Assembly: GCA_963760795.1 (NCBI GenBank)
Contig: CAVXEP010000016.1
Span: 96,001-160,000, forward strand
DNA from: an uncultured delta proteobacterium
GTDB lineage: Bacteria; Desulfobacterota; Binatia; UBA9968
Length of the DNA stretch: 64,000 nucleotides
Direction: 5' to 3'
Shown here: in pieces, positions 1 through 64,000 of the stretch
How positions within the stretch are numbered: position 1 is the first letter of the stretch
Layout: the number at the start of each line of letters is the position of its first letter
Notes under the pieces: model-generated
Told to the model about the DNA's origin: nothing
The model's input: the letters and a program-made list of their open reading frames with translations, nothing else
Database searches by the model: none
Program-made: the position numbers and the translations under genes

Positions 1-313
1 GCGCCCAGATCATGATGCGACGGCGGTCGGCGCGATCGGCGACGGCGCCGCCGAGGAGAGTCAAGGCGACTGTCGGGATCGTAAAGGTCAAGCCGGTGAG
101 TCCAAGCATCAGGGGAGAATTTGTCAGCTCCAGGACCAACCAACTTTGCGCCACCGCTTCCATGTTTTGCGCCAGCACCGAGGCCAACTGGCCGAACCAG
201 TAGAGCCGGTAGTTGCGGTGCTTGAGCGCGCTCAGCGACTGCGCCACGCGCTGGCTGCCGGAGAGCGCGTGCGTGGTGGATTGTGACAACGGCGGTGCGG
301 AAGATTTGCTCAT
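1..313 (-). CDS. MFS transporter, N-terminal part (runs off window start)
   Basis: Manual translation from ATG at 313: MSKSS...LKHRNYRLYWFGQLASVLAQNMEAVAQSWLVLELTNSPLMLGL...LGGAVADRADRRRIM; contains the MFS motif A (GxxADRxxRR). Confidence 0.85.
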   Translation of the reverse strand, partial: MSKSSAPPLSQSTTHALSGSQRVAQSLSALKHRNYRLYWFGQLASVLAQNMEAVAQSWLVLELTNSPLMLGLTGLTFTIPTVALTLLGGAVADRADRRRIMIWA

Positions 314-554
314 GAGGGAATTGCCGTCCATTGTTTCCTAAATCGGCGGCAGCCGCAACCGAATTGAGGAATGGCTGCAATGAACGCAAGGGGCTCAAAA
401 AAGAATCGGGATTGGTCCAAGGGCGGAATTCGAACACTCCGAAGTTCGTGTCCTTCGTGGTGAGTGTCCGTCGTCCTATTCGCGTTCGCCTGTTGAGGAT
501 TCTGCCGCTACCTTTTATGATCCCACGACATCTAACTTGAAAAGGCAAACTCTC

Positions 555-1910
555 ATGGCTCAATTCGATTACGATCTATTTACCATCGGCGCCGGTTCCG
601 GCGGCGTGCGCGCCAGCCGCATGTCGGCATCCTTCGGCGCCAAGGTAGCGGTGGCCGAAGAGCGCTATCTCGGCGGCACCTGTGTCAACGTCGGCTGCAT
701 CCCGAAAAAACTCCTGGTCTATGCTTCTCATTACGGCGAAGACTTCGACGATCTCCACGGCTACGGCTGGACGGTGGGGGAGAGGCGGTTCGATTGGGCC
801 AAGCTCATCGAGAATAAAAACAAAGAGATTATCCGGCTGAACGGCATCTACCGGAAGATTCTCGCTGACGCCGGGGTGACACTGTTTGAAGGCCACGCCG
901 AGGTGGTCGATGCCCATACCGTTGCCGTCGATGGCAAGCGGATCACGGCGAAATATATTCTCGTCGCCGTCGGTAGCTGGCCGACGGTGCCGAAGTTCCC
1001 CGGCTCCGAGTATGCAATTACCTCCAACGAAGCTTTTTACCTGCCGTCGCTGCCGGAGCGAGTCATCGTCGTTGGCGGCGGTTACATTGGCGTGGAGTTT
1101 GCCGGCATCTTTCACGGTCTCGGGGCGCAGACCACGCAGATTTACCGCGGCGAGCAATTTCTGCGCGGCTTCGACGATGACATTCGCAAAACTTTGGCCG
1201 ACGAGATGCGCAAGCGCGGCATTGATCTCAGGTTCAAAAGCCGCATTACTAATATTGAAAAAAGCGGCGCGGTTCTGAAAGCGACGCTGACCGATGGCAA
1301 CATATTGGAAGCCGATCAGATCCTCTTTGCCACCGGACGCGGCTCCAAGACGCCGGATCTCGGTTTGGAAAAAGCCGGCGTCAAACTAAAAGTAAACGGC
1401 GCGGTGATAGTTGACGAATATTCGAAATCCACGGTCGACAGCGTCTACGCCATTGGCGACTGCACCGACCGGATGATGCTCACGCCGGTTGCCATCGCCG
1501 AAGGGATGGCGTTGGCCAACACTTTGTTCAACAATCAGCCCACCATGCCGTGCTATTTGAATGTCCCGACCGCGGTGTTCAGCACGCCCAGTTGCGGCAC
1601 CGTCGGACTCACCGAAGCGGAGGCGATAGAGCGCGGCCATCAAGTCGACATCTACCGGAGTACCTTCAAGCCGCTCAAACACACGCTCACCGGCCGCGAT
1701 GAGCGTACCATGATGAAACTGGTCGTCGATCAAACCACCGACAAAGTCCTCGGTTGCCACATGGTCGGCGCCGACGCCGGCGAGATTACCCAAGGGCTCG
1801 CCATCGCGCTTAACTGCGGCGCGACGAAAGCGCAATTCGATATGACCATCGGCATCCACCCGTCCGCCGCGGAGGAGTTTGTCACGATGCGCAGCAAGGT
1901 GGCCGTCTGA
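555..1910 (+). CDS. gor: Glutathione-disulfide reductase
   Basis: GAGSGG FAD motif, [13 protein letters not shown] redox disulfide, GGGYIG, C-terminal [10 protein letters not shown]; likely start MAQFDYDL at 555. Confidence 0.92.
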
Positions 1911-1994
1911 GCGCAGCCGGGGCGGGCGGTAAGTTACACTTTTGGAACTGGCAAACATGCCAGCCCAACCGCTGTAGAATTAGCGCGGCGGTTG

Positions 1995-2024
1995 TTGACT
2001 GATTCTTTCGCTCTAGTTTATGAT
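1995..2024 (+). promoter_or_regulatory. Putative sigma-70 promoter for the radical SAM gene
   Basis: TTGACT-N18-TATGAT about 230 nt upstream of the CDS. Confidence 0.4.
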
Positions 2025-2254
2025 CCGCCAGTTGGATTTCGTCGTCCGGTTACTTGTTTTCGGGGGCGGCCTCCTGCATGCTCTCGCCAGGGAGTTTCGC
2101 TGCGATTCGGTAAGCCCAGCAGTATCTCCGTCCGACTTGTCGATTTGGATAACAACGAAGTTTTGCTTTTAAGAGTTACAGTTGTGGGCGCTGACGCGTA
2201 ACGGTTGGCGCAAAGAGGCGATTCTCGGGCCGAATCGATTGTGCTGAATTGACC

Positions 2255-3820
2255 ATGGCTAAACGACTGAAGATTTGCATCATCAATCCCCAATTCGAAC
2301 CCTCCTACTGGGGGTTTGAATATGCCTTGCCGCTTTATCCCGGAAGCAAGAAGTCGTCGATGATCACCGGCGCGCTGCCTTATCTCGCCGGGCTGGTGCC
2401 GGACCACGACGTCCGTTTACTCGATGAAAATGTCGAGGAGATTGTTTGGCCGGAGCTAGGCGATTTCGACATTGTCGCTGTCACCGGGATGAACGTGCAA
2501 AAGGAGCGCATGCGGCAGATCCTCGAGAAGCTGCGCGCGATGAAGCTGTTCACCGTGGTTGGCGGCGCTTACGCGTCGGTGGATGAGAGGTATTTCGATA
2601 ATCTCTGCGATGTCCTGTTCACCGGCGAGGCCGATGAGACCTGGCCGGAATTTGTCCAGTGCTTTGCCGAGGGGCGCGCCTACCGGACGCTTTATAAGCA
2701 AGAGAATCCGACGGATATGCGCAACGTCCCCAAGTCGCGCTACGACCTGCTCAAGGTCGATCGTTATGCTTCGGGGGCGCTGCAATTCTCCCGCGGTTGT
2801 CCGTTTCAGTGCGAGTTCTGCGATATCATCGTCACTTTCGGCCGCCGTCCGCGCACCAAGCGGCCCGAGCAAGTCATCGAAGAACTCGATGAAATGCGCC
2901 GGGTCGGTTTTTACTCATGCTTTATCGTCGATGACAATTTCATCGGCAATAAGAAAGACGCCAAGGCGTTGCTCCGGTTGATCATTCCTTGGCAGCAGAA
3001 GCATGGCTATCCGCTGCGCTTGACCACCGAGGCGAGCGTCAATTTGGCCGACGATGCCGAGTTGCTCGACCTGCTCTACCAGGCGAACTTCCGCTCGGTG
3101 TTTATCGGCATCGAAACCCCGCGGGAAGCCTCGCTCAACGAGACCAAGAAATATCAAAACATCCGAGGCGATTCGCTCCAGGCCAAGCTCGCGCGGATTC
3201 GCAACGCCGGGATGGAAGTGAGCGCCGGCTTCATCGTCGGTTTCGACAACGACGACGCGACTATTTTTGAAGATCAGTATCGCTTCATTCAGGACAACGG
3301 GATTCTTTTAGCGATGGTCGGCATGCTCACCGCGGTGCCCAAGACGCCGCTCTATGAGCGGCTGGAGAAGGCCGGACGCCTGCGGCTCGACGACCCCAAT
3401 TGCAACATCGTGCCTGCGCAGATGACGCCGCAGGAACTGCAGCAGGGCTACTGGCAACTGCTCAAACGGCTGTACGATCCACAGGCTTTCTTCGATCGCT
3501 ATTTTCAGATCACTGCCTATCCCGACTTCAAACAGCGGCGCGCCGAGATTAGCATCCGCGCCAACGAAGGCAAGGCGTTGCCGACGCTCGTTTACGGGCT
3601 GCTATTGCTGAAGACTCTCGTGCTCGCCCTGATCAAAGAGCGCAGCTTGACCACCGTCGGCGCGGTATATTTAAAAAACTTCTTTCAACGCAGTCTTAAG
3701 GTGCGCGCAGATATCATCGGTTTCGCGCAATTCATGAACCGTTGCGTGACCCACTGGCATTTCTATAAGTTTACCCAAGAAGGCACGGCAGGGAAGTTGC
3801 GTTTGTTTAACTCTGGGTGA
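2255..3820 (+). CDS. B12-binding radical SAM protein (class B methyltransferase-like, DUF4070-type C-terminus)
   Basis: N-terminal cobalamin-binding region (VVGGAYAS, GEAD) and RGCPFQCEFC CxxxCxxC motif. Confidence 0.85.
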   Translation: MAKRLKICIINPQFEPSYWGFEYALPLYPGSKKSSMITGALPYLAGLVPDHDVRLLDENVEEIVWPELGDFDIVAVTGMNVQKERMRQILEKLRAMKLFTVVGGAYASVDERYFDNLCDVLFTGEADETWPEFVQCFAEGRAYRTLYKQENPTDMRNVPKSRYDLLKVDRYASGALQFSRGCPFQCEFCDIIVTFGRRPRTKRPEQVIEELDEMRRVGFYSCFIVDDNFIGNKKDAKALLRLIIPWQQKHGYPLRLTTEASVNLADDAELLDLLYQANFRSVFIGIETPREASLNETKKYQNIRGDSLQAKLARIRNAGMEVSAGFIVGFDNDDATIFEDQYRFIQDNGILLAMVGMLTAVPKTPLYERLEKAGRLRLDDPNCNIVPAQMTPQELQQGYWQLLKRLYDPQAFFDRYFQITAYPDFKQRRAEISIRANEGKALPTLVYGLLLLKTLVLALIKERSLTTVGAVYLKNFFQRSLKVRADIIGFAQFMNRCVTHWHFYKFTQEGTAGKLRLFNSG

Positions 3821-4010
3821 GCGCCTGAACGGCGAGTTGACTCGCCTAGCCGTTGTCAACCGTGAAATCCAACGCGCCAATGTTTTCGATCCCGCCTTTG
3901 AGTTTTTCTCCGACGCTCCACTTGCCCTGAAAGGCCGGTGCAATTGGCATTGACGATCGCAATCAGCTCGCCGGATCAGCGCCGCGAAAAAGACCGGGTA
4001 ACTGCTAATC

Positions 4011-6137
<2,127 letters not shown>

Positions 6138-6144
6138 CGCCTGT

Positions 6145-6173
6145 ATTTCGGCGCCTGCCGATAACTCGTCACA
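6145..6173 (+). promoter_or_regulatory. Putative upstream activator sequence, copy 1
   Basis: ATTTCGGCGCCTGCCGATAACTCGTCACA; 24/29 identical to 8202-8230; 115 bp upstream of a -24 GG. Confidence 0.6.
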
Positions 6174-6257
6174 AACTTCTCGTCACACTCGCTGCCAACG
6201 ATCGCTTAATATCTTTCGGGTAAAGAATTTAGTTGTCTTTTCCGGCACTGCCCGTTG

Positions 6258-6274
6258 TTGGCACAATCCTTGTT
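6258..6274 (+). promoter_or_regulatory. Sigma-54 (-24/-12) promoter, near-consensus, upstream of the SDR
   Basis: TTGGCACAATCCTTGTT (GG-N10-GT instead of GC). Confidence 0.55.
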
Positions 6275-6358
6275 AGAACAAGCTGGTATATGGCCCAGTC
6301 TGCATTGATCATTGGCAAGCGGTGGCCAAAATCAGGATTCAATAAGGAGGAGTCATTT

Positions 6359-7090
6359 ATGTCGCTCCCGCTTGAAGGAAAAACCGCGCTGGTTACCGGC
6401 GGCTCGCGAGGCATCGGCAAAGCCATCGCTGAAAAACTCGCCGCCGATGGCGCGAGTGTAGTTATCAACTATACGCGCAATCAGCAACCGGCGCAGGCGA
6501 TTGTCAGTGCCATCAAGGCGCAGGGCGGCGAGGCCGTCGCCATCCAGGCCGATGTTGCCAAACCCGCGGAGGTGCGCCGATTGTTCAGCGAAGCCGAGAA
6601 GGCGATGGGCAGACTCGATATCGTCGTCGCCAACGCCGGTGTCCATATCTCAAAACCGCTGATCGATAACACCGAGGCGGATTACGATTACATTTTCGAC
6701 GTCAATACCAAAGGGGTGTTTTTCACCTTGCAGGAAGCCGCCCGCCGGGTGCGTGACGGCGGTCGCATTGTCGTCGTGTCCAGCGCCGGAACCAAAATGC
6801 ATTTTGCCAATATGTCGCTCTATCTTGGCAGCAAAGGAGCCATCGAGCAGTTTGCTCGCTCGCTGGCACTCGAACTCGGCCCGCGCAATGTTACGGTAAA
6901 CGTTCTCTCGCCGGGATTTACCGATACCGACATGCTGCCGGAAGAGTACCGCGCTTTCGGCGCGAGTTTGTCGCCGTTCAATCGCGTCGGCACGCCGCAG
7001 GAAGTCGCGGATGTCTCCGCCTTTCTGGCGAGCGGGGCATCACGGTGGATAACCGGGGAAAATATCCAAGCCGGCGGCGGGGTGGTGTGA
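6359..7090 (+). CDS. Short-chain dehydrogenase/reductase (FabG-like)
   Basis: TGGSRGIG, NAG and YLGSK catalytic motif; strong AAGGAGG RBS before ATG 6359. Confidence 0.9.
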   Translation: MSLPLEGKTALVTGGSRGIGKAIAEKLAADGASVVINYTRNQQPAQAIVSAIKAQGGEAVAIQADVAKPAEVRRLFSEAEKAMGRLDIVVANAGVHISKPLIDNTEADYDYIFDVNTKGVFFTLQEAARRVRDGGRIVVVSSAGTKMHFANMSLYLGSKGAIEQFARSLALELGPRNVTVNVLSPGFTDTDMLPEEYRAFGASLSPFNRVGTPQEVADVSAFLASGASRWITGENIQAGGGVV

Positions 7091-7155
7091 GCGCGGGCGA
7101 AGTGATTCGCTAACTCGTAACCGTCGGATGACAAGAAGAAAAAAGGACAGATAAT

Positions 7156-7326
7156 ATGAAATTTTCACTCGTGCCATTGCTGATCGCCGGACAAACCATT
7201 TCCGCCAAGGCCAGACAAGCTTTGCTTGAGAACCGTCTCAAAGATGCGGCGACATTACTGATGCAAGAGTATGGGCTAACTTGCGCTGAGGCGGGAGATC
7301 TCCTCAACGTAACCCAGTGCGAGTAG
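7156..7326 (+). CDS. Small hypothetical protein (56 aa)
   Basis: AAAGGA RBS; MKFSLVPLLIAGQTISAKARQALLENRLKDAATLLMQEYGLTCAEAGDLLNVTQCE; below the ORF-track cutoff. Confidence 0.55.
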   Translation: MKFSLVPLLIAGQTISAKARQALLENRLKDAATLLMQEYGLTCAEAGDLLNVTQCE

Positions 7327-7485
7327 TGTTGCTCGTTTGTTTGGATACTCAAACGATGTGGCAGAGCCGTTGCCCCGATCCTGTACAGCCGGGCCGGCTC
7401 AGCTCGGCGTTTGCGACCGATGCGCGTACCGCCGGGAAGCGCGAAGCTAACTGCGTTGACCGCGAATTTCCTGAGGAGTGTTGCT

Positions 7486-7893
7486 ATGGCGCGAGATGAA
7501 GAGGCGATTGCCCAAACCTTTCGGAATTACGTGGCATCGTTCCAGAGGCTAAAGCCGGACGGCGTAGTTTCTTATTGCGACGCCCCGTGTTTGTTTATCT
7601 CCGCTCAGGGCGTCCGCATGATGGCGGATGCGCAAGAAGTGGCGGCGTTTATCGCCGAGCTAATGGAAAGCCTCCAGGCGCGCGGGTTTTTACGCAGTGA
7701 AATAGGCGAGCTGCATGTGAATCAGATGAGCGCCAACATCGCTGTGGTGAGTGTGCAAAGGGTTCGCTACCATGCGGACGGGCACGAGCTTGAACGGCTT
7801 GGCGAGACCTACGTCTGGCGCAAAATCGACAACGACTGGAAGATTGTCAGCGCCATGACCCACGACGCCGACCGGGTATTGCGGCTCGGTTAA
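7486..7893 (+). CDS. NTF2/SnoaL-like (DUF4440-type) protein
   Basis: GAGGAG RBS; about 135 aa ending in the typical YVWRKIDNDWKIV strand pair. Confidence 0.7.
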   Translation: MARDEEAIAQTFRNYVASFQRLKPDGVVSYCDAPCLFISAQGVRMMADAQEVAAFIAELMESLQARGFLRSEIGELHVNQMSANIAVVSVQRVRYHADGHELERLGETYVWRKIDNDWKIVSAMTHDADRVLRLG

Positions 7894-8201
7894 AGATTGT
7901 CGGGCGGCAGAACCGCGCTGGTCGCAGTGAGATTCCTCGACCGAATATTGACCCTATTCGGTTCCATGGCAAAAATTGATCGAGATTGTCGATGAATGTT
8001 TCTCTCCCCTCTGAAAGTCGTACATCGCTGTCGACAGCGAGTTCACGCATTATCACCGTCGTCACTGAACGCAGCTGAAGTCTGAGCGTAGCCGGCACGG
8101 TTGCCTCGCAGCTCGCCGGGCCCAGACGAGTTTCCCCATCATTAGCCGTTCAGACAAAGCCTTATCGAAGACTCTCCTTCACCCGCTCTGATCAAGCCAA
8201 C

Positions 8202-8230
8202 ATTTCGGCGCGTGCCGACCGGTCGTCACA
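8202..8230 (+). promoter_or_regulatory. Putative upstream activator sequence, copy 2
   Basis: ATTTCGGCGCGTGCCGACCGGTCGTCACA; 125 bp upstream of the -24 GG of the promoter at 8325. Confidence 0.6.
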
Positions 8231-8324
8231 TTTATTTCGGCGCCAATCTCGAAGCTGAAATGTGCACGGCACTTAACTCTCGTAGTTCCAAACATTTACA
8301 TCGCGTAAGCACCACAGGACGTTG

Positions 8325-8341
8325 CTGGCACGCGCCTTGCC
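8325..8341 (+). promoter_or_regulatory. Sigma-54 (-24/-12) promoter
   Basis: CTGGCACGCGCCTTGC matches TGGCACG-N4-TTGC with exact GG-N10-GC spacing. Confidence 0.8.
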
Positions 8342-8380
8342 ATTATCGGTTTTAACGAAACTGGGAAGGCGGTTAGACCG

Positions 8381-8545
8381 ATGAAGTTCGAGAGTATTGT
8401 TGTCGCGTTGTTGCTTATAGGCGGGAGTAATCTGTTTGCCCGGGTACTAACCCAGGGATTCGAACCGGCGCTAGCCGGGACGGCGATCGAATGGTCGGCA
8501 ACCCGAATCAGAACGGCGATTAAACTGGTTCGCTCACATCTTTAA
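8381..8545 (+). CDS. Small hypothetical protein (54 aa), hydrophobic N-terminus
   Basis: First ATG after the sigma-54 promoter; MKFESIVVALLLIGGSNLFARVLTQGFEPALAG... Confidence 0.45.
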   Translation: MKFESIVVALLLIGGSNLFARVLTQGFEPALAGTAIEWSATRIRTAIKLVRSHL

Positions 8546-8587
8546 AATTGATCGGCAAGGCGAAGTGGCTGCCAAGGAGACGATGTG

Positions 8588-8749
8588 ATGGAAATTGATA
8601 AAAGATGGTTTGATCTCGCAGCAGCGCCTGTGGCGATGCTTGCCGGACTCATTCACGTAGATTCAAATTTTTGTTGGTGCGAGCCAATCATTGAGATAGA
8701 CGAGATCGGCGAGGAAATTGTCATTCATCGGCAGGTTACCTGGAACTGA
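8588..8749 (+). CDS. Small hypothetical protein (53 aa) with H-x5-CWC-x-P...H motif
   Basis: AAGGAG RBS; MEIDKRWFDLAAAPVAMLAGLIHVDSNFCWCEPIIEIDEIGEEIVIHRQVTWN. Confidence 0.55.
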   Translation: MEIDKRWFDLAAAPVAMLAGLIHVDSNFCWCEPIIEIDEIGEEIVIHRQVTWN

Positions 8750-8776
8750 GAGGGCAAGAAACGGGAGGATCGGACG

Positions 8777-9190
8777 ATGTCATTAAAACCTAACAACTAT
8801 TTGCGAGCCTTCATTGCCGCAGGGGTGATCGGCGGTTTCATTCTGTTCGGGTGGATCGCCGGCGCTGGAGCGCAAGATGCCGACAGCAGGGCGCAGCCGC
8901 GCTACGCCAGGCTGGAGGCGGGGCTGCCGCAGGTCACATTTACTATGGTCTCGTTCTCGCCGCTAACGGCGCACGGTCAGACCGTGGGTGCGATCGCGAT
9001 TTATGACGATCCGACGACGCCAAGACCGGTGGATTATCTCGAAGTGTTCGACAGCGGCGGCGCGCTTGTTGTGGTTAACTGGTTCGATCGGTTCGGCATC
9101 GAGAGGTTGGTTGTCGACCGGGGACTGCTCGAGGGAGGACAAGAGCTTGAAGGTGTATTCGTCGCGGTGGTTAACGGCGAGGCCATATAA
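8777..9190 (+). CDS. Hypothetical exported protein
   Basis: GGAGG RBS; N-terminal hydrophobic signal ending AGA-Q. Confidence 0.65.
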   Translation: MSLKPNNYLRAFIAAGVIGGFILFGWIAGAGAQDADSRAQPRYARLEAGLPQVTFTMVSFSPLTAHGQTVGAIAIYDDPTTPRPVDYLEVFDSGGALVVVNWFDRFGIERLVVDRGLLEGGQELEGVFVAVVNGEAI

Positions 9191-9207
9191 AGCTCGTTGT
9201 CCAGCTT

Positions 9208-9485
9208 ATGCTTAAAATCACGGTCGATATCGAAGGCGAGCGCGCGGCCCTTGAACTCGAGGGCCGGCTTGCCGGTCCCTGGGTGCAGGAATTGCGCGAT
9301 TGCTGGCAGCGGGCGGAAAGCGACGGGCGCCAGATCAGCGTGGTGTTGAAGCAGGTGACGTTTCATCGACGGCGCGGGAAGACAACTGCTTGGCGGAGAT
9401 GCGTCAACGGGGAGCCGTCCTGGCGGCTGAAGGGTGCATGACCAAAGCGATTGTCGAAGAGATCAGCGGAGGAGAAAAACCATGA
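9208..9485 (+). CDS. STAS-like (anti-anti-sigma-type) protein, frameshifted
   Basis: LEGRLAGPWVQEL...VTFIDGAGRQLLAEMRQRGAVLAAEGCMTKAIVEEI is recovered after removing extra bases at ~9361 and ~9389. Confidence 0.7.
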
Positions 9486-9820
9486 GAGAATTTGTTCAAG
9501 AAGTGAACGATGGGAATTTTACCGAGGCGGTGCTGAATTCAAAAAAACCGGTGCTGGTGGATTTTTGGGCCCAATGGTGCGGACCGTGCCGTGCCCTCGC
9601 GCCGATCGTCGATGAGCTCGCCCAACAGTACGCCGGCACGGCGCAATTCATGAAACTCAACGTCGATGATAATCCGCAACTTGTCGAGCGCTATCGGGTG
9701 CAGGCGATACCGACGCTGATACTGTTTCGCGACGGCGAGGAAAAACAGCGCATGGTCGGTGCAGCGCGCAAGGAACTGATCACACAGGCCATCGATGCTC
9801 AGGTTGGCGAGAACAATTAG
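9482..9820 (+). CDS. trxA: Thioredoxin
   Basis: VDFWAQWCGPC active site and IPTL cis-Pro motif; ATGA overlap with the STAS stop. Confidence 0.92.
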   Translation: MREFVQEVNDGNFTEAVLNSKKPVLVDFWAQWCGPCRALAPIVDELAQQYAGTAQFMKLNVDDNPQLVERYRVQAIPTLILFRDGEEKQRMVGAARKELITQAIDAQVGENN

Positions 9821-9832
9821 GAGGAAGTGATC

Positions 9833-10255
9833 ATGGAACCAAAGCTGGCAAAGTCAGGGAACACGGAGAATGCAACCGCTTCCAGGGGCGACGAAAAGAT
9901 CACCTCGCTTTTTCAGCCGGACACGCTGCTGTCGGCCCAATACTTTGACACCCTGCGGAGAAAAACCCGGCTTGAGCCGGAAAAACGGCTCCTGCTGGCG
10001 GTCTTAGAGGATGCGATCATTAGCTTCCAGGACAATCTGTTTTCTCAGCGCAGTAAAAACCAGCGGTTGTTCGACGAAGCTGAACAGTGGATCACAACGC
10101 CGGGCGGCGAATGGATGTTTTCCTTTGACAATGTCTGCGAATCGCTTGGCTTTAACCCTGAGTATGTGCGCCGCGGGCTGTTGCGCTGGCAAGAAAAGCA
10201 TCGGCAAAAACCGTCTGCCAGTGGCGCTCCGGATGAAAAACGGCTGGCCAGTTAA
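9833..10255 (+). CDS. Conserved hypothetical protein (EPEKRLLLAVLEDAI / FSFDNVCESLG family)
   Basis: AGGAGG RBS; protein-like composition; function unknown. Confidence 0.7.
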   Translation: MEPKLAKSGNTENATASRGDEKITSLFQPDTLLSAQYFDTLRRKTRLEPEKRLLLAVLEDAIISFQDNLFSQRSKNQRLFDEAEQWITTPGGEWMFSFDNVCESLGFNPEYVRRGLLRWQEKHRQKPSASGAPDEKRLAS

Positions 10256-10320
10256 CTTCGCGCCGGAGATGGCTCGGACGCGGAAAACACAAAGAAGGCT
10301 AATAGAGAGGGGACAGGATC

Positions 10321-10503
10321 ATGAATTCATGGGAAATAATCTTTCGTCAGAGCAGGGTGAATAACGCCAGCTATGACGGCGAAGCACTCCCCGCGCAGAA
10401 TTGGCATTGGCCACGGGGCACCTGGTTTCAGCGCCGCCTGCGCTATCTCCGCAACGGTTACGGCAGATACGCCAGGGCGCTGGCGGAAGAACGCTGGCAA
10501 TAG
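10321..10503 (+). CDS. Small hypothetical protein (60 aa, Trp/Arg-rich)
   Basis: Purine-rich RBS region, co-oriented within the operon. Confidence 0.5.
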   Translation: MNSWEIIFRQSRVNNASYDGEALPAQNWHWPRGTWFQRRLRYLRNGYGRYARALAEERWQ

Positions 10504-10520
10504 TCGATAACGGAGCGGCC

Positions 10521-10921
10521 ATGAAGACAGCGGAAATAAACTGGGAGCTCTTTTGGCAAGTCGCGAGCCAACAAACTAACGCGGAAAAAAACTCCTGGCT
10601 CGGGCGCTGGGCATTTGCCGACGACAGCGTAAAGCTGTCGATGCAGCCGGCAAGAACGGAGACGGACGATGCCATCGCAGCGCTGGCGACACGGTGTCCA
10701 ATAACTTTAGCAGGAGAGGGGTCAGAAGGCGCCAATCGCGATTTTCTGCGAAAAACGGCGCGTCCCGCGTCCTCCTACCTACCAGCGCACGCCAGCAATT
10801 GAACGAACTACCTGATGATGTGCTGACAAAAGTTACGCTCTTTTACTACGGAGATCTGCAGGTGGCTGTTGACCAAATGCTCAAATTTTTGGTCGTTACC
10901 GAATCCGTGTCAGACAGCTAG
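10521..10921 (+). CDS. Hypothetical protein with Lon/BrxL-like C-terminal segment (frameshift ~10750)
   Basis: GGAG RBS, MKTAEINWELFW...; continues in another frame as NGASRVLLPTSARQQLNELPDDVLTKVTLFYYGD. Confidence 0.45.
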
Positions 10922-10948
10922 CGATCCGCGGTACCGCACGAGGGGCGA

Positions 10949-12472
10949 TTACATGCTCCGATCCAAACTCCGATACTGAATCGCCTCGGCGATGTGCGAC
11001 GATTCGATAATTTCTGCGCCGGCTAAATCGGCAATGGTTCGTCCGACTTTCAAGACTCGACTATAGGCGCGCGCGCTCAAGCCGAGTTTGTTGATCGCGG
11101 TTTCCAGTAACTTCTCGGCATCTTCTTTCACCGCGCAGTAGCGTTTGATCTCCTTGGCGCCCATCTGGGCGTTGCTGTGGAGCTTGGTTTTGTCGAAGCG
11201 CTGTAGTTGAATCTTGCGCGCGTCGTTGACGCGCTGGCGAATGACGTTCGACGATTCGCCGGCATCTTTGCTGGCGAGCTCCTGATAGCGCAGGCCGGGG
11301 ACTTCGACTTGGATGTCGATGCGGTCCAAGAGCGGGCCGGAGACTTTCGAGCGGTAGCGCTGGATTTGCAGCGGCGTACAAATGCATTCCTTCTGTGGGT
11401 CGGTGAAGAATCCACAGACGCAGGGGTTCATCGCCGCGACCAGCATGAAGCTTGCGGGATAGTTGATCGAACCCATGGCGCGCGACACGGTGATGCTACC
11501 GTCTTCCAAAGGCTGGCGCATGACTTCCAGGACATTCCGACGAAACTCCGGCAGTTCGTCGAGGAACAAGACGCCATTGTGGGCGAGCGAGACTTCACCC
11601 GGTCTCGGCACCGTGCCGCCGCCGACAAGGCCCGCATCGGAGATCGTGTGGTGCGGCGAGCGGAACGGCCGGGTGGCGATGATCGCTTGGCCGCCGAGGG
11701 TGCCCATGACGCTGTGGATCTTGGTAGTCTCCAGAGCCTCGGCCAATGTCAGATCGGGGAGAATGGTCGGCAGCCGTTTGGCCAGCATGGTTTTGCCTGA
11801 GCCGGGCGGACCCACCAGGATGACGTTGTGACCCCCGGCGGCGGCGACTTCCAGGGCGCGTTTGACATGTTGCTGACCTTTGACGTCGTTGAAGTCGGCG
11901 TTGTATTGAGAGTGCTGGCTGAACAGATCGTCGAGGTTGGCGCCGGTGGGGATGATGGTTCCGGTGCCATTCAAAAATTCGACCACCTGCGGCAAGTCGC
12001 GCACGCCCAGCACTTCGAGATCGCTTACCACAGCGGCTTCCGAGGCGTTTTGTTCGGGGAGTATCAGCCCGCGAAATTTTTCTTTTTTGGCGGCGATGGC
12101 GATCGACAGCGCGCCGCGCACCGGTTTGACGGTACCGTCGAGGGAAAGCTCGCCGATGAGAAAATATGAGTCGAGGAGAGTTTTATCTAAGGTGCCCTCG
12201 GCGGCGAGTATACCGATGGCCATCGGCAGGTCGTAGGCGGAGCCTTCTTTTTTGATGTCGGCAGGCGCGAGGTTGATGGTGATGCGCTTGGCGGGAAAGG
12301 TGTAGCCGCAATTTTTAACCGCGGCGCGGATGCGGTCCTTGCTTTCCTTGACCGCGCCTTCGGGTAAGCCGACAGTCGCTAGTTGCGGCAAGCCGGAGGC
12401 GAGATCGATCTCGACCTCGACGCGGAGTGCATCGATACCATAAAGAGCGGCGCTGTTGACCTTGGCGAGCAT
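10949..12472 (-). CDS. comM: YifB/ComM Mg-chelatase-like AAA+ ATPase
   Basis: [47 protein letters not shown]. Confidence 0.93.
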
Positions 12473-12602
12473 ATCCGGTTGTGAAGGTGCCGTACGCTAA
12501 CAAAGGCGGCTCTCGAGCACAAACGGATTGATAATTGATAATTGAGAATGGAAAATGACCGGATGGGCCATGCTAGCTGCGCTGCTGTTTTTGCCGAGTG
12601 CG

Positions 12603-12836
12603 CTAGAACTTGTCTTTCTTGAAGGACTTCAAGGATGACGGCCGGCCGCGCAGGACATCGTCGCCGGTGACCCGGTCGAAGACATGGACGCCGTGATTGT
12701 GTAGCAAGGTGGTCTGCGATACCGCTCGTTTGGCGCCGGCGCGGCACTTGTCGCACTTATTGAGCGGCTTTTCGGAGACCTTCTGGAGAGCTTCGAAGCG
12801 ATGGCCATTGGTGCATTCGTATTCGTAAAGCGGCAT
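12603..12836 (-). CDS. FmdB-family zinc-ribbon protein
   Basis: MPLYEYECTNGHRFE...CDKC pattern. Confidence 0.8.
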   Translation of the reverse strand: MPLYEYECTNGHRFEALQKVSEKPLNKCDKCRAGAKRAVSQTTLLHNHGVHVFDRVTGDDVLRGRPSSLKSFKKDKF

Positions 12837-12889
12837 GTTCTGTGTCTCTAGCTACCATATCGATGACAGTGGCTCAATCTTGGCTGTTC

Positions 12890-12918
12890 TTGCCGTGAAA
12901 AATATTTCTTGGTATAAG
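12890..12918 (+). promoter_or_regulatory. Putative sigma-70 promoter of guaBA
   Basis: TTGCCG-N17-TATAAG. Confidence 0.6.
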
Positions 12919-12956
12919 ACTTCATGTTTGCTTTGAAACAATCGGTGTGCGTCCTC

Positions 12957-12985
12957 AACCCAGGCCCAGGTCTGGGTTTTTTTTT
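12957..12985 (+). terminator. Intrinsic terminator in the guaB leader (attenuator candidate)
   Basis: AACCCAG...CTGGGTT stem followed by a T9 run, just upstream of the GGAGG RBS. Confidence 0.65.
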
Positions 12986-13003
12986 ACTTCGGCGCGGAGG
13001 TGA

Positions 13004-15999
<2,996 letters not shown>

Positions 16000-16070
16000 G
16001 TCACTCGACGGTTGCTTGCCGTTGGCGAATCGGCCGTCAAAAGTCCAGCTAACGCAGGAGTTGTGAACCG

Positions 16071-16853
16071 ATGTCGAATGAGAACAATGAGATCGTCGCG
16101 ATCGATGGTTGGGGCATTACCCCCGGATCGCCGGAGGTTGTGCGCTTTCTCGAGGGGCCGCAGCGCCGCTTAACCGAGGTGGCGCTGGCGGTGCGGATCT
16201 TTTGCGAGTTTATCCGCGGCTTTCGCGCGCTCCATTTTGCCGGCCCCTGCGTCACCGTGTTCGGCTCGGCGCGCTTTACCGAAGTCAATCCTTACTATCG
16301 CATGGCGCGCCAAGTGGGCGCCGGTCTGGCCACCGCGGGTTTCACGGTGATGACCGGCGGCGGCCCGGGGATCATGGAGGCGGCCAATCGCGGCGCCAAA
16401 GATGTTGGCGGCCGCTCCATCGGATGCAATATCGTTCTGCCTCAGGAGCAGGAGCATAATCCTTATCTCGACCACTGGGTTACCTTCCGTTATTTCTTCG
16501 TGCGCAAAGTCATGCTGGTGAAATACTCCTATGCGTTCATCGCCTTCCCTGGTGGTTTTGGCACCATGGATGAGATTTTTGAGACCGCGACCTTGATTCA
16601 GAACGCGAAGATTCGTGAGTTTCCGTTGGTTCTGATGGGCAAGGAGTTTTGGGCGCCGTTGGTCGAATTCATGTCCGAGCGGTTGGTTAAGGCGCGGACA
16701 ATCGACGCTATCGATCTTGAACGGATCACCGTCACCGATTCCGCCGACGAAGCGGTCAGTGTGATCACCGAGGTGGCCAAGCGCCGCTTCGGTTTGACCT
16801 ACGGCGCGCACATGAAACGGCACTGGATCTTTGGCGAGCGTGGGTCGGCGTAG
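16071..16853 (+). CDS. LOG-family (TIGR00730) nucleotide phosphoribohydrolase
   Basis: VFGSAR, TGGGPGIMEAANRGA, PGGFGTMDE. Confidence 0.9.
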   Translation: MSNENNEIVAIDGWGITPGSPEVVRFLEGPQRRLTEVALAVRIFCEFIRGFRALHFAGPCVTVFGSARFTEVNPYYRMARQVGAGLATAGFTVMTGGGPGIMEAANRGAKDVGGRSIGCNIVLPQEQEHNPYLDHWVTFRYFFVRKVMLVKYSYAFIAFPGGFGTMDEIFETATLIQNAKIREFPLVLMGKEFWAPLVEFMSERLVKARTIDAIDLERITVTDSADEAVSVITEVAKRRFGLTYGAHMKRHWIFGERGSA

Positions 16854-16889
16854 GGTGCACACGTCACGGACGATATCTACCGGCTCTAC

Positions 16890-17401
16890 AGCCGCACCGC
16901 AGTGAGGCGTACGCCCTCGGCCAACGCATCCCTCTGTTGGATCGCGGCCGCTTGATGAAACTCGGCAGCCGGGAGGATGTTTTTCAACAGTCCGGCAAAC
17001 GATCTGGTGGCCGCAATAGTCGGCTGCGAAAATCGCCTCACGGCAATCGTCGAAGCGTCGGATGGAAAATCCACTAGAGTTGTGATCGGTGCGCTAGCGA
17101 TACCGGTATCGGGGAATTTTTCTGTGGGATCGCGGGAAATCTCTGTATCCGCGCCAACGCTGTGCGCGTCATGCCGGCTGTGCCAGGCCGGGAGAGCCCC
17201 TTTCGATTTGACGGAAAGATCCGGGAGATCTTCAGCGCCCGCGAACATCACCGCATGGTTATCGATTGCCCCGGGTTTGAGCTGGTCGGCTCGGTAGAAT
17301 GGGCGCCCGGTCAGTTCTGCGGTCTGAGTGAGCCAATCGCGATGACGGTTTCGTTAGAACTCAGCGCGATTCATGTCATCTTAGCTGACAGCTCTCTTTG
17401 A
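16890..17401 (+). pseudogene. 3' remnant of a molybdate/tungstate-type ABC ATPase with TOBE-like tail
   Basis: Fragments EAYALGQRIPLLDRGRLMKLG, FNSPANDLVAAIVGCENRL and RFDGKIREI...AIHVI lie in three frames; no Walker A region or start. Confidence 0.55.
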
Positions 17402-17651
17402 TACCGCGTTGCGGGTTGAGCACTGCCAACCCGCCATTGTCTTCAGCGAGCTTGCAGGCGTAGGCGACCGCGGCGCGGAGATCGTCGCTCTCCAGATCGG
17501 GGTAGTGTTCGAGGACTTCTTCAGGAGCAAGGCCTTGGCACAGCGCGTCGAGAATGATCGCGATATGTATTCGAGTCCCGTAAATGTAAGGACGGCCAGA
17601 GCAGATTCTGGGATCGACTCGCACGCGGGAGATCAACTGTTTATCGGTCAT
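17376..17651 (-). CDS. DUF433 protein (antitoxin-like)
   Basis: VDPRICSGRPYIYGTRI...EEVLEHYPDLESDDLRAAVAYA. Confidence 0.85.
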   Translation of the reverse strand: MTDKQLISRVRVDPRICSGRPYIYGTRIHIAIILDALCQGLAPEEVLEHYPDLESDDLRAAVAYACKLAEDNGGLAVLNPQRGIKESCQLR

Positions 17652-17908
17652 GTTTAACGCACAAGTTCTGGTCGTGGATGGTTCGAATATCATAATCATA
17701 CAACGCTTGGATAGTTTAGGGCAAGAACCAAACAATTAGCCGAGAAATTATTTTGCTTTCAAGAATACCGGAGGTCACATCAGGGACCGTCCTTTCCGCC
17801 AAATCGGTCTTCCCGGAGATGAAGTAAGAAAAGAGTCGCAAAATTATCAACATCTGTGCCAGGATCTTTTGAGCATAAAGGGCAAAATGCTCCGAAGACG
17901 GTGACGTT

Positions 17909-17936
17909 GTAGGGGCGTTTTATCAATCGCCGCTAC
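17909..17936. repeat. Degenerate REP (GTAGGGGCG...CGCCxCTAC family)
   Basis: GTAGGGGCGTTTTATCAATCGCCGCTAC resembles the palindromes around the RAYT gene. Confidence 0.6.
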
Positions 17937-17939
17937 TTG

Positions 17940-18047
17940 CAGATGCCGGATGATCTGCCGGGCACGCTGGTTTTTCTCTGGTCATCCGAAAGTGACTTCA
18001 TGATTGGATAGGCGATTGTGGTGGATGGGGGAAGGGTATTTCACTGA
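17940..18047 (+). pseudogene. C-terminal remnant of an SDR gene
   Basis: QMPDDLPGTLVFLWSSESDFMIG*AIVVDGGRVFH is an SDR tail with an in-frame TAG; starts directly after the REP. Confidence 0.65.
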
Positions 18048-18151
18048 GATAAATTCCGGAAGCGTCGGATAGGCATACCGTGCATCGGCCGCCGTATCCG
18101 CTCTTTCGTTTTCTGGTGGACGCGGCGGCTTTCGTTGGCTATATTTCGCCT

Positions 18152-18775
18152 ATGGCTGAACACGATCACGATCACGATGAGGGTTCCAATCTTTCCGAGA
18201 TGGAGCTGCGGGTGCGCGCGCTGGAAACGATTCTCGTCGATAAGGGATATATCGAACCCACGGCGCTCGATCGCATCGTCGAGCTTTACGAAACCAAAAT
18301 CGGTCCGCATATCGGCGCTCAGGTAATCGCCAGGGCGTGGAGCGATCCTACCTTTCGCCAGTCGCTCCTAGAGGACGCGAGCAAGGCGGTCAATGCGTTT
18401 GCCCAAGCGGGACACGTGGGCGAGCACCTGGTGGCGATCGAGAACACACCGCAGCTGCACAATATGATCGTGTGCACGTTATGTTCCTGTTATCCCACCG
18501 ACGTTCTCGGCCTGCCGCCGATGTGGTACAAGTCCTTCGCCTACCGCTCGCGCGTCGTGAAGGATCCCCGCGCGGTGCTGGCGGATTTCGGCGTCGCGCT
18601 GCCGGTTGAGACGGAGATCCGGGTTTGGGATTCGACGGCCGAGACCCGCTATTTGGTTGTGCCCATGCGTCCGGCCGGAACCGAAGGCTGGAGCGAGGCG
18701 CAGCTTGCCAAGTTGGTTACGCGCGACAGCATGGTCGGCACCGGTCTGCCAAAAAACCCAAGTGAGGTGACGTGA
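18152..18775 (+). CDS. nthA: Cobalt-type nitrile hydratase alpha subunit
   Basis: VCTLCSCY metal motif (T/Y = Co-type), WYKSFAYRSR, His-rich N-terminus. Confidence 0.95.
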   Translation: MAEHDHDHDEGSNLSEMELRVRALETILVDKGYIEPTALDRIVELYETKIGPHIGAQVIARAWSDPTFRQSLLEDASKAVNAFAQAGHVGEHLVAIENTPQLHNMIVCTLCSCYPTDVLGLPPMWYKSFAYRSRVVKDPRAVLADFGVALPVETEIRVWDSTAETRYLVVPMRPAGTEGWSEAQLAKLVTRDSMVGTGLPKNPSEVT

Positions 18776-19434
18776 TGGACGGCGTCCACGACATGGGCGG
18801 CATGGACGGTTTCGGTAAGGTCGAGCCCGAGCCCAACGAGCCGGTTTTTCATCATCGCTGGGAGGGACGGGTGCTGGCGATGAGCCGCGCGATTGGCGTC
18901 TTCCGCGCTTGGACCATCGATACCAGCAGGCATGCCATTGAGTTGATGGCGCCGTCGTTCTATTTGAACCGCCCCTACTACGAGAAATGGTTTGTGCGTA
19001 ATCAAAACTTGCTCATCGAGCGCGGTTTGATCGACGCCGACGAAGTTGCCGCCGGTCGGGCCTTGCGTCCCGCGAAAAATGTGAAGCGCGGGCCATTCAC
19101 ACTGGACGATGTGGATAAGGTCACCAAGCGCGGCTCGTTTTACCGGCCGGCCCAAGGACCGGCTCGATTCAAAATCGGCGACCGCGTGCGCACGAAGAAC
19201 ATTCACCCGCAGACGCATACGCGTCTGCCACGCTACGCGCGCGGCCACGTCGGCGTAGTCGAGCGCTTGCATGGCACTCACGCCTTTCCCGATTCGGTAG
19301 CCGCCGGTAAAGGCGACGATCCGCAGTGGCTTTACACCGTGCGCTTCGATGCTCAAGAGCTTTGGGGCGCCGACGCGGAGCCGAAGTTGAAAGTCTCCAT
19401 CGAAGCCTTTGAACCTTACCTCGAGCATGTCTGA
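18775..19434 (+). CDS. nthB: Nitrile hydratase beta subunit
   Basis: MDGVHDMGGMDGFG, HTRLPRYARG, LYTVRF...ELWG. Confidence 0.95.
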   Translation: MDGVHDMGGMDGFGKVEPEPNEPVFHHRWEGRVLAMSRAIGVFRAWTIDTSRHAIELMAPSFYLNRPYYEKWFVRNQNLLIERGLIDADEVAAGRALRPAKNVKRGPFTLDDVDKVTKRGSFYRPAQGPARFKIGDRVRTKNIHPQTHTRLPRYARGHVGVVERLHGTHAFPDSVAAGKGDDPQWLYTVRFDAQELWGADAEPKLKVSIEAFEPYLEHV

Positions 19435-19823
19435 ATCATTGATCGAACCTGAACCCGCCCGGCGCGCCGCGGAAGCCGTTCCAGGCATCCCGCGTGACGC
19501 ATCCGGACCAGTCTTCCGCGCGCCCTGGGAGGCCCATGCTTTTGCCATGGCGCTGGCGCTGCACGAAAAGGGTCTATTCGCCTGGCCTGAGTGGTCCGCG
19601 ATGCTTGGCGAGGAGATCAAAAGAGCGCAGGCCGCCGGCGATCCCGACACCGGCGAAACGTACTACCGCCATTGGCTAGCAACGCTCGAACGCATGGTTG
19701 CAGCAAAAGGCGCAACCTCGGCGCAAGCACTTGAGCAGCATTACCAAGCCTGGGAGCGCGCGACGCAGCGCACGCCTCACGGCAAACCGATTGAACTTAG
19801 GCGCGGAAGACTTTCGCAGTTGA
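19427..19823 (+). CDS. Nitrile hydratase accessory (activator/metallochaperone) protein
   Basis: PVFRAPWEAHAFAMA...YYRHWLATLE...RTPHGKPIEL. The likely true end (RAEDFRS*) requires removing one base near 19800; as given the ORF runs to 19951. Confidence 0.85.
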
Positions 19824-20048
19824 GGGGCTGGACCAACGCGGTATTGCCGCAGGTAATTGAACAAAGGCAGGAGATCATCATTATCTCGCCGTCCACTCTC
19901 GCATTAAATGACAATTCATTGATTCGCAAGATAATCTTATCGCGCGGTTAATGCATGGCAAGAGCCTAGGGGTGGGTATTGACCGAGCCTCCGGCTCGTC
20001 TCGCTCAAGGCGTTGCTATGGGCGAGACGAGCGGGCGTTTTAGACTGG

Positions 20049-21131
20049 CTACTGAATCGGCGTCGGCACCGGAATGTTATACAACTTCGCGACGTTTTCA
20101 CGCACCAGCTTGGCGCGTACCCCTGCGGGCAGGGTACCCAGGTCGCGGGCGATGACCTCGCGCGACTTGGGCCAGGTCGAGTTGCCGTGAGGGAAGTCGT
20201 TGGACCACATGCAGTTGTCCTGACCCCACCAGGTCAGCGTGTGGCCGCCGACGGCGTCGTTGAAGAATGTCGTGTAGATTTGTCCGTGGAAGTATTCGCT
20301 CGGCAGCTTCTTGATCGCTAGGCCTGCGCGATTGGCGCCGTGGCGTTTGAAGTAGTAGTCCCACTGCTCCAAGACGAACGGAATCCAGCCGAGCTCGTTT
20401 TCGACCAGGACTATTTTTAGTTTAGGAAAGCGTTCCAACACACCGGAATAGATCAGGTCGTAAAGGCTATCGACCGACTGGAACAGTTTCATATTGACGC
20501 TATTGTGCTCGGCGGTCATGCCGGTGGGCGTGTCTCCCTGGCCGAAGGAACGGCTGCGGCTGTAGCCATGGCCGCTCAAGATATGCAGGTTGACCGGCAT
20601 GTTGAGATCCTGAGACGCGGCCCAAAACTTGTCGTAGTGCGGCGAAGAGAACGGCAGTTCGGGCGGCGGCACCTGCCAGATCACGGTGCCGCGCATCCCG
20701 GCCGCGCGGCAGCGCTCCATCTCTTTCACCGCGCCGTCAATGTCGTACATCGACAGCATGGCGATGCCGATGAGCCGGTCAGGCGCGGCGCTGCAATAGT
20801 CGATCAACCAATCGTTGTAGACTCGTGCGCAGGCAGCCTCCAACTCGTGATCCTCGAGGCTCAAACACTTCAAGCCGTGGGTGGCGTAGAGTACCTCAGC
20901 GCTGACGCCGTCAGCGGCCATTTCGGCGACCCGTTTGTTCTTGTCCTGGGCGCCGCCCGGTGTGTCGTTGGGACGCTGGCCGCCGAAGTCAGGAGCCCGG
21001 TCCTTGAATTGTTTCGGCAGTTCTCGTTGCCACAGCCCCGCCGGTTCGATGACGTGGGAGTCCGACGAGATCAAGACTTCGTTGATGGTGACGTTGTTAT
21101 CTTTGCCGTAGGTTCTTTCGAGTATACCCAT
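20049..21131 (-). CDS. Amidohydrolase_2 family protein
   Basis: SSDSHVIEP, NLH, ERFPKLKIVLVE, WSNDFPH. Confidence 0.88.
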   Translation of the reverse strand: MGILERTYGKDNNVTINEVLISSDSHVIEPAGLWQRELPKQFKDRAPDFGGQRPNDTPGGAQDKNKRVAEMAADGVSAEVLYATHGLKCLSLEDHELEAACARVYNDWLIDYCSAAPDRLIGIAMLSMYDIDGAVKEMERCRAAGMRGTVIWQVPPPELPFSSPHYDKFWAASQDLNMPVNLHILSGHGYSRSRSFGQGDTPTGMTAEHNSVNMKLFQSVDSLYDLIYSGVLERFPKLKIVLVENELGWIPFVLEQWDYYFKRHGANRAGLAIKKLPSEYFHGQIYTTFFNDAVGGHTLTWWGQDNCMWSNDFPHGNSTWPKSREVIARDLGTLPAGVRAKLVRENVAKLYNIPVPTPIQ

Positions 21132-21367
21132 AGGTTTTTGCTCCTTTTCTTCTCTATTCAAATAACTCAGGCGCAGGGTAGGGTGCAAGAGGGGCTGTAC
21201 TGTATGGAGAATGGAAAATTGAGAAATAGAGCATTAGCAGAGCGTCGAGGACAGTCTTTTTGTTTTGCAACGGCTTCGAAACGTTGTTTAGGCGATTCTC
21301 AGTGTGCTAGGACGCGAGTAGACAAATCGGAGTTACATTCTGACCTGGCGTTGGGTGCGACCATTGG

Positions 21368-21394
21368 GTAAGGCGATTCGTGAATCGCCCCTAC
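21368..21394. repeat. REP palindrome 5' of RAYT
   Basis: GTAAGGCGATTCGTGAATCGCCCCTAC. Confidence 0.8.
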
Positions 21395-21440
21395 AGAATT
21401 CCCGATTTGGACCAAGGCAACGTGGAGGATCTGTGAAAGC

Positions 21441-22014
21441 AATGGCGACGGAGTCAAATGGCAGCGGCATACATAAACGTAGGTCGATTCGTTTGCAAGG
21501 ATATGATTATTCTCAGGCGGGGGCCTATTACTTTACGGTCTGCACAAGGGATCGTAAATGTTTGTTTGGTGAGGTAGTGGATGGGCAAATACATGTGAAC
21601 CGAACGAGACAGATCATTCAGACAGTGTGGGATAATTTGCCGCAATTTTATGAAGGCATCGAACTGGATGCATTCGTGATCATGCCCAATCACGTGCATG
21701 GGGTTGTCTTGATTGGTGAACCCGTAGGGGCGATTCATGAATCGCCCCTACCACCTATGCCCATTGCAGAACGCCGGCGGATGCTGTTATCGAAGATTCT
21801 CGGCCGATTCAAAATGGTTACGGCAAAACAGATCAATGCATTACGCGGATCGTCAGGCCAGCCTCTGTGGCAACGTAATTACTACGAACATGTCATCCGT
21901 GACGACCAATCCCTGAAGCGCATTCGACAATACATCGCCGACAACCCGGCACAGTGGAAATTCGATTTTGAAAACCCGTACGTTTCAGCGTCGGAAAGTA
22001 GGGCCGATTCATGA
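21441..22014 (+). mobile_element. REP-associated tyrosine (Y1/HUH) transposase, RAYT/IS200-like
   Basis: RRSIRLQGYDYS, YYFTVCT, MPNHVHG (HUH), WQRNYYEHVIRD...YIADNP; lower GC than neighbours. Confidence 0.9.
21724..21751. repeat. Perfect REP palindrome inside the RAYT coding sequence
   Basis: GTAGGGGCGATTCATGAATCGCCCCTAC, translated in frame as VGAIHESPL. Confidence 0.85.
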
Positions 22015-22023
22015 ATCGCCCGT
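21998..22023. repeat. REP palindrome at the 3' end of RAYT
   Basis: GTAGGGCCGATTCATGAATCGCCCGT; contains the stop codon. Confidence 0.8.
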
Positions 22024-22044
22024 CCGTTGGTCGGAATCAATTCC

Positions 22045-23491
22045 ATGCCTAAGAGTCTAAGAACCTTCCTTGACGACATGCGTCGAGCCTATCCGAGCGA
22101 GGTCGTGTCCGTATTCCAAGACCGTCAATCCGCTCACCTACGACATTACCGCCATCGTCAAGCAGCTTGGCGCACTGAAGAAATTCCCTGTGCTGATCTT
22201 CGAACACCCGCTCAATACTCATGGCAAGCCGACCGATATGAAGGTGGTCATGAGCGCGGAGAATTCGCAGAAGAAAATTCAGGTCGCATTGGGTTTGCCT
22301 GCGGAGATGAATCGCGCTGAGATGGCACGCGAGTGTTTGCGCCGGGAGGCGGGCAAGATCGGGCCGGTGATTGTCAGTAAAGATGCGGCGCCGGTGAAGG
22401 AGATTATTCAGACCGGCGAGCAAGTCGATCTCTACGAACTTCCGTTGCTCAAGCACCACGAGATGGATGGCGGGCCTTATCTCGACATGTCGAGCGTCGC
22501 GAATGACCGCAACAGCGGCGTCTACAACTGCTCCTATCACCGCATGGAAGTGAAGGATCGCAACCACACCGGCTTCTTGATGACGCTGCAGCATATGTGG
22601 CGGATTTTTCGCGGTTACGAAGAGGCTGGCGAGGAATGTCCGGTGGCGACCGTCATCGGCCATCATCCGGCCTATCAAATGGGCGCTTGCTACGGTGGGC
22701 CGTTCGACATCAGCGAGTACGACATCATCGGCGGTTACATGCAGGAGCCTCTGCGCTTGACGCCGTCGGAAACTTGGGGTGAACGACTGCTGGTACCGGC
22801 CGACGCTGAGATCGTCATCGAAGGGGCGCTGCTTCCCGGTAAGCGCATGGTCGAAGGACCGTTCGGCGAAGTGAATGGTTATCTCGGCGTGCAAGGCTAC
22901 CAGCAATCGGCACATTACGAAGTGCGCGCGATCACCCGGAGGCGCGGTGCGCTGCACACTTCGATCCTTACGCCCGAAGGGGACAAACCGTGGATGGATC
23001 TGGCGCGCGAGGGCGCTTACCTGCGCCGCGCTAGCGAAGCGGTGCCGAGCGTGCTGGCGGTCTGCACCAGCGGCAGGCATGCGCTGCTCAACGTTTTTAT
23101 TTCAATGAAAAAAATGTCCGAGGGCGATCCCGGCCGCGCCGCGGCGGCGGTGTTGACCTGGGACTGGTGCAAGAATGTCTTCGTCTTCGATGAAGACATC
23201 AACGTCTACGATCCCACGGAGATCCTCTGGGCGATCGCGACTAGAGTGCAGCCGCACCTGCAAGTGTCGATCATCAAGGAGATCATGCGTGGCAGCTTGA
23301 TCGACCCGTCCATGGTCGATGCGCGGAAGACTTCCGCGATGATCGTCGATGCCACCAAACCCTTGGACAGACCGTTCTCACCTGTGTCGAAATGCCCCGA
23401 CGACGCCATGGCGCGAATTCGCATTGAAGACTTTGTGCCGGGCGAAGTCCTGCAGCATATTCCCATCGACCGGACGACTTATTGGGCTTGA
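22045..23491 (+). CDS. UbiD-family prFMN-dependent (de)carboxylase 1 (frameshift ~22110)
   Basis: MPKSLRTFLDD start, DGGPY, YNCSYHR, EGPFGE, DEDINVYD...WAIATR, DATKP. Confidence 0.88.
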
Positions 23492-23497
23492 TAATTC

Positions 23498-23588
23498 GTT
23501 CAAGGTTCAAGGGTTCAAAAGTCCAAGGCCGGATCGCCGAAGCTAGCGTGAACTTCCGATTGAACCTTGAACTTTTGAACCGTTGAAC
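23498..23588. repeat. Inverted array of GTTCAA(G)/TTGAAC short units
   Basis: GTTCAAGGTTCAAGGGTTCAA...TTGAACCTTGAACTTTTGAACCGTTGAAC; related copy at 34617-34703. Confidence 0.7.
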
Positions 23589-23605
23589 GAATAGTATTCT
23601 GAATT

Positions 23606-24607
23606 ATGTCCGGGATCTTCATCAGTTATCGCCGCGAAGACAGTGCGCCCTATGCTGGCCGGTTATGTGACCGGTTGAGCCAGCATTTTGGCGGGGACCG
23701 AGTTTTTATGGATGTCGATGACATTCCGCCGGGGACAGACTTCGCTGCACATATCAGCGCCAAGATTGGCGCTTGCGACGCGCTGCTAGCGGTGATCGGC
23801 AAACAGTGGCTCACCACTCGCAACAGTGGGGGCCAGTTGCGCCTTGGCGACCCCAACGATCTGGTCAGCCGCGAAATAGCGCTAGCCTTACAGCGCCGCA
23901 TCCTCGTCATTCCTGTGCTGGTCGAAGGTGCGAGCATGCCCAAAGCCGCCGAACTGCACAGTGATTTAAAGCCCTTGGCGCAGCGTAACGCAGTGATCAT
24001 TAGCGATCACGATTTTCAAGGTGATACCGCTAAGCTGATAAAGGCGCTCGAAGCGCTGCCGGCACTGCGCAAACAAACGCCGCAGGGTACCGATAACTGG
24101 AAAGCTGAATTGCGCCAACGGTTGCGGCGGCGGCTGGTGTGGAAGATTCCATTGATCATTTTGCTCGTCAGCTTCGCAATCTGGTGGCAGTGGCGAAACA
24201 ATGCCGACCCGCCCTTGAGCAGTGCCGAACAGGCGGCCGCCGACAAGAGCGCGGCGGCATTGTCTGGCACCTGGAGTGGCGATGTGACTTACCCATGGGG
24301 TGATAAGTACAGCGAAAGATTTCTGTTCACTGCCGAGGGAGCGAAGCTATTTGGCACAGCGACGTTCCTGGCTTCCAAGCGAGCAATCGAAGATGGGCGG
24401 ATCGTAGGCGCGACGATTCTATTCAAAGTCAGATACGAAGAAGTGAGCGGCGGCGACTCGCGCACCCGTTTGAACAGTTACGAGGGCACGCTCTCGGGAG
24501 ACCAGATTCAGCTGCGGGTCTTCGACGATAAAGGTAGCCCGCCGGTGGAATTCAGATTAGCCAGAAGCGCCGATGACGGCACGGCGGTCGATGCTGCCAA
24601 GCGATAA
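23606..24607 (+). CDS. TIR_2 domain protein with transmembrane helix and C-terminal beta-rich domain
   Basis: IFISYRREDS, VFMDVDDIPPG, REI (catalytic-position Glu), VIPVLV; TM segment IPLIILLVSFAIWW. Confidence 0.85.
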   Translation: MSGIFISYRREDSAPYAGRLCDRLSQHFGGDRVFMDVDDIPPGTDFAAHISAKIGACDALLAVIGKQWLTTRNSGGQLRLGDPNDLVSREIALALQRRILVIPVLVEGASMPKAAELHSDLKPLAQRNAVIISDHDFQGDTAKLIKALEALPALRKQTPQGTDNWKAELRQRLRRRLVWKIPLIILLVSFAIWWQWRNNADPPLSSAEQAAADKSAAALSGTWSGDVTYPWGDKYSERFLFTAEGAKLFGTATFLASKRAIEDGRIVGATILFKVRYEEVSGGDSRTRLNSYEGTLSGDQIQLRVFDDKGSPPVEFRLARSADDGTAVDAAKR

Positions 24608-24676
24608 TCTTGAGCCAATGCCGCGCGCTTTGACTTGACCCCCAGGTAACCAGTCGATATTCTCGCCGATAATTTC

Positions 24677-25789
24677 ATGGATCAAGAAATAATCTCACGG
24701 CTAAAACAACGCGTCATCGCCGAGGGTCTCGACGCCATCGTTGCCATGTCGCCGGAAAATGTCACCTATGTTTCCGGTTTCGTCGTGCCGTCCCAGTCGC
24801 TGATGCGCTGGCGCCATGCGGCTTGTATTGTCACGGCGGACGGCAGGATTTCCATGGTCGCCATCGACATGGAGGCGACTACGGTAAAGGCTCACGCCGG
24901 CATCGACGATCTGCGGATTTATCGCGAGTTCAGCGACGATCCGATGGAAAAGCTGGCGGAGGCGTTAATAGATTTGAAGCTCGATCATGGCAAGGTCGCC
25001 ATCGAGATGGAGTTTTTACCGGCAAAGGATTTCGCCACGCTGCAAAAGCAGTTGCCGAGCGTGCACTGGATCGCTGCGGATTCGATTTTCAACAAGGCGC
25101 GGCAGATCAAGACGGCCGCCGAACTCGCGTTACTGCGCTCCCTGAGCAAGCTCACGGATAACGCGATCGGCACGGCGTTGCGCTCCGCCAAGATCGGCAT
25201 GAGCGAGATGGAGCTGGCGGGCACGTTGCTGACGACGCTGTTTGCCGGCGGCGCTGAGAGTTACAAGCTGATGATTATCGCTTCCGGCGAGCGCAGCGAG
25301 TTCCCCAACGTCGGACCGAGCGAGCGTAAGCTTAAACATGGCGACATCATTCGCATGGAAATCTTCGGCCAGAAGAGCGGCTACCTCACCGGCGTTTGCC
25401 GCACCGCGGTGGTTGGCGAGGCGACGCGTGAGCAGTACAAGATCTGGTCTAATTTGATCGAGTGCAAATATCTGGTCATGGATCTAATTAAACCCGGGGC
25501 GAGCTGCGCGGAAATCTACCGAAAGTTTCTTGAAAAGTTCAGCCAGCTGGGCTTCGCGCCGATCAGTTTCGTCGCCCATGGCATCGGCCTACACCTTCAT
25601 GAAGAGCCGTACATGGGGCGCTACGGCAATGAGATTGTCGAAGCCGGCATGGTCGGCGCTTTCGAACCTCTGGTTTACATTCCTGGGCGCTTCGGCATGC
25701 AGAACAAAGACATGTTTTGCGTGACTGACAAGGGCTGCGAGCTGCTTTCCGATGTGACACCGACAGATACTTTGTTGAGAGTGGGATAA
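24677..25789 (+). CDS. M24 (Xaa-Pro peptidase/creatinase fold) hydrolase
   Basis: Creatinase_N region (PENVTYVSGF), RQIKTAAEL, HGIGLHLHEEP, AFEP. Confidence 0.85.
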   Translation: MDQEIISRLKQRVIAEGLDAIVAMSPENVTYVSGFVVPSQSLMRWRHAACIVTADGRISMVAIDMEATTVKAHAGIDDLRIYREFSDDPMEKLAEALIDLKLDHGKVAIEMEFLPAKDFATLQKQLPSVHWIAADSIFNKARQIKTAAELALLRSLSKLTDNAIGTALRSAKIGMSEMELAGTLLTTLFAGGAESYKLMIIASGERSEFPNVGPSERKLKHGDIIRMEIFGQKSGYLTGVCRTAVVGEATREQYKIWSNLIECKYLVMDLIKPGASCAEIYRKFLEKFSQLGFAPISFVAHGIGLHLHEEPYMGRYGNEIVEAGMVGAFEPLVYIPGRFGMQNKDMFCVTDKGCELLSDVTPTDTLLRVG

Positions 25790-25870
25790 TGCCTTTTTTC
25801 AGCGACTTGAACATAGGTTTGGCCGTCGACCTGGCCTCTGCCGCAGCGGGCGAGTGGATTTCGGAGACAA

Positions 25871-27025
25871 ATGAAAATTACCAAGATCGAAACGATTCCA
25901 ATCCAGTTACCGACGCGGCGCGTGCACCAGTGGGCGAGTCTCACCACGCCGATCGGTGTTTATGTCATCATTAAGCTTCATACCGACGAGGGCTTGATCG
26001 GCCTCGGCGAAGCGCCGGTGTTGAAAGACTGGGGCGGCGATCATGGCAAGTATTTCGGCGAGACGCCGCAGACGACGGCGCATATCATCGGAGATATTCT
26101 CGCGCCGGCGTTGGCGGGCCAAGATCCCGGCCGTTTCGAATTGATTCACGCGCTGATGGATAAGGCGGTGAAGGGCTATCCATACTGTAAAGCCGCCATC
26201 GACGCGGCGCTCTATGATGTTGTCGGTAAGGCTCTCCATGTCCCGGCGTACCAATTGCTCGGCGGTTTGTATCGGGAGCGGATTCCGATTGCTCACAGCC
26301 TGGGTTTGATGGAGATCGAAAAGGCGGTGGACGAAGCGCTGCAGGCCAAGGCTGAAGGCGTGAAGACCATCAAGCTCAAGGGCGGCGTCGAGCACAAGCG
26401 CGACGTCGAGCTGGTCAAACAGATTCGTCAAGCGATCGGTCCTGACTTGAATATCTGTGTCGACGCCAACCAAGGTTATCCGACCGCCAAGACCGCGGTG
26501 AAGATCATTAGGGAGATGGAAATATATAACCTCCTCTACATGGAACAACCGGTGGAAGGCATCGATCAGATGGCCGAAGTGACGCGCCGCGTCGATACCC
26601 CGATCATGGCCGATGAAAGCGCCTGGACAGCGCAGGACGTTATCGAGATCATTCAGACGAAAGCCGCCGACGTGATTTCAATCTATACGACGAAACCGGG
26701 CGGAATGTTCAAGGGCAAAAAGGTCGCTGCCGTCGCCGAGGCGGCGGGTTTGAAATGCAACGTCAACGGTTCGGTGGAAACCGGAGTGGGCAATGCCGCC
26801 AACATCCATCTCGCGGCATCTACCGGCGTGGTGACCTACGGCTGCGTCGTGCCGGTGTCGACGCCGAAGGGCAAAGGCAAGGGTGGTATTGCCGGCATAT
26901 ACTATCAGGACGATATTATCACCGAAGCGTTCGACTTCGCCGACGGCGATGTCATCGTCTCGTCCAAGCCTGGACTCGGGATCGAGCTGGACGAAGATAA
27001 GATCAAGCATTACCGGGTGAAGTAG
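25871..27025 (+). CDS. Enolase-superfamily enzyme (muconate cycloisomerase/epimerase subgroup)
   Basis: KLK, DANQG, EQP and ADES metal ligands; PGLGIELD. Confidence 0.88.
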   Translation: MKITKIETIPIQLPTRRVHQWASLTTPIGVYVIIKLHTDEGLIGLGEAPVLKDWGGDHGKYFGETPQTTAHIIGDILAPALAGQDPGRFELIHALMDKAVKGYPYCKAAIDAALYDVVGKALHVPAYQLLGGLYRERIPIAHSLGLMEIEKAVDEALQAKAEGVKTIKLKGGVEHKRDVELVKQIRQAIGPDLNICVDANQGYPTAKTAVKIIREMEIYNLLYMEQPVEGIDQMAEVTRRVDTPIMADESAWTAQDVIEIIQTKAADVISIYTTKPGGMFKGKKVAAVAEAAGLKCNVNGSVETGVGNAANIHLAASTGVVTYGCVVPVSTPKGKGKGGIAGIYYQDDIITEAFDFADGDVIVSSKPGLGIELDEDKIKHYRVK

Positions 27026-27079
27026 GTTGCAACCTCTTTGATTGAGTCAATTAACGATATAACCGTACAAGGAAGTTCT

Positions 27080-27207
27080 GCCATGCCTGCGCAAGCCGGT
27101 ATCCAGGTGGGACACAGGGAACGAAGATGGATGCCGGCCTGCGCCGGCATGACGAGAGGAACGGAGCGTTGGCGCAGAACCTGAATTCCTGCGTGCGCGG
27201 GAATGAC
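27080..27207. repeat. Cluster of GTCATxCC...ATCCA / TGGAT...ATGAC palindromic repeats
   Basis: CATGCCTGCGCAAGCCGGTATCCA...TGGATGCCGGCCTGCGCCGGCATGAC...TTCCTGCGTGCGCGGGAATGAC; same family at 39323 and 48377. Confidence 0.7.
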
Positions 27208-27250
27208 GAGCGGGAATGGATCGGTTCGGTAATTCCAATTCTCTAAATCT

Positions 27251-28357
27251 ATGACCATCAAGAAGATCGCGATCCTCGGCGCCGGCAACGGCGGCTGTGC
27301 GGCGGCTGCCGATCTAACGTTGCGCGGTTTTCAGGTCCGTTTATTCTCGCGCTCGGAAAGCACCACGGTCAAACTGGGCAAGCTGGGCGAAATTGAATTA
27401 ATCGAAGGCGGCGTGAGCAAGAAGGCCGCGCCGTTCTTCGTCAGCCCGCATTTGCCGCCGGTGGTGCGGGGCGTGGATCTCATCGTTGTCACCACTCCAG
27501 CGGTCGGCCACGAGTATTTAGCCAAGGGAATCGCCAACTACTTAACCGATGGTCAGAAGGTTCTTTTGAATCCCGGCCATACCGGCGGCGCACTGCATTT
27601 TGTCAACTTGTTGCGCCAAGCCGGTTGTGCGGCCGACGTGCAGCTTTGCGAGACGGTGACGCTCACTTACATTTGCCGCATGCCGCAGTTCGGCCGGGTG
27701 GAAGTCTACCGGCGCACGACCAACCTGCGTTGTGCGGCGTTCCCGGCTAAACACACGGCGGCATTGGTGGAAGAAATTCACAGCGTCTTTCCCAACGTGG
27801 TCCCGGCTGCCAATGTGATGGAGACGGGCTTCTCCAATATCAATGCGATCATGCATCCGGCGGGGATGCTTGGCAACGTGGGCTGGATCGAGAAGAGCGG
27901 CGGCGATTTTCTCTATTACCGCGAAGGTATCACGCCGGCGATCGGCGCCTGGATCGACGCCGTCGATCAGGAACGACTGGAAATTGTCCGTCGGCTTGGC
28001 TTGCAAGCGTTGCGCTTTGTCGACATTTTTCACCAGGCTGGGCTGACGACCGCTGAAGCGCGCGATACTGGTTCCGCATATCAGGCAATTCACAACAGCG
28101 AGCCTAACTTTACCATCAAAGCGCCGCCGTCGCTCGATCATCGCTATATTCGTGAAGATGTCGGCTACGGGCTGGTGCCGATGGCGGAGGTCGGCAAACT
28201 GCTGGGCGCCAGGAGCCCGGTGATGGACGCGCTGATCACGCTGGCGTCGACGGCGCTTGGCGTCGACTTTCGCCGGGACGGTTTGACCCTGGATAAGATG
28301 GGGCTCGCTGGCATAGCGCCGGAAGCGCTGCCGGCACTGCTTGCCGATGGCTTTTAG
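27251..28357 (+). CDS. NAD/NADP octopine/nopaline (opine) dehydrogenase family protein
   Basis: GAGNGG, LNPGHTGG, ETVTLTY, NINAIMHP, YREG, HRYIREDVGYGLVP. Confidence 0.88.
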   Translation: MTIKKIAILGAGNGGCAAAADLTLRGFQVRLFSRSESTTVKLGKLGEIELIEGGVSKKAAPFFVSPHLPPVVRGVDLIVVTTPAVGHEYLAKGIANYLTDGQKVLLNPGHTGGALHFVNLLRQAGCAADVQLCETVTLTYICRMPQFGRVEVYRRTTNLRCAAFPAKHTAALVEEIHSVFPNVVPAANVMETGFSNINAIMHPAGMLGNVGWIEKSGGDFLYYREGITPAIGAWIDAVDQERLEIVRRLGLQALRFVDIFHQAGLTTAEARDTGSAYQAIHNSEPNFTIKAPPSLDHRYIREDVGYGLVPMAEVGKLLGARSPVMDALITLASTALGVDFRRDGLTLDKMGLAGIAPEALPALLADGF

Positions 28358-28365
28358 GAGTTCTT

Positions 28366-29349
28366 ATGCGTGTCGGACTTTGCTTTGACGGCTTTTATTC
28401 GATCCAAGAGATGATCGAGTTGGCGCAACTGGCTGACGATATCAGCATGGATTCGATTTGGATGTCGGATCATCTATGCTTTCGCGATTCCTTTACCACC
28501 GCGATGGCGCTGCTCGCGTCCACCAATAAGATCAAAGTGGCGGCTGCGCCAGCGAGTCCCTACTCGCGCAATCCAATGATCACGGCGATGGCGATCGCGA
28601 CCATGGACGAATTCGCGCCGGGCCGAGTGATCGGCAGCCCCGGCACAGGCAACGCGGCGGCGCTCAAGGAAGCCGGCATGGAGTCGCCTCATCCGCTCCA
28701 GACCATGCGCGAGTATGTCGAGATTTTGCGTGGTTATTTGCAAGGCGACACCGTCAACTTTCACGGCAAGATGTTTCAGATCAACGGCGCCAAGATGGGT
28801 TTCACACCGTCGACGCCAATTAAAATGTATATCACCGCGGTGCGCTCACGCATGCTGCAATTGGGCGGCGAGATCGGCGACGGCGTTTTGCTCTCAGCGG
28901 GATGCGCCGCCGGTTACATTCGCAAGTGCGCCGATGATATCGCCGCTGGCGCTAAGAAAGGCGGCAAGTCCGCTGAGGATGTTGACGTCGCCGGTTTTGT
29001 TACCGCGGCGGTATCGGACAGCGTCAAGGAAGCGATCGAAGCCAACAAACATTTTCTTGCGTATATCTTTCGTAACGTGCACCACGCCGAGAATATTCGC
29101 CTCGGCGGCGGCCATGTCGATCAGGAAGGACTCGCCGCAGCGGTAGCAAAACGCGACTGGGAAGCGGCAAAGAAATTCATCAGTGACGAAGTAGTCTTCG
29201 CCCACTCGGTTGCGGGCACGCCAAGCGACTGCGCCAAACAGCTCGAAGCTTTCACCAAGGGTGGCCTCGATTTGCCGATCGTGCTGCCGACCGGAACTCA
29301 GGAGGCGCGCAAGCGCGTGGTGCGCATGGTGCGCGAGATTGTTGGATAG
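28366..29349 (+). CDS. LLM-class flavin-dependent oxidoreductase (Mer-like)
   Basis: WMSDH, PYSRNP...ATMDE..PGR, GEIGDGV, VAGTP. Confidence 0.85.
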   Translation: MRVGLCFDGFYSIQEMIELAQLADDISMDSIWMSDHLCFRDSFTTAMALLASTNKIKVAAAPASPYSRNPMITAMAIATMDEFAPGRVIGSPGTGNAAALKEAGMESPHPLQTMREYVEILRGYLQGDTVNFHGKMFQINGAKMGFTPSTPIKMYITAVRSRMLQLGGEIGDGVLLSAGCAAGYIRKCADDIAAGAKKGGKSAEDVDVAGFVTAAVSDSVKEAIEANKHFLAYIFRNVHHAENIRLGGGHVDQEGLAAAVAKRDWEAAKKFISDEVVFAHSVAGTPSDCAKQLEAFTKGGLDLPIVLPTGTQEARKRVVRMVREIVG

Positions 29350-29429
29350 CTAATTGACTTGCTCAGAGAGGTTCACCTACGAATCTGTCATGCCGATTTG
29401 TCTAATGCACCCTAGGAGGTCGAGGTACC

Positions 29430-30435
29430 ATGTTGCAAGACTTTAAACTGTTGATCATGCTTGCGCTGCTGTTAGCTTCTGCCGTTGCAAGTCCGAGGGC
29501 AGGGCGTCAGCCTCGAGGCTGCCAAGAAGGAAGGCAAGGTCTTGGTCTACGGCACGATCATTCCCCAGGTGATGAAACTGATAGAGGCCGGCTTCGAAGC
29601 GAAGTATGGCGTCAACATCGAGTACTGGCGCGGCGATGCGACCAAGGTGGTCGACCGGGTTTTGACCGAATGGCGTGCCGGCAAACCGGGCTTCGATATG
29701 GTGATCGGCGCGCGCGGCCCATTGTCGCTGGCCAAAGCGGACGGGGTCTACGCTAAGTTTACCCCGGCAAGCGCGGCGAATTTTCCCGCCAAGTTTCGCG
29801 ACAAGGATGGCCAATTAACCGCATGGCGCGTTACCCCAGTGGGGATTCTCACCAATACCGACTTGGTAAAAGCCAACGACATGCCCAAGAGCTGGGACGA
29901 TCTGCTCGATCCCAAGTGGCAGGGCAAGATCACCATGCCTGACCCATCGCGCCACGCCAGCACGGCGACTTTTTTGTGGAACTTGCAGAAGATCAAAGGG
30001 GACAAGTGGATGGAATTCGTGCGGGCGCTAGCCAAGCAACGGCCGCTACTGGTCGAATCCTATTCGTCGGTGCCCAACGCCATCGTCCGTGGCGAGGCCG
30101 CGCTAGGCATTTCCTATATTCAATACGTGCCGCAGACCAAAGGGCCAATCGGCTTCGCACCCATCGATCAGATCCTCGCCGATCCGAGCGACTCGGCGAT
30201 TAGCGCCAAAGCCGCCAATCCCAATGCGGCGCGCTTCCTGGTCGATTATCTGTGTTCTCCCGAAGGTCAAAAGAAAGTCGCCGAGACTCATGAGTTCGTG
30301 CTTTCGCCCGGCGTCTATCCGGCGATCAAAGGCGCCGACCGGATCATGGCCAATTTGACCTTGCTCGAGGATCCGAGCTCCGAACAGCTGCAGAAACTCC
30401 TTAGCGATTTTCGCCAGTTGTTCATGGCTAAATAG
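29430..30435 (+). CDS. ABC substrate-binding protein (AfuA/FbpA-like), frameshift ~29500
   Basis: AGGAGG RBS plus signal peptide, then EAAKKEGKVLVYG, PKSWDDLLDPKWQG, PNAA...SPEGQ. Confidence 0.85.
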
Positions 30436-30516
30436 CCTTACACAATGACACCCCTGCTTGACTTAGCCGGGTACGGTCGATACGTTCGGCACGGTTCGGA
30501 TAAATTGGAGGAATCG

Positions 30517-31527
30517 ATGAAAAGCGGCAAGACACTTTGGCTACTGTTTCTCAGCTACTTCGCGCTCGGCGCTGCGCCGCTGTGGGCGCAAGCGGTCAAC
30601 GTCGAGGCGGCCAAGAAGGAAGGCAAAGTCGTCGTGTACGGAGCCCAGGTGCCTCAAGCCATGAAACCGCTGCACACCGCATTTGAAAAAAAATACGGTA
30701 TTACGGCCGAATATTGGCGAGGTTCGTCGACACAGGTTTCGGAACGGGCGCTGACCGAATGGCGGGCGGGTAAACCCGGCTTCGATGTCGTCGAAGGCAA
30801 TCGCGGAGTTCAGCTGATCATGCGCGACGACGGGCTATTCCAAAAATACATCCCGCCATCGTCTGAGAAATTTCCGGCCCAGTTCAAGGAAAAAGACGGC
30901 ATGATCACACCCTGGCGGGTGCTGCCAATCAGCATTTTGTATAACACGGATATGGTCAAGTCCGGCGATATTCCGAAAACCTTCGACGAGCTTGCGAGTC
31001 CCAAATGGACTCGCAAATTGACTATGCCCGATCCTACCCGGCACACCACGACGGCGCAGTTTCTGTGGAATCTGAGCAAGTTCAAAGGCGATAAATGGCT
31101 GGATCTCGTCAGAGCGCTGGCCAAACAACAACCGCTACTCGTCGAATCTTTGGCTCCGGTTACGACCACGATTATCAAGGGCGAGGCGCCGGTGGGCATT
31201 ACCTACATCAAATATGTAAAACAGTACAAAGGCCCGGTTGCCTACGCCTTTATGGACAAATATTTGACCGATCCGAATTATATGAGTCTAGGCGCCAAGG
31301 CGTCTCATCCGAACGCGGCGAAGTTATATCTTGAGTTTATATGCTCGGAGGAGGGCCAAAAACTGGTCGCCGAGGAAGGCGAGTTCGTGATGTATCCGGG
31401 AATTTTTCCGCCGATCAAAGACGCGGAGAAAGTCGCTCCCAATATGATTTTTATGGATAACCCATCCGAAGATGAGTTTAAAAAACTGATGAGCAACACC
31501 TTTCGGGAAATTTTCTTCGGCAAATAG
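30517..31527 (+). CDS. ABC substrate-binding protein (AfuA/FbpA-like), paralogue
   Basis: Signal peptide, EAAKKEGKVVVYG, ALTEWRAGKPGFD shared with the upstream SBP. Confidence 0.9.
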   Translation: MKSGKTLWLLFLSYFALGAAPLWAQAVNVEAAKKEGKVVVYGAQVPQAMKPLHTAFEKKYGITAEYWRGSSTQVSERALTEWRAGKPGFDVVEGNRGVQLIMRDDGLFQKYIPPSSEKFPAQFKEKDGMITPWRVLPISILYNTDMVKSGDIPKTFDELASPKWTRKLTMPDPTRHTTTAQFLWNLSKFKGDKWLDLVRALAKQQPLLVESLAPVTTTIIKGEAPVGITYIKYVKQYKGPVAYAFMDKYLTDPNYMSLGAKASHPNAAKLYLEFICSEEGQKLVAEEGEFVMYPGIFPPIKDAEKVAPNMIFMDNPSEDEFKKLMSNTFREIFFGK

Positions 31528-31562
31528 CTGGTAGCGGGATCGCTCTGAATCGATTGCAGCAC

Positions 31563-31616
31563 AAGAGGGCTGGCCTGTGCGCGATAGGCGCGCGCGGCCG
31601 GTCCTCTTTTTGTTTT
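31563..31616 (+). terminator. Hairpin plus T-run between SBP and permease genes
   Basis: AAGAGGGCTGGCC...GGCCGGTCCTCTTTTTGTTTT. Confidence 0.6.
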
Positions 31617-31626
31617 AGCGACATAA

Positions 31627-33387
31627 GTGAAAGACACGGCGTTAACTGATTCGGCGGCTCCGAGCCGACTTTTTGATCGCCCGCTGCGGGCATTTCGGCA
31701 GAATCCGCAGCTCGGGGTGGTCGTCTTTGTCGGCGTGGTGATCGCCTATCTGAGCCTCTCGCCGACGCTGATGCTTTTCTACGGCAGCTTTCGCAGCAAG
31801 CCGCTCGGCGTGCCGGGAGAGTTTACCCTGGCGCATTACGTCAGCGCGTACAGCGATCCGCTCACCTATCAGCTGTTGTTCAATTCGTTCGTCTTCGCCG
31901 GCGGTTCCGCCTTGCTTGCCACCGCATTGGCGGCGACATTGGCCTGGATCTCGATTCGCACCAACGCGCCGTTGCGCAGGCTCTTTGAAATAACCGCCAT
32001 CGTACCGAATATTTTTCCGCCGGTGATGCTGGCGGTGTCGTGGACGGTGCTGTTAAGCCCGCGCACCGGTTTGATCAACCGATCATTCATGCAGATCTTC
32101 GATCTGTCGGAAGCACCGCTCAATCTGTACTCGCTTTGGGGCATGGTTTACGTCGAGGCATTGATCACCGTGCCCCTGGCATTTTTGATGGTGTCGGCGG
32201 CGCTTTATTCGATGGACCCTGCGCTGGAAGAATCGGCGCGAGTGGCGGGATCGAGCAACATGCAGATCGCCTGGCGCATCACGCTGCCGATCGTGCGCCC
32301 GGCCCTGCTGGCTTCAGCGATGCTCAATTTCGTGCGCGCCATCGAGAGTTTCGATACTCCGGCGATCATTGCACTGCCAGCGCGCATTGAAGTTTTTACG
32401 ACGAAAATCTATCGCGAGGCGATCGGCGCTTTCCCGCCAAATCAAAATCTCGCCGCGGCTTACGGGGTTTCGTTGCTGCTGATCACCATGTTCTTCGTCT
32501 ATTTTTATCGGCATTTAACCGCGCGCTCGGAGCGTTACGTCACGGTGACCGGGCGCGGCTATCGGCCGATGATCATCGACCTGGGCAAATGGCGTTATGC
32601 GGCGTCGGCGCTGGCCGGTCTCATTCTCGTCCTGATCGTGGTTCTGCCGTCACTAGTCATGATCTACGTGTCGTTTATCACCTACGTTCACGTTCCGAGC
32701 GCCAAGACCTGGGAACTGCTGACGCTGGATAATTATATAACCAATCTATCCGACACGCGCACCTACCGGGCGCTGCAAAATAGTATGTTTCTCGCCGTCG
32801 TCGGCGCGACGGTTTGCATGTTTTTGGCGGCGCTCACCGCGTGGGTCACCACCAAGACCAAGACGGTGGGGCGCGGTGTCATCGAAGCCCTGACGTTCAT
32901 TCCCTGGGCCTTTCCCGGCACCGCCTTGGCGATCGGCTTACTTTGGACCTACGTGTATATCCCGCTGCCGATCTACGGTACGTTGTGGATTCTGATGATC
33001 GGCTACGTCACGCGGTTTTTGCCCTATGGTTTACGCACCATGACCAGCACCATCGTGCAATTGCACGACGACTTGCAGCAGGCCTCGATGGTCTGCGGCG
33101 CCAGTTTCCTGACCACCTTCCGGCGCATTCTTTTGCCGCTGTTGCGGCCCGGATTTATTGCCGGTTGGATACTTTTGGCGTCGATCTTTCTGCGCGAGTT
33201 CAGCACCTCGGTCTTTCTCTATTCCCCGGGAGCCGAACCGTTGGGGCCGTTGCTCTATCACTTCTACGTCGACGGCAATTTGGGGCCCATGTGTTCCTTG
33301 GCGTTGGTGGTGAGCTTAGTGTGCATGACGCTGATCTTGATCGCCCGCCGGATCGGCAAAGTCGGCGGCGACTTTGAGGGACATTGA
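31627..33387 (+). CDS. ABC permease, two fused TM modules (FbpB-like)
   Basis: Two EAA-type loops (LEESARVAGS, LQQASMVCGA); many TM helices. Confidence 0.9.
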   Translation: MKDTALTDSAAPSRLFDRPLRAFRQNPQLGVVVFVGVVIAYLSLSPTLMLFYGSFRSKPLGVPGEFTLAHYVSAYSDPLTYQLLFNSFVFAGGSALLATALAATLAWISIRTNAPLRRLFEITAIVPNIFPPVMLAVSWTVLLSPRTGLINRSFMQIFDLSEAPLNLYSLWGMVYVEALITVPLAFLMVSAALYSMDPALEESARVAGSSNMQIAWRITLPIVRPALLASAMLNFVRAIESFDTPAIIALPARIEVFTTKIYREAIGAFPPNQNLAAAYGVSLLLITMFFVYFYRHLTARSERYVTVTGRGYRPMIIDLGKWRYAASALAGLILVLIVVLPSLVMIYVSFITYVHVPSAKTWELLTLDNYITNLSDTRTYRALQNSMFLAVVGATVCMFLAALTAWVTTKTKTVGRGVIEALTFIPWAFPGTALAIGLLWTYVYIPLPIYGTLWILMIGYVTRFLPYGLRTMTSTIVQLHDDLQQASMVCGASFLTTFRRILLPLLRPGFIAGWILLASIFLREFSTSVFLYSPGAEPLGPLLYHFYVDGNLGPMCSLALVVSLVCMTLILIARRIGKVGGDFEGH

Positions 33388-33408
33388 TATAAGCTTTGAG
33401 GAAGAAAT

Positions 33409-34600
33409 ATGTTGGACGCGGGTACTGCCAAAAAATTAATCGACAAGAATCTCAGCTACGACGAGGTCAAGCGGCTGACGGTGAAGCTGGTTCAACATGC
33501 CAGTCCGCAGACGCGGCTGCTCGAAGCGGAGCCGCAGGTGCTGGCGCTGATCAAAGACGTGATCATGGCTGAGCTGCAGCAGTCAGGGCTAAAACCATTC
33601 CTCGATAAGATGGGCAATCTGATTCTTGTCATCAAGGGACGCCAGCCTAAGGGCCGTTTGATGCTGGTCGGTTATGCCATGTGCGCGGCGCCGAGCACGA
33701 TGGAAAATCCCTATTCCGGCGACATCGTCGACGGCGCGCCCTACAGACTCGACGGCGAGTGCGTCTGGGGACGCGGCGCCTGCGAGCAAAAGGGCAGTTT
33801 GGCGGCGATGATGGCGGCGGTGAAATTCATCGGCAGCCACAAGGTCGAATTGCCCAGCGATCTCTATTTTGTCGTCAGCACCGCCGGCGAGACCGGCAAG
33901 CATGATTCGCTGGTTCATGTGCTCGATCATGGCAACGTGCAAGCGGAGTGGTGCATCATCGACGGCCCGCCGGAGATCCAACTAGGCAACAAGGGCCGAG
34001 TCGATGTGCTAGTCGTCGTCAAAGGCAAGCAGGCTCATAGCAGCCGGCCCTGGGAAGGCATCAATGCCATCGACGGCGCCATGCAGGTGTTGGAGCGGTT
34101 GAAGCCGCTGATGCCGACCCCTGAGGATAAACATCATCCCGAGTTGGGCAACGTCAGCCTGACGACCAACGCTATCGAAAGCTTTCCCAAGGCGACCCAC
34201 ACGATTCAGAGCGAATGCCGCATCATGTTCGACCGCCGGCTCTTGCCCGGCGACGATCCCGCCAAAGCGATCGAGCAGATGAAAGACGCCATCGGTGAGA
34301 TCGAACCCTTCGATATCGAAGTAGCAGGCGCGCGACTTTATGTATCCCAGCGAAGTGGCGAAAGACGCCGAAGTGGTGCAGGTGCTGGAACAGGGGATCC
34401 GGACGATGCTCAACTATGAGCCGAAGTTCTGCTACTCAACCGCCGCCAATGACACCGGACTGTTCAACCATCGCGGCATCCAGGCGATCAATTACGGCGC
34501 CCGCGACATCCGCTTCCAACACACCGATCATGATTTGGTGGCGTTAAATAACGTCTTCAACGCCGCGAAGGTTTTTGCGTTCTTGGGGATTCATCGGTAA
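33409..34600 (+). CDS. M20/ArgE/DapE-like protein with atypical metal ligands (frameshift ~34330)
   Basis: VWGRGACEQKG, GNKGR, GKQAHSSRPWEGINAI, FDRRLLPG; continues MYPSEV...NYG...QHTDHD in the next frame. Confidence 0.8.
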
Positions 34601-34616
34601 GCGCGCGAATCACGCG

Positions 34617-34703
34617 GTTCAAAGGTTCAAATCGTTCAAGGTTCCACAGGATCAGATCTGGAACGACTTGAACTTTGGAACCGGGCTTGACAGCCCGTTG
34701 AAC
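34617..34703. repeat. Inverted array of GTTCAA/TTGAAC short units
   Basis: GTTCAAAGGTTCAAATCGTTCAAGGTTCCA...TGGAACGACTTGAACTTTGGAAC between convergent genes. Confidence 0.65.
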
Positions 34704-34706
34704 GGC

Positions 34707-35399
34707 TTATTTCGTTTCATGCTTCCGCAACATCCGCAGATAATATTCCCATAAATTTATCATCGCGTCGGGGCGGTAAATCCGTTTTCTTTTAAGCAGC
34801 GCGTCGGCGTCGGTGGCCCAGGTGAATGGACCCATGGACGCGGCTATGACCTGGGTCTTGGCGCTATGTTCGAGCAGCACGCCGCGGATGCAGGTCTCTT
34901 CGATGTTCGGACCGGCAACGACGATGCCGTGATTGCGCAGCAGCACGATCTGATGTTCGCCCAACAGTTTGGCCACCGATATGCCTTGTGCGGGACTGAC
35001 GATCAAATCGGAGGATTCCTCGAACTTGTCGATGGCCGGCGGATAAAACGCGCAGCTCAGGTTGGTGATCGGCAGGATCGATTTGTCGGACGAGGCGATG
35101 ATCGTCGAGTAGGTCGGGTGGGTGTGGATCACGCACTGGATTCCCGGATTGGTCCGGTAGACCTCGCTGTGGATCGGGAATTCGTTGTGGCGCTTGCGCT
35201 TGCCGGCCAGGGTGTTGCCCTCGAAGTCGATCAGGACCATGTCGTCGGCGGTGGCCTCTTCCAGACCGATGCCCGAGCCCTTGATCCAATACTGATCCGG
35301 ATTTTCGGTGCGCGCCGAAACATGGCCGTAGATCATGTCGTTGTGGCCCTGCATGGCCAGGATGCGGCAGGCCAATGCCAGTTTTTCTGGTATGGTCAT
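34707..35399 (-). CDS. Class II aldolase/adducin family protein
   Basis: GHVSAR, EFPIHSEVY, VIHTHP, LLRNHG. Confidence 0.88.
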   Translation of the reverse strand: MTIPEKLALACRILAMQGHNDMIYGHVSARTENPDQYWIKGSGIGLEEATADDMVLIDFEGNTLAGKRKRHNEFPIHSEVYRTNPGIQCVIHTHPTYSTIIASSDKSILPITNLSCAFYPPAIDKFEESSDLIVSPAQGISVAKLLGEHQIVLLRNHGIVVAGPNIEETCIRGVLLEHSAKTQVIAASMGPFTWATDADALLKRKRIYRPDAMINLWEYYLRMLRKHETK

Positions 35400-35621
35400 G
35401 GATGATTCTCCTCGGAACGGTTAACTAAAGATGGCACTTGAGAAAGCTCTCCAAGTCGTCATGTGTGTCGGGATCGCTGTTGACCAGCTTGGGACGATGG
35501 CGCAACTCCGCCGACACCTTGGAGTGCTCGTGCAGAAAGCCATGAAACCGTGGCTGAAAGGCAGCCGGTCGGCGCGGCGGCAATCGAGCCATCCAGCGTC
35601 GTAAAGATTGTCCGTGCGGTT

Positions 35622-36429
35622 TCATCGATGCATCCTGCCTGTCACCGTGGCAGATTCTCGCGAACCAGTAATTGCGCGCCATGGGTGAGGCCGCTCTCGA
35701 GTGTCTCCACGCCATTCGCTGGCCGACTTCAAGACTGCCGCATAGGGTGACGGACCAAATTCACGCAGCCAAGTGATCAGCGGGCTATGGGCTTCACGCG
35801 GGCTGACAAAGTCCAAGATATGGGGGCCCACTTGGAAGCGCAGTCCGTCGGCGCCGAGGGTAGCGTCGGCAAAGGGTTCGCCTTTGACGCCGAGTAGGGC
35901 GCCGTACCATTTGGCGATTTGACCAAGCTCGCCGACGGCGACGATTACTTTTTCGATGCCGGTGATCTGATTGGCATGGACGAACTGCTGGGGAATCCGC
36001 TCGCTGCGCGGGGTCACGTCTTCGATCAGAAATGGCGCCACGCCGCGGTGGCTGCCGGTGGCCAGTGACAAGAGCCACTTGAGTTCATAGCCGTCCGGCC
36101 GTTTGCGCGACCAGGGCACGGGGTTGTTGATCGCGACAGCGGCATCCTGCAATTTCTTGGTGTCGCCGCGCAGATCGTCGGTCTGAAAGCAGAAGTCGAC
36201 CAGACGCTCGCCCTTTTGCAAGCGGGTCCCACCAGCGATGATCGATCGCTTCGCGGTAAAAAGCGATGATTTCCAGATAGGAGCCGTCTGCGAATGAGAT
36301 CAAGACATTATGGCTGCCCACCGGATGTTGGCCGCCGGGCACCACGGTGAAGCCCAGCTGTTGGTAGTCGCGCGCCGCCTGGTCGAGATCATTGACGACG
36401 ATGACGAGATGATCGATGCCGAGAATCAT
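35622..36429 (-). CDS. VOC / Glyoxalase_3 family protein (frameshift ~36220; 3' end uncertain)
   Basis: IDHLVIVVNDL...LGFTVVPGGQH..GSHNVLI.F.DGSYLE; second frame RKRPDG..LKW...PFLIEDVTPR. Confidence 0.8.
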
Positions 36430-36442
36430 AAATATCTGCAGC

Positions 36443-36509
36443 GATGGAGTACTGGAGTGTTGGGTTGAATCTTTTTATCCACTACCCAATCATTCCATTG
36501 CTCCATTAC
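36443..36509. repeat. Inverted octamer-type array (TGGAGTAx / xTxCTCCA)
   Basis: GATGGAGTACTGGAGTGTTGGGT...CCACTACCCAATCATTCCATTGCTCCAT. Confidence 0.55.
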
Positions 36510-36517
36510 AGCTTCCT

Positions 36518-37516
36518 TTATCTGAACGCCGGCACGACTTCATCGAGAAAACGCTTGAGCTGGCCGTTCTGATCCCATGACGTCATGCGCAGCGTGACAT
36601 GCTCGATGCCGGCGGCGAAATAGGCTTTGAGTTCGTCGATGCACTGTTTCGGGCTGCCGGCGGTGGTAAAGCCCTCGACGAACTTCATGCTGAAGTTCGA
36701 CGTGTAGTATTTATCGAGAAACGCTTTGCTCTCGTCCAACGCCGCCTGGCGGTTCTCGTTGATGTTGATGTTGTGGTACAGCGAGCTGCCGATTTTCGAC
36801 GGGTCGCGGCCTTCTTCCTTGGCCATTGCCAAGATGCGCGTCCACTGGGACTTGAATTCTTCAGGTGTGACCTTGTTGGTCATCCAGCCGTCGGCGTATT
36901 TCGCCACTCGCCGTAGTCCTTTTTCGACGGCGGGCGAGGGCGCGCTGGCGCCATCTTTCCATGTGAGGCCGGTGGGATTGCTGGCGATCCAGATCGGCAG
37001 CGGGTTTTGCACCGGGCGCGGTTGGATGGTCACGCCTTCGAATTCATAGAAGCGCCCTTTGTGCGATGCTTTCTCTTCATGGAAAAGTTTTTTCAAAATG
37101 ACGATGCCCTCTTCGAGGCGGGCGACGCGCTCGGTGTCCTTGATGCCCATGACTTTATGCTCGAGGGCTTGAGCTGGGCTCTGCTCGTTGGGACCGCCGA
37201 GACAGACCGCCAGCCAGGAACGGCCGCCGGAGATCACGTCCAAGCTCGCCCATTGTTGCGCCAGCAGCGCCGGATGGCGGTGCGGAAAGGTCGCCATGCA
37301 GCCGACCGCGAGTTGAACTTTTTTCGTCACCACGGCCAGAGCCGAAAGCAAGGTGATGGATTCCAGCCGCGGCTTGGCGAGCAGGCTATCGCCGACCCAG
37401 ACAGCGGAGAAGGCGCCGGAGTCTTCGCCGCGTTTGGCCATGTCGAAGAGTTCCGGTACCGTGACCGCGCCGATGATCACGCCGCGATTTGCCAAAGTCA
37501 GTCCAAATGAAGCCAT
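36518..37516 (-). CDS. LLM-class flavin-dependent oxidoreductase
   Basis: VWVGDSLLAKPRLE, WASLDVISGGR, PRPVQNPLPIWIA, ADGW. Confidence 0.88.
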   Translation of the reverse strand: MASFGLTLANRGVIIGAVTVPELFDMAKRGEDSGAFSAVWVGDSLLAKPRLESITLLSALAVVTKKVQLAVGCMATFPHRHPALLAQQWASLDVISGGRSWLAVCLGGPNEQSPAQALEHKVMGIKDTERVARLEEGIVILKKLFHEEKASHKGRFYEFEGVTIQPRPVQNPLPIWIASNPTGLTWKDGASAPSPAVEKGLRRVAKYADGWMTNKVTPEEFKSQWTRILAMAKEEGRDPSKIGSSLYHNININENRQAALDESKAFLDKYYTSNFSMKFVEGFTTAGSPKQCIDELKAYFAAGIEHVTLRMTSWDQNGQLKRFLDEVVPAFR

Positions 37517-37722
37517 AGATCGCCTTTCGCAATGCCTAAGTTCGCCCGCGTTTATAACACATGGTGTCGGGTTTGCGAAATACGAGGAGCAGAAATGGCC
37601 GCAGAGTACGCAAAATATAAAAATTTAGGTCGGATCGTGATCCTGCGATTCATTACTCCAAGTTGGAATTAGCCGTATCGCCGTGTTAAGTCTCCTCGAA
37701 ATAAATCCCTGGGAGTAAATCC

Positions 37723-39295
37723 ATGAAGGCGAGCTTTCGCGACTACATCGATACCTTGCGCAAGAATGACGAGCTACTAGAAATCACCAAGCCGGTGGAC
37801 CTGCGCGATGTTGCGGCGCTGGTGGCGCAGTCGGAAAAAGCTTTGCTGTTCAAAAACCTGCCGGGTTATTCCATGTCTTTGGTTTCCGGACTGCTGCAAT
37901 CTCGTAACCGCATCGCACTAGGCATGGGCGTCGCCTATGAAAACATCGCCGACAAGCTGGGCAAGGCGATGGATAAGCCGATCGCGCCGCGGCGGGTCGC
38001 CAACGCGCCGGTGAAAGAGGTCAAGATCACCGGCAAAAAAATTAATCTCTTCGACCTGCCGGTGCCGGTCTTCTCGATTATGGACGGCGGGCCGATGATC
38101 ACCGGCGGCGTAGTCATCGCCGAGGACCCGGAGTTTGGCATCAACGCCGGCATTTATCGCCTGATGCTCAAAGAGCGCAACATCACCGGCATCGACATCG
38201 TCACGCCCAACAACATGCGTAAATTCGCCGAGCGCGCCCTGGCGAAAAAACAACCGCTGCCGATATCGATCTCCATCGGCACCCATCCCGTACGAACTGG
38301 TCGCGGCGACTTTCAAAGCAAACCTAGGCGTCAACGAACTGACCTTCGCCGGCGGCTTGCGTAATGAAGCGTTGCGGCTGGCCGACGGTGAGACCGTGCC
38401 GGTGCCGTGCATCGCCGATGCGGAGATTGTCCTGGAAGGCGAAATCCTTCCCGAAGGCTGGGTCCATACCGAAGGACCGTTTTCGGAATTCAACCGGCTG
38501 ATGGGCGGCATGCACATGAACCCGCGGGTGCGCATCAAGTCGATCATGCATCGCAAAGACGCCATGTACTACGCCCTGCAAATGCCTTGGGAAAATATCT
38601 GGATGTCAGCGCCGATCTACGAAGCCGCCGCGCGCCGGGTGCTGTTCGACGCCGGCGTGCAAACCGTCGCGATCAACGTCACGCCCGGCGGCTGCTGCCA
38701 CTGGCATATCGTCGCCTCGATCAAGAAGGTGCCGGGCGACGGCAAGAACGCGATCATGGCGCTGCTCTCCATCGCCGACATCAAACATGTCACCATCGTC
38801 GACGACGACATCGATGTATTCGACCCGGTCGACGTCGAGTGGGCCGTCGCCACCCGGGTGCAGGCCGACCGCGACGTGGTGATTATTTCCAACGCCAGAT
38901 CGAAGCCCCTCGATCCTTCCCTGCCATTGCCGCTGCACGGCAAAGTGCCGACGACGGCGAAGATGGGCATCGATGCGACGATTCCGGAAAATATTCCAGC
39001 CGAGCGCTACAAACGGATCGTCTATTTCAACCAGGACAAGATCAAATTGAGCGACTACCTGGGCGCCGGTGAAATAACGGCCAAAGCCGAAGCCCAAATC
39101 AAGCCGGAGGAGACCGTGGCAACGTTGAGCGAAAAAATCGTCGCGACGCTGGGCAAGTCACACTGCTTCTTCGCCGATCTGCTGGAGAAGTTCCCAAAGG
39201 CGGATTACAAAACCGTCGCCAATACGGTGGCGCACTTGTATGAAGACGGAAGGATCAAACAGGATAAAGACGGCCAATTTGAACTATCGAAGTGA
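37723..39295 (+). CDS. UbiD-family (de)carboxylase 2 with C-terminal extension (frameshift ~38290)
   Basis: DGGPMIT, NAGIYR, EIVLEG, EGPFSEF, DDDIDVFDP..VEWAVATRVQAD, KMGIDAT. Confidence 0.88.
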
Positions 39296-39322
39296 GTAGT
39301 TTGACGGTGTTTGCGAAGCTCC

Positions 39323-39575
39323 GTCATGCCGGTGAACACCGCCATCCAGGTTTGTTTCTGTCTCCTGTGCTGACACACACTACGACAGTCAAAATGACGA
39401 AACCCGTAGGATGTGGTGAATATGCGAACCGCATCCAGTACGGGCGACGCACCGACGATGCGGTTCCCTTTGGTCACCAAATCCTACAAACACCTGACCG
39501 GTATTTCGCAGGAGGTCACGAAGTTTGGAGAAATACCTTTCCAAACCCTTCGTGTCCTTCGTGCCTTCGTGGTGA
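39323..39575. repeat. Composite of three different palindromic repeat families
   Basis: GTCATGCCGG...ATCCA unit; GTAGGATGTGGTGA...CCGCATC / GATGCGG...CACCAAATCCTAC REP pair (39406-39486); CTTCGTG tandem unit (39517-39575). Confidence 0.65.
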
Positions 39576-39665
39576 AAGTTCCGATCTTAATCGTCGCTGG
39601 CCAGCTCTTTACCTTGACAGCATCGATTCGACGCGGGTATGAGGAAGAGGATTGAAGGAGGCGGA

Positions 39666-40637
39666 ATGCTTCGTATCACGCGGGGGGCGCTTGTCGTTGG
39701 ATTCGTGGCCGTCGGTTTGACCTGGCCATTTTGTTCCAGTTCGGCCTTCGCCCAGCAAAAACCCAAGCTGAGGCCCCTGCATATCGCCCTGGCCAACAAT
39801 TCGGTGACCATGACGGCGATCTATGTGGCCAAGCATCTGGGTATCTTTGAAAGCTACGGCTTCGACGCCCGTGTGTTGGTCCTGGAACCGCGCGCCGGCT
39901 TGGCGGCCTTGCTGGCGGGAGAGTTGGATTTCTACACCGCCATCGGTTCCACCGCCCGCGCTGCGCTGCGCGGTTTGCCGGTGCGCGTGGGCCTGGTGGC
40001 GCTCAATCGCCCCGATTTCTCGGTGGTCGCGACCAAGGACATTGCCAGCTTCGAACAGCTGCGCGGCCGGGTGATCGGCGCCTACACGCCGCAGGGGACG
40101 GTCAATGTCGTGCTCCATGAAATGATGCGCCGGCGCGGCTTCAAGCCCGATGACTACAAAGTCGTCAACGCCGGCACGGCGCGCGCCGCGGCGTTGAGCG
40201 GCGGCGCGGTGCAGGTGGCGGTGCTCAATAGCGTCGAGACCGTGCGCATGGTCAAAGCCGGATTTCATGTCCTCGGCCGGGCGAGCGATGATCTGGAGCT
40301 GCCGCAAAGCGGCTTGGGCATGTCGCTCGGCAGCATGCAGAGCCGCCGCGACTTCCTACGTCCCGGCGTCCAAGCCGTGCTCGATGCCATCCGCGTGATC
40401 GTCAATCAAAAGGATAAGACCGTGCCGGTGTTGATGAAGCAGTTGGCCATGAGCCAAGATGAAGCCAGCTATGTCTACGATGCCATTCGCCCGGGCTGGG
40501 CGCTGGACGGCCGGCCAACCGCCAACGCGATTAAACTCGATGCCGAGCTTTCGCAGCGCGACATGGGCTTGAAGGAGTTGCCGCGGGTGGAGCAGACTTA
40601 CGATTTTTCCATGTTGGATGAATTGACGAAAAAGTAG
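39666..40637 (+). CDS. ABC substrate-binding protein (NMT1/SsuA-like), copy 1
   Basis: Signal peptide, KLRPLHIAL, VLEPRAGLAALLAGELDFYTA, YDFSMLDEL. Confidence 0.85.
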   Translation: MLRITRGALVVGFVAVGLTWPFCSSSAFAQQKPKLRPLHIALANNSVTMTAIYVAKHLGIFESYGFDARVLVLEPRAGLAALLAGELDFYTAIGSTARAALRGLPVRVGLVALNRPDFSVVATKDIASFEQLRGRVIGAYTPQGTVNVVLHEMMRRRGFKPDDYKVVNAGTARAAALSGGAVQVAVLNSVETVRMVKAGFHVLGRASDDLELPQSGLGMSLGSMQSRRDFLRPGVQAVLDAIRVIVNQKDKTVPVLMKQLAMSQDEASYVYDAIRPGWALDGRPTANAIKLDAELSQRDMGLKELPRVEQTYDFSMLDELTKK

Positions 40638-40648
40638 AGGATGAACGG

Positions 40649-41603
40649 ATGAAATTGGCACTAAGTTCATTCTTAGCGACTAGCGCTGGCGCTGGTCGTC
40701 AACAGTTCTCCCGCCGGCGCGCAGCCGAAGAAGCTGCGCCCGCTTAGAATCGCGTTGCCGAGCCATTCAGTCAGCTCGACACCGATTTACATCGCGCGCA
40801 GTCTGGGGATCTTTGAGAGCCTGGGATTCGAACCGCAGATCCTCGTGCTTGAACCGCGGGCGGCGCTTGCCGCATTGCTGACCGGGGATTTGGATTTTTA
40901 CACCGCGGCGGGAACCACCGGCCGCGCCGCGCTGCGCGGCGTGCCGGTTCGAGTCGTGATGGTTTCGGCCAATCGTTCGGATTTGTGCGTGGTCGCGGCT
41001 AAGGAATTCACCAGCGTCGAGCAGCTGAGAGGCAAGACCTTCGGCGGCTACACGGCGCAGGCGTCGGCCAACATCGTGCTGATTGAATTGCTGCGGCGTA
41101 AAGGGTTGCGGCCCGATGATTACAAGATTCTCAATATCGGCACCGCTAGGTCACCGGCGCTGCTGAGCGGCACTGTTCCCGCGGCAGTTCTCACCGCCGT
41201 CGAGGCCGCAAGGCTTAGCCGCCAAGGTTTTCGCGTCCTGGCGCGGGCCTCCGACGACATCGATTTGACATCTGGGGGACTGGGTACGGCCATCGCCAGC
41301 CTGCAAAACAAGCGCGACGTCATGCGCTCGACGGTGCAAGCGGCCTTGGAAGGGCTGCGCATTGCTGCGACACAGAGAGACAAAGTGATTCCGATCTACA
41401 TGAAGCAGTTCGCTTTAACCGCGGAAGAATCGGCCTGGGTCTACGACAATGTTGCGCGTTCCTGGGCGCTCGATGGCAAACCGACGGCCGCGGCAAACAA
41501 ACTCGACTTCGAGCTGACCCAGCGGGACATGGGGCTGAAGGAGCCGCCGAAGATGGAGCAGATTTATGATTTTTCGCTGCTCGATGAATTGGCGAAGCGG
41601 TAG
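40649..41603 (+). CDS. ABC substrate-binding protein (NMT1/SsuA-like), copy 2 (frameshift ~40679)
   Basis: MKLALSSFL signal joins QPKKLRPLRIALPSH; VLEPRAALAALLTGDLDFYTA. Confidence 0.85.
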
Positions 41604-41682
41604 GGTATCTTGTGATTGGATATCAGAGGTCAGAAGTCAGAGGTCGGTTTTCGGATCGGGCCGACTTTAGGAGTTCGTGCTG

Positions 41683-42639
41683 ATGAAGTTTCGTGTAACT
41701 TGGTTGGTGCTTGCCGCCGCGTTGACGCTTTATACTTTTCCGGTCCACGCGCAGCCGAAGAAGCTACGGCCATTGCGCATTGCCCTGCCGAGCCACACCA
41801 TCGCCGGCACGCATTTTTACGTCGGTAAGAGTCTGGGAATTTATGAGCATTATGGTTTTGACGCGCAGCTCCTGGTTCTCGAACCGCGCGCCGCTCTCGC
41901 CGCTTTGACCACCGGCGATTTAGATTTTTACACCGCCACGGGAACGTCCACTCGCTCGGCGTTGCGCGGCGCGCCGGTACGGGTCCTGATGGTCGGTTTG
42001 AATCGGCCGGATCATGTGCTGGTTGCTTCCAAGGAAATCACCAGCGTCGACCAGCTGCGCGGCAAAGTCATCGGCGGCTATACAGCCAATGCCACGGTGA
42101 ATGTTTTGCTCATGGAAATGCTCAGAAAGAAGGGGCTCAAGACCGATGAGTATAAGATTCTTAACATCGGCACGGCGCGCTTCGGCGCGCTGATCAGCGG
42201 CACGGTGCCGGCGGCGGCTCTGAACGGTCTCGAAACCGTCAAAGCGTTGCGGCTCGGTTACCGGGCGCTGGCGCGAGCCGCCGATGACGTGGAACTCGCC
42301 ACCGGCGGGCTCGGCGCCTTTGTCGGCAGCATTCAAACCAAGCGCGATGTGTTCCGCGCGGCGGTGCAAGCGACCTTGGAAAGCATCCGCGTCTCTGCGA
42401 CCCAGCGCGAAAAAGTTCTGCCGGTGTTGATGAAACAGTTCTCGTTAAGCCAGGAAGATGTTAGCTTCGTCTACGATATCGTCCATAAAGGCTTTGCCCT
42501 GGATGGCCGGCCGACGCCGGGGAGTCAGAAGTTTGAATTCGATCTGGCGCAAAAGGAGATGGGTCTCAAAGAGCCGCCGCGGCCGGAACAGGTTTATGAT
42601 TTTTCCTTGCTCGATGAGCTCGCCGGCGGTAAAAAATGA
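41683..42639 (+). CDS. ABC substrate-binding protein (NMT1/SsuA-like), copy 3
   Basis: Signal peptide AVHA-like cleavage site, QPKKLRPLRIALPSH, YDFSLLDEL. Confidence 0.88.
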   Translation: MKFRVTWLVLAAALTLYTFPVHAQPKKLRPLRIALPSHTIAGTHFYVGKSLGIYEHYGFDAQLLVLEPRAALAALTTGDLDFYTATGTSTRSALRGAPVRVLMVGLNRPDHVLVASKEITSVDQLRGKVIGGYTANATVNVLLMEMLRKKGLKTDEYKILNIGTARFGALISGTVPAAALNGLETVKALRLGYRALARAADDVELATGGLGAFVGSIQTKRDVFRAAVQATLESIRVSATQREKVLPVLMKQFSLSQEDVSFVYDIVHKGFALDGRPTPGSQKFEFDLAQKEMGLKEPPRPEQVYDFSLLDELAGGKK

Positions 42640-42691
42640 GCGCCATGGCTGTGCTCAATATGCCTCGAACTATTTGCGAACGGAGGATGAC

Positions 42692-43516
42692 ATGAAGTTA
42701 CAGTTGAAACGAAGTGTTTTCGCGCGGCTGGTTATTTTAACGGCGATGACGGCCTATCCATTTGCCGCTGCGTTGGCCAATGATCAAAGCGGCCTCGCTC
42801 AATTGTTGACGGCACCCTATCGCACTCAAGCCAACGTGGGACGCGATATTTATCGCCATCCGGTGGAAGTCCTGACCTTCTTCGGCGTGAAGGAAAGCAG
42901 CAGAGTGGTGGAGATCCTGCCGGGAAGCCGAGGTTATTTTCTCGAAATTCTCGCGCCCTTTCTGAAAGCCAAAGGGTTGTATATTGCCGCCAATCGCGAC
43001 GAAAACGCCGCGCCGCGCTATTTAGAGGATCACCAAAAGTTCTTGGCCCGGCTCAAAGAAGACGCGGTCTTCGATAAGGTCCAGGTCACCAAATTCAACG
43101 CCGATATGCATGAGGTCGCCCCGGCCGGGAGCATGGATTTTGTCCTGACCTTTCGCAATCTCCACAATTGGATCGAGCGCAATGAAATCGACGGCGCGTT
43201 GCGCGCCTTTCACAAAGCGCTCAAACCGGGGGGGATACTCGGCGTTACCGACCATCGTGGTCGCACCGATATGTCGCAAGATGCGCAAATGAAGTTCGGT
43301 TATGTCCGCGAGGACGTGGCGATCAAGCTGATGGAAAAGGCAGGTTTCAAACTCACTGGCACATCCCCGGTGAAGAACAATCCCAAGGATACTAAGGATT
43401 ATCCCGACGGAGTGTGGACGTTGCCGCCGAGCTTTCGCTTGGGAGACAAGGACCGGGCAAAATACCAAGCGATCGGCGAGAGCGACCGGTTTACCCATCG
43501 GTATGTGAAGCAGTGA
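42692..43516 (+). CDS. Exported class I SAM methyltransferase-like protein (COG4798-type)
   Basis: RDIYRHPVEVLTFFG, VEILPG, TFRNLHNW, LKPGG, NNPKDTKD...GVWTLPP...IGESDR. Confidence 0.85.
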   Translation: MKLQLKRSVFARLVILTAMTAYPFAAALANDQSGLAQLLTAPYRTQANVGRDIYRHPVEVLTFFGVKESSRVVEILPGSRGYFLEILAPFLKAKGLYIAANRDENAAPRYLEDHQKFLARLKEDAVFDKVQVTKFNADMHEVAPAGSMDFVLTFRNLHNWIERNEIDGALRAFHKALKPGGILGVTDHRGRTDMSQDAQMKFGYVREDVAIKLMEKAGFKLTGTSPVKNNPKDTKDYPDGVWTLPPSFRLGDKDRAKYQAIGESDRFTHRYVKQ

Positions 43517-43559
43517 GAACCGAAGAGCAGTTTCTCGCGGTCCGTTTATCTGTGATTCT

Positions 43560-44019
43560 GTCCATGCGATACTGCTCGGCATTCACAGCCATTACTCCGG
43601 CGAGCTGCCGGCGCCAATCAAAGCGGTGATTGCTAATCATGAGAGCTTGGGCTCGTTGGTGAAACCGTTCGGCATTCCGTTTCACTACATAGGCCATAAG
43701 GATCCAGAGCGCCGAACACGAGAAGCGGGTCATGGAAGTGGTCGACACTTATGAACCTGAGTACATCGTGCTCGCCAAGTACATGTGAATCCTGACGCCC
43801 AGCTTCGTCGCGCGTTCCGACGGCGCATATGGTCACCGACGACCTCGACACCGGGCCGATCATCGCCCAAAACGTGATGCCGGTGAATCACACCTATACT
43901 GCCGCAGCGATGGTCTAGGCGGGCCGGGACGCCGAAAAAATCGCTCTGGCTAGAGCGTGCGATTAATGCTTGATGAGCGAGCCTTCTTGCATGGCAACCG
44001 CAGTGTGGTGTTTGAATAG
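43560..44019 (+). pseudogene. purU: Formyltetrahydrofolate deformylase pseudogene
   Basis: Fragments AVIANHESL..LVKPFGIPFHYI, IVLAKYM*ILTPSFV, AHMVTDDLDTGPIIAQ, MV*AGRDAEK and FLHGNRSVVFE; in-frame stops and loss of the INIHHSFLP segment and the N-terminus. Confidence 0.8.
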
Positions 44020-44123
44020 CTGCGCCTTGCCAGCCATTCTTATCACGCCCCACATTGACAAGTTTTCGGCCATCCTATAAATATTTTGCATAAATAATTT
44101 CATAACTTAGCTAGGAGGCCTAG

Positions 44124-45569
44124 ATGGCGAAGGATTTGCGAACTTTTATTGCCGATTGTGAGCGGCAATTGCCGGGCGAAGTGATTCACATTACCAAGGA
44201 AGTCAATCCGGCGAACTACGATGTGACCGCGATTATCAAGCATCTCGGCGCCCAGAAGAAATTTCCGATCATCATTTTCGACAATCCGCTAAATTTGAAC
44301 GGCAAAGTCGGGCCGATTAAACTGACCATGAACTGCGAGATCTCTCAGGGCAAGACGCAGATCGCCTTGGGCATGCCGCGTGATGCCACCCGGCCGCAGA
44401 TGGCGGAAAAATGTTTGGAGATGGAAGAGCATCGCGTGCCGCCATCGATCATCAGCCGGAAAGACGCGCCGATCAAACAGAACACCATGGTCGGCGATAA
44501 AGTCGATCTCTACCAGATTCCGATCATGCGCCACCACGAAATGGACGGCGGTCCGTATATCGTTCTTTCGACCATCACCAAAGACCGCAAGTCAGGGATC
44601 TACAACCTCTCGTACCACCGCATGGAAGTGAAATCGAAGAACTCGACGGCGCTCTACGCTTCGCCGCGCCATCTGTGGAAGATCTTCAAAGACTACGAAG
44701 AAAACAATTTGGAAATGCCGGTGGCCACCGTGTTGGGCCATCATCCGGCATTTCACATGGGCGCTTGTTACAGCGGCCCGTTTGAAGTGAGTGAGTACGA
44801 CGTGATCGGCGGCTACATGGGCGAACCGCTGCGCTTGGTCGCGTCAGAAACTTTCGGCGACGATCTGCTCATTCCCGCGGACGCCGAAGTTGTCATCGAA
44901 GGCGTGCTCAAACCGGGCGGCCGTGTGGTCGAAGGTCCCTTCGGCGAAGCGCCGGGCTATCTCGGGCCGCAGCGCTACACCACCTGCGTGCATTACGAAG
45001 TGCGTGCCATCAACTATCGCAACGGCGCCATGTATCAGTCGGTGATTACGCCGGAAGGCGATAAGCCGTGGATGGATCTGCCGCGCGAGGGTGCCTACCT
45101 GCGCCGCTGCCGCGAAGCCGTGCCCGGCGTCACCGCTGTCTGTAAGCAGGGCCGCCACGCCCATTACAATGTTTTCATCGCGATGAAGAAAATGTCCGAA
45201 GGCGATCCGGCACGCGCGGCGGCCGCCGCGCTGACCTTCGACCACACCAAGAATGTTTTCGTGTTCGATGAGGATATCGACGTTTTCAATCCCACCGACA
45301 TTCTCTGGGCGATCGCGACCCGGGTGCAGCCGCATCTCCAGGTCAATATTTTAAAGCCGCTGTTCCGCGGCAATTTCTTGGATCCGTCGCTGCGCGACGA
45401 GATCAAGACCTCCGGCATGATCGTCGATGCCACCAAACCGACTGACCGGCCATTCTCGCCGGTGTCGAAGTGCCCCGACGAAGCGATGGCGCGCATCAAA
45501 TTGGAAGATTACGTGCCGGGAGAAGTCTTGCAGCATATTCCAATGGACCGGACGACCTACTGGGCGTAG
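44124..45569 (+). CDS. UbiD-family (de)carboxylase 3 (close paralogue of 22045-23491)
   Basis: AGGAGG RBS; HHEMDGGPY, YNLSYHR, EGPFGE, WAIATRVQP, C-terminal DRTTYWA. Confidence 0.92.
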   Translation: MAKDLRTFIADCERQLPGEVIHITKEVNPANYDVTAIIKHLGAQKKFPIIIFDNPLNLNGKVGPIKLTMNCEISQGKTQIALGMPRDATRPQMAEKCLEMEEHRVPPSIISRKDAPIKQNTMVGDKVDLYQIPIMRHHEMDGGPYIVLSTITKDRKSGIYNLSYHRMEVKSKNSTALYASPRHLWKIFKDYEENNLEMPVATVLGHHPAFHMGACYSGPFEVSEYDVIGGYMGEPLRLVASETFGDDLLIPADAEVVIEGVLKPGGRVVEGPFGEAPGYLGPQRYTTCVHYEVRAINYRNGAMYQSVITPEGDKPWMDLPREGAYLRRCREAVPGVTAVCKQGRHAHYNVFIAMKKMSEGDPARAAAAALTFDHTKNVFVFDEDIDVFNPTDILWAIATRVQPHLQVNILKPLFRGNFLDPSLRDEIKTSGMIVDATKPTDRPFSPVSKCPDEAMARIKLEDYVPGEVLQHIPMDRTTYWA

Positions 45570-45759
45570 CAGAATGAGTGTTTAGCCACAAAGGGCACAA
45601 AGTCGGGGCCGGCGATACCGACCCCGACTAATTCAGGGATTGGCCGCAAAGAACGCATAGGACGCAAAAGGAATCTTGGGCACGCTGCGCGGATTGCCTA
45701 GTCGCTCAGATCCGCCAATCGAAAAGCTAAAATCCAAAATAGATAGAGAGAGGTAAATC

Positions 45760-45906
45760 ATGGGTCAGGCCGTTGAAATCACATGTCCAGATTGTAAGAA
45801 AATTTTTGTCGTCAACCCGCATATGCTGGGGTCGGGAATGAATTTCCATTGCCCCTTCTGTGATAAATATTTCCCTGAAAAAGACAGTCCTAAAATCCGC
45901 AAGTAA
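45760..45906 (+). CDS. Zinc-ribbon microprotein (48 aa)
   Basis: GAGAGG RBS; MGQAVEITCPDCKKIFVVNPHMLGSGMNFHCPFCDKYFPEKDSPKIRK with two CPxC knuckles. Confidence 0.75.
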   Translation: MGQAVEITCPDCKKIFVVNPHMLGSGMNFHCPFCDKYFPEKDSPKIRK

Positions 45907-45916
45907 CCTTGGTCTC

Positions 45917-45951
45917 AGGCCACGGTGACGTTCTCACCGTGGCCTTTTTTT
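45917..45951 (+). terminator. Intrinsic terminator
   Basis: AGGCCACGGTGA-CGTTC-TCACCGTGGCCT perfect 12-bp stem followed by a T-run. Confidence 0.8.
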
Positions 45952-45963
45952 CAGCTCACACCA

Positions 45964-48258
45964 ATGAAGACGAAGCAAATTCTAAAAGTCGTCGGTACCA
46001 ATGCACACCGCGTCGACGCCATCGAAAAAGTCAGCGGCAAGGCGATTTACACCAGCGATATCCAGCTGCCGGGCATGGCCCATGCGCGGATATTACGCAG
46101 CCCGGTCGCGCATGCACGGTTGGTCAGGGTCGACGCCTCCAAGGCGAAAGAATTTCCCGGCGTCATTGCGACCTTGACGCGGGATGACATCCAGGGCTTC
46201 AACTTCAAATATGGCGCGACCTACAAGGATCAATCCATCGTTGCCGTCGACAAGGTGCGCTATGTCGGCGATCCGGTGGCGGCAGTGTTGGCCGACACGC
46301 CGGAGATCGCCGAGCAGGCGCTGGAACTGATCGAAGTCGAATACGACGAGTTGGCTAAAGTCACCAACCTTGAAGAGGCCATCGCACCGGGCGCAATCCA
46401 AGTGCACGAGGGCGGCGTGGCGCGCGCCGAGTTGCGCGGTTCGACCTACGGCGCACCGGAGCGCTTTAGCGGCACCAACATTTGCTATTACCTGACCTTC
46501 GGCCGTGAAGAGGCCGAAAAAGGCTTCGCCAAAGCCGATCATATTTTCGAGGACACCTTCCGCTTTCAGAAGGTCCAGCATTTCTCCCTCGAAGCGCATA
46601 ACAACGTCGCCTACTATGACGGCGAGAAGCTGACTGTGTGGGCCTCCTGCCAAGATCCGTTTACGCTGCGCGATCATCTGTCGGCCATCTTTCGTCTGCC
46701 CTGCAACCGCATCCGCGTCATCGTCCCCTATGTCGGCGGCGGCTATGGCGGCAAGCTTTATGTCAAAGCCGAGCCGATTGCCGCAGCCCTGTCGTGGATG
46801 ACCCGGCGGCCGGTGAAGCTACAGCTGTCGATCAATGAGAGCTTCAAGACCGTCACGCGCCATCCAGCCAGGGTCACGGTTAAGACCGGCGTGACCAAGG
46901 ACGGCAAGCTCATCGCCCGCGACTGCCAGGTCTACATGGACACCGGTGCCTATGCCGACGCCGGACCGCGGGTTACGCAGAAGGCCGGCTATCGCGCCCT
47001 GGGACCGTACAGAATTCCTTATGCCAAAGTAGAAGCTTACGGCGTTTATACCAACACCGTGCCCGCCGGTGCCTTTCGCGGTTTCGGCGCGCTGCAAGTC
47101 ACCTGGGCCTATGAATCGCAGATGGACATGATCGCCGAGCGCCTGGGCCTCGATCCCCTGGAATTTCGCATCAAGAACTTACTCAAGAAGGGGGATCTCT
47201 ATACCGTCGGCGATACGCCGGTGGATTGCGACATGGAAGAGGGTCTGCGCAAAGTTGCCGACGCCATCAAGTGGAACGAGAAGAGTGCCAACCCCAACCG
47301 CGCTAAAGGTTTGAGCTGCTGCATAAAAGACGCCGGCGGTACCTACAAAGTTGCCGGTGCGACAGTCAAGATGTCGTCCGACGGTAGCGTCATGTTGCTC
47401 ACTGGCACCGTCGAAGCGGGGCAGGGGCCGCGCACGGCGCTAAGCCAGATCGTCGCCGAAGAACTCGCCATGTCGATGGATCAGATCGGCGTCGCCCAGC
47501 TCGACACCGATGTCACGCCCTATGATATTTCCACCAGCGCGAGCAGCTCCACAGTAGTCATGGGTACCGCGGTGCAGCGAGCCTCCCAGGACGCCAAGAA
47601 GCAGCTACTTCAGTGCGCCGCCAAAGTGCTGAAGCAAAAAACCGACACACTCTCACTCAAAGATGGCCAGGTCTGGACGAGTTCAGGCCAGAGTCTTTCC
47701 TTTAGTAAAGTGATTGTCGACTTTTTCGGTAGTAAAGCTGGAGAAATCATCGGTAAAGGACTTTACAAAGATAAACGTAGCGCGAAAGCGGTGCTGGGCT
47801 CGACAACGACTTTCTGGGAAGTGGGCTGGGGCGGCGTCGAAGTCGAGGTCGATCCGGAAACCGGCAGCGTGGAACTGCTCAACTACGTGTCCGCCTGCGA
47901 TGCCGGCAAGGCGATCAACCCCGAGCAGTGCGTCGGTCAGGACGAAGGGGCGGTGATGTTCGGCATCGGCCACACATTGATGGAAGAGATGATTTACGAG
48001 GATGGCCAATTGCTCAATGGCAACATGGTTGACTATCGCGTGCCGACGTTCCAGGACGTACCCGCGCAGTTGCATACGATCCTGATCGAAAACGGCAATG
48101 GCCCGGGCCCGTTCGGATCTAAAGGAATAGGTGAGGGTGGGCTTTTACCGGTCGCGTCGGCGATCGCCAACGCGGTTTCGCGCGCGGTCGGCGTGCGTAT
48201 TCAAGACTTGCCGCTCACACCGCCGAAGATTTGGCGGGCGATTCAAGCGAAAAACTAG
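45964..48258 (+). CDS. Xanthine dehydrogenase-family molybdopterin-binding large subunit
   Basis: VGGGYGGK, DTGAY, GAFRGFG, GQG, SASS, GSKGIGEGG. Confidence 0.92.
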   Translation: MKTKQILKVVGTNAHRVDAIEKVSGKAIYTSDIQLPGMAHARILRSPVAHARLVRVDASKAKEFPGVIATLTRDDIQGFNFKYGATYKDQSIVAVDKVRYVGDPVAAVLADTPEIAEQALELIEVEYDELAKVTNLEEAIAPGAIQVHEGGVARAELRGSTYGAPERFSGTNICYYLTFGREEAEKGFAKADHIFEDTFRFQKVQHFSLEAHNNVAYYDGEKLTVWASCQDPFTLRDHLSAIFRLPCNRIRVIVPYVGGGYGGKLYVKAEPIAAALSWMTRRPVKLQLSINESFKTVTRHPARVTVKTGVTKDGKLIARDCQVYMDTGAYADAGPRVTQKAGYRALGPYRIPYAKVEAYGVYTNTVPAGAFRGFGALQVTWAYESQMDMIAERLGLDPLEFRIKNLLKKGDLYTVGDTPVDCDMEEGLRKVADAIKWNEKSANPNRAKGLSCCIKDAGGTYKVAGATVKMSSDGSVMLLTGTVEAGQGPRTALSQIVAEELAMSMDQIGVAQLDTDVTPYDISTSASSSTVVMGTAVQRASQDAKKQLLQCAAKVLKQKTDTLSLKDGQVWTSSGQSLSFSKVIVDFFGSKAGEIIGKGLYKDKRSAKAVLGSTTTFWEVGWGGVEVEVDPETGSVELLNYVSACDAGKAINPEQCVGQDEGAVMFGIGHTLMEEMIYEDGQLLNGNMVDYRVPTFQDVPAQLHTILIENGNGPGPFGSKGIGEGGLLPVASAIANAVSRAVGVRIQDLPLTPPKIWRAIQAKN

Positions 48259-48376
48259 TCTAAAGTTTTCCTTAAGCTAATCTCAAGGCTTACTCGAATG
48301 CTGCGACGCAATTCCTGAGAGCCTGATGTGCGCCTCGCGGTGTTGCAACGCCTCTCCTTTCAGTGAGTAAAGATCC

Positions 48377-48515
48377 GTCCCGCGCACGTGGGAATCCAGG
48401 CATTATCGTCACCCCGGTGAAAACCGGGGTCCATCCCCCCCTCAACCTGGATACCGTTTTTCAACGGTATGACGAACATAGTCCGTCACCTGGATTCCGT
48501 TGTCGCGGGAATGAC
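48377..48515. repeat. Nested pair of GTCAxxCC...ATCCA / TGGAT...ATGAC palindromic elements
   Basis: Inner element 48408-48473 sits between the two arms of an outer element. Confidence 0.7.
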
Positions 48516-48585
48516 GGAACAGAGAGATTTCGCAGCCAATCGCTCCAATCAGAATCGGTTGGCTGATAGCCGATAGTTGTTTGAT

Positions 48586-49089
48586 TTACAGTTCCAGCAC
48601 CGCGCCGCATTTTTTGCAGGTAGCTAATTTCGGGTCGGCTTTAAGGGCGGCGGTGGCTTTGTTGACCGCATCGCCCGGATCATCGAAGCGCACATCGGTG
48701 GCGTAAAGATTCGTGCCGCATTTCTCGCAGGGCCAGATAAATCGGTCGATCTCCTCTTTGGACCGGGTTTTTTCTACCACATAGGTCCACGAACCATCGG
48801 CGCGGCGCGGCGAGTGCGGCGTGTTCCTCGGCATGAGAAAAATATCGCCGGCCTTGAGCACCGCCAGCTCATGCTTGTCGTCCTTCAAGTAATGCAGGTT
48901 TAGCTCCCCTTCGAGCTGATAAAATATCTCGTCCCCAGGGTTGATGTGATAGTCCTTGCGCCGGTTCGGCCCGCGCGTAACGAAGGCGATGAAATCAGAG
49001 TCCTGCCAAATCACCCGCCGCTGTCCCCAATCGCCGCGGTTATCGTCGATCCATTTCTGTAGGTTGAACGTCTGTAGGTGAGGAAACAT
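48586..49089 (-). CDS. 3-hydroxyanthranilate 3,4-dioxygenase-like cupin
   Basis: GPNRRKDYH, EIFYQLEG, PHSP, rubredoxin-like CEKC...CKKC. Confidence 0.8.
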   Translation of the reverse strand: MFPHLQTFNLQKWIDDNRGDWGQRRVIWQDSDFIAFVTRGPNRRKDYHINPGDEIFYQLEGELNLHYLKDDKHELAVLKAGDIFLMPRNTPHSPRRADGSWTYVVEKTRSKEEIDRFIWPCEKCGTNLYATDVRFDDPGDAVNKATAALKADPKLATCKKCGAVLEL

Positions 49090-49160
49090 AAAAACCTCCG
49101 GTGGCGCATGGCCAATATAGAATTGCACCGAAGCCGGAATCAAGCTAAATCATGCTGGTC

Positions 49161-49655
49161 ATGGTAATTCGCAGGAAACAGATCGAGATCGACAAGGGCA
49201 TCATCGGCGTGATCTCCGACACCCACGGCCTGGTCAGGCCTGAAGCCATGGCTGCGTTGAAGGGCGTGGAGCTGATCATTCACGGCGGCGATATCGGCAA
49301 GGCTGAAGTCCTAAAATCGCTAAGTCTGATGGCGCCTGTCTGCGCTATCCGTGGAAACAACGACCGTGATAGCTGGGCGAAGAAGCTGCCTGATGTGCTA
49401 AAGCTTCAGATCAATGGCGTCAAGTTTCAGGTCATTCATGATGTCAATGAGCTCGAAAGCGATCCCAGTGCCGCGGGAATTCATGCCGTCATCAGCGGTC
49501 ATTCCCACAAAGCGAGTGTCATCGAGCGCGATGGAGTCTTATTTATCAATCCCGGTAGTGCTGGGCCGAGAAGGTTCAAGCTGCCGGTGACTGTTGGCAA
49601 ATTGAGGCTACGGCATAAGATGGTCGCGGCTGAAATTATCGAATTAAGAATTTAG
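49161..49655 (+). CDS. YfcE-family metallophosphoesterase
   Basis: ISDTHG, HGGD, RGNND, GHSH, NPGS. Confidence 0.9.
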   Translation: MVIRRKQIEIDKGIIGVISDTHGLVRPEAMAALKGVELIIHGGDIGKAEVLKSLSLMAPVCAIRGNNDRDSWAKKLPDVLKLQINGVKFQVIHDVNELESDPSAAGIHAVISGHSHKASVIERDGVLFINPGSAGPRRFKLPVTVGKLRLRHKMVAAEIIELRI

Positions 49656-49666
49656 CATTGGATTCG

Positions 49667-49695
49667 TTGACAATCGGTTGATCGCACGTTAGAAA
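49667..49695 (+). promoter_or_regulatory. Putative sigma-70 promoter of the pyr operon
   Basis: TTGACA-N17-TAGAAA just upstream of the PyrR loop. Confidence 0.6.
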
Positions 49696-49703
49696 TTCTC
49701 ATA

Positions 49704-49812
49704 CCTTTTAAACCGATCCTGTGAGGTCGGCAAAGGGCCAAATGACGGAACTTAATTTAGAATATTGCTACGCTCAAAGACCCACTCGGTGATGCCGGGC
49801 GGGTCTTTTTTT
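49704..49812 (+). promoter_or_regulatory. PyrR-binding RNA leader (binding loop plus terminator)
   Basis: CCTTTTAAACCGATCCTGTGAGGTCGGCAAAGG matches the CUUUAA / UCCNGNGAGG PyrR consensus; hairpin AGACCC...GGGTCT plus T-run at 49776-49812. Confidence 0.9.
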
Positions 49813-50373
49813 ATGGCTGAAGAGAAGAAAATTTTACTCGAACGCGACGATATCGGCCGGATGGTCAGCCGGATGGCCCATGAGATCGTTGAGAAGGCCG
49901 CTACTCCAGCTGAGTTGGCTTTGATCGGCATTCGTTCGCGCGGGGTGCATCTGGCGCGGCGGATTGCTCGCAAGATCGGCGAGATTGCCAACGTCGATCC
50001 AGTGGTGGGGGTGATCGATGTTACGCCTTACCGGGATGACAAGTCGCAGGAGCGGCCGATGCCGGCAGTGGGGGCTTTCGAGGTGCAGGTCGCGGTCGAT
50101 GACCGGACGGTGGTGTTGGTCGACGATGTGATTTACCGGGGGCGGACGATTCGTGCGGCGATGGAGGCGGTGGAGCGCTTGGGGCAGCCGAAGCGAATTC
50201 TTGTCGCGGCGCTGATCGATCGCGGTGACCGTGAGCTGCCGATTCGTGCCGATATTGTCGGCAAGAATATTGAAGTTGGCGATCGCCAGCGGGTCAATGT
50301 CTTGCTCGATGAGGCCGACGGCACAGATCAAGTGATTCTGACGAATTGGCAGGGGAGAACCCGGACTGAATAG
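49813..50373 (+). CDS. pyrR: PyrR pyrimidine attenuation regulator
   Basis: [54 protein letters not shown]. Confidence 0.92.
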   Translation: MAEEKKILLERDDIGRMVSRMAHEIVEKAATPAELALIGIRSRGVHLARRIARKIGEIANVDPVVGVIDVTPYRDDKSQERPMPAVGAFEVQVAVDDRTVVLVDDVIYRGRTIRAAMEAVERLGQPKRILVAALIDRGDRELPIRADIVGKNIEVGDRQRVNVLLDEADGTDQVILTNWQGRTRTE

Positions 50374-50385
50374 CCGCATATGCCC

Positions 50386-50444
50386 GTGATCCCGAGCGAA
50401 TGCGAGGGATCTAAGAGAGATTTCTCCCAGGGGTCGAAATGACA
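50386..50444. repeat. Intergenic palindromic repeat between pyrR and pyrB
   Basis: GTGATCCCGAGCGAATGCGAGGGATCT...AGATTTCTCCCAGGGGTCGAAATGAC; does not resemble a PyrR loop. Confidence 0.55.
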
Positions 50445-50503
50445 ACAATTCCAACCTTGGCGTGGGATCGACGGTTAACGAGTAGCCCTAGAAGTAAATC
50501 ACA

Positions 50504-52456
50504 ATGCGCTGCCTGATTTCCATTGCCGACCTGACCAACGATGAGATCGAGGAGATCTTTGCGCTGGCCGATAGCGCCGACAAGCTGCGCGCCGACAGGG
50601 TCGGCGCCGGGCAGATCATGGCGACGTTGTTCTACGAACCGAGCACGCGCACTCGGCTGTCGTTCGAATCGGCCATGCAGCGCCTCGGCGGCTCGGTGAT
50701 CTCCTGCTCGGATATGAAAGCTTCCTCGACGGCCAAAGGCGAGACCGTGGCCGACACGGCCAAGGTGGTGTCGAGCTACGCCGATGTTTTGGTCGTGCGT
50801 CATTATTGGGACGGCGCGGTGCAGGCGATGGCCGAGCACGCCGATGTGCCGGTGATCAACGCCGGCGACGGCGGTCACGAGCATCCGACCCAGACGCTGT
50901 GCGATCTTTATACGCTGCGCAAGGAGAAGGGCGATCTCAAAGGCTTGACGGTAGTCGTGTGCGGCGATCTCAAGAACGGCCGGACGATCCATTCTTTGGT
51001 TTACGCGCTGGCGCGCTTCGGCGCTAACGTAGTGACCCTGGCCGCTAACGGCATGGAGCTGCCGCAGTATGTGATCGAGCGGTTGGAGCGCGAGTACGAT
51101 TACGGCTTTGCGCCGGTGGCGTCGGGAGACTTGAATTCCGTCGTTACCGAAACCGACGCTTTATATTTAACCCCGAAGCAACCGCATCAGCTGGCGCTCT
51201 ACACCCAGGTGGACAAGGTCATCCAATCCCAGCTGAGCACCCTGGCGACCGGCCTGCGCTATGACGCTTTTTACATGACCCGGAAACAGAAAGAGCGGAT
51301 GAAAGAGGGCACCGCCAACGGCAACTATCCGACCATCGGTCCGGAGTTTCTCCAGGAAAAGCGTTTTCAGGACACCGTGGTGATGCATCCGCTGCCGCGT
51401 GTCGATGAACTGTCGCCGGAGCTCGACAAGGACCGGCGCGGCATCTATTTCAAACAGGCCGCTTACGGTGTGCCGGTGCGCATGGCGCTGCTCGAATTTC
51501 TGTTCCGGCGCAATCGCGCGCAGCAGCGTGCGACGAATATGGCCAACCGTTCCTATCGTAGCCCTGAACCCATCGGCCCCAAGTGCCATAATGCCAACTG
51601 CATTACGGTGAAAGAGCCGGCATCGACGCAGCGGCGCTTTCGCATCTATTTCGCCGAGGATATAGGCGCGCTGATTCTCGGCTGCGACTACTGCGATCAT
51701 CGCTTCAAAGTTGACTACGTCGGCAATATTAAAGCCAAACGCTATTCGTCCTTCGACGCCACGCTCAGCGAGACGTTGCGCGATTGGTGGGACAAGGGCG
51801 AGCTCGCCTTGTTCGACTCGATCAAAGAAGCCGAAGAGTTGGGGTACGAGCCGACGAGAAGTAGCGCGCAACGGATACTCATGTCCGAGACTGAGATCGA
51901 GACTGCGCTTGCCGAGATGAGCCGGCAGATTGTGCGCGACTGCCGCGATCCCGACCGGTTGTTGATTCTCGGCGTGCGCAGTGTTGGCTCGCTCCTGGCC
52001 CAACGCATTGCCAATGCAATCGCAGCGCAGCGCAACCGCAGACCGGAGCTGGGCGAGATCGAAATCTACGGCTCCGGCGATGAACTCCGGCGCATCGGCC
52101 CCAGCGATCCAGATCTCGGACCGCCCAGTCTGAAAGATCGCGAAGTGGTTCTAGTCGACGACGTGATTTTTACCGGCCGCACGGTGAAAAGCGCGTTGAG
52201 CATCATATTTCGCTCCGGCCGGCCACAGTCGGTGCGCTTAGCCGTGCTTGTCGACCGCGGCCACCGCGAGGTGCCGGTGAAGCCTAATTACGTCGGTAAA
52301 AATATTCCGAGCTCTGAAAAAGACCGCGTGCGCGTGCGCTTGCGCGGCGAAGATAGTGAGGCGGCCGACCGCGTAGTAATCTATTCAATTATGAGTCCCG
52401 CGGTGAGTGCGCAGCCAGCATCAACCTCCAGCCGGGACAAGGCGGCGAACCGATAA
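50504..52456 (+). CDS. pyrB: Aspartate carbamoyltransferase fused to a PyrI-like Zn domain and a PyrR-like PRTase domain
   Basis: [30 protein letters not shown]; then CHNANCIT...CDYC; then [28 protein letters not shown], all in one 650-aa ORF. Confidence 0.9.
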
Positions 52457-52460
52457 TTTC

Positions 52461-53624
52461 ATGAAAGCGATTTTAGCCTTAGCGGACGGCAAATTTTTTA
52501 GCGGTGTAGGCTTCGGCGCCGAAGGCGAAGCCGTTGGCGAAGTGGTTTTCAACACCAGCATGACCGGCTACCAAGAGATTCTCACCGACCCGTCTTATGA
52601 AGGCCAGTTGGTGGCGATGACCTATCCACAGATCGGTAACGTCGGGGTTAATCTTGAAGACGTCGAGTCGCGCCGGCCGTTCATGCGCGGCTTCATCGTT
52701 AAAGATTACACCGCCGAGCCGAGCAACTGGCGCGCCAGCCAGCCGCTGCATGAATATATGCAGGCCAATGGCATTGTCGGCATCTACGGCATCGATACCC
52801 GCGCGCTGGTGCGCCACCTGCGCGATCACGGAGCGCAAGACGGCATTATCTCGACAGGAGCGGCGAGTGCTGAAGAGTTGGCCGCCAAAGCCAAAGCTTC
52901 CCCGGGCCTTGTCGGCCAAGATCTGGTTAAAAATGTTACATGCCACGAGCCGTACGACTGGAATGAAGGCATGTGGCGACTAGTGGGCGGCTACAAGCGG
53001 CGCGATGGCGGCAGCGCTGCCAAGCGCAGCCGCAAGGGCAGCTTCACCGCGCCAAAATACTTCGTCATCGCCTACGACTATGGCATCAAATATAACATCC
53101 TGCGCAATCTCGCCGAGTCGGGCTGCCAGGTGCGCGTGGTGCCGGCGTCGATGCCGGCGAGCGAGGTGCTGGCGCTGAATCCCGATGGAATCTTTCTTTC
53201 CAACGGTCCCGGCGATCCCGACGCGGTTCCCTATGCGAAAGAAAACGTCCAACAGCTGATTGGCAAGAAACCGATCTTCGGCATTTGCCTGGGGCATCAA
53301 ATATTAGGTTTGGCCCTGGGCGGCAACACTTACAAACTCAAGTTCGGCCATCATGGCGGCAACCAGCCGGTGATGGATCTGACCACGCGCAAAGTCGAGA
53401 TCACGTCGCAGAATCATGGCTTCGCCGTCGATGCCGATTCGCTGAGCGGTGCCGCGCAACTGACTCACTTAAATCTCAACGACAACACGGTGGAAGGATT
53501 GGCGCATCGCGAGCTGCCGATCTTTTCCGTGCAGTATCATCCCGAGTCCTCGCCCGGCCCCCATGACGCGAACTATTTGTTTAAACGCTTTACCGACCTG
53601 ATGGCGCAGCACCGAGGCTCGTAG
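52461..53624 (+). CDS. carA: Carbamoyl-phosphate synthase small subunit
   Basis: [40 protein letters not shown]. Confidence 0.97.
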
Positions 53625-53629
53625 CATCC

Positions 53630-56869
<3,240 letters not shown>

Positions 56870-56990
56870 CGGCGATGCAGCGCTTCGTCAGTGTCCTGGA
56901 ATTACTTGTGAACTCGGATAATTTAGGGGTCGGTTCGCGTGTGTATCCTGTCGTCAATAGTGACCATCCCTGCGGTTCGATAGGCTATCG

Positions 56991-59204
56991 ATGGCGATCT
57001 TAAAGCCAGTGGCAGAAGCCGCCAAACTGGTCACGACGAGTTCACAGCCCCGTGCCAATGCGCGCGAATGCTTGCGAGCTCTCGCGACCTCGATTCAGTC
57101 CCTCAAGGGCGTCGGTCCCAAACGGGCGGCGCAACTCGAAGCCAGCGGGCTCGCCACCGTCGAAGACATTCTCTATCACTTGCCGTTTCGCTTTGAGGAC
57201 CGCCGCCAGTTGAAGAAAATCAACCAAGCAGCGCTGGGCCAAGAGGAGAGCTTTACCGGTCAGCTGGTGCTGCTGCAAAACCGGTTCAACCCGCGCCGGC
57301 GCAGTCAGATGCTGTCGGCGGTGCTGCGCGACGACACCGGCACAATTGAATTGATGTGGTATCGGGCGCCAGGTTACTTGGCCAACGGACTGGCTCAAGG
57401 GCAAAATCTACTGGTTCATGGCAAGGTCGAGCAGGGCGCGCAGGCGCGCCTGCGTATCGTCCATCCCGACTTTGAAGTATTGGAGCCCGGTGAAGAGAGC
57501 GCCCATGCGCGTATCTTGCCAGTGTATCTGCGGCCGGGCGGCATGCCGATGTCATTCATGCGCAAGCTGGCGGCGCAAGCGCTCGAGCAATACGCGCAGT
57601 ATCTGCCGCCGGGACTACCGAGCAGCGTAGCGAGCCGCATGCAGCTGGTCGCCATCCCGGAAGCGCTACGCCGATTACACCAGCCGTCGCTGGATACCAG
57701 TGTAAACGCCCTGAACGATGCCAGCTCGCCGGCGCACCGCAGCGTGATCTTCGACGAGCTATTTTATCTGCAACTGGGGTTGGGGTTGCGCAAGCGCTCG
57801 CGCACGCAGAGCCGCGGCCAGCCGGTTCATTTGACTGACGGTAAACTAGTTCAGCGCATGCGCGAATTGTTGCCGTTCGAACTCACCGGCGCGCAGGATC
57901 GGGTTTTTGGCGAGATCGCCGCCGACATGGCGGGCGAGCAGCCGATGCAACGCTTGGTTCAAGGCGATGTCGGTTCGGGCAAGACCATGGTGGCATGGTT
58001 GGCGTCGCTGCGGACCATCGAGCAAGGCTATCAAGCGCTCTGGATGGCGCCCACGGAAATTCTCGCCGAGCAGCACTTTCGCGGTTTGTCGGGCTACGCC
58101 AAGACTTTGGGAGTTACGGCGGCGCTTCTCACGGCGGCGACGACGGCAAAAGAGCGCAAGGAATTGCTGCCGCGCATCGAGCGCGGCGAAGTGCAGTTTC
58201 TCGTCGGCACCCACGCGTTGATTCAAGAAGATATCCATGCGCCGCGCATGGGTCTGGGCGTCGTTGACGAACAGCACCGCTTCGGCGTGGCGCAGCGTTT
58301 GTCGTTGCGCCAACTGGTGGCCGGCAAGGATTCTCTGTCTTCGACCAGCCATGAGCCGCATATGCTGTTGATGAGCGCGACGCCGATCCCGCGCAGTCTG
58401 GCGATGGTGCTGTACGGCGACATGGAGGTTTCCTTCGTCGATGCCATGCCGCCGGGGCGCACACCGGTGCAAACCAAAGTGTTCAACGAACGGGAGCGCA
58501 AGCAGGTTTACACGATGGTTCTCGACCAATTGAAAAAAGGCCATCAAGCCTTTGTCGTCCTGCCGCTGGTCGAAGCCTCCGAACAGCTGCAACAAGTTAA
58601 GGACGCCACCCAGATGGCGGAAAAAATGCGCCAAACTTTGTTCAAAGACTTCGGCATCGGCCTGGTGCATGGCCGCATGAAAGCGGACGAGCGCGACCAA
58701 ACCATGCGCGCCTTTCGCGACGGCAAGTTGGGGATTCTCGTCGCTACCACCGTCATCGAGGTCGGCATCGACATTGCCAACGCCACGGTCATGGTCATCG
58801 AGCATGCCGAGCGCTTCGGCTTGTCGCAGCTCCATCAACTACGCGGCCGGGTCGGGCGCGGCCAGGCGCCGGGCTATTGTTTGTTGGTCAATCGCGGCAC
58901 CGGCGGTGCCGTCGCCGCCGAAAGATTGCGCGTCATGGCCAACGAGAAAGATGGTTTTAAGATCGCCGAAGCGGATTTGAAATTACGCGGTCCCGGCGAA
59001 CTTCTTGGCACGCGACAGTCGGGTTTGGCCGATTTCCGTTTGGCCAATCTGATCCGCGATACCCAGTTGCTCATCGCCGCGCGTCAAGAAGCCTTGGCAT
59101 GGTTGGAAAAGGACCCGCAGCTCAAAAACAAAGACTCCGCGGGCATGCGACAGGTTCTCAAACATCGCTGGGGCAAGCGATTGCAGTTGGGAGCGGTAGG
59201 GTAA
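56991..59204 (+). CDS. recG: ATP-dependent DNA helicase RecG
   Basis: QGDVGSGKT, DEQHRFG, MSATPIPR, QLHQLRGRVGRG, DGF.IAE.DL..RGPG. Confidence 0.96.
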   Translation: MAILKPVAEAAKLVTTSSQPRANARECLRALATSIQSLKGVGPKRAAQLEASGLATVEDILYHLPFRFEDRRQLKKINQAALGQEESFTGQLVLLQNRFNPRRRSQMLSAVLRDDTGTIELMWYRAPGYLANGLAQGQNLLVHGKVEQGAQARLRIVHPDFEVLEPGEESAHARILPVYLRPGGMPMSFMRKLAAQALEQYAQYLPPGLPSSVASRMQLVAIPEALRRLHQPSLDTSVNALNDASSPAHRSVIFDELFYLQLGLGLRKRSRTQSRGQPVHLTDGKLVQRMRELLPFELTGAQDRVFGEIAADMAGEQPMQRLVQGDVGSGKTMVAWLASLRTIEQGYQALWMAPTEILAEQHFRGLSGYAKTLGVTAALLTAATTAKERKELLPRIERGEVQFLVGTHALIQEDIHAPRMGLGVVDEQHRFGVAQRLSLRQLVAGKDSLSSTSHEPHMLLMSATPIPRSLAMVLYGDMEVSFVDAMPPGRTPVQTKVFNERERKQVYTMVLDQLKKGHQAFVVLPLVEASEQLQQVKDATQMAEKMRQTLFKDFGIGLVHGRMKADERDQTMRAFRDGKLGILVATTVIEVGIDIANATVMVIEHAERFGLSQLHQLRGRVGRGQAPGYCLLVNRGTGGAVAAERLRVMANEKDGFKIAEADLKLRGPGELLGTRQSGLADFRLANLIRDTQLLIAARQEALAWLEKDPQLKNKDSAGMRQVLKHRWGKRLQLGAVG

Positions 59205-59312
59205 AGTTGTGTGAATTGCCGCACCTGAAGTTTTCTTATTTGCACCTAGGGCAGCGATGCCTTATAAATGGAAAAATCTTTGATTCTCTAAACCAAACAG
59301 AGGTGACGGCCC

Positions 59313-60491
59313 GTGGAATTTCAGCGGATTAAGCGGCTGCCGCCCTATGTCTTCAGCATCATCGATGGCATGAAGATGGAGGCGCGGCATCGAGGCGAAG
59401 ATATCGTCGATTTCGGCATGGGCAACCCGGATTTGCCGACTCCGCCGCATGTCGTGGCCAAGCTCATCGAAGCCGCATCGAAGCCCGCCAACCACCGCTA
59501 CTCGGTCTCCCGCGGCATTTATAAACTCCGCGTCGCCATCGCCAAGTGGTACAGCCGGCGTTACGGCGTGATCATCGATCCGGACAGCGAGGCGATCGTT
59601 ACCATCGGCGCTAAAGAAGGGTTGTCCCATCTCGCCTGGGCGACCATCGATCCTGGCGATGTGGTGCTCTGTCCGAGTCCGACCTATCCGATTCACCAGT
59701 ATTCCGTTGTGCTCGCCGGCGGCGATCTGCGCTGCATTCCGCTGACCACCAGCGAAGAATTCTTCGGCCATCTCGAAGAGGCGATCCGCCAGACCTGGCC
59801 CAAGCCGAAGATGCTGATCATCAGCTTTCCGCATAACCCGACGACGCAGGTGGTGGAGCTCGACTTTTTTGAGAAGGTGGTCAAAGCGGCCAAGGAGCAT
59901 GGCTTTATCGTCGTCCACGATCTGGCCTATGCCGATCTTACGTTCGATGGCTACCAGGCGCCGAGTTTTCTCCAGGCGGCTGGCGCCAAGGATGTCGGCG
60001 TGGAGTTCTTCTCATTATCGAAGAGCTACAACATGCCCGGCTGGCGTGTCGGCTTTTGCGTCGGCAACAAGGAGATCGTCCACGCGCTGGCGCGGATCAA
60101 GAGTTATCTCGACTACGGTATCTTTCAGCCGATTCAGATCGCGGCAATTCAAGCCCTCGACGGACCGCAGGATTGCGTCGACGAGATTTGTTCGATGTAT
60201 CGAAAGCGCCGCGACTCGCTGCTCGACGGCCTCGACCGCGCCGGCTGGCATATTCCCCGGCCCAAGGGCACCATGTTCGTCTGGGCCGAGATTCCCGAGC
60301 CGGCGAAAAAAATGGGCTCGGTGGAGTTCGCTAAATACCTGCTCCAGGAAGCCCAGGTGGCGGTGTCGCCGGGTATCGGCTTCGGCCAGTATGGCGACGA
60401 GCATGTGCGCTTCGCGTTGATCGAGAACGAGCATCGGACCAAGCAGGCCGTGCGCAAGATCAAAAAGGCGCTTGGCAAGCTGCTCGATTAG
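59313..60491 (+). CDS. alaC: Class I/II PLP aminotransferase (AlaC-like)
   Basis: [54 protein letters not shown]. Confidence 0.85.
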
Positions 60492-60533
60492 CCTGCCACG
60501 GCGATTTTCTAGATATGATGCGAAGATCCTTTC

Positions 60534-60611
60534 ACCACGAAGGCACGAAGGACACGAAGGTTTCGGAGATTTAGTAGTTCGAACTTCGTGATCTTAGTGC
60601 CTTCGTGGTAA
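60534..60611. repeat. Inverted CACGAAG/CTTCGTG tandem-unit repeat
   Basis: CACCACGAAGGCACGAAGGACACGAAG...CTTCGTGATCTTAGTGCCTTCGTGGT; related copies at 39517-39575 and ~438-463. Confidence 0.75.
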
Positions 60612-60652
60612 AAACAGATTTTCAATTCGGCACATAATCCACACGCAATACA

Positions 60653-62046
60653 ATGGCAACAGCGAATACTCGGCGCAAAGTCGGTGTCGGACTGCTCGGC
60701 TCTGGGGTGGTCGGCGAGGCGATTCAGGATATCTTGTTCCGCGATCTCAAGGGACAGGTCGGTAACGACGTCGAGCTTGAGATTCGCAAGATTTACACGC
60801 GTAATCCTCATGGCAAAAAATGGTTCGGCAAGCGCAAAGCGCTGTTCACCAGCCGGCCGGAAGAAGTGCTCGATCATCCGGGCGTCGATATCGTCATCGA
60901 AGCTCTGGGCTTTCAATCGGCGGCGCAGTTGCCGCAGTTTCGCGATTATATTTTGCGCGCCTTCCGCAACGGTAAGTCGGTGGTGACTTCCGACAAAGCT
61001 GTCTTGGCCCGTTACGGCAAAGAGATTTGGGCGGCGGCAAAAAGTTACGGACGACAGTTGCGCTTCGAAGCTTGCGTCGGCGGCGGCATACCGGTGATCC
61101 GCTCGCTCAGCGAGAGTTTCGCCGTCGAGCAGCCCGAAGCGGTCTTCGGCATCGTCAACGGCACCTGTAATTATATTCTCTCGCAGATGGAGAAGAGCGG
61201 GAAACCCTACGCCGAGGCATTGCGCGAGGCGCAGCAAAAAGGCTACGCCGAAACCAATCCGGCAGCCGACGTCAATGGCAGCGACGCCGAAGCCAAACTG
61301 CTGTTGCTCAGCATGGTCGCCTTCGGCTTGCAGATCGAGCCGGGAAAGATTTGGCGCAAAGGGATTGAAGAAATCCAAGCGGTCGATTTTCGCTACGCCC
61401 AACGCATCGGCGCCAGCACGATCAAACAGTTGGCGGTGGCGCGCCGGCGCGGTTCGGCGGTACAAGTGTTCGTTTCGCCGGCGCTAGTCTCTGGAGAGAA
61501 CTTTCTCGCCAAAGTCGATGGCGCAACCAACGCGGTCTGCTTCGCCGGCAAGAGCAGCAGCGGCGGACGCGGCGCGCGGGATTGCGACTATGTCTTGGTC
61601 GGTCCGGGTGCCGGCGGCGGACCCACTGCCGTGGCGGTGTTGGGCGATGTCTGCGAGTTGGCCCGCGGTACGCGCCAGTTTAGCGGCGCGCCGAGTTTGA
61701 TCCCACCGGGCACCCTGAAGCTGCAACGGGAAGATGAAATCGATGTGCCGTTCTACGTTCGCTTCGTGGTCAAAGACCGCGCCGGCATCGTCGGCGATAT
61801 CGGCAAGACCTTCGGCCGCATGGGCGTGAATATTTCCGAGATCTGGCAGCTGCGCCATGTCGAAGAGGAGCTGCGCAGTCTGATGCAGAGCTACCGGCTC
61901 AAACAAAAGCGCGGCGAGTTTTGCCGTTCGTTATGACCCTCGAGCGCACGACGCTGCGGCAGATGCGCCGGGCACTGGACTCTATTCGCAATCGCGACTA
62001 TATCCTAGTCGATCCGGTATGGTTTCCGATCTGGAGTTCGAGCTAA
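60653..62046 (+). CDS. hom: Homoserine dehydrogenase with ACT-like tail (frameshift ~61918)
   Basis: GLLGSGVVG, FEACVGGGIP, GIVNGTCNYIL, GYAE.NP..DV.G.D, GPGAGG.PTA; tail LPFVMTLE...WFPIWSSS in the next frame. Confidence 0.9.
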
Positions 62047-62086
62047 GTACTCGGCAAGTCAGAAAACTTAAGGTGGTTTTGCACAG

Positions 62087-63309
62087 ATGAAATATATCAT
62101 TCTTCAAGGCGACGGCATGGCCGACTATCCGATCGAAGCGCTCGGCAACAAGACGCCCTTGGAAGCGGCACGCACGCCCAACATGGACTGGCTGGCGCAG
62201 CATGGCGTCTACGGCATCGCCCATGTCATTCCTAAAGGTTTTCCCCCCGGCAGCGATGTCGGCAACATGAGCATCATGGGTTACGACCCGGCGGTCTATC
62301 ACACCGGCCGCTCGCCCTTGGAGGCCGCCAGCATGGGTGTGGCGCTGGGACCCAAAGATATCGCCTTTCGTTGCAATCTGGTCACCGTCGCGGGCAGTGG
62401 CTCTGAGGCGATCATGGAAGATTTTACTTCCGGCCATATCTCTACTGATGAAGCCGCGGAAATTATCCGCGACCTGGGCCGCGAACTCGGCGGCGCCGGC
62501 ATCGAGTTTTTTCCCGGCGTCAGTTATCGCCATCTGATGGTTTGGCGCGACGGCATGGAGAAAGATGGACAACCACGCCGCCCCATGACATCACCGACCA
62601 AAAGACCGCCGGTTATCTGCCCAATGGCGAGGGCGCCGAGCGTTTGCTCAAGCTGATGGCGGCGTCGCAACCTTTATTGGCGCAGCATCCGATAAACTTA
62701 AAGCGCAAGGCCGAAGGACAGCGCCAAGCGACGACCATCTGGCTATGGGGCCAGGGGCGGGCGCCGCAGTTGCCGCCGCTGACCGAACGTTTCGGCATTA
62801 CCGGCGGAGTGATCTCAGCTGTCGATATCATTCATGGCTTGGGCGTCTACGCCGGCTTGGAGCGCATCGATGTGCCGGGAATTACCGGCTTTCTCGATAC
62901 TAATTATCTCGGCAAGGGCGAATATGGCGTGCGCTCATTGGAGAAAAACGACTTGGTGTTCATCCATGTCGAGGCCACCGACGAGGCCGGCCATATGGGC
63001 GACTGGAAAGCGAAGATTCAGGCGCTGGAAGATTTTGACGAAAAGGTCGTCGGCACGGTGTTGAAAGGTATGTCGCAGCGCCAGGATTATCGCATTCTAC
63101 TCATGCCCGACCATCCAACCGCCTGCGCACTCAAGACCCATGTTTCCGAGCCGGTGCCCTTCGTGTTGTATTCGCCCCAAGAGGCGCGCGATAACGGCCC
63201 GGTGGGTTACAACGAAAAAGATGCACTCAAGACTGGCGTGGTGGCCGAACAAGCTTACCGGCTCATGGAGTCGCTGATTGAAGGGAGACCGACATGGACA
63301 GAAATCTAG
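62087..63309 (+). CDS. apgM: Cofactor-independent phosphoglycerate mutase, ApgM type (frameshift ~62560)
   Basis: GDGMAD, KTPLEAA, PPGSDV, GRSPLEAA, TTPPHD, HVEATDEAGH, PDHPT. Confidence 0.88.
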
Positions 63310-64000
63310 CTCTAGAAGCAGTGCGTGTGACCGAAGCGGCGGCGCTCAATTGTGCCCGCTTGACCGGGCGCGGCGATGAGAAAGCCGCCGACCAAGCGGC
63401 GGTGGATGCCATGCGCAAGGCCTTCGATGGTTTGGGTATCGATGGCACGATTGTCATCGGCGAGGGCGAACGGGACGAAGCGCCGATGCTCTATATCGGC
63501 GAAAAGGTCGGCTCCGGCGGCCCTAAGGTCGATATCGCTCTCGATCCCCTGGAAGGCACGACCATCTGCGCCACCGGCGGCCCCAACGCGCTCGCTGTGC
63601 TCGCCATGGGCGATGGCGGCAACTTACTCCACTGTCCCGACACCTACATGCAGAAGATCGCCTGCGGTCCGATCGGCAAAGGTGTCGTCGATATCGATAA
63701 AACGCCGACGGAAAATCTCCACGCCCTGGCGGAAGCGAAGAAGTGTAAGGTCGAAGATCTAACCGTTATCATTCTATCGCGGCCGCGCCATGACGCGATC
63801 ATTCAAGAAGTGCGCAAGGCCGGCGCGCGCATTCGCCTGATCGGCGACGGCGACGTCGCGGCGGCTATCGCCACCACCAAGGCGGAGACCGGCATCGATT
63901 TGCTTCTGGGCATCGGCGGCGCGCCGGAAGGGGTCTTAGCAGCGGCGGCATTGCGCTGTGTCGGCGGCGAATTCCAAGGACGCCTGGCGCCGCGCAACAA
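63294..64000 (+). CDS. glpX: Class II fructose-1,6-bisphosphatase (partial, runs off window)
   Basis: Manual translation MDRNLALEAVRVTEAAA...GRGDEKAADQAAVDAMR...VIGEGERDEAPMLYIGE...DPLEGT...DGDV. Confidence 0.93.
   Translation, partial: MDRNLALEAVRVTEAAALNCARLTGRGDEKAADQAAVDAMRKAFDGLGIDGTIVIGEGERDEAPMLYIGEKVGSGGPKVDIALDPLEGTTICATGGPNALAVLAMGDGGNLLHCPDTYMQKIACGPIGKGVVDIDKTPTENLHALAEAKKCKVEDLTVIILSRPRHDAIIQEVRKAGARIRLIGDGDVAAAIATTKAETGIDLLLGIGGAPEGVLAAAALRCVGGEFQGRLAPRN

Follow-up and report, generated by a model that had tools for sequence, protein, structure and literature searches.

We posit, with a probability of roughly 0.55, that two adjacent PyrR-family proteins encoded in the window (the whole stretch of 64,000 nucleotides that was analyzed) share pyrimidine control in parallel and not as one complex, the free PyrR serving as an RNA attenuator and a second, PyrR-like domain, tethered to ATCase, serving as the sensor of that enzyme. 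The complementary loss of residues in the two copies suggests that the free copy controls genes and the fused copy controls the enzyme. Textbooks present ATCase as the model allosteric enzyme and PyrR as the model RNA-binding attenuator, both in one pathway, and in Binatia the two are joined. Should the tethered domain act as a sensor, it would add a further mode of ATCase regulation, likely one that responds to uridine or guanosine nucleotides instead of CTP and ATP, and it would be a natural case of one ligand-binding fold used for control at both the RNA level and the enzyme level. We found no description of this ATCase–PyrR fusion in the literature searched, and public annotation names the fusion gene only "ATCase catalytic subunit."

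The free pyrR gene is preceded by a putative promoter, read from the sequence (TTGACA and TAGAAA with a 17-nt spacer; 49667..49695, plus strand), and by a PyrR-binding leader with attenuator (49701..49812, plus strand), which matches Rfam RF00515 with 55.4 bits at a gathering score of 54; a TTGAC-type box occupies the equivalent upstream position in the related leaders listed. The lower stem of the PyrR hairpin pairs CCUUU (49704-49708) with AAAGG (49732-49736), the upper stem pairs 49713-49718 with 49725-49730, and a terminator spans 49778-49806 with a T-run that reaches 49812. A 16-codon leader ORF, also read from the sequence (49742..49792, plus strand), takes its Shine–Dalgarno-like AAAGG from the 3' arm of that hairpin and ends with a TGA inside the terminator loop. 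This design is conserved in 72 of 73 related loci as scored with a hairpin-frame pattern (three contigs being counted twice), which we used because a strict loop pattern, TCC.G.GAGG, matched 15 of 76 leaders, most loops ending in GAGA. The upper stem is 98.9% paired, with five of its six pairs changed on both sides in a compensatory manner, and compensatory change is likewise seen in ten of the 11 pairs of the terminator stem. The ATG of the leader ORF is at least 90% conserved across 70 leaders, and the ORF ends 5–30 nt ahead of the T-run in 41 of 68 leaders, the rest reading through the terminator. A second RF00515 match (29.4 bits, on another contig) was rejected as a mere terminator following an unrelated gene.

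In pyr leaders of the Thermus type, translation of a leader peptide is linked to the binding of PyrR. The leader described here resembles that type in that the leader ORF has its ribosome-binding site within the PyrR hairpin and runs into the terminator; no Bacillus-like antiterminator hairpin is evident in this leader, to which the middle hairpin of RF00515 aligns poorly. We propose that free PyrR would bind the hairpin at 49704-49736, whose 3' arm is the ribosome-binding site of the leader ORF. With PyrR bound, the leader would stay untranslated, the terminator (49778-49812) would form, and pyrR-pyrB*-carA-carB, in which pyrB* is the fusion, would be off; with PyrR unbound, a ribosome would enter the terminator and transcription would read through.

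The free pyrR (186 aa; 49813..50373, plus strand) was assigned from NCBIfam NF003549, alignment to solved PyrR chains, and conservation counts, its product passing the NF003549 equivalog with 192.7 bits (cutoff 138). Given that it lies behind a conserved PyrR-binding leader, the free PyrR is by sequence the RNA-binding attenuator copy, with RNA binding and the attenuation logic both predicted. It carries the motifs SRMAHEI, YRDD, DDVIYRGRT, and DRGDRE, the canonical forms in the aligned solved chains being LTRIAHEI, YRDD, DDVLYTGRT, and DRGHRELPIRAD. Savacool and Switzer (2002) are reported to have identified Thr18, His22, Arg141, and Arg146 as RNA-contact residues of the B. subtilis PyrR, at which positions the free copy in the window carries Ser, His, Arg, and Arg, respectively. 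An earlier sequence-only reading of this DNA had described eight motif states in the two copies, all of which are borne out by the translations and by the alignment to solved chains and most of which relatives share, and its view that the free copy keeps an RNA-binding signature is supported by the conserved, covarying leader in front of the gene. Among the 74 free copies encoded beside a fusion, the helix His is present in 62, and Arg occupies the two positions considered in DRGxRELPIR in 73 and 67 sequences, respectively. In the Binataceae, a helix variant of the free PyrR, KRIAMEI, accompanies an altered leader loop, GCUACUGAGAUAGC.

The nucleotide pocket of the free PyrR is not canonical, having YRGRT and DRGDRE instead of aromatic-T-G-R-T and DRGHRE. 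Across a diverse set of 115 PyrR representatives, the loop residue is T or S in 111 and R in one, the His of DRGHRE is found in 102, and the aromatic-RDD motif in 110. The closest free homologs (the best 120 together with the window sequence, n = 121) all have the loop Arg and the helix His, and the His of DRGxRE never occurs among them. The 74 free copies beside a fusion have R (43) or T (31) in the loop and have lost the DRGHRE His in 73 cases, its replacements being A (33), D (16), E (13), S (8), Q (2), and G (1). By these counts the T-to-R change of the loop is specific to part of the class and the His swap holds class-wide. The free copy had also been read as a pure RNA binder. It does not look like one, and the claim of lost nucleotide sensing is weak because the free pocket stays conserved and the PurF of the source genome, which reads DDSIVRGTT, has Arg at the equivalent loop position; the counted RDD, DDV, and GRT positions are each kept in 74 of 74 free copies, and DDV is invariant in a separate alignment also. 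The pocket is remodeled yet still under selection, and the free copy probably retains a response to a phosphorylated ligand, perhaps with an altered specificity; the change is confined to fusion-bearing lineages. One review (PMC7430163) describes PyrR–RNA binding as promoted by UMP/UTP and opposed by GMP/GTP, and a 5-FU review (PMC10970046) lists the uracil-site residues of the M. tuberculosis PyrR.

The spacer between pyrR and pyrB contains an inserted dispersed repeat of ~72 nt (50376..50456, no strand assigned), recognized by 37 genome-wide matches on both strands that include the spacer copy, the other 36 having 75–97% identity; the pyrR–pyrB gap does not exceed 53 nt in 66 of 73 related loci. 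The ORF that follows (50504-52456) encodes a 650-aa fusion of PyrB, a PyrI_C domain, a connector, and a PyrR-like domain. The operon continues on the plus strand with carA (~52461-53624) and carB (53630-56869), two ORFs named by eye from the sequence. Metatranscriptome contigs from four runs in three studies (150–380 nt, 90–99% identity) match parts of pyrR and pyrB, of the connector and the PyrR-like domain, and of the carA junction; such contigs cannot reveal the transcript, its ends, or attenuation, and gaps in their coverage carry no meaning.

The ATCase catalytic part of the fusion (PyrB, residues 1-335; 50504..51508, plus strand) matches the Pfam models OTCace_N with 168.7 bits and OTCace with 72.7 bits as well as TIGR00670 with 291 bits (cutoff 237), and no other true pyrB was found in the source genome. 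It contains an insertion of ~39 aa (~51143-51259) that is present in all fused lineages compared and absent from two non-fused class relatives. The PyrI-type zinc domain (residues 359-404; 51578..51715, plus strand) matches Pfam PyrI_C (PF02748) with 27.6 bits (cutoff 23.4), and its profile matches residues 108-150 of the E. coli PyrI with an E value of 2.8e-5. Its four cysteines (Cys361, Cys366, Cys394, and Cys397) are invariant in 50 sequences, the domain is present in 44 of 44 relatives, and it is the only PyrI_C in the source genome. The conserved connector (residues 405-452; 51716..51859, plus strand) is recognized by invariant W, F, K, A, Y, and P residues in 44 sequences and has only a weak likeness to Ada_Zn_binding, seen in six of the 44 with a best E value of 0.026. 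The N-terminal allosteric domain of PyrI (PF01948) has no match in the fused protein or in the source genome, which is 88.9% complete with 6.15% contamination. It appears that in Binatia the nucleotide-binding domain of PyrI has been exchanged for a PyrR-type domain. A search found 714 relatives at E<=1e-3, and among the best 120 of these nearly every full-length protein has ~650 aa and the same domains; 80 fused loci are found in species genomes, mostly labeled Binatia. The bacteria that bear the fusion belong to an uncultured soil class. A full-length AlphaFold model built from 50 sequences (mean pLDDT 61.6, pTM 0.45) was too poor for an assessment of domain packing.

This architecture shares with the class B ATCases of E. 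coli and archaea (PyrB6-PyrI6) a catalytic PyrB and a four-Cys PyrI zinc domain. In contrast to class B, the source genome yielded no hit for the allosteric, CTP/ATP-binding domain of PyrI, the C terminus of PyrB is joined to the zinc domain with the presumed sensor placed after and not before the latter, the presumed sensor has the PyrR/PRTase fold, and PyrB carries the additional insertion. Fused PyrB–PyrI proteins (NF009916) similarly have catalytic and regulatory parts on one chain; however, the window protein lacks the PyrI N-domain and scores 94.2 bits against a cutoff of 800, and it is therefore not a member of that family.

The PyrR-like PRTase domain of the fusion (residues 453-632; 51860..52399, plus strand), assigned from the same three sources as the free copy (NCBIfam NF003549, solved-chain alignment, and conservation counts), matches NF003549 over residues 455-627 with 149.6 bits, above the cutoff of 138. 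Its motifs in the window are AEMSRQI in the helix, YGSGDE in the loop, DDVIFTGRT, and DRGHRE. Conservation was counted over 82 distinct fused loci after deduplication (85 before). The His of DRGHRE, the Arg of DRGHR, and a T or S in the loop are each found in all 82, and the helix has its His in none and its Thr in two, so that the RNA-binding helix signature is absent; the loss of the helix motif and retention of the PRPP-loop Thr/Ser and the DRGHRE His that were first noted in the window sequence hold in this entire set. Arg is found at the first position of the RDD loop in one of 82 copies, and RDD occurred in 0 of 85 before deduplication, which leaves the fused copies lacking the aromatic-RDD loop. 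One of the two reported RNA-contact Arg residues is kept in 82 of 82 copies and the other position is K or R in 81; the average net charge is +1.6 for fused domains and -1.0 for free ones, and loss of the RNA surface is thus not shown by bulk charge.

We think that the tethered PyrR-like domain is a nucleotide sensor of ATCase, ligand binding and allostery both being predicted properties. The domain would replace the missing PyrI allosteric domain, the helix residues for RNA binding and the flexible loop of catalysis being gone from it; with the ribose-phosphate loop and DRGHR retained, it would most likely bind uridine and/or guanosine nucleotides, and its nucleotide state would be passed to the catalytic trimer, possibly via a PyrR-like dimerization that bridges two trimers. 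Ligand binding is no more than predicted, because the fused pocket departs from the canonical form in the Arg of GRT and in the flexible loop. The Arg is W, K, or M in 26 of 82 fused copies, and this, together with the lost flexible loop, would fit an alternative that we regard as unlikely, in which the PyrR-like domain takes over the dimerizing role of the PyrI allosteric domain and holds two catalytic trimers together but senses no ligand, while the free PyrR works as an ordinary attenuator that responds to UMP and its substitutions are lineage drift. That PyrR is known as dimers and tetramers, as the titles of structure entries for ancestral and engineered PyrR imply, and that the replacement of the free-copy His is variable, as relaxed constraint predicts, would also agree with a scaffold. 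However, all 82 fused copies, down to ~47% full-length identity, preserve DD, T/S, the final T, and DRGHR, a conservation beyond what a scaffold needs, and the loop Arg of the free copy has no exception among 121 close homologs, the window included.

Loss of the DRGHRE His from the free copy tracks the fusion, being seen in 73 of 74 free copies beside a fusion versus 0 of 7 same-class genomes without it, and all seven of the latter have a fully canonical PyrR; among ordinary PyrRs with the helix His, three of 63 are without the DRGHRE His. This link may go back to a single event, as a common origin is possible for the families that bear the fusion. In a tree, the fused domains cluster as a clade distinct from the free copies, and the two copies are not sister paralogs; recent subfunctionalization finds no support here, and the gene trees of free and fused copies branch in parallel. 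The sequence-only reading further implied a split sensor, in which a nucleotide-blind free PyrR forms mixed oligomers with the tethered domain and the ligand state of the enzyme sets how much free PyrR can bind the leader. Each copy has indeed lost different residues, the His being kept in 82 of 82 fused copies and lost from 73 of 74 free ones in step with the fusion; pyrR and pyrB are adjacent and usually separated by no more than the 53 nt given above; and the RNA-binding unit is a PyrR dimer according to the review cited above (PMC7430163), so a mixed dimer would have half of the RNA surface. Nevertheless, we give this arrangement little credence: the counted RDD, DDV, and GRT positions are intact in all 74 free copies, the Arg is conserved and not decaying and occurs in PurF, a shared interface is not a given for copies that are not recent duplicates, and adjacency of pyrR and pyrB is ordinary, being found in two of the seven non-fused class relatives in the stretch fetched.

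Trigger enzymes are metabolic enzymes that also control gene expression. The system described here resembles them in that a gene regulator is encoded alongside, and physically related to, an enzyme of its own pathway, and differs in that contact of the enzyme with the regulator or with RNA is hypothetical here. Were ATCase, the first enzyme committed to pyrimidine synthesis, a trigger enzyme, it would form nucleotide-dependent mixed dimers with the free PyrR and its allosteric state would directly set the attenuation of its own operon, the His found only in the tethered copy and the RNA surface found only in the free copy being two halves of one sensor; we hold this to be quite improbable and favor free and tethered copies that act in parallel.

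The source genome encodes a third PyrR paralog outside the window, which keeps YRDD and DDVLNTGRT. No Upp-type UPRTase scored above the cutoff in the source genome (88.9% complete) or in five fusion-bearing relatives (97–100% complete), and the tethered domain, with its loop Thr and His, or the third paralog, with these two motifs, could in principle be the uracil phosphoribosyltransferase of the cell, the free copy having shed catalytic residues that it did not need. Type I PRTases use the RDD flexible loop in catalysis. This loop is missing from the fused copies by the counts given above, and the third paralog is found in one of the seven fusion-bearing genomes searched, namely the source genome with its 6.15% contamination, so we consider a role in salvage to be very improbable. 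In comparison with the Bacillus PyrR, a bifunctional attenuation protein/UPRTase, the free copy is alike in passing the PyrR equivalog and having a cognate leader, and the fused domain in passing the PyrR score cutoff too; unlike the Bacillus protein, the free copy has Arg for the loop Thr and has lost the DRGHRE His, the fused copy is without the helix signature and the RDD loop and is not a separate protein, and one genome contains three PyrR-family genes.

In the window sequence, the free pyrR (49813-50373; 186 aa; NCBIfam NF003549, 192.7 bits), a 650-aa ORF (50504-52456) encoding an ATCase that ends in a second PyrR-like domain, and carA and carB, which lie 3' of this ORF and were named by eye, form a compact operon. 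A promoter-like TTGACA-17-TAGAAA element read from the sequence (49667-49695) and a PyrR binding site leader (49701-49812; Rfam RF00515, 55.4 bits, gathering score 54) precede it. The sequence-only reading had assigned the two copies complementary motif losses, with the enzyme-bound copy sensing nucleotides and the free copy binding the leader RNA, and all eight motifs are exactly as it gave them. Alignments to solved PyrR chains yield LTRIAHEI (helix), YRDD (RDD loop), DDVLYTGRT (PRPP loop), and DRGHRELPIRAD (DRGHRE segment) as canonical forms; in a diverse set of 115 PyrR representatives, 111 have T or S as the loop residue and one has R, 102 have the His of DRGHRE, and 110 have the aromatic-RDD, so the motif states of the window's copies are unusual.

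The 120 nearest homologs of the free copy together with the window's own (70-100% identical; n=121) all have the loop Arg and the helix His, and none has the His of DRGHRE, which is replaced by A (91), D (17), S (7), E (4), N (1), or C (1). A wider set combined 80 fusion loci from species genomes, mostly Candidatus Binatia, Binataceae, or "Deltaproteobacteria" MAGs with a few odd labels, and five from the window's class; removal of duplicates (L036=L082, L038=L121, L039=L116) leaves 82 distinct loci. At least 73 of the 82 have a free pyrR directly upstream of the fusion, the remainder being at a contig end or having a free copy missed by the classifier (L046, L113). After deduplication, the His of DRGHRE is found in 1 of 74 free copies (locus L110) and in 82 of 82 fused copies, and the helix His in 62 of 74 (Met in 10, all Binataceae-type) and 0 of 82, respectively. 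The loop residue is R in 43 and T in 31 free copies, and T in 66 and S in 16 fused copies. DDV is invariant in the alignments, and the RDD positions and the Arg of GRT are present in all 74 free copies; the fused domains keep the three RDD residues in 1, 51, and 13 of 82 cases and have R (56), W (16), K (8), or M (2) in GRT. The Arg after the His is retained in 73 of 74 free and 82 of 82 fused copies, and the second Arg of the segment is R in 67 and K in 7 free copies, and K in 57, R in 24, and T in 1 fused copies. Given these counts, the His exchange holds across the class, whereas the T-to-R change is confined to one part of it.

We sampled 401 genomes of the phylum for the fusion; in the list of the 150 best matches, the zinc-connector part is covered in only seven genomes, all from the window's class and from three families. 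Same-class genomes without the fusion encode a fully canonical PyrR in 7/7 cases (helix His, YRDD, DDVL(Y/F)TGRT, DRGHRELPIR), with leaders of the same design. Because ordinary PyrRs with the helix His lack the other His in just 3/63 cases, loss of this His from the free copy goes with the presence of a tethered copy; this link could reflect a single historical event, as the three families may share one ancestor.

The free copy has probably not lost nucleotide sensing, contrary to what had been suggested: no variation is seen in its acidic pair, GRT, or RDD, the Arg is fixed rather than variable, and the working PRPP loop of the genome's own PurF (TIGR01134, 537.7 bits; DDSIVRGTT) has Arg at this position too. 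The His position alone looks relaxed in free copies, with six different replacement residues. Since this His is kept in PyrR-like proteins both with (60/63) and without (42/52) the RNA-binding His, its role more likely lies in nucleotide binding or catalysis than in RNA contact.

The role of leader-RNA binder is supported for the free copy by leader conservation and stem covariation. Where a locus had 200 nt or more of upstream sequence, a pattern search found CCUUU(U)AA, a hairpin, AAAGG, and a T-run all present in 72 of 73 leaders (three contigs were entered twice among the 73). Across 70 aligned leaders, pairing in the upper stem is at 98.9%, with both-side changes in 5/6 pairs, the terminator has both-side changes in 10/11 pairs, the observed covariation score was reached by 0/500 shuffles, and a start codon right after the PyrR hairpin is at least 90% conserved. 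In the window this codon opens a 16-codon leader ORF (49742-49792) whose TGA lies inside the terminator loop; the stop falls 5-30 nt ahead of the T-run in 41/68 leaders, and the remainder read through the terminator. The leader ORF usually ends in RP(T/S)R, and that of Binataceae reads through towards pyrR. From the resemblance of the AAAGG arm to a ribosome-binding site we infer a putative translation-coupled attenuation of the kind found in Thermus; a literature search on translation-coupled PyrR attenuation found no paper. In Binataceae loci (L111-L124, L038-L040) the usual leader loop, GAUCCUGYGAGAUC, is replaced by GCUACUGAGAUAGC and the free-copy helix reads KRIAMEI (His to Met), a pairing that fits ongoing protein-RNA co-adaptation.

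The 650-aa protein consists of a PyrB part (OTCace_N, 168.7 bits; OTCace, 72.7 bits), a PyrI_C zinc domain (residues 360-404; 27.6 bits, cut-off 23.4), and a phosphoribosyltransferase domain assigned to PyrR by NCBIfam (residues 455-627; 149.6 bits, cut-off 138). A zinc-connector profile of 44 sequences matches residues 108-150 of E. coli PyrI (E=2.8e-5); PyrI_C is found in 44/44 members and its four Cys are invariant. The connector is strongly conserved (W... motif), its sole outside likeness being a weak Ada_Zn_binding match in 6/44 members. The zinc domain is thus shared with the class B ATCase of E. coli, but a PyrI allosteric domain was not found in the genome (88.9% complete, 6.15% contamination), nor was a second PyrI_C or a second true pyrB. 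Taken with the domain content of the fused protein, this absence suggests, as the simplest reading, that the PyrR-type domain replaced the PyrI allosteric domain as regulatory module. A highly conserved insertion of ~39 aa (PxQPHQLALxTQVD) in the PyrB aspartate domain (~51143-51259; PyrB residues ~214-252) is common to all fused lineages compared, including the divergent fused proteins P0140 and P0151, and absent from two non-fused class relatives. In E. coli this neighborhood is the 240s loop of the allosteric transition, and the insertion may be where the new regulatory module docks. The pocket of the fused domain is not strictly canonical, and bulk charge does not separate free from fused copies. 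Given that the review PMC7430163 describes PyrR RNA binding as promoted by UMP/UTP and antagonised by GMP/GTP, a uridine/guanosine balance would be the natural guess for the ATCase effector pair.

An IQ-TREE quick search on 88 PyrR-type domains places the Binatia fused domains in one clade (SH-aLRT 98), adjoined (87-89, not starred) by P0140, P0148, and P0151 from metagenome lineages, which retain RDD; the free copies group with ordinary PyrRs on the opposite side of the tree. These separate clades, with parallel branching orders inside each, indicate from the sequences an old, co-inherited pair and not a recent duplication. The earlier interpretation is partly supported: it stands for the free copy as RNA binder, but not for subfunctionalisation in the strict sense and probably not for lost sensing.

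A catalytic (UPRTase) role of one paralog is possible, as an Upp-type UPRTase (PF14681) was not found in this genome or in five relatives (G291, G365, G317, G204, G263), where borderline matches are the PyrR genes themselves; however, the fused copy is without the catalytic loop. A third PyrR-family gene on another contig (G000:C13:95202-95729; L002 1480-2031; 183 aa; NF003549, 186 bits; FAREMAKQ, YRDD, DDVLNTGRT, DRGGRE) could encode the cell's UPRTase or belong to a contaminant contig. It was seen in this genome alone among the seven fusion-bearing ones, no PyrR leader was found upstream, and it adjoins a carbamoyl-amidohydrolase-like ORF and a solute-binding protein. In our reading two known systems, PyrR attenuation and class B ATCase, are interwoven here in a variant form; the attenuation part has the RF00515 leader but differs from Bacillus PyrR in the loop Arg and the altered His position. 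Literature searches found no description of this ATCase-PyrR arrangement.

The pyrR-pyrB spacer is 130 nt in the window and at most 53 nt in 66/73 related loci. A dispersed repeat of ~72 nt lies inside it (50376-50456). Of its 37 genome matches one is the spacer copy itself, and the remaining 36, found on both strands, are 75-97% identical; this repeat is the sole match of many metatranscriptome contigs. Directly upstream of the operon are genes for a 3-hydroxyanthranilate 3,4-dioxygenase (48586-49143, minus strand; PF06052, 108.9 bits) and a Metallophos_2 phosphoesterase (49152-49655, plus strand; 112.1 bits), and some relatives have a similar phosphoesterase C-terminus ahead of the leader. 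In the window's family carA comes straight after the fused pyrB; in Binataceae and family f8 (L037 and L038, families f8 and f6) the two are separated by an extra ORF of ~430-540 aa, which by its position may be pyrC.

Follow-up and report, generated by a model that had tools for sequence, protein, structure and literature searches.

The locus lies in a window of 64,000 nucleotides, the whole stretch of DNA that was analysed, and forms a pyrimidine operon on the forward strand in which a leader RNA and a stand-alone pyrR precede a fused aspartate carbamoyltransferase (ATCase) gene, carA and a putative carB:

49701-49812, + strand: PyrR-binding leader RNA, then a hairpin resembling a terminator and a U7 run, immediately 5' of the pyrR start codon
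49813-50373, + strand: stand-alone pyrR, likely start ATG 49813 (ORF listed from TTG 49765)
50504-52456, + strand: whole fusion ORF, 650 aa, stop codon included, no internal stop, Pfam and NCBIfam matches
52461-53624, + strand: carA, likely start an ATG 4 nt after the fusion stop (listed from GTG 52407; Pfam CPSase_sm_chain and GATase)
53630-56869, + strand: putative carB, 1079 aa, assigned because it comes after carA and its translation resembles carbamoyl-phosphate synthase

The leader scores 55.4 bits with Rfam RF00515 (gathering score 54), and its fold sets a 5' hairpin, a 3' hairpin, the U7 run and the AUG in series (z = -2.76). It is the one PyrR RNA site that an Rfam search at E up to 1 detects within 44000-58000. 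Among relatives, the Rfam gathering score is reached in only 3 of 18 loci, and 16 of 80 have a relaxed motif ahead of pyrR on the + strand. The Bacillus loop consensus RTCCAGAGAGG occurs at no fusion locus, its single match among 105 loci (L023) being unrelated.

The canonical pyrR directly upstream of the fusion, overlooked in the original prediction, matches NCBIfam NF003549 with 192.3 bits (cut-off 138); its product also has a weak NCBIfam match to GfcR. This gene order recurs in all 71 related loci with room for it. Of the 73 related loci with room downstream, 55 have carA after the fusion, and the carB ORF, used as a tblastn query, was found downstream in most related loci. No pyrC belongs to the operon, as first reported, and the best match sits on another contig (C13).

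A three-part ATCase in one reading frame

The 650-aa chain contains, in order, an ATCase catalytic chain, a PyrI-type zinc domain, a module of ~50 aa and a PyrR-type PRTase domain. Its parts, all on the + strand, are as follows:

50504-51508, + strand: ATCase catalytic chain, residues 1-335, catalytic motifs intact (Pfam, NCBIfam)
51155-51271, + strand: insertion or quasi-duplication within the aspartate domain, where DALYLTP... precedes DAFYMTR..., residues 218-256
51509-51577, + strand: variable tether from catalytic chain to zinc domain, residues 336-358
51578-51718, + strand: PyrI_C-type zinc domain, residues 359-405, with C361, C366, C394 and C397
51719-51871, + strand: conserved module of no known family, residues 406-456, ~50 aa, conserved in alignments A1 and A3
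51872-52393, + strand: diverged PyrR-type PRTase domain, residues 457-630, PRPP loop V551-T560 and D584-R588 kept
52394-52456, + strand: variable C-terminal tail and stop codon (pLDDT below 50 at residues 634-650; variable in A1)

The original prediction of one uninterrupted ORF with PyrB, PyrI zinc and PyrR parts is borne out by a stop-free translation and by concordant family matches. Pfam recognises OTCace_N (PF02729; residues 3-139, 168.7 bits), OTCace (PF00185; 72.7 bits, divided over two stretches of which 257-332 matches best), PyrI_C (PF02748; residues 360-404, 27.6 bits against a gathering score of 23.4) and Pribosyltran (PF00156; residues 464-602, 70.8 bits), which are the four families anticipated for the chain. 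NCBIfam adds TIGR00670, aspartate carbamoyltransferase (291.1 bits, cut-off 236.95), NF002032 (275.9 bits, cut-off 263) and the PyrR equivalog NF003549 over residues 455-627 (149.6 bits, cut-off 138); with the other four NCBIfam PyrR models the fused protein scores below their cut-offs.

The catalytic part carries the complete motif set of RH, HPxQ, RT, TRxQ, STRTR and HPLPR throughout the fusion family. Across the 32 sequences of alignment A1, STRTR, R99-H100, H127-P128-Q130, R160-T161, R260-Q262 and HPLPR are invariant; we assign their roles in substrate binding after the E. coli enzyme. Foldseek aligns the chain with the M. jannaschii catalytic chain at TM 0.85. In the PDB its best sequence matches are PyrI-partnered ATCases, with 245.7 bits for M. 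jannaschii, 244.2 for P. abyssi and ~210 for E. coli; scores are lower with the 2at2 chain (135.9) and 3d6n (112), which we take to be ATCase types that lack PyrI. These comparisons support membership of the catalytic part in the PyrI-partnered ATCase lineage. The insertion at residues 218-256 is drawn from the matches of OTCace and TIGR00670, each of which falls in two stretches; pLDDT is below 50 at residues 227-249 within it, and P224 is invariant in A1.

The fusion is real, old and of apparent single origin

The fusion is real and not an assembly artefact. A contig of 1650 nt from soil DNA spans both junctions, aligning over 51380-52500 with 21 substitutions but without gaps, and the three parts lie in one stop-free frame in 74 of 80 related genome loci, so the junctions called in the original prediction hold in independent DNA as well as in relatives. 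Four of the remaining six loci are cut by contig ends, and two (L101 and L103) are frameshifted within the ATCase part and not at the junctions. An RNA-library contig (X17) runs for 683 nt over 51298-51980 without gaps, and another (X15) matches in pieces over 51417-51568 and 51684-51842; at 88-95% likeness these contigs must derive from relatives, and since they may stem from DNA carry-over we do not take them as a sign of expression. Stretches left uncovered in the RNA-library runs are uninformative. None of the sequencing runs compared contained at least half of the sampled words of this DNA. An apparent split gene in genome G174 proved to be a contig break, both pieces ending at contig ends and overlapping in sequence, and an apparent stand-alone Zn-PyrR chain (P0122 and P0126, 313-327 aa) consists of fragments that begin with the last catalytic-chain helix.

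The fusion is also old. Of 201 genomes sampled from the class, 59 carry a zinc-module signature, and these belong to 5 of its 20 families. Among the protein clusters listed, all 120 carry PF02729, PF00185 and PF00156 (74-95% identical, 640-665 aa), and 88 of them additionally carry PF02748. The hosts are a group of uncultured soil bacteria.

In a quick tree the PyrR domains of the fusions group in a single clade (SH-aLRT 98), and at the sequence level a single origin of the fusion is shown. The sister of this clade in the same tree is a long-branched representative (support 86), and the fused clade is not nested within the stand-alone PyrR clade of the same genomes; that the fused domain arose by duplication of the neighbouring pyrR is neither shown nor excluded by these sequences.

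Zinc domain, adjoining module and missing allosteric domain

The tether that leads into the zinc domain varies in length and sequence in A1 and has pLDDT below 50 at residues 340-348. The zinc domain itself is well placed among PyrI homologues. With PF02748 (cut-off 23.4) the entire chain scores 27.6 bits and the isolated zinc part 31.1 bits, and a profile of the fusion family matches E. coli PyrI residues 105-150 (E = 5e-6), pairing PyrI C109, N111, N113, C114, E119, C138, Y140 and C141 with C361, N363, N365, C366, E371, C394, Y396 and C397. The modelled zinc part retrieves PyrI chains as its top 19 PDB hits in Foldseek (rmsd 1.4-2.3 A over 43-44 columns). The four cysteines, correctly located in the original prediction by the strings CHNANCIT and CDYC of the translation (nt 51584-51694), are invariant in both A1 and A3.

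The module that follows, missed in that prediction, has conserved residues Y414, W428, L434, F437, S439, A443, G447 and P450. AF2 models it as strand-strand-helix-strand-helix, with pLDDT mostly ~88-91, then 79, then 37 toward the C-terminal end. Pfam, searched at E up to 10, gives no match for it and the ESM Atlas no usable hit, and the PDB hits of Foldseek cover the zinc part only. A supposed likeness to the end of an Ada-type zinc domain found no support in Pfam, ESM Atlas or Foldseek.

The N-terminal allosteric domain of PyrI is absent, as had been claimed. PF01948 has no hits in the whole assembly (G000, 88.9% complete) or in any of five related genomes, in a search that detected it in 7 of 14 control genomes, and the ~25 residues between the last ATCase helix and the first cysteine leave no room for it. 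The stronger claim, that a PyrR domain had replaced the allosteric domain, stands only in part: the allosteric domain is gone and PyrR is present, but the exchange was no simple swap. In the fusion the PyrR domain comes on the C-terminal side of the zinc domain, with the conserved module between the two; in PyrI the allosteric domain is on the N-terminal side. Moreover, one genome (G036) encodes PyrB-Zn without PyrR, and another (G006) together with 3 protein clusters has PyrB-Zn-module without PyrR. Because such forms exist the change took at least two steps, and on this comparative evidence the allosteric domain was lost and PyrR acquired in distinct events. The same forms imply that the zinc domain does something for which PyrR is not needed.

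A diverged PyrR domain that is predicted to dimerise

Solved PyrR chains in the PDB match residues 455-627 (E = 1.7e-32), and the fused copy, judged by its sequence, is a diverged paralogue, since a canonical stand-alone pyrR lies directly upstream. To gauge the divergence we used 52 alignment columns that are at least 75% conserved among 83 free PyrR proteins; the fused family departs from the free consensus in 15 of these columns. Of the 15 substitutions, R to E471, E to R478, R to V494, Y to S524 and R to G525 are radical, and the free PyrR encoded in the window has the canonical residue at all five positions. The radical changes fall in helix 1, in the loop after strand 1 and in the YRDD loop, at positions that we take to be RNA-binding or catalytic residues of PyrR. 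In the PRPP loop and its surroundings, D552, D553, V554, G558, T560 and D584-R588 are at least 90% conserved in A1.

This pattern bears on whether the fused domain might still bind the pyr leader or another RNA and regulate expression from its ATCase tether. It does exceed the cut-off of the PyrR equivalog model, and it keeps R588 and K599 (A1), which presumably align with PyrR residues contributing to RNA binding. In its N-terminal helix, however, E471, R474 and D479 take the place of the R, H and R of free PyrR proteins (R at position 471 in 66 of 83), canonical residues that the free PyrR of the window retains, and the single RNA site detected near the operon has a canonical PyrR available to it. 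We regard continued RNA binding as highly improbable.

It could instead be supposed that the protein is a bifunctional enzyme, with the fused PyrR as a working UPRTase that adds a salvage step to the de novo step of ATCase and has no allosteric role. Conservation in A1 is 90% or above for both the PRPP loop (VDDVxxTGRT) and the DRGHRE.P segment, and Pfam detects no canonical upp above its cut-off in the genome (88.9% complete), the best match (24.8 bits against 27) being a PyrR paralogue on contig C13. In B. subtilis, according to passages of PMC7430163, PyrR is one of two UPRTases. Nevertheless, the conserved R of the loop behind the first strand is gone from the fused family (V494 in 18 of 30), and so is the Y-R of the YRDD loop (S524 and G525), whose Y and R are kept by 63 and 79 of the 83 free PyrR proteins, respectively. 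Two free PyrR paralogues in the same genome keep the motifs lost in the fused copy and could supply the activity, and salvage gives no reason for a PyrI zinc domain between the two enzymes. A second enzymatic function thus seems to us quite unlikely.

Two copies of residues 345-640 were modelled as a dimer with ipSAE 0.54, against 0.00 for the best control. The mark applied to this score was reached in calibration by 20 of 30 solved homodimers and by 1 of 23 solved single chains, counts that hold only roughly because the alignment used for the dimer model was self-built. Runs share at least 88% of contacts, partner pLDDT is at least 79, and the predicted interface (550, 561-569, 574-579 and 588-595) lies wholly within the PyrR domain. 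The model supports homodimerisation of the PyrR domain, although its high score may reflect likeness to solved PyrR dimers. Pairing of this kind is what the idea of cross-linked trimers needs.

The dimer model would also fit if the PyrR domain were a structural scaffold only, a handle that joins two trimers while sensing no ligand. Erosion of the nucleotide site in some sublineages (GRT to GWT in L015-L018, loss of the DRGHR motif in P0152) points the same way, as do the PyrR-less PyrB-Zn forms, in which the enzyme can evidently manage without the domain. Against this, the PRPP/nucleotide loop (D552, D553, V554, G558 and T560) and its neighbours are the best conserved stretch among sequences that are 33% identical, and a mere handle has no need of that conservation. 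We therefore consider a purely structural role unlikely. The conserved segment 584-595 lies partly in the predicted interface, and its conservation fits sensor and scaffold alike.

PyrR proteins dimerise, and the fused domain might pair with the stand-alone PyrR, so that ATCase would titrate the attenuator or be regulated by it; the level of the enzyme would then be coupled to expression of the operon. The invariable adjacency of pyrR and fusion noted above is compatible with such a partnership, as are the mirrored topologies of stand-alone and fused PyrR in the quick tree and the fact that the predicted interface segment (GRT...DRGHRE.P...GK) is the stretch most alike in the two copies. Adjacency says little, however, as pyrR followed by pyrB is a common bacterial gene order, and the homodimer itself is confidently predicted. 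Both the pairing and the coupling that would follow from it strike us as very unlikely.

A possible sensor for the enzyme

The reading that we favour, with little more than even confidence, is that the fused PyrR is a nucleotide- or PRPP-sensing regulatory dimer standing in for the allosteric domain of PyrI. The zinc domain would dock on the catalytic trimer as it does in E. coli ATCase, and the PyrR domains would form dimers, three of which would join two catalytic trimers in a homohexamer corresponding to the 2(c3):3(r2) holoenzyme. Through the zinc domain, ATCase activity may then respond to uridine nucleotides that bind the PRTase site, with guanosine nucleotides or PRPP acting in opposition after the manner of PyrR; in PyrR itself, as portions of PMC7430163 describe, UMP and UTP oppose GMP and GTP. 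Under such an arrangement the free PyrR would keep control at the level of the genes, while the tethered copy would exert control at the level of the enzyme.

It is tempting to go further and propose a fourth structural class of ATCase, a homohexamer in which dimers of a PyrR paralogue take the role of the PyrI allosteric dimers, the zinc adaptor is retained, and the balance of uridine and guanosine nucleotides (or PRPP) is read. We hold this proposal tentatively, at slightly less than even confidence.

Relation to known systems

With the class B enzyme of E. coli (PyrB6-PyrI6) the fusion shares its catalytic lineage, a homologous zinc domain and a regulatory part that is predicted to dimerise. 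It differs in having no PF01948 domain, in joining the zinc domain to the catalytic C-terminus, in adding the ~50-aa module and a PRTase-fold domain after it, and in placing the putative sensor C-terminal to the zinc domain, where PyrI has its own N-terminal to it. PyrB-PyrI fusions of the Thermotoga type (NF009916) likewise combine catalytic and regulatory parts in one polypeptide; they retain the whole of PyrI, allosteric domain included, whereas the present protein scores 94.2 bits with that model (cut-off 800) and matches it over catalytic residues 40-197 only.

The class A ATCase of Pseudomonas offers a second parallel. There an inactive dihydroorotase is the structural subunit that holds the trimers, and in both cases a diverged protein recruited from the pyrimidine pathway would tie trimers in place of PyrI. 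The Pseudomonas partner, however, is a different fold on a separate polypeptide and has no zinc domain, and the catalytic chain of the fusion is closer to the PyrI-partnered type.

The PyrR proteins of B. subtilis, B. caldolyticus, M. tuberculosis and Thermus resemble the fused domain in their PRTase fold and PRPP loop and in the homodimer predicted for it. The fused copy, unlike them, is not free-standing, carries the five radical changes, forms a clade of its own and has a canonical PyrR and an RNA site beside it. The use of a PRTase fold as a sensor, as we suggest for the fusion, has precedents in PurR of B. subtilis and GfcR of haloarchaea, in which the fold senses PRPP or nucleotides and does not serve catalysis. 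Their sensors control DNA binding, whereas in the fusion a PyrI zinc domain links the PRTase domain to an enzyme.

We found no description of an ATCase-PyrR or PyrB-Zn-PyrR protein in the main texts of Creative Commons PMC papers and bioRxiv. Databases annotate the fusion proteins as just 'aspartate carbamoyltransferase catalytic subunit', and the architecture is therefore invisible in annotation.

The known bacterial classes of ATCase, the standard model of allosteric regulation, are told apart by the component that the catalytic trimer has attached to it. The family described here retains the coupling element of the E. coli-type enzyme, the zinc domain, while its sensor appears to have been exchanged for an unrelated fold taken from the RNA-binding regulator of the pathway. 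If the mechanism that we propose is true, it would illustrate how the input domain of an allosteric machine can be exchanged, and the natural intermediates PyrB-Zn, PyrB-Zn-module and PyrB-Zn-module-PyrR would allow the change to be studied stepwise; the effector set is predicted to differ from the CTP, UTP and ATP of E. coli. A single sensor fold would then govern both the operon, through the free RNA-binding PyrR, and the first committed enzyme, through the tethered copy. These bacteria would thus have performed a natural experiment in which a textbook allosteric machine was re-wired with a different sensor.

Domain architecture of the fusion

The ORF at window 50504..52456 (+) encodes 650 residues without internal stops, and it joins an ATCase catalytic chain, a PyrI-type zinc domain and a PyrR domain in one polypeptide, as the original prediction had said with the right coordinates and quoted strings. 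Pfam and NCBIfam matches bear this out.

Pfam matches in the fusion (residues)
3-139: OTCace_N
two stretches, the best 257-332: OTCace
360-404: PyrI_C, 27.6 bits against a gathering score of 23.4
464-602: Pribosyltran

Residues 3-333 exceed the cut-offs of two NCBIfam PyrB equivalogs and residues 455-627 that of one PyrR equivalog (149.6 vs 138). The protein is not the known fused PyrB-PyrI protein, against whose NCBIfam model it scores 94.2 with a cut-off of 800.

Every one of the 120 best-matching protein clusters (74-95% identity, 640-665 aa) has both the ATCase and the PRTase families, and by our count PyrI_C is recorded for 88 of them. From a scan of one genome per species, which confirmed 129 loci, 80 were retained. 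The source MAGs of almost all of these bear the labels Candidatus Binatia, Binataceae, Binatus, delta proteobacterium or Deltaproteobacteria; six loci have other labels (Verrucomicrobiia in two, Chloroflexota, Limnocylindrales, Udaeobacter and Acidiferrales). When these relatives were checked for stops between the domains, all three domains lay in one stop-free frame in 74 of the 80; four loci are truncated by contig ends, and two have frameshifts that sit inside the ATCase part. The junctions are also present in independent sequence: a 1650-nt soil DNA contig spans 51380-52500 with 21 substitutions and no gaps, and a 683-nt RNA-library contig, which is a relative and not proof of transcription, spans 51298-51980 without gaps. 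The frameshifts of the two loci just mentioned (L101 and L103, from two MAGs) may be sequencing errors or real pseudogenes. An apparent split gene in genome G174 proved to be a contig break.

Origin of the catalytic chain and zinc domain

The substrate-binding motifs of the ATCase part are all invariant across 32 family sequences, and the closest structural matches of its model are the M. jannaschii, P. abyssi, Arabidopsis and E. coli catalytic chains. In sequence comparison it reaches 245.7 bits against M. jannaschii, 244.2 against P. abyssi and about 210 against E. coli, whose ATCases work with PyrI, compared with 135.9 against 2at2 and 112 against 3d6n, chains not known to do so. Judged by these higher scores, the catalytic chain derives from a PyrI-partnered lineage. 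About 35 aa are inserted in its aspartate domain (window 51155-51271, +; residues 218-256). AF2 models this insertion with low confidence; DALYLTPKQ... is followed here by the quasi-repeat DAFYMTRKQ..., and the insertion resembles a partial duplicate of the TRxQ-bearing strand. Of the two copies, the first has an invariant P224 and the second invariant R260 and Q262.

The zinc domain is likewise of PyrI type. Cysteines C361, C366, C394 and C397 are invariant in family alignments, and the family profile finds regulatory chains from E. coli, Moritella, M. jannaschii and Sulfolobus (E = 5e-6 to 2.5e-3), aligning to E. coli PyrI residues 105-150. There C109, N111, N113, C114, E119, C138, Y140 and C141 correspond to C361, N363, N365, C366, E371, C394, Y396 and C397; we take PyrI N111, N113 and Y140 to lie in the catalytic-regulatory interface. 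In the AF2 model of residues 345-456 (pLDDT 82.5), the top 19 PDB matches by Foldseek are PyrI chains (43-44 columns, rmsd 1.4-2.3 A), although the E-values, limited by the domain's short length, are only 0.05-0.2. At residues 406-456 the model shows, with confidence, a strand-strand-helix-strand-helix module with conserved Y414, W428, L434, F437, S439, A443, G447 and P450, for which Pfam, PDB and Atlas gave no match.

The PyrI allosteric domain, which the original prediction had reported missing, is absent: PF01948 has no match anywhere in the assembly (35 contigs, 88.9% complete) or in five related genomes, and neither G036 nor G006, described below, has the domain. PyrI_C occurs in the assembly in this ORF only.

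Distribution and gene neighbourhood

Among 401 genomes sampled across the phylum, full-length fusions are confined to the window's class. In a sample of 201 genomes of that class, 59 (including the unpublished G474) carry the zinc-plus-module signature. The other 15 families of the class, in the same sample, have none.

Families with the zinc-plus-module signature (all 59 genomes)
f1: 11/13
f113: 2/2
f8: 1/1
f6: 25/25
f116: 19/19

Shorter forms occur in two genomes outside the class. G036 encodes a 422-aa PyrB-Zn protein (L021 1459-2724, -) without the PyrR domain or most of the 218-256 insertion, followed by carA. G006 encodes a PyrR-less protein that does carry the module (L019 1513-2868, -; 452 aa from ATG, 468 from the listed TTG), followed by pyrC; two more clusters (459 and 461 aa) have this form.

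The fusion lies within a pyr/car cluster.

Features upstream of the fusion
48586-49143 (-): 3-hydroxyanthranilate 3,4-dioxygenase-like cupin (PF06052, E = 2.4e-31), upstream of the pyr leader
49152-49655 (+): Metallophos_2 phosphoesterase (E = 3.2e-32), directly upstream of the leader and divergent from the cupin gene
49701-49812 (+): PyrR-binding site (Rfam 55.4 bits, gathering 54)
ending at 50373 (+): stand-alone pyrR (PyrR equivalog, 192.3 bits)

The cupin and phosphoesterase genes have no apparent link to the cluster. The leader (49701-49815, +) folds into a 5' hairpin and a second, GC-rich 3' hairpin followed by U7, with an ATG at 49813; it looks attenuator-like, resembling the transcription attenuators of Bacillus type, with the terminator right against the start codon. 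The Rfam gathering score is reached in only 3 of 18 related loci. A gap of 130 nt separates pyrR from the fusion, and carA starts 4 nt past the fusion's stop codon, with carB after it. Stand-alone pyrR directly precedes the fusion in every locus with room for it (71/71), so that the RNA-binding regulator was retained, leaving the fused copy free to diverge in function. Downstream, carA follows in 55 of 73 loci; in L086-L105 (Binataceae/Binatus labels) it is absent within 800 nt 3' of the fusion, and carB lies farther along.

The gene pyrC, which the original prediction had noted as missing from the operon, is on another contig, C13. A third PyrR paralogue, free-standing and 183 aa long, lies 18 kb away from it (C13:95205-95708; L003 1477-2028 +); it retains the YRDD loop and has a UPRTase score of 25.8 bits, just below the cut-off of 27. 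The assembly (88.9% complete) yields no canonical upp above the cut-off, so this paralogue may be the cell's UPRTase. That the fused PyrR domain is itself a working UPRTase we regard as quite unlikely.

Divergence of the fused PyrR domain

The fused domain (E = 1.7e-32 against solved PyrR chains) is homologous to free PyrR but fails its residue pattern. When 30 fused domains were compared with 83 free representatives, the fused family departed at 15 of the 52 columns at least 75% conserved in free PyrR. Ten departures are conservative. The other five, which are radical, fall in helix 1, the loop following strand 1 and the YRDD loop: R to E471, E to R478, R to V494, Y to S524 and R to G525. At each of them the free PyrR encoded in the window has the canonical residue. 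First-helix residues are reportedly part of the RNA-binding surface (work of Savacool and Switzer 2002, and PyrR structures), and RNA binding by the fused domain is highly improbable.

Conservation is 90% or more at D552, D553, V554, G558 and T560 in the PRPP loop and, beyond it, at D584-R588, P591, G598 and K599, although the sequences share only 33% identity. It is rather unlikely that the domain is a purely structural handle: the PyrR-less forms and the motifs eroded in some sublineages speak for that reading, the conserved PRPP loop against it. The loop reads SGWT in place of TGRT in L015, L016 and L018 (family f6) and in L017, and protein P0152 has VKNFR in place of the DRGHR motif; some branches of the family may be losing the ligand site.

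A quick tree groups the 32 fused domains in a single clade (SH-aLRT 98), separate from 24 of the 25 free PyrR proteins encoded in those genomes. Branching is similar in the two subtrees, which suggests a single ancient fusion that was then inherited vertically.

Proposed mechanism

Two copies of residues 345-640 are predicted to form a symmetric homodimer, in keeping with the dimerisation originally proposed, with an interface wholly within the PyrR domain (550, 561-569, 574-579, 588-595). Three runs gave an ipSAE of 0.54, whereas the best of three controls scored 0.00; at least 88% of contacts recur between runs, and pLDDT is at least 79. In the calibration of the method, 20 of 30 proteins solved as homodimers and 1 of 23 solved as single chains attained the mark, counts only roughly valid here since our own alignment was the input. 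As PyrR dimers have been solved, the prediction may partly echo known structures. Such a surface might alternatively pair the fusion with free PyrR, which we consider very improbable.

We favour, at somewhat better than an even chance for the whole, a model in which the zinc domain would remain docked on the catalytic trimer, dimers of the PyrR domain would link two trimers into a homohexamer, and ligands at the PRTase site would modulate activity, uridine nucleotides opposing guanosine nucleotides or PRPP, a logic described for PyrR in PMC7430163. The fusion would work like a class B ATCase, but it lacks the allosteric domain, one of the features that define the class. Creative Commons PMC papers and bioRxiv, as searched, gave no description of this architecture, in agreement with the original prediction that it was not known as described. 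Its sequences are public, yet where names are given among the best 120 clusters they read only 'aspartate carbamoyltransferase catalytic subunit': the fusions are annotated as catalytic subunits and nothing more.
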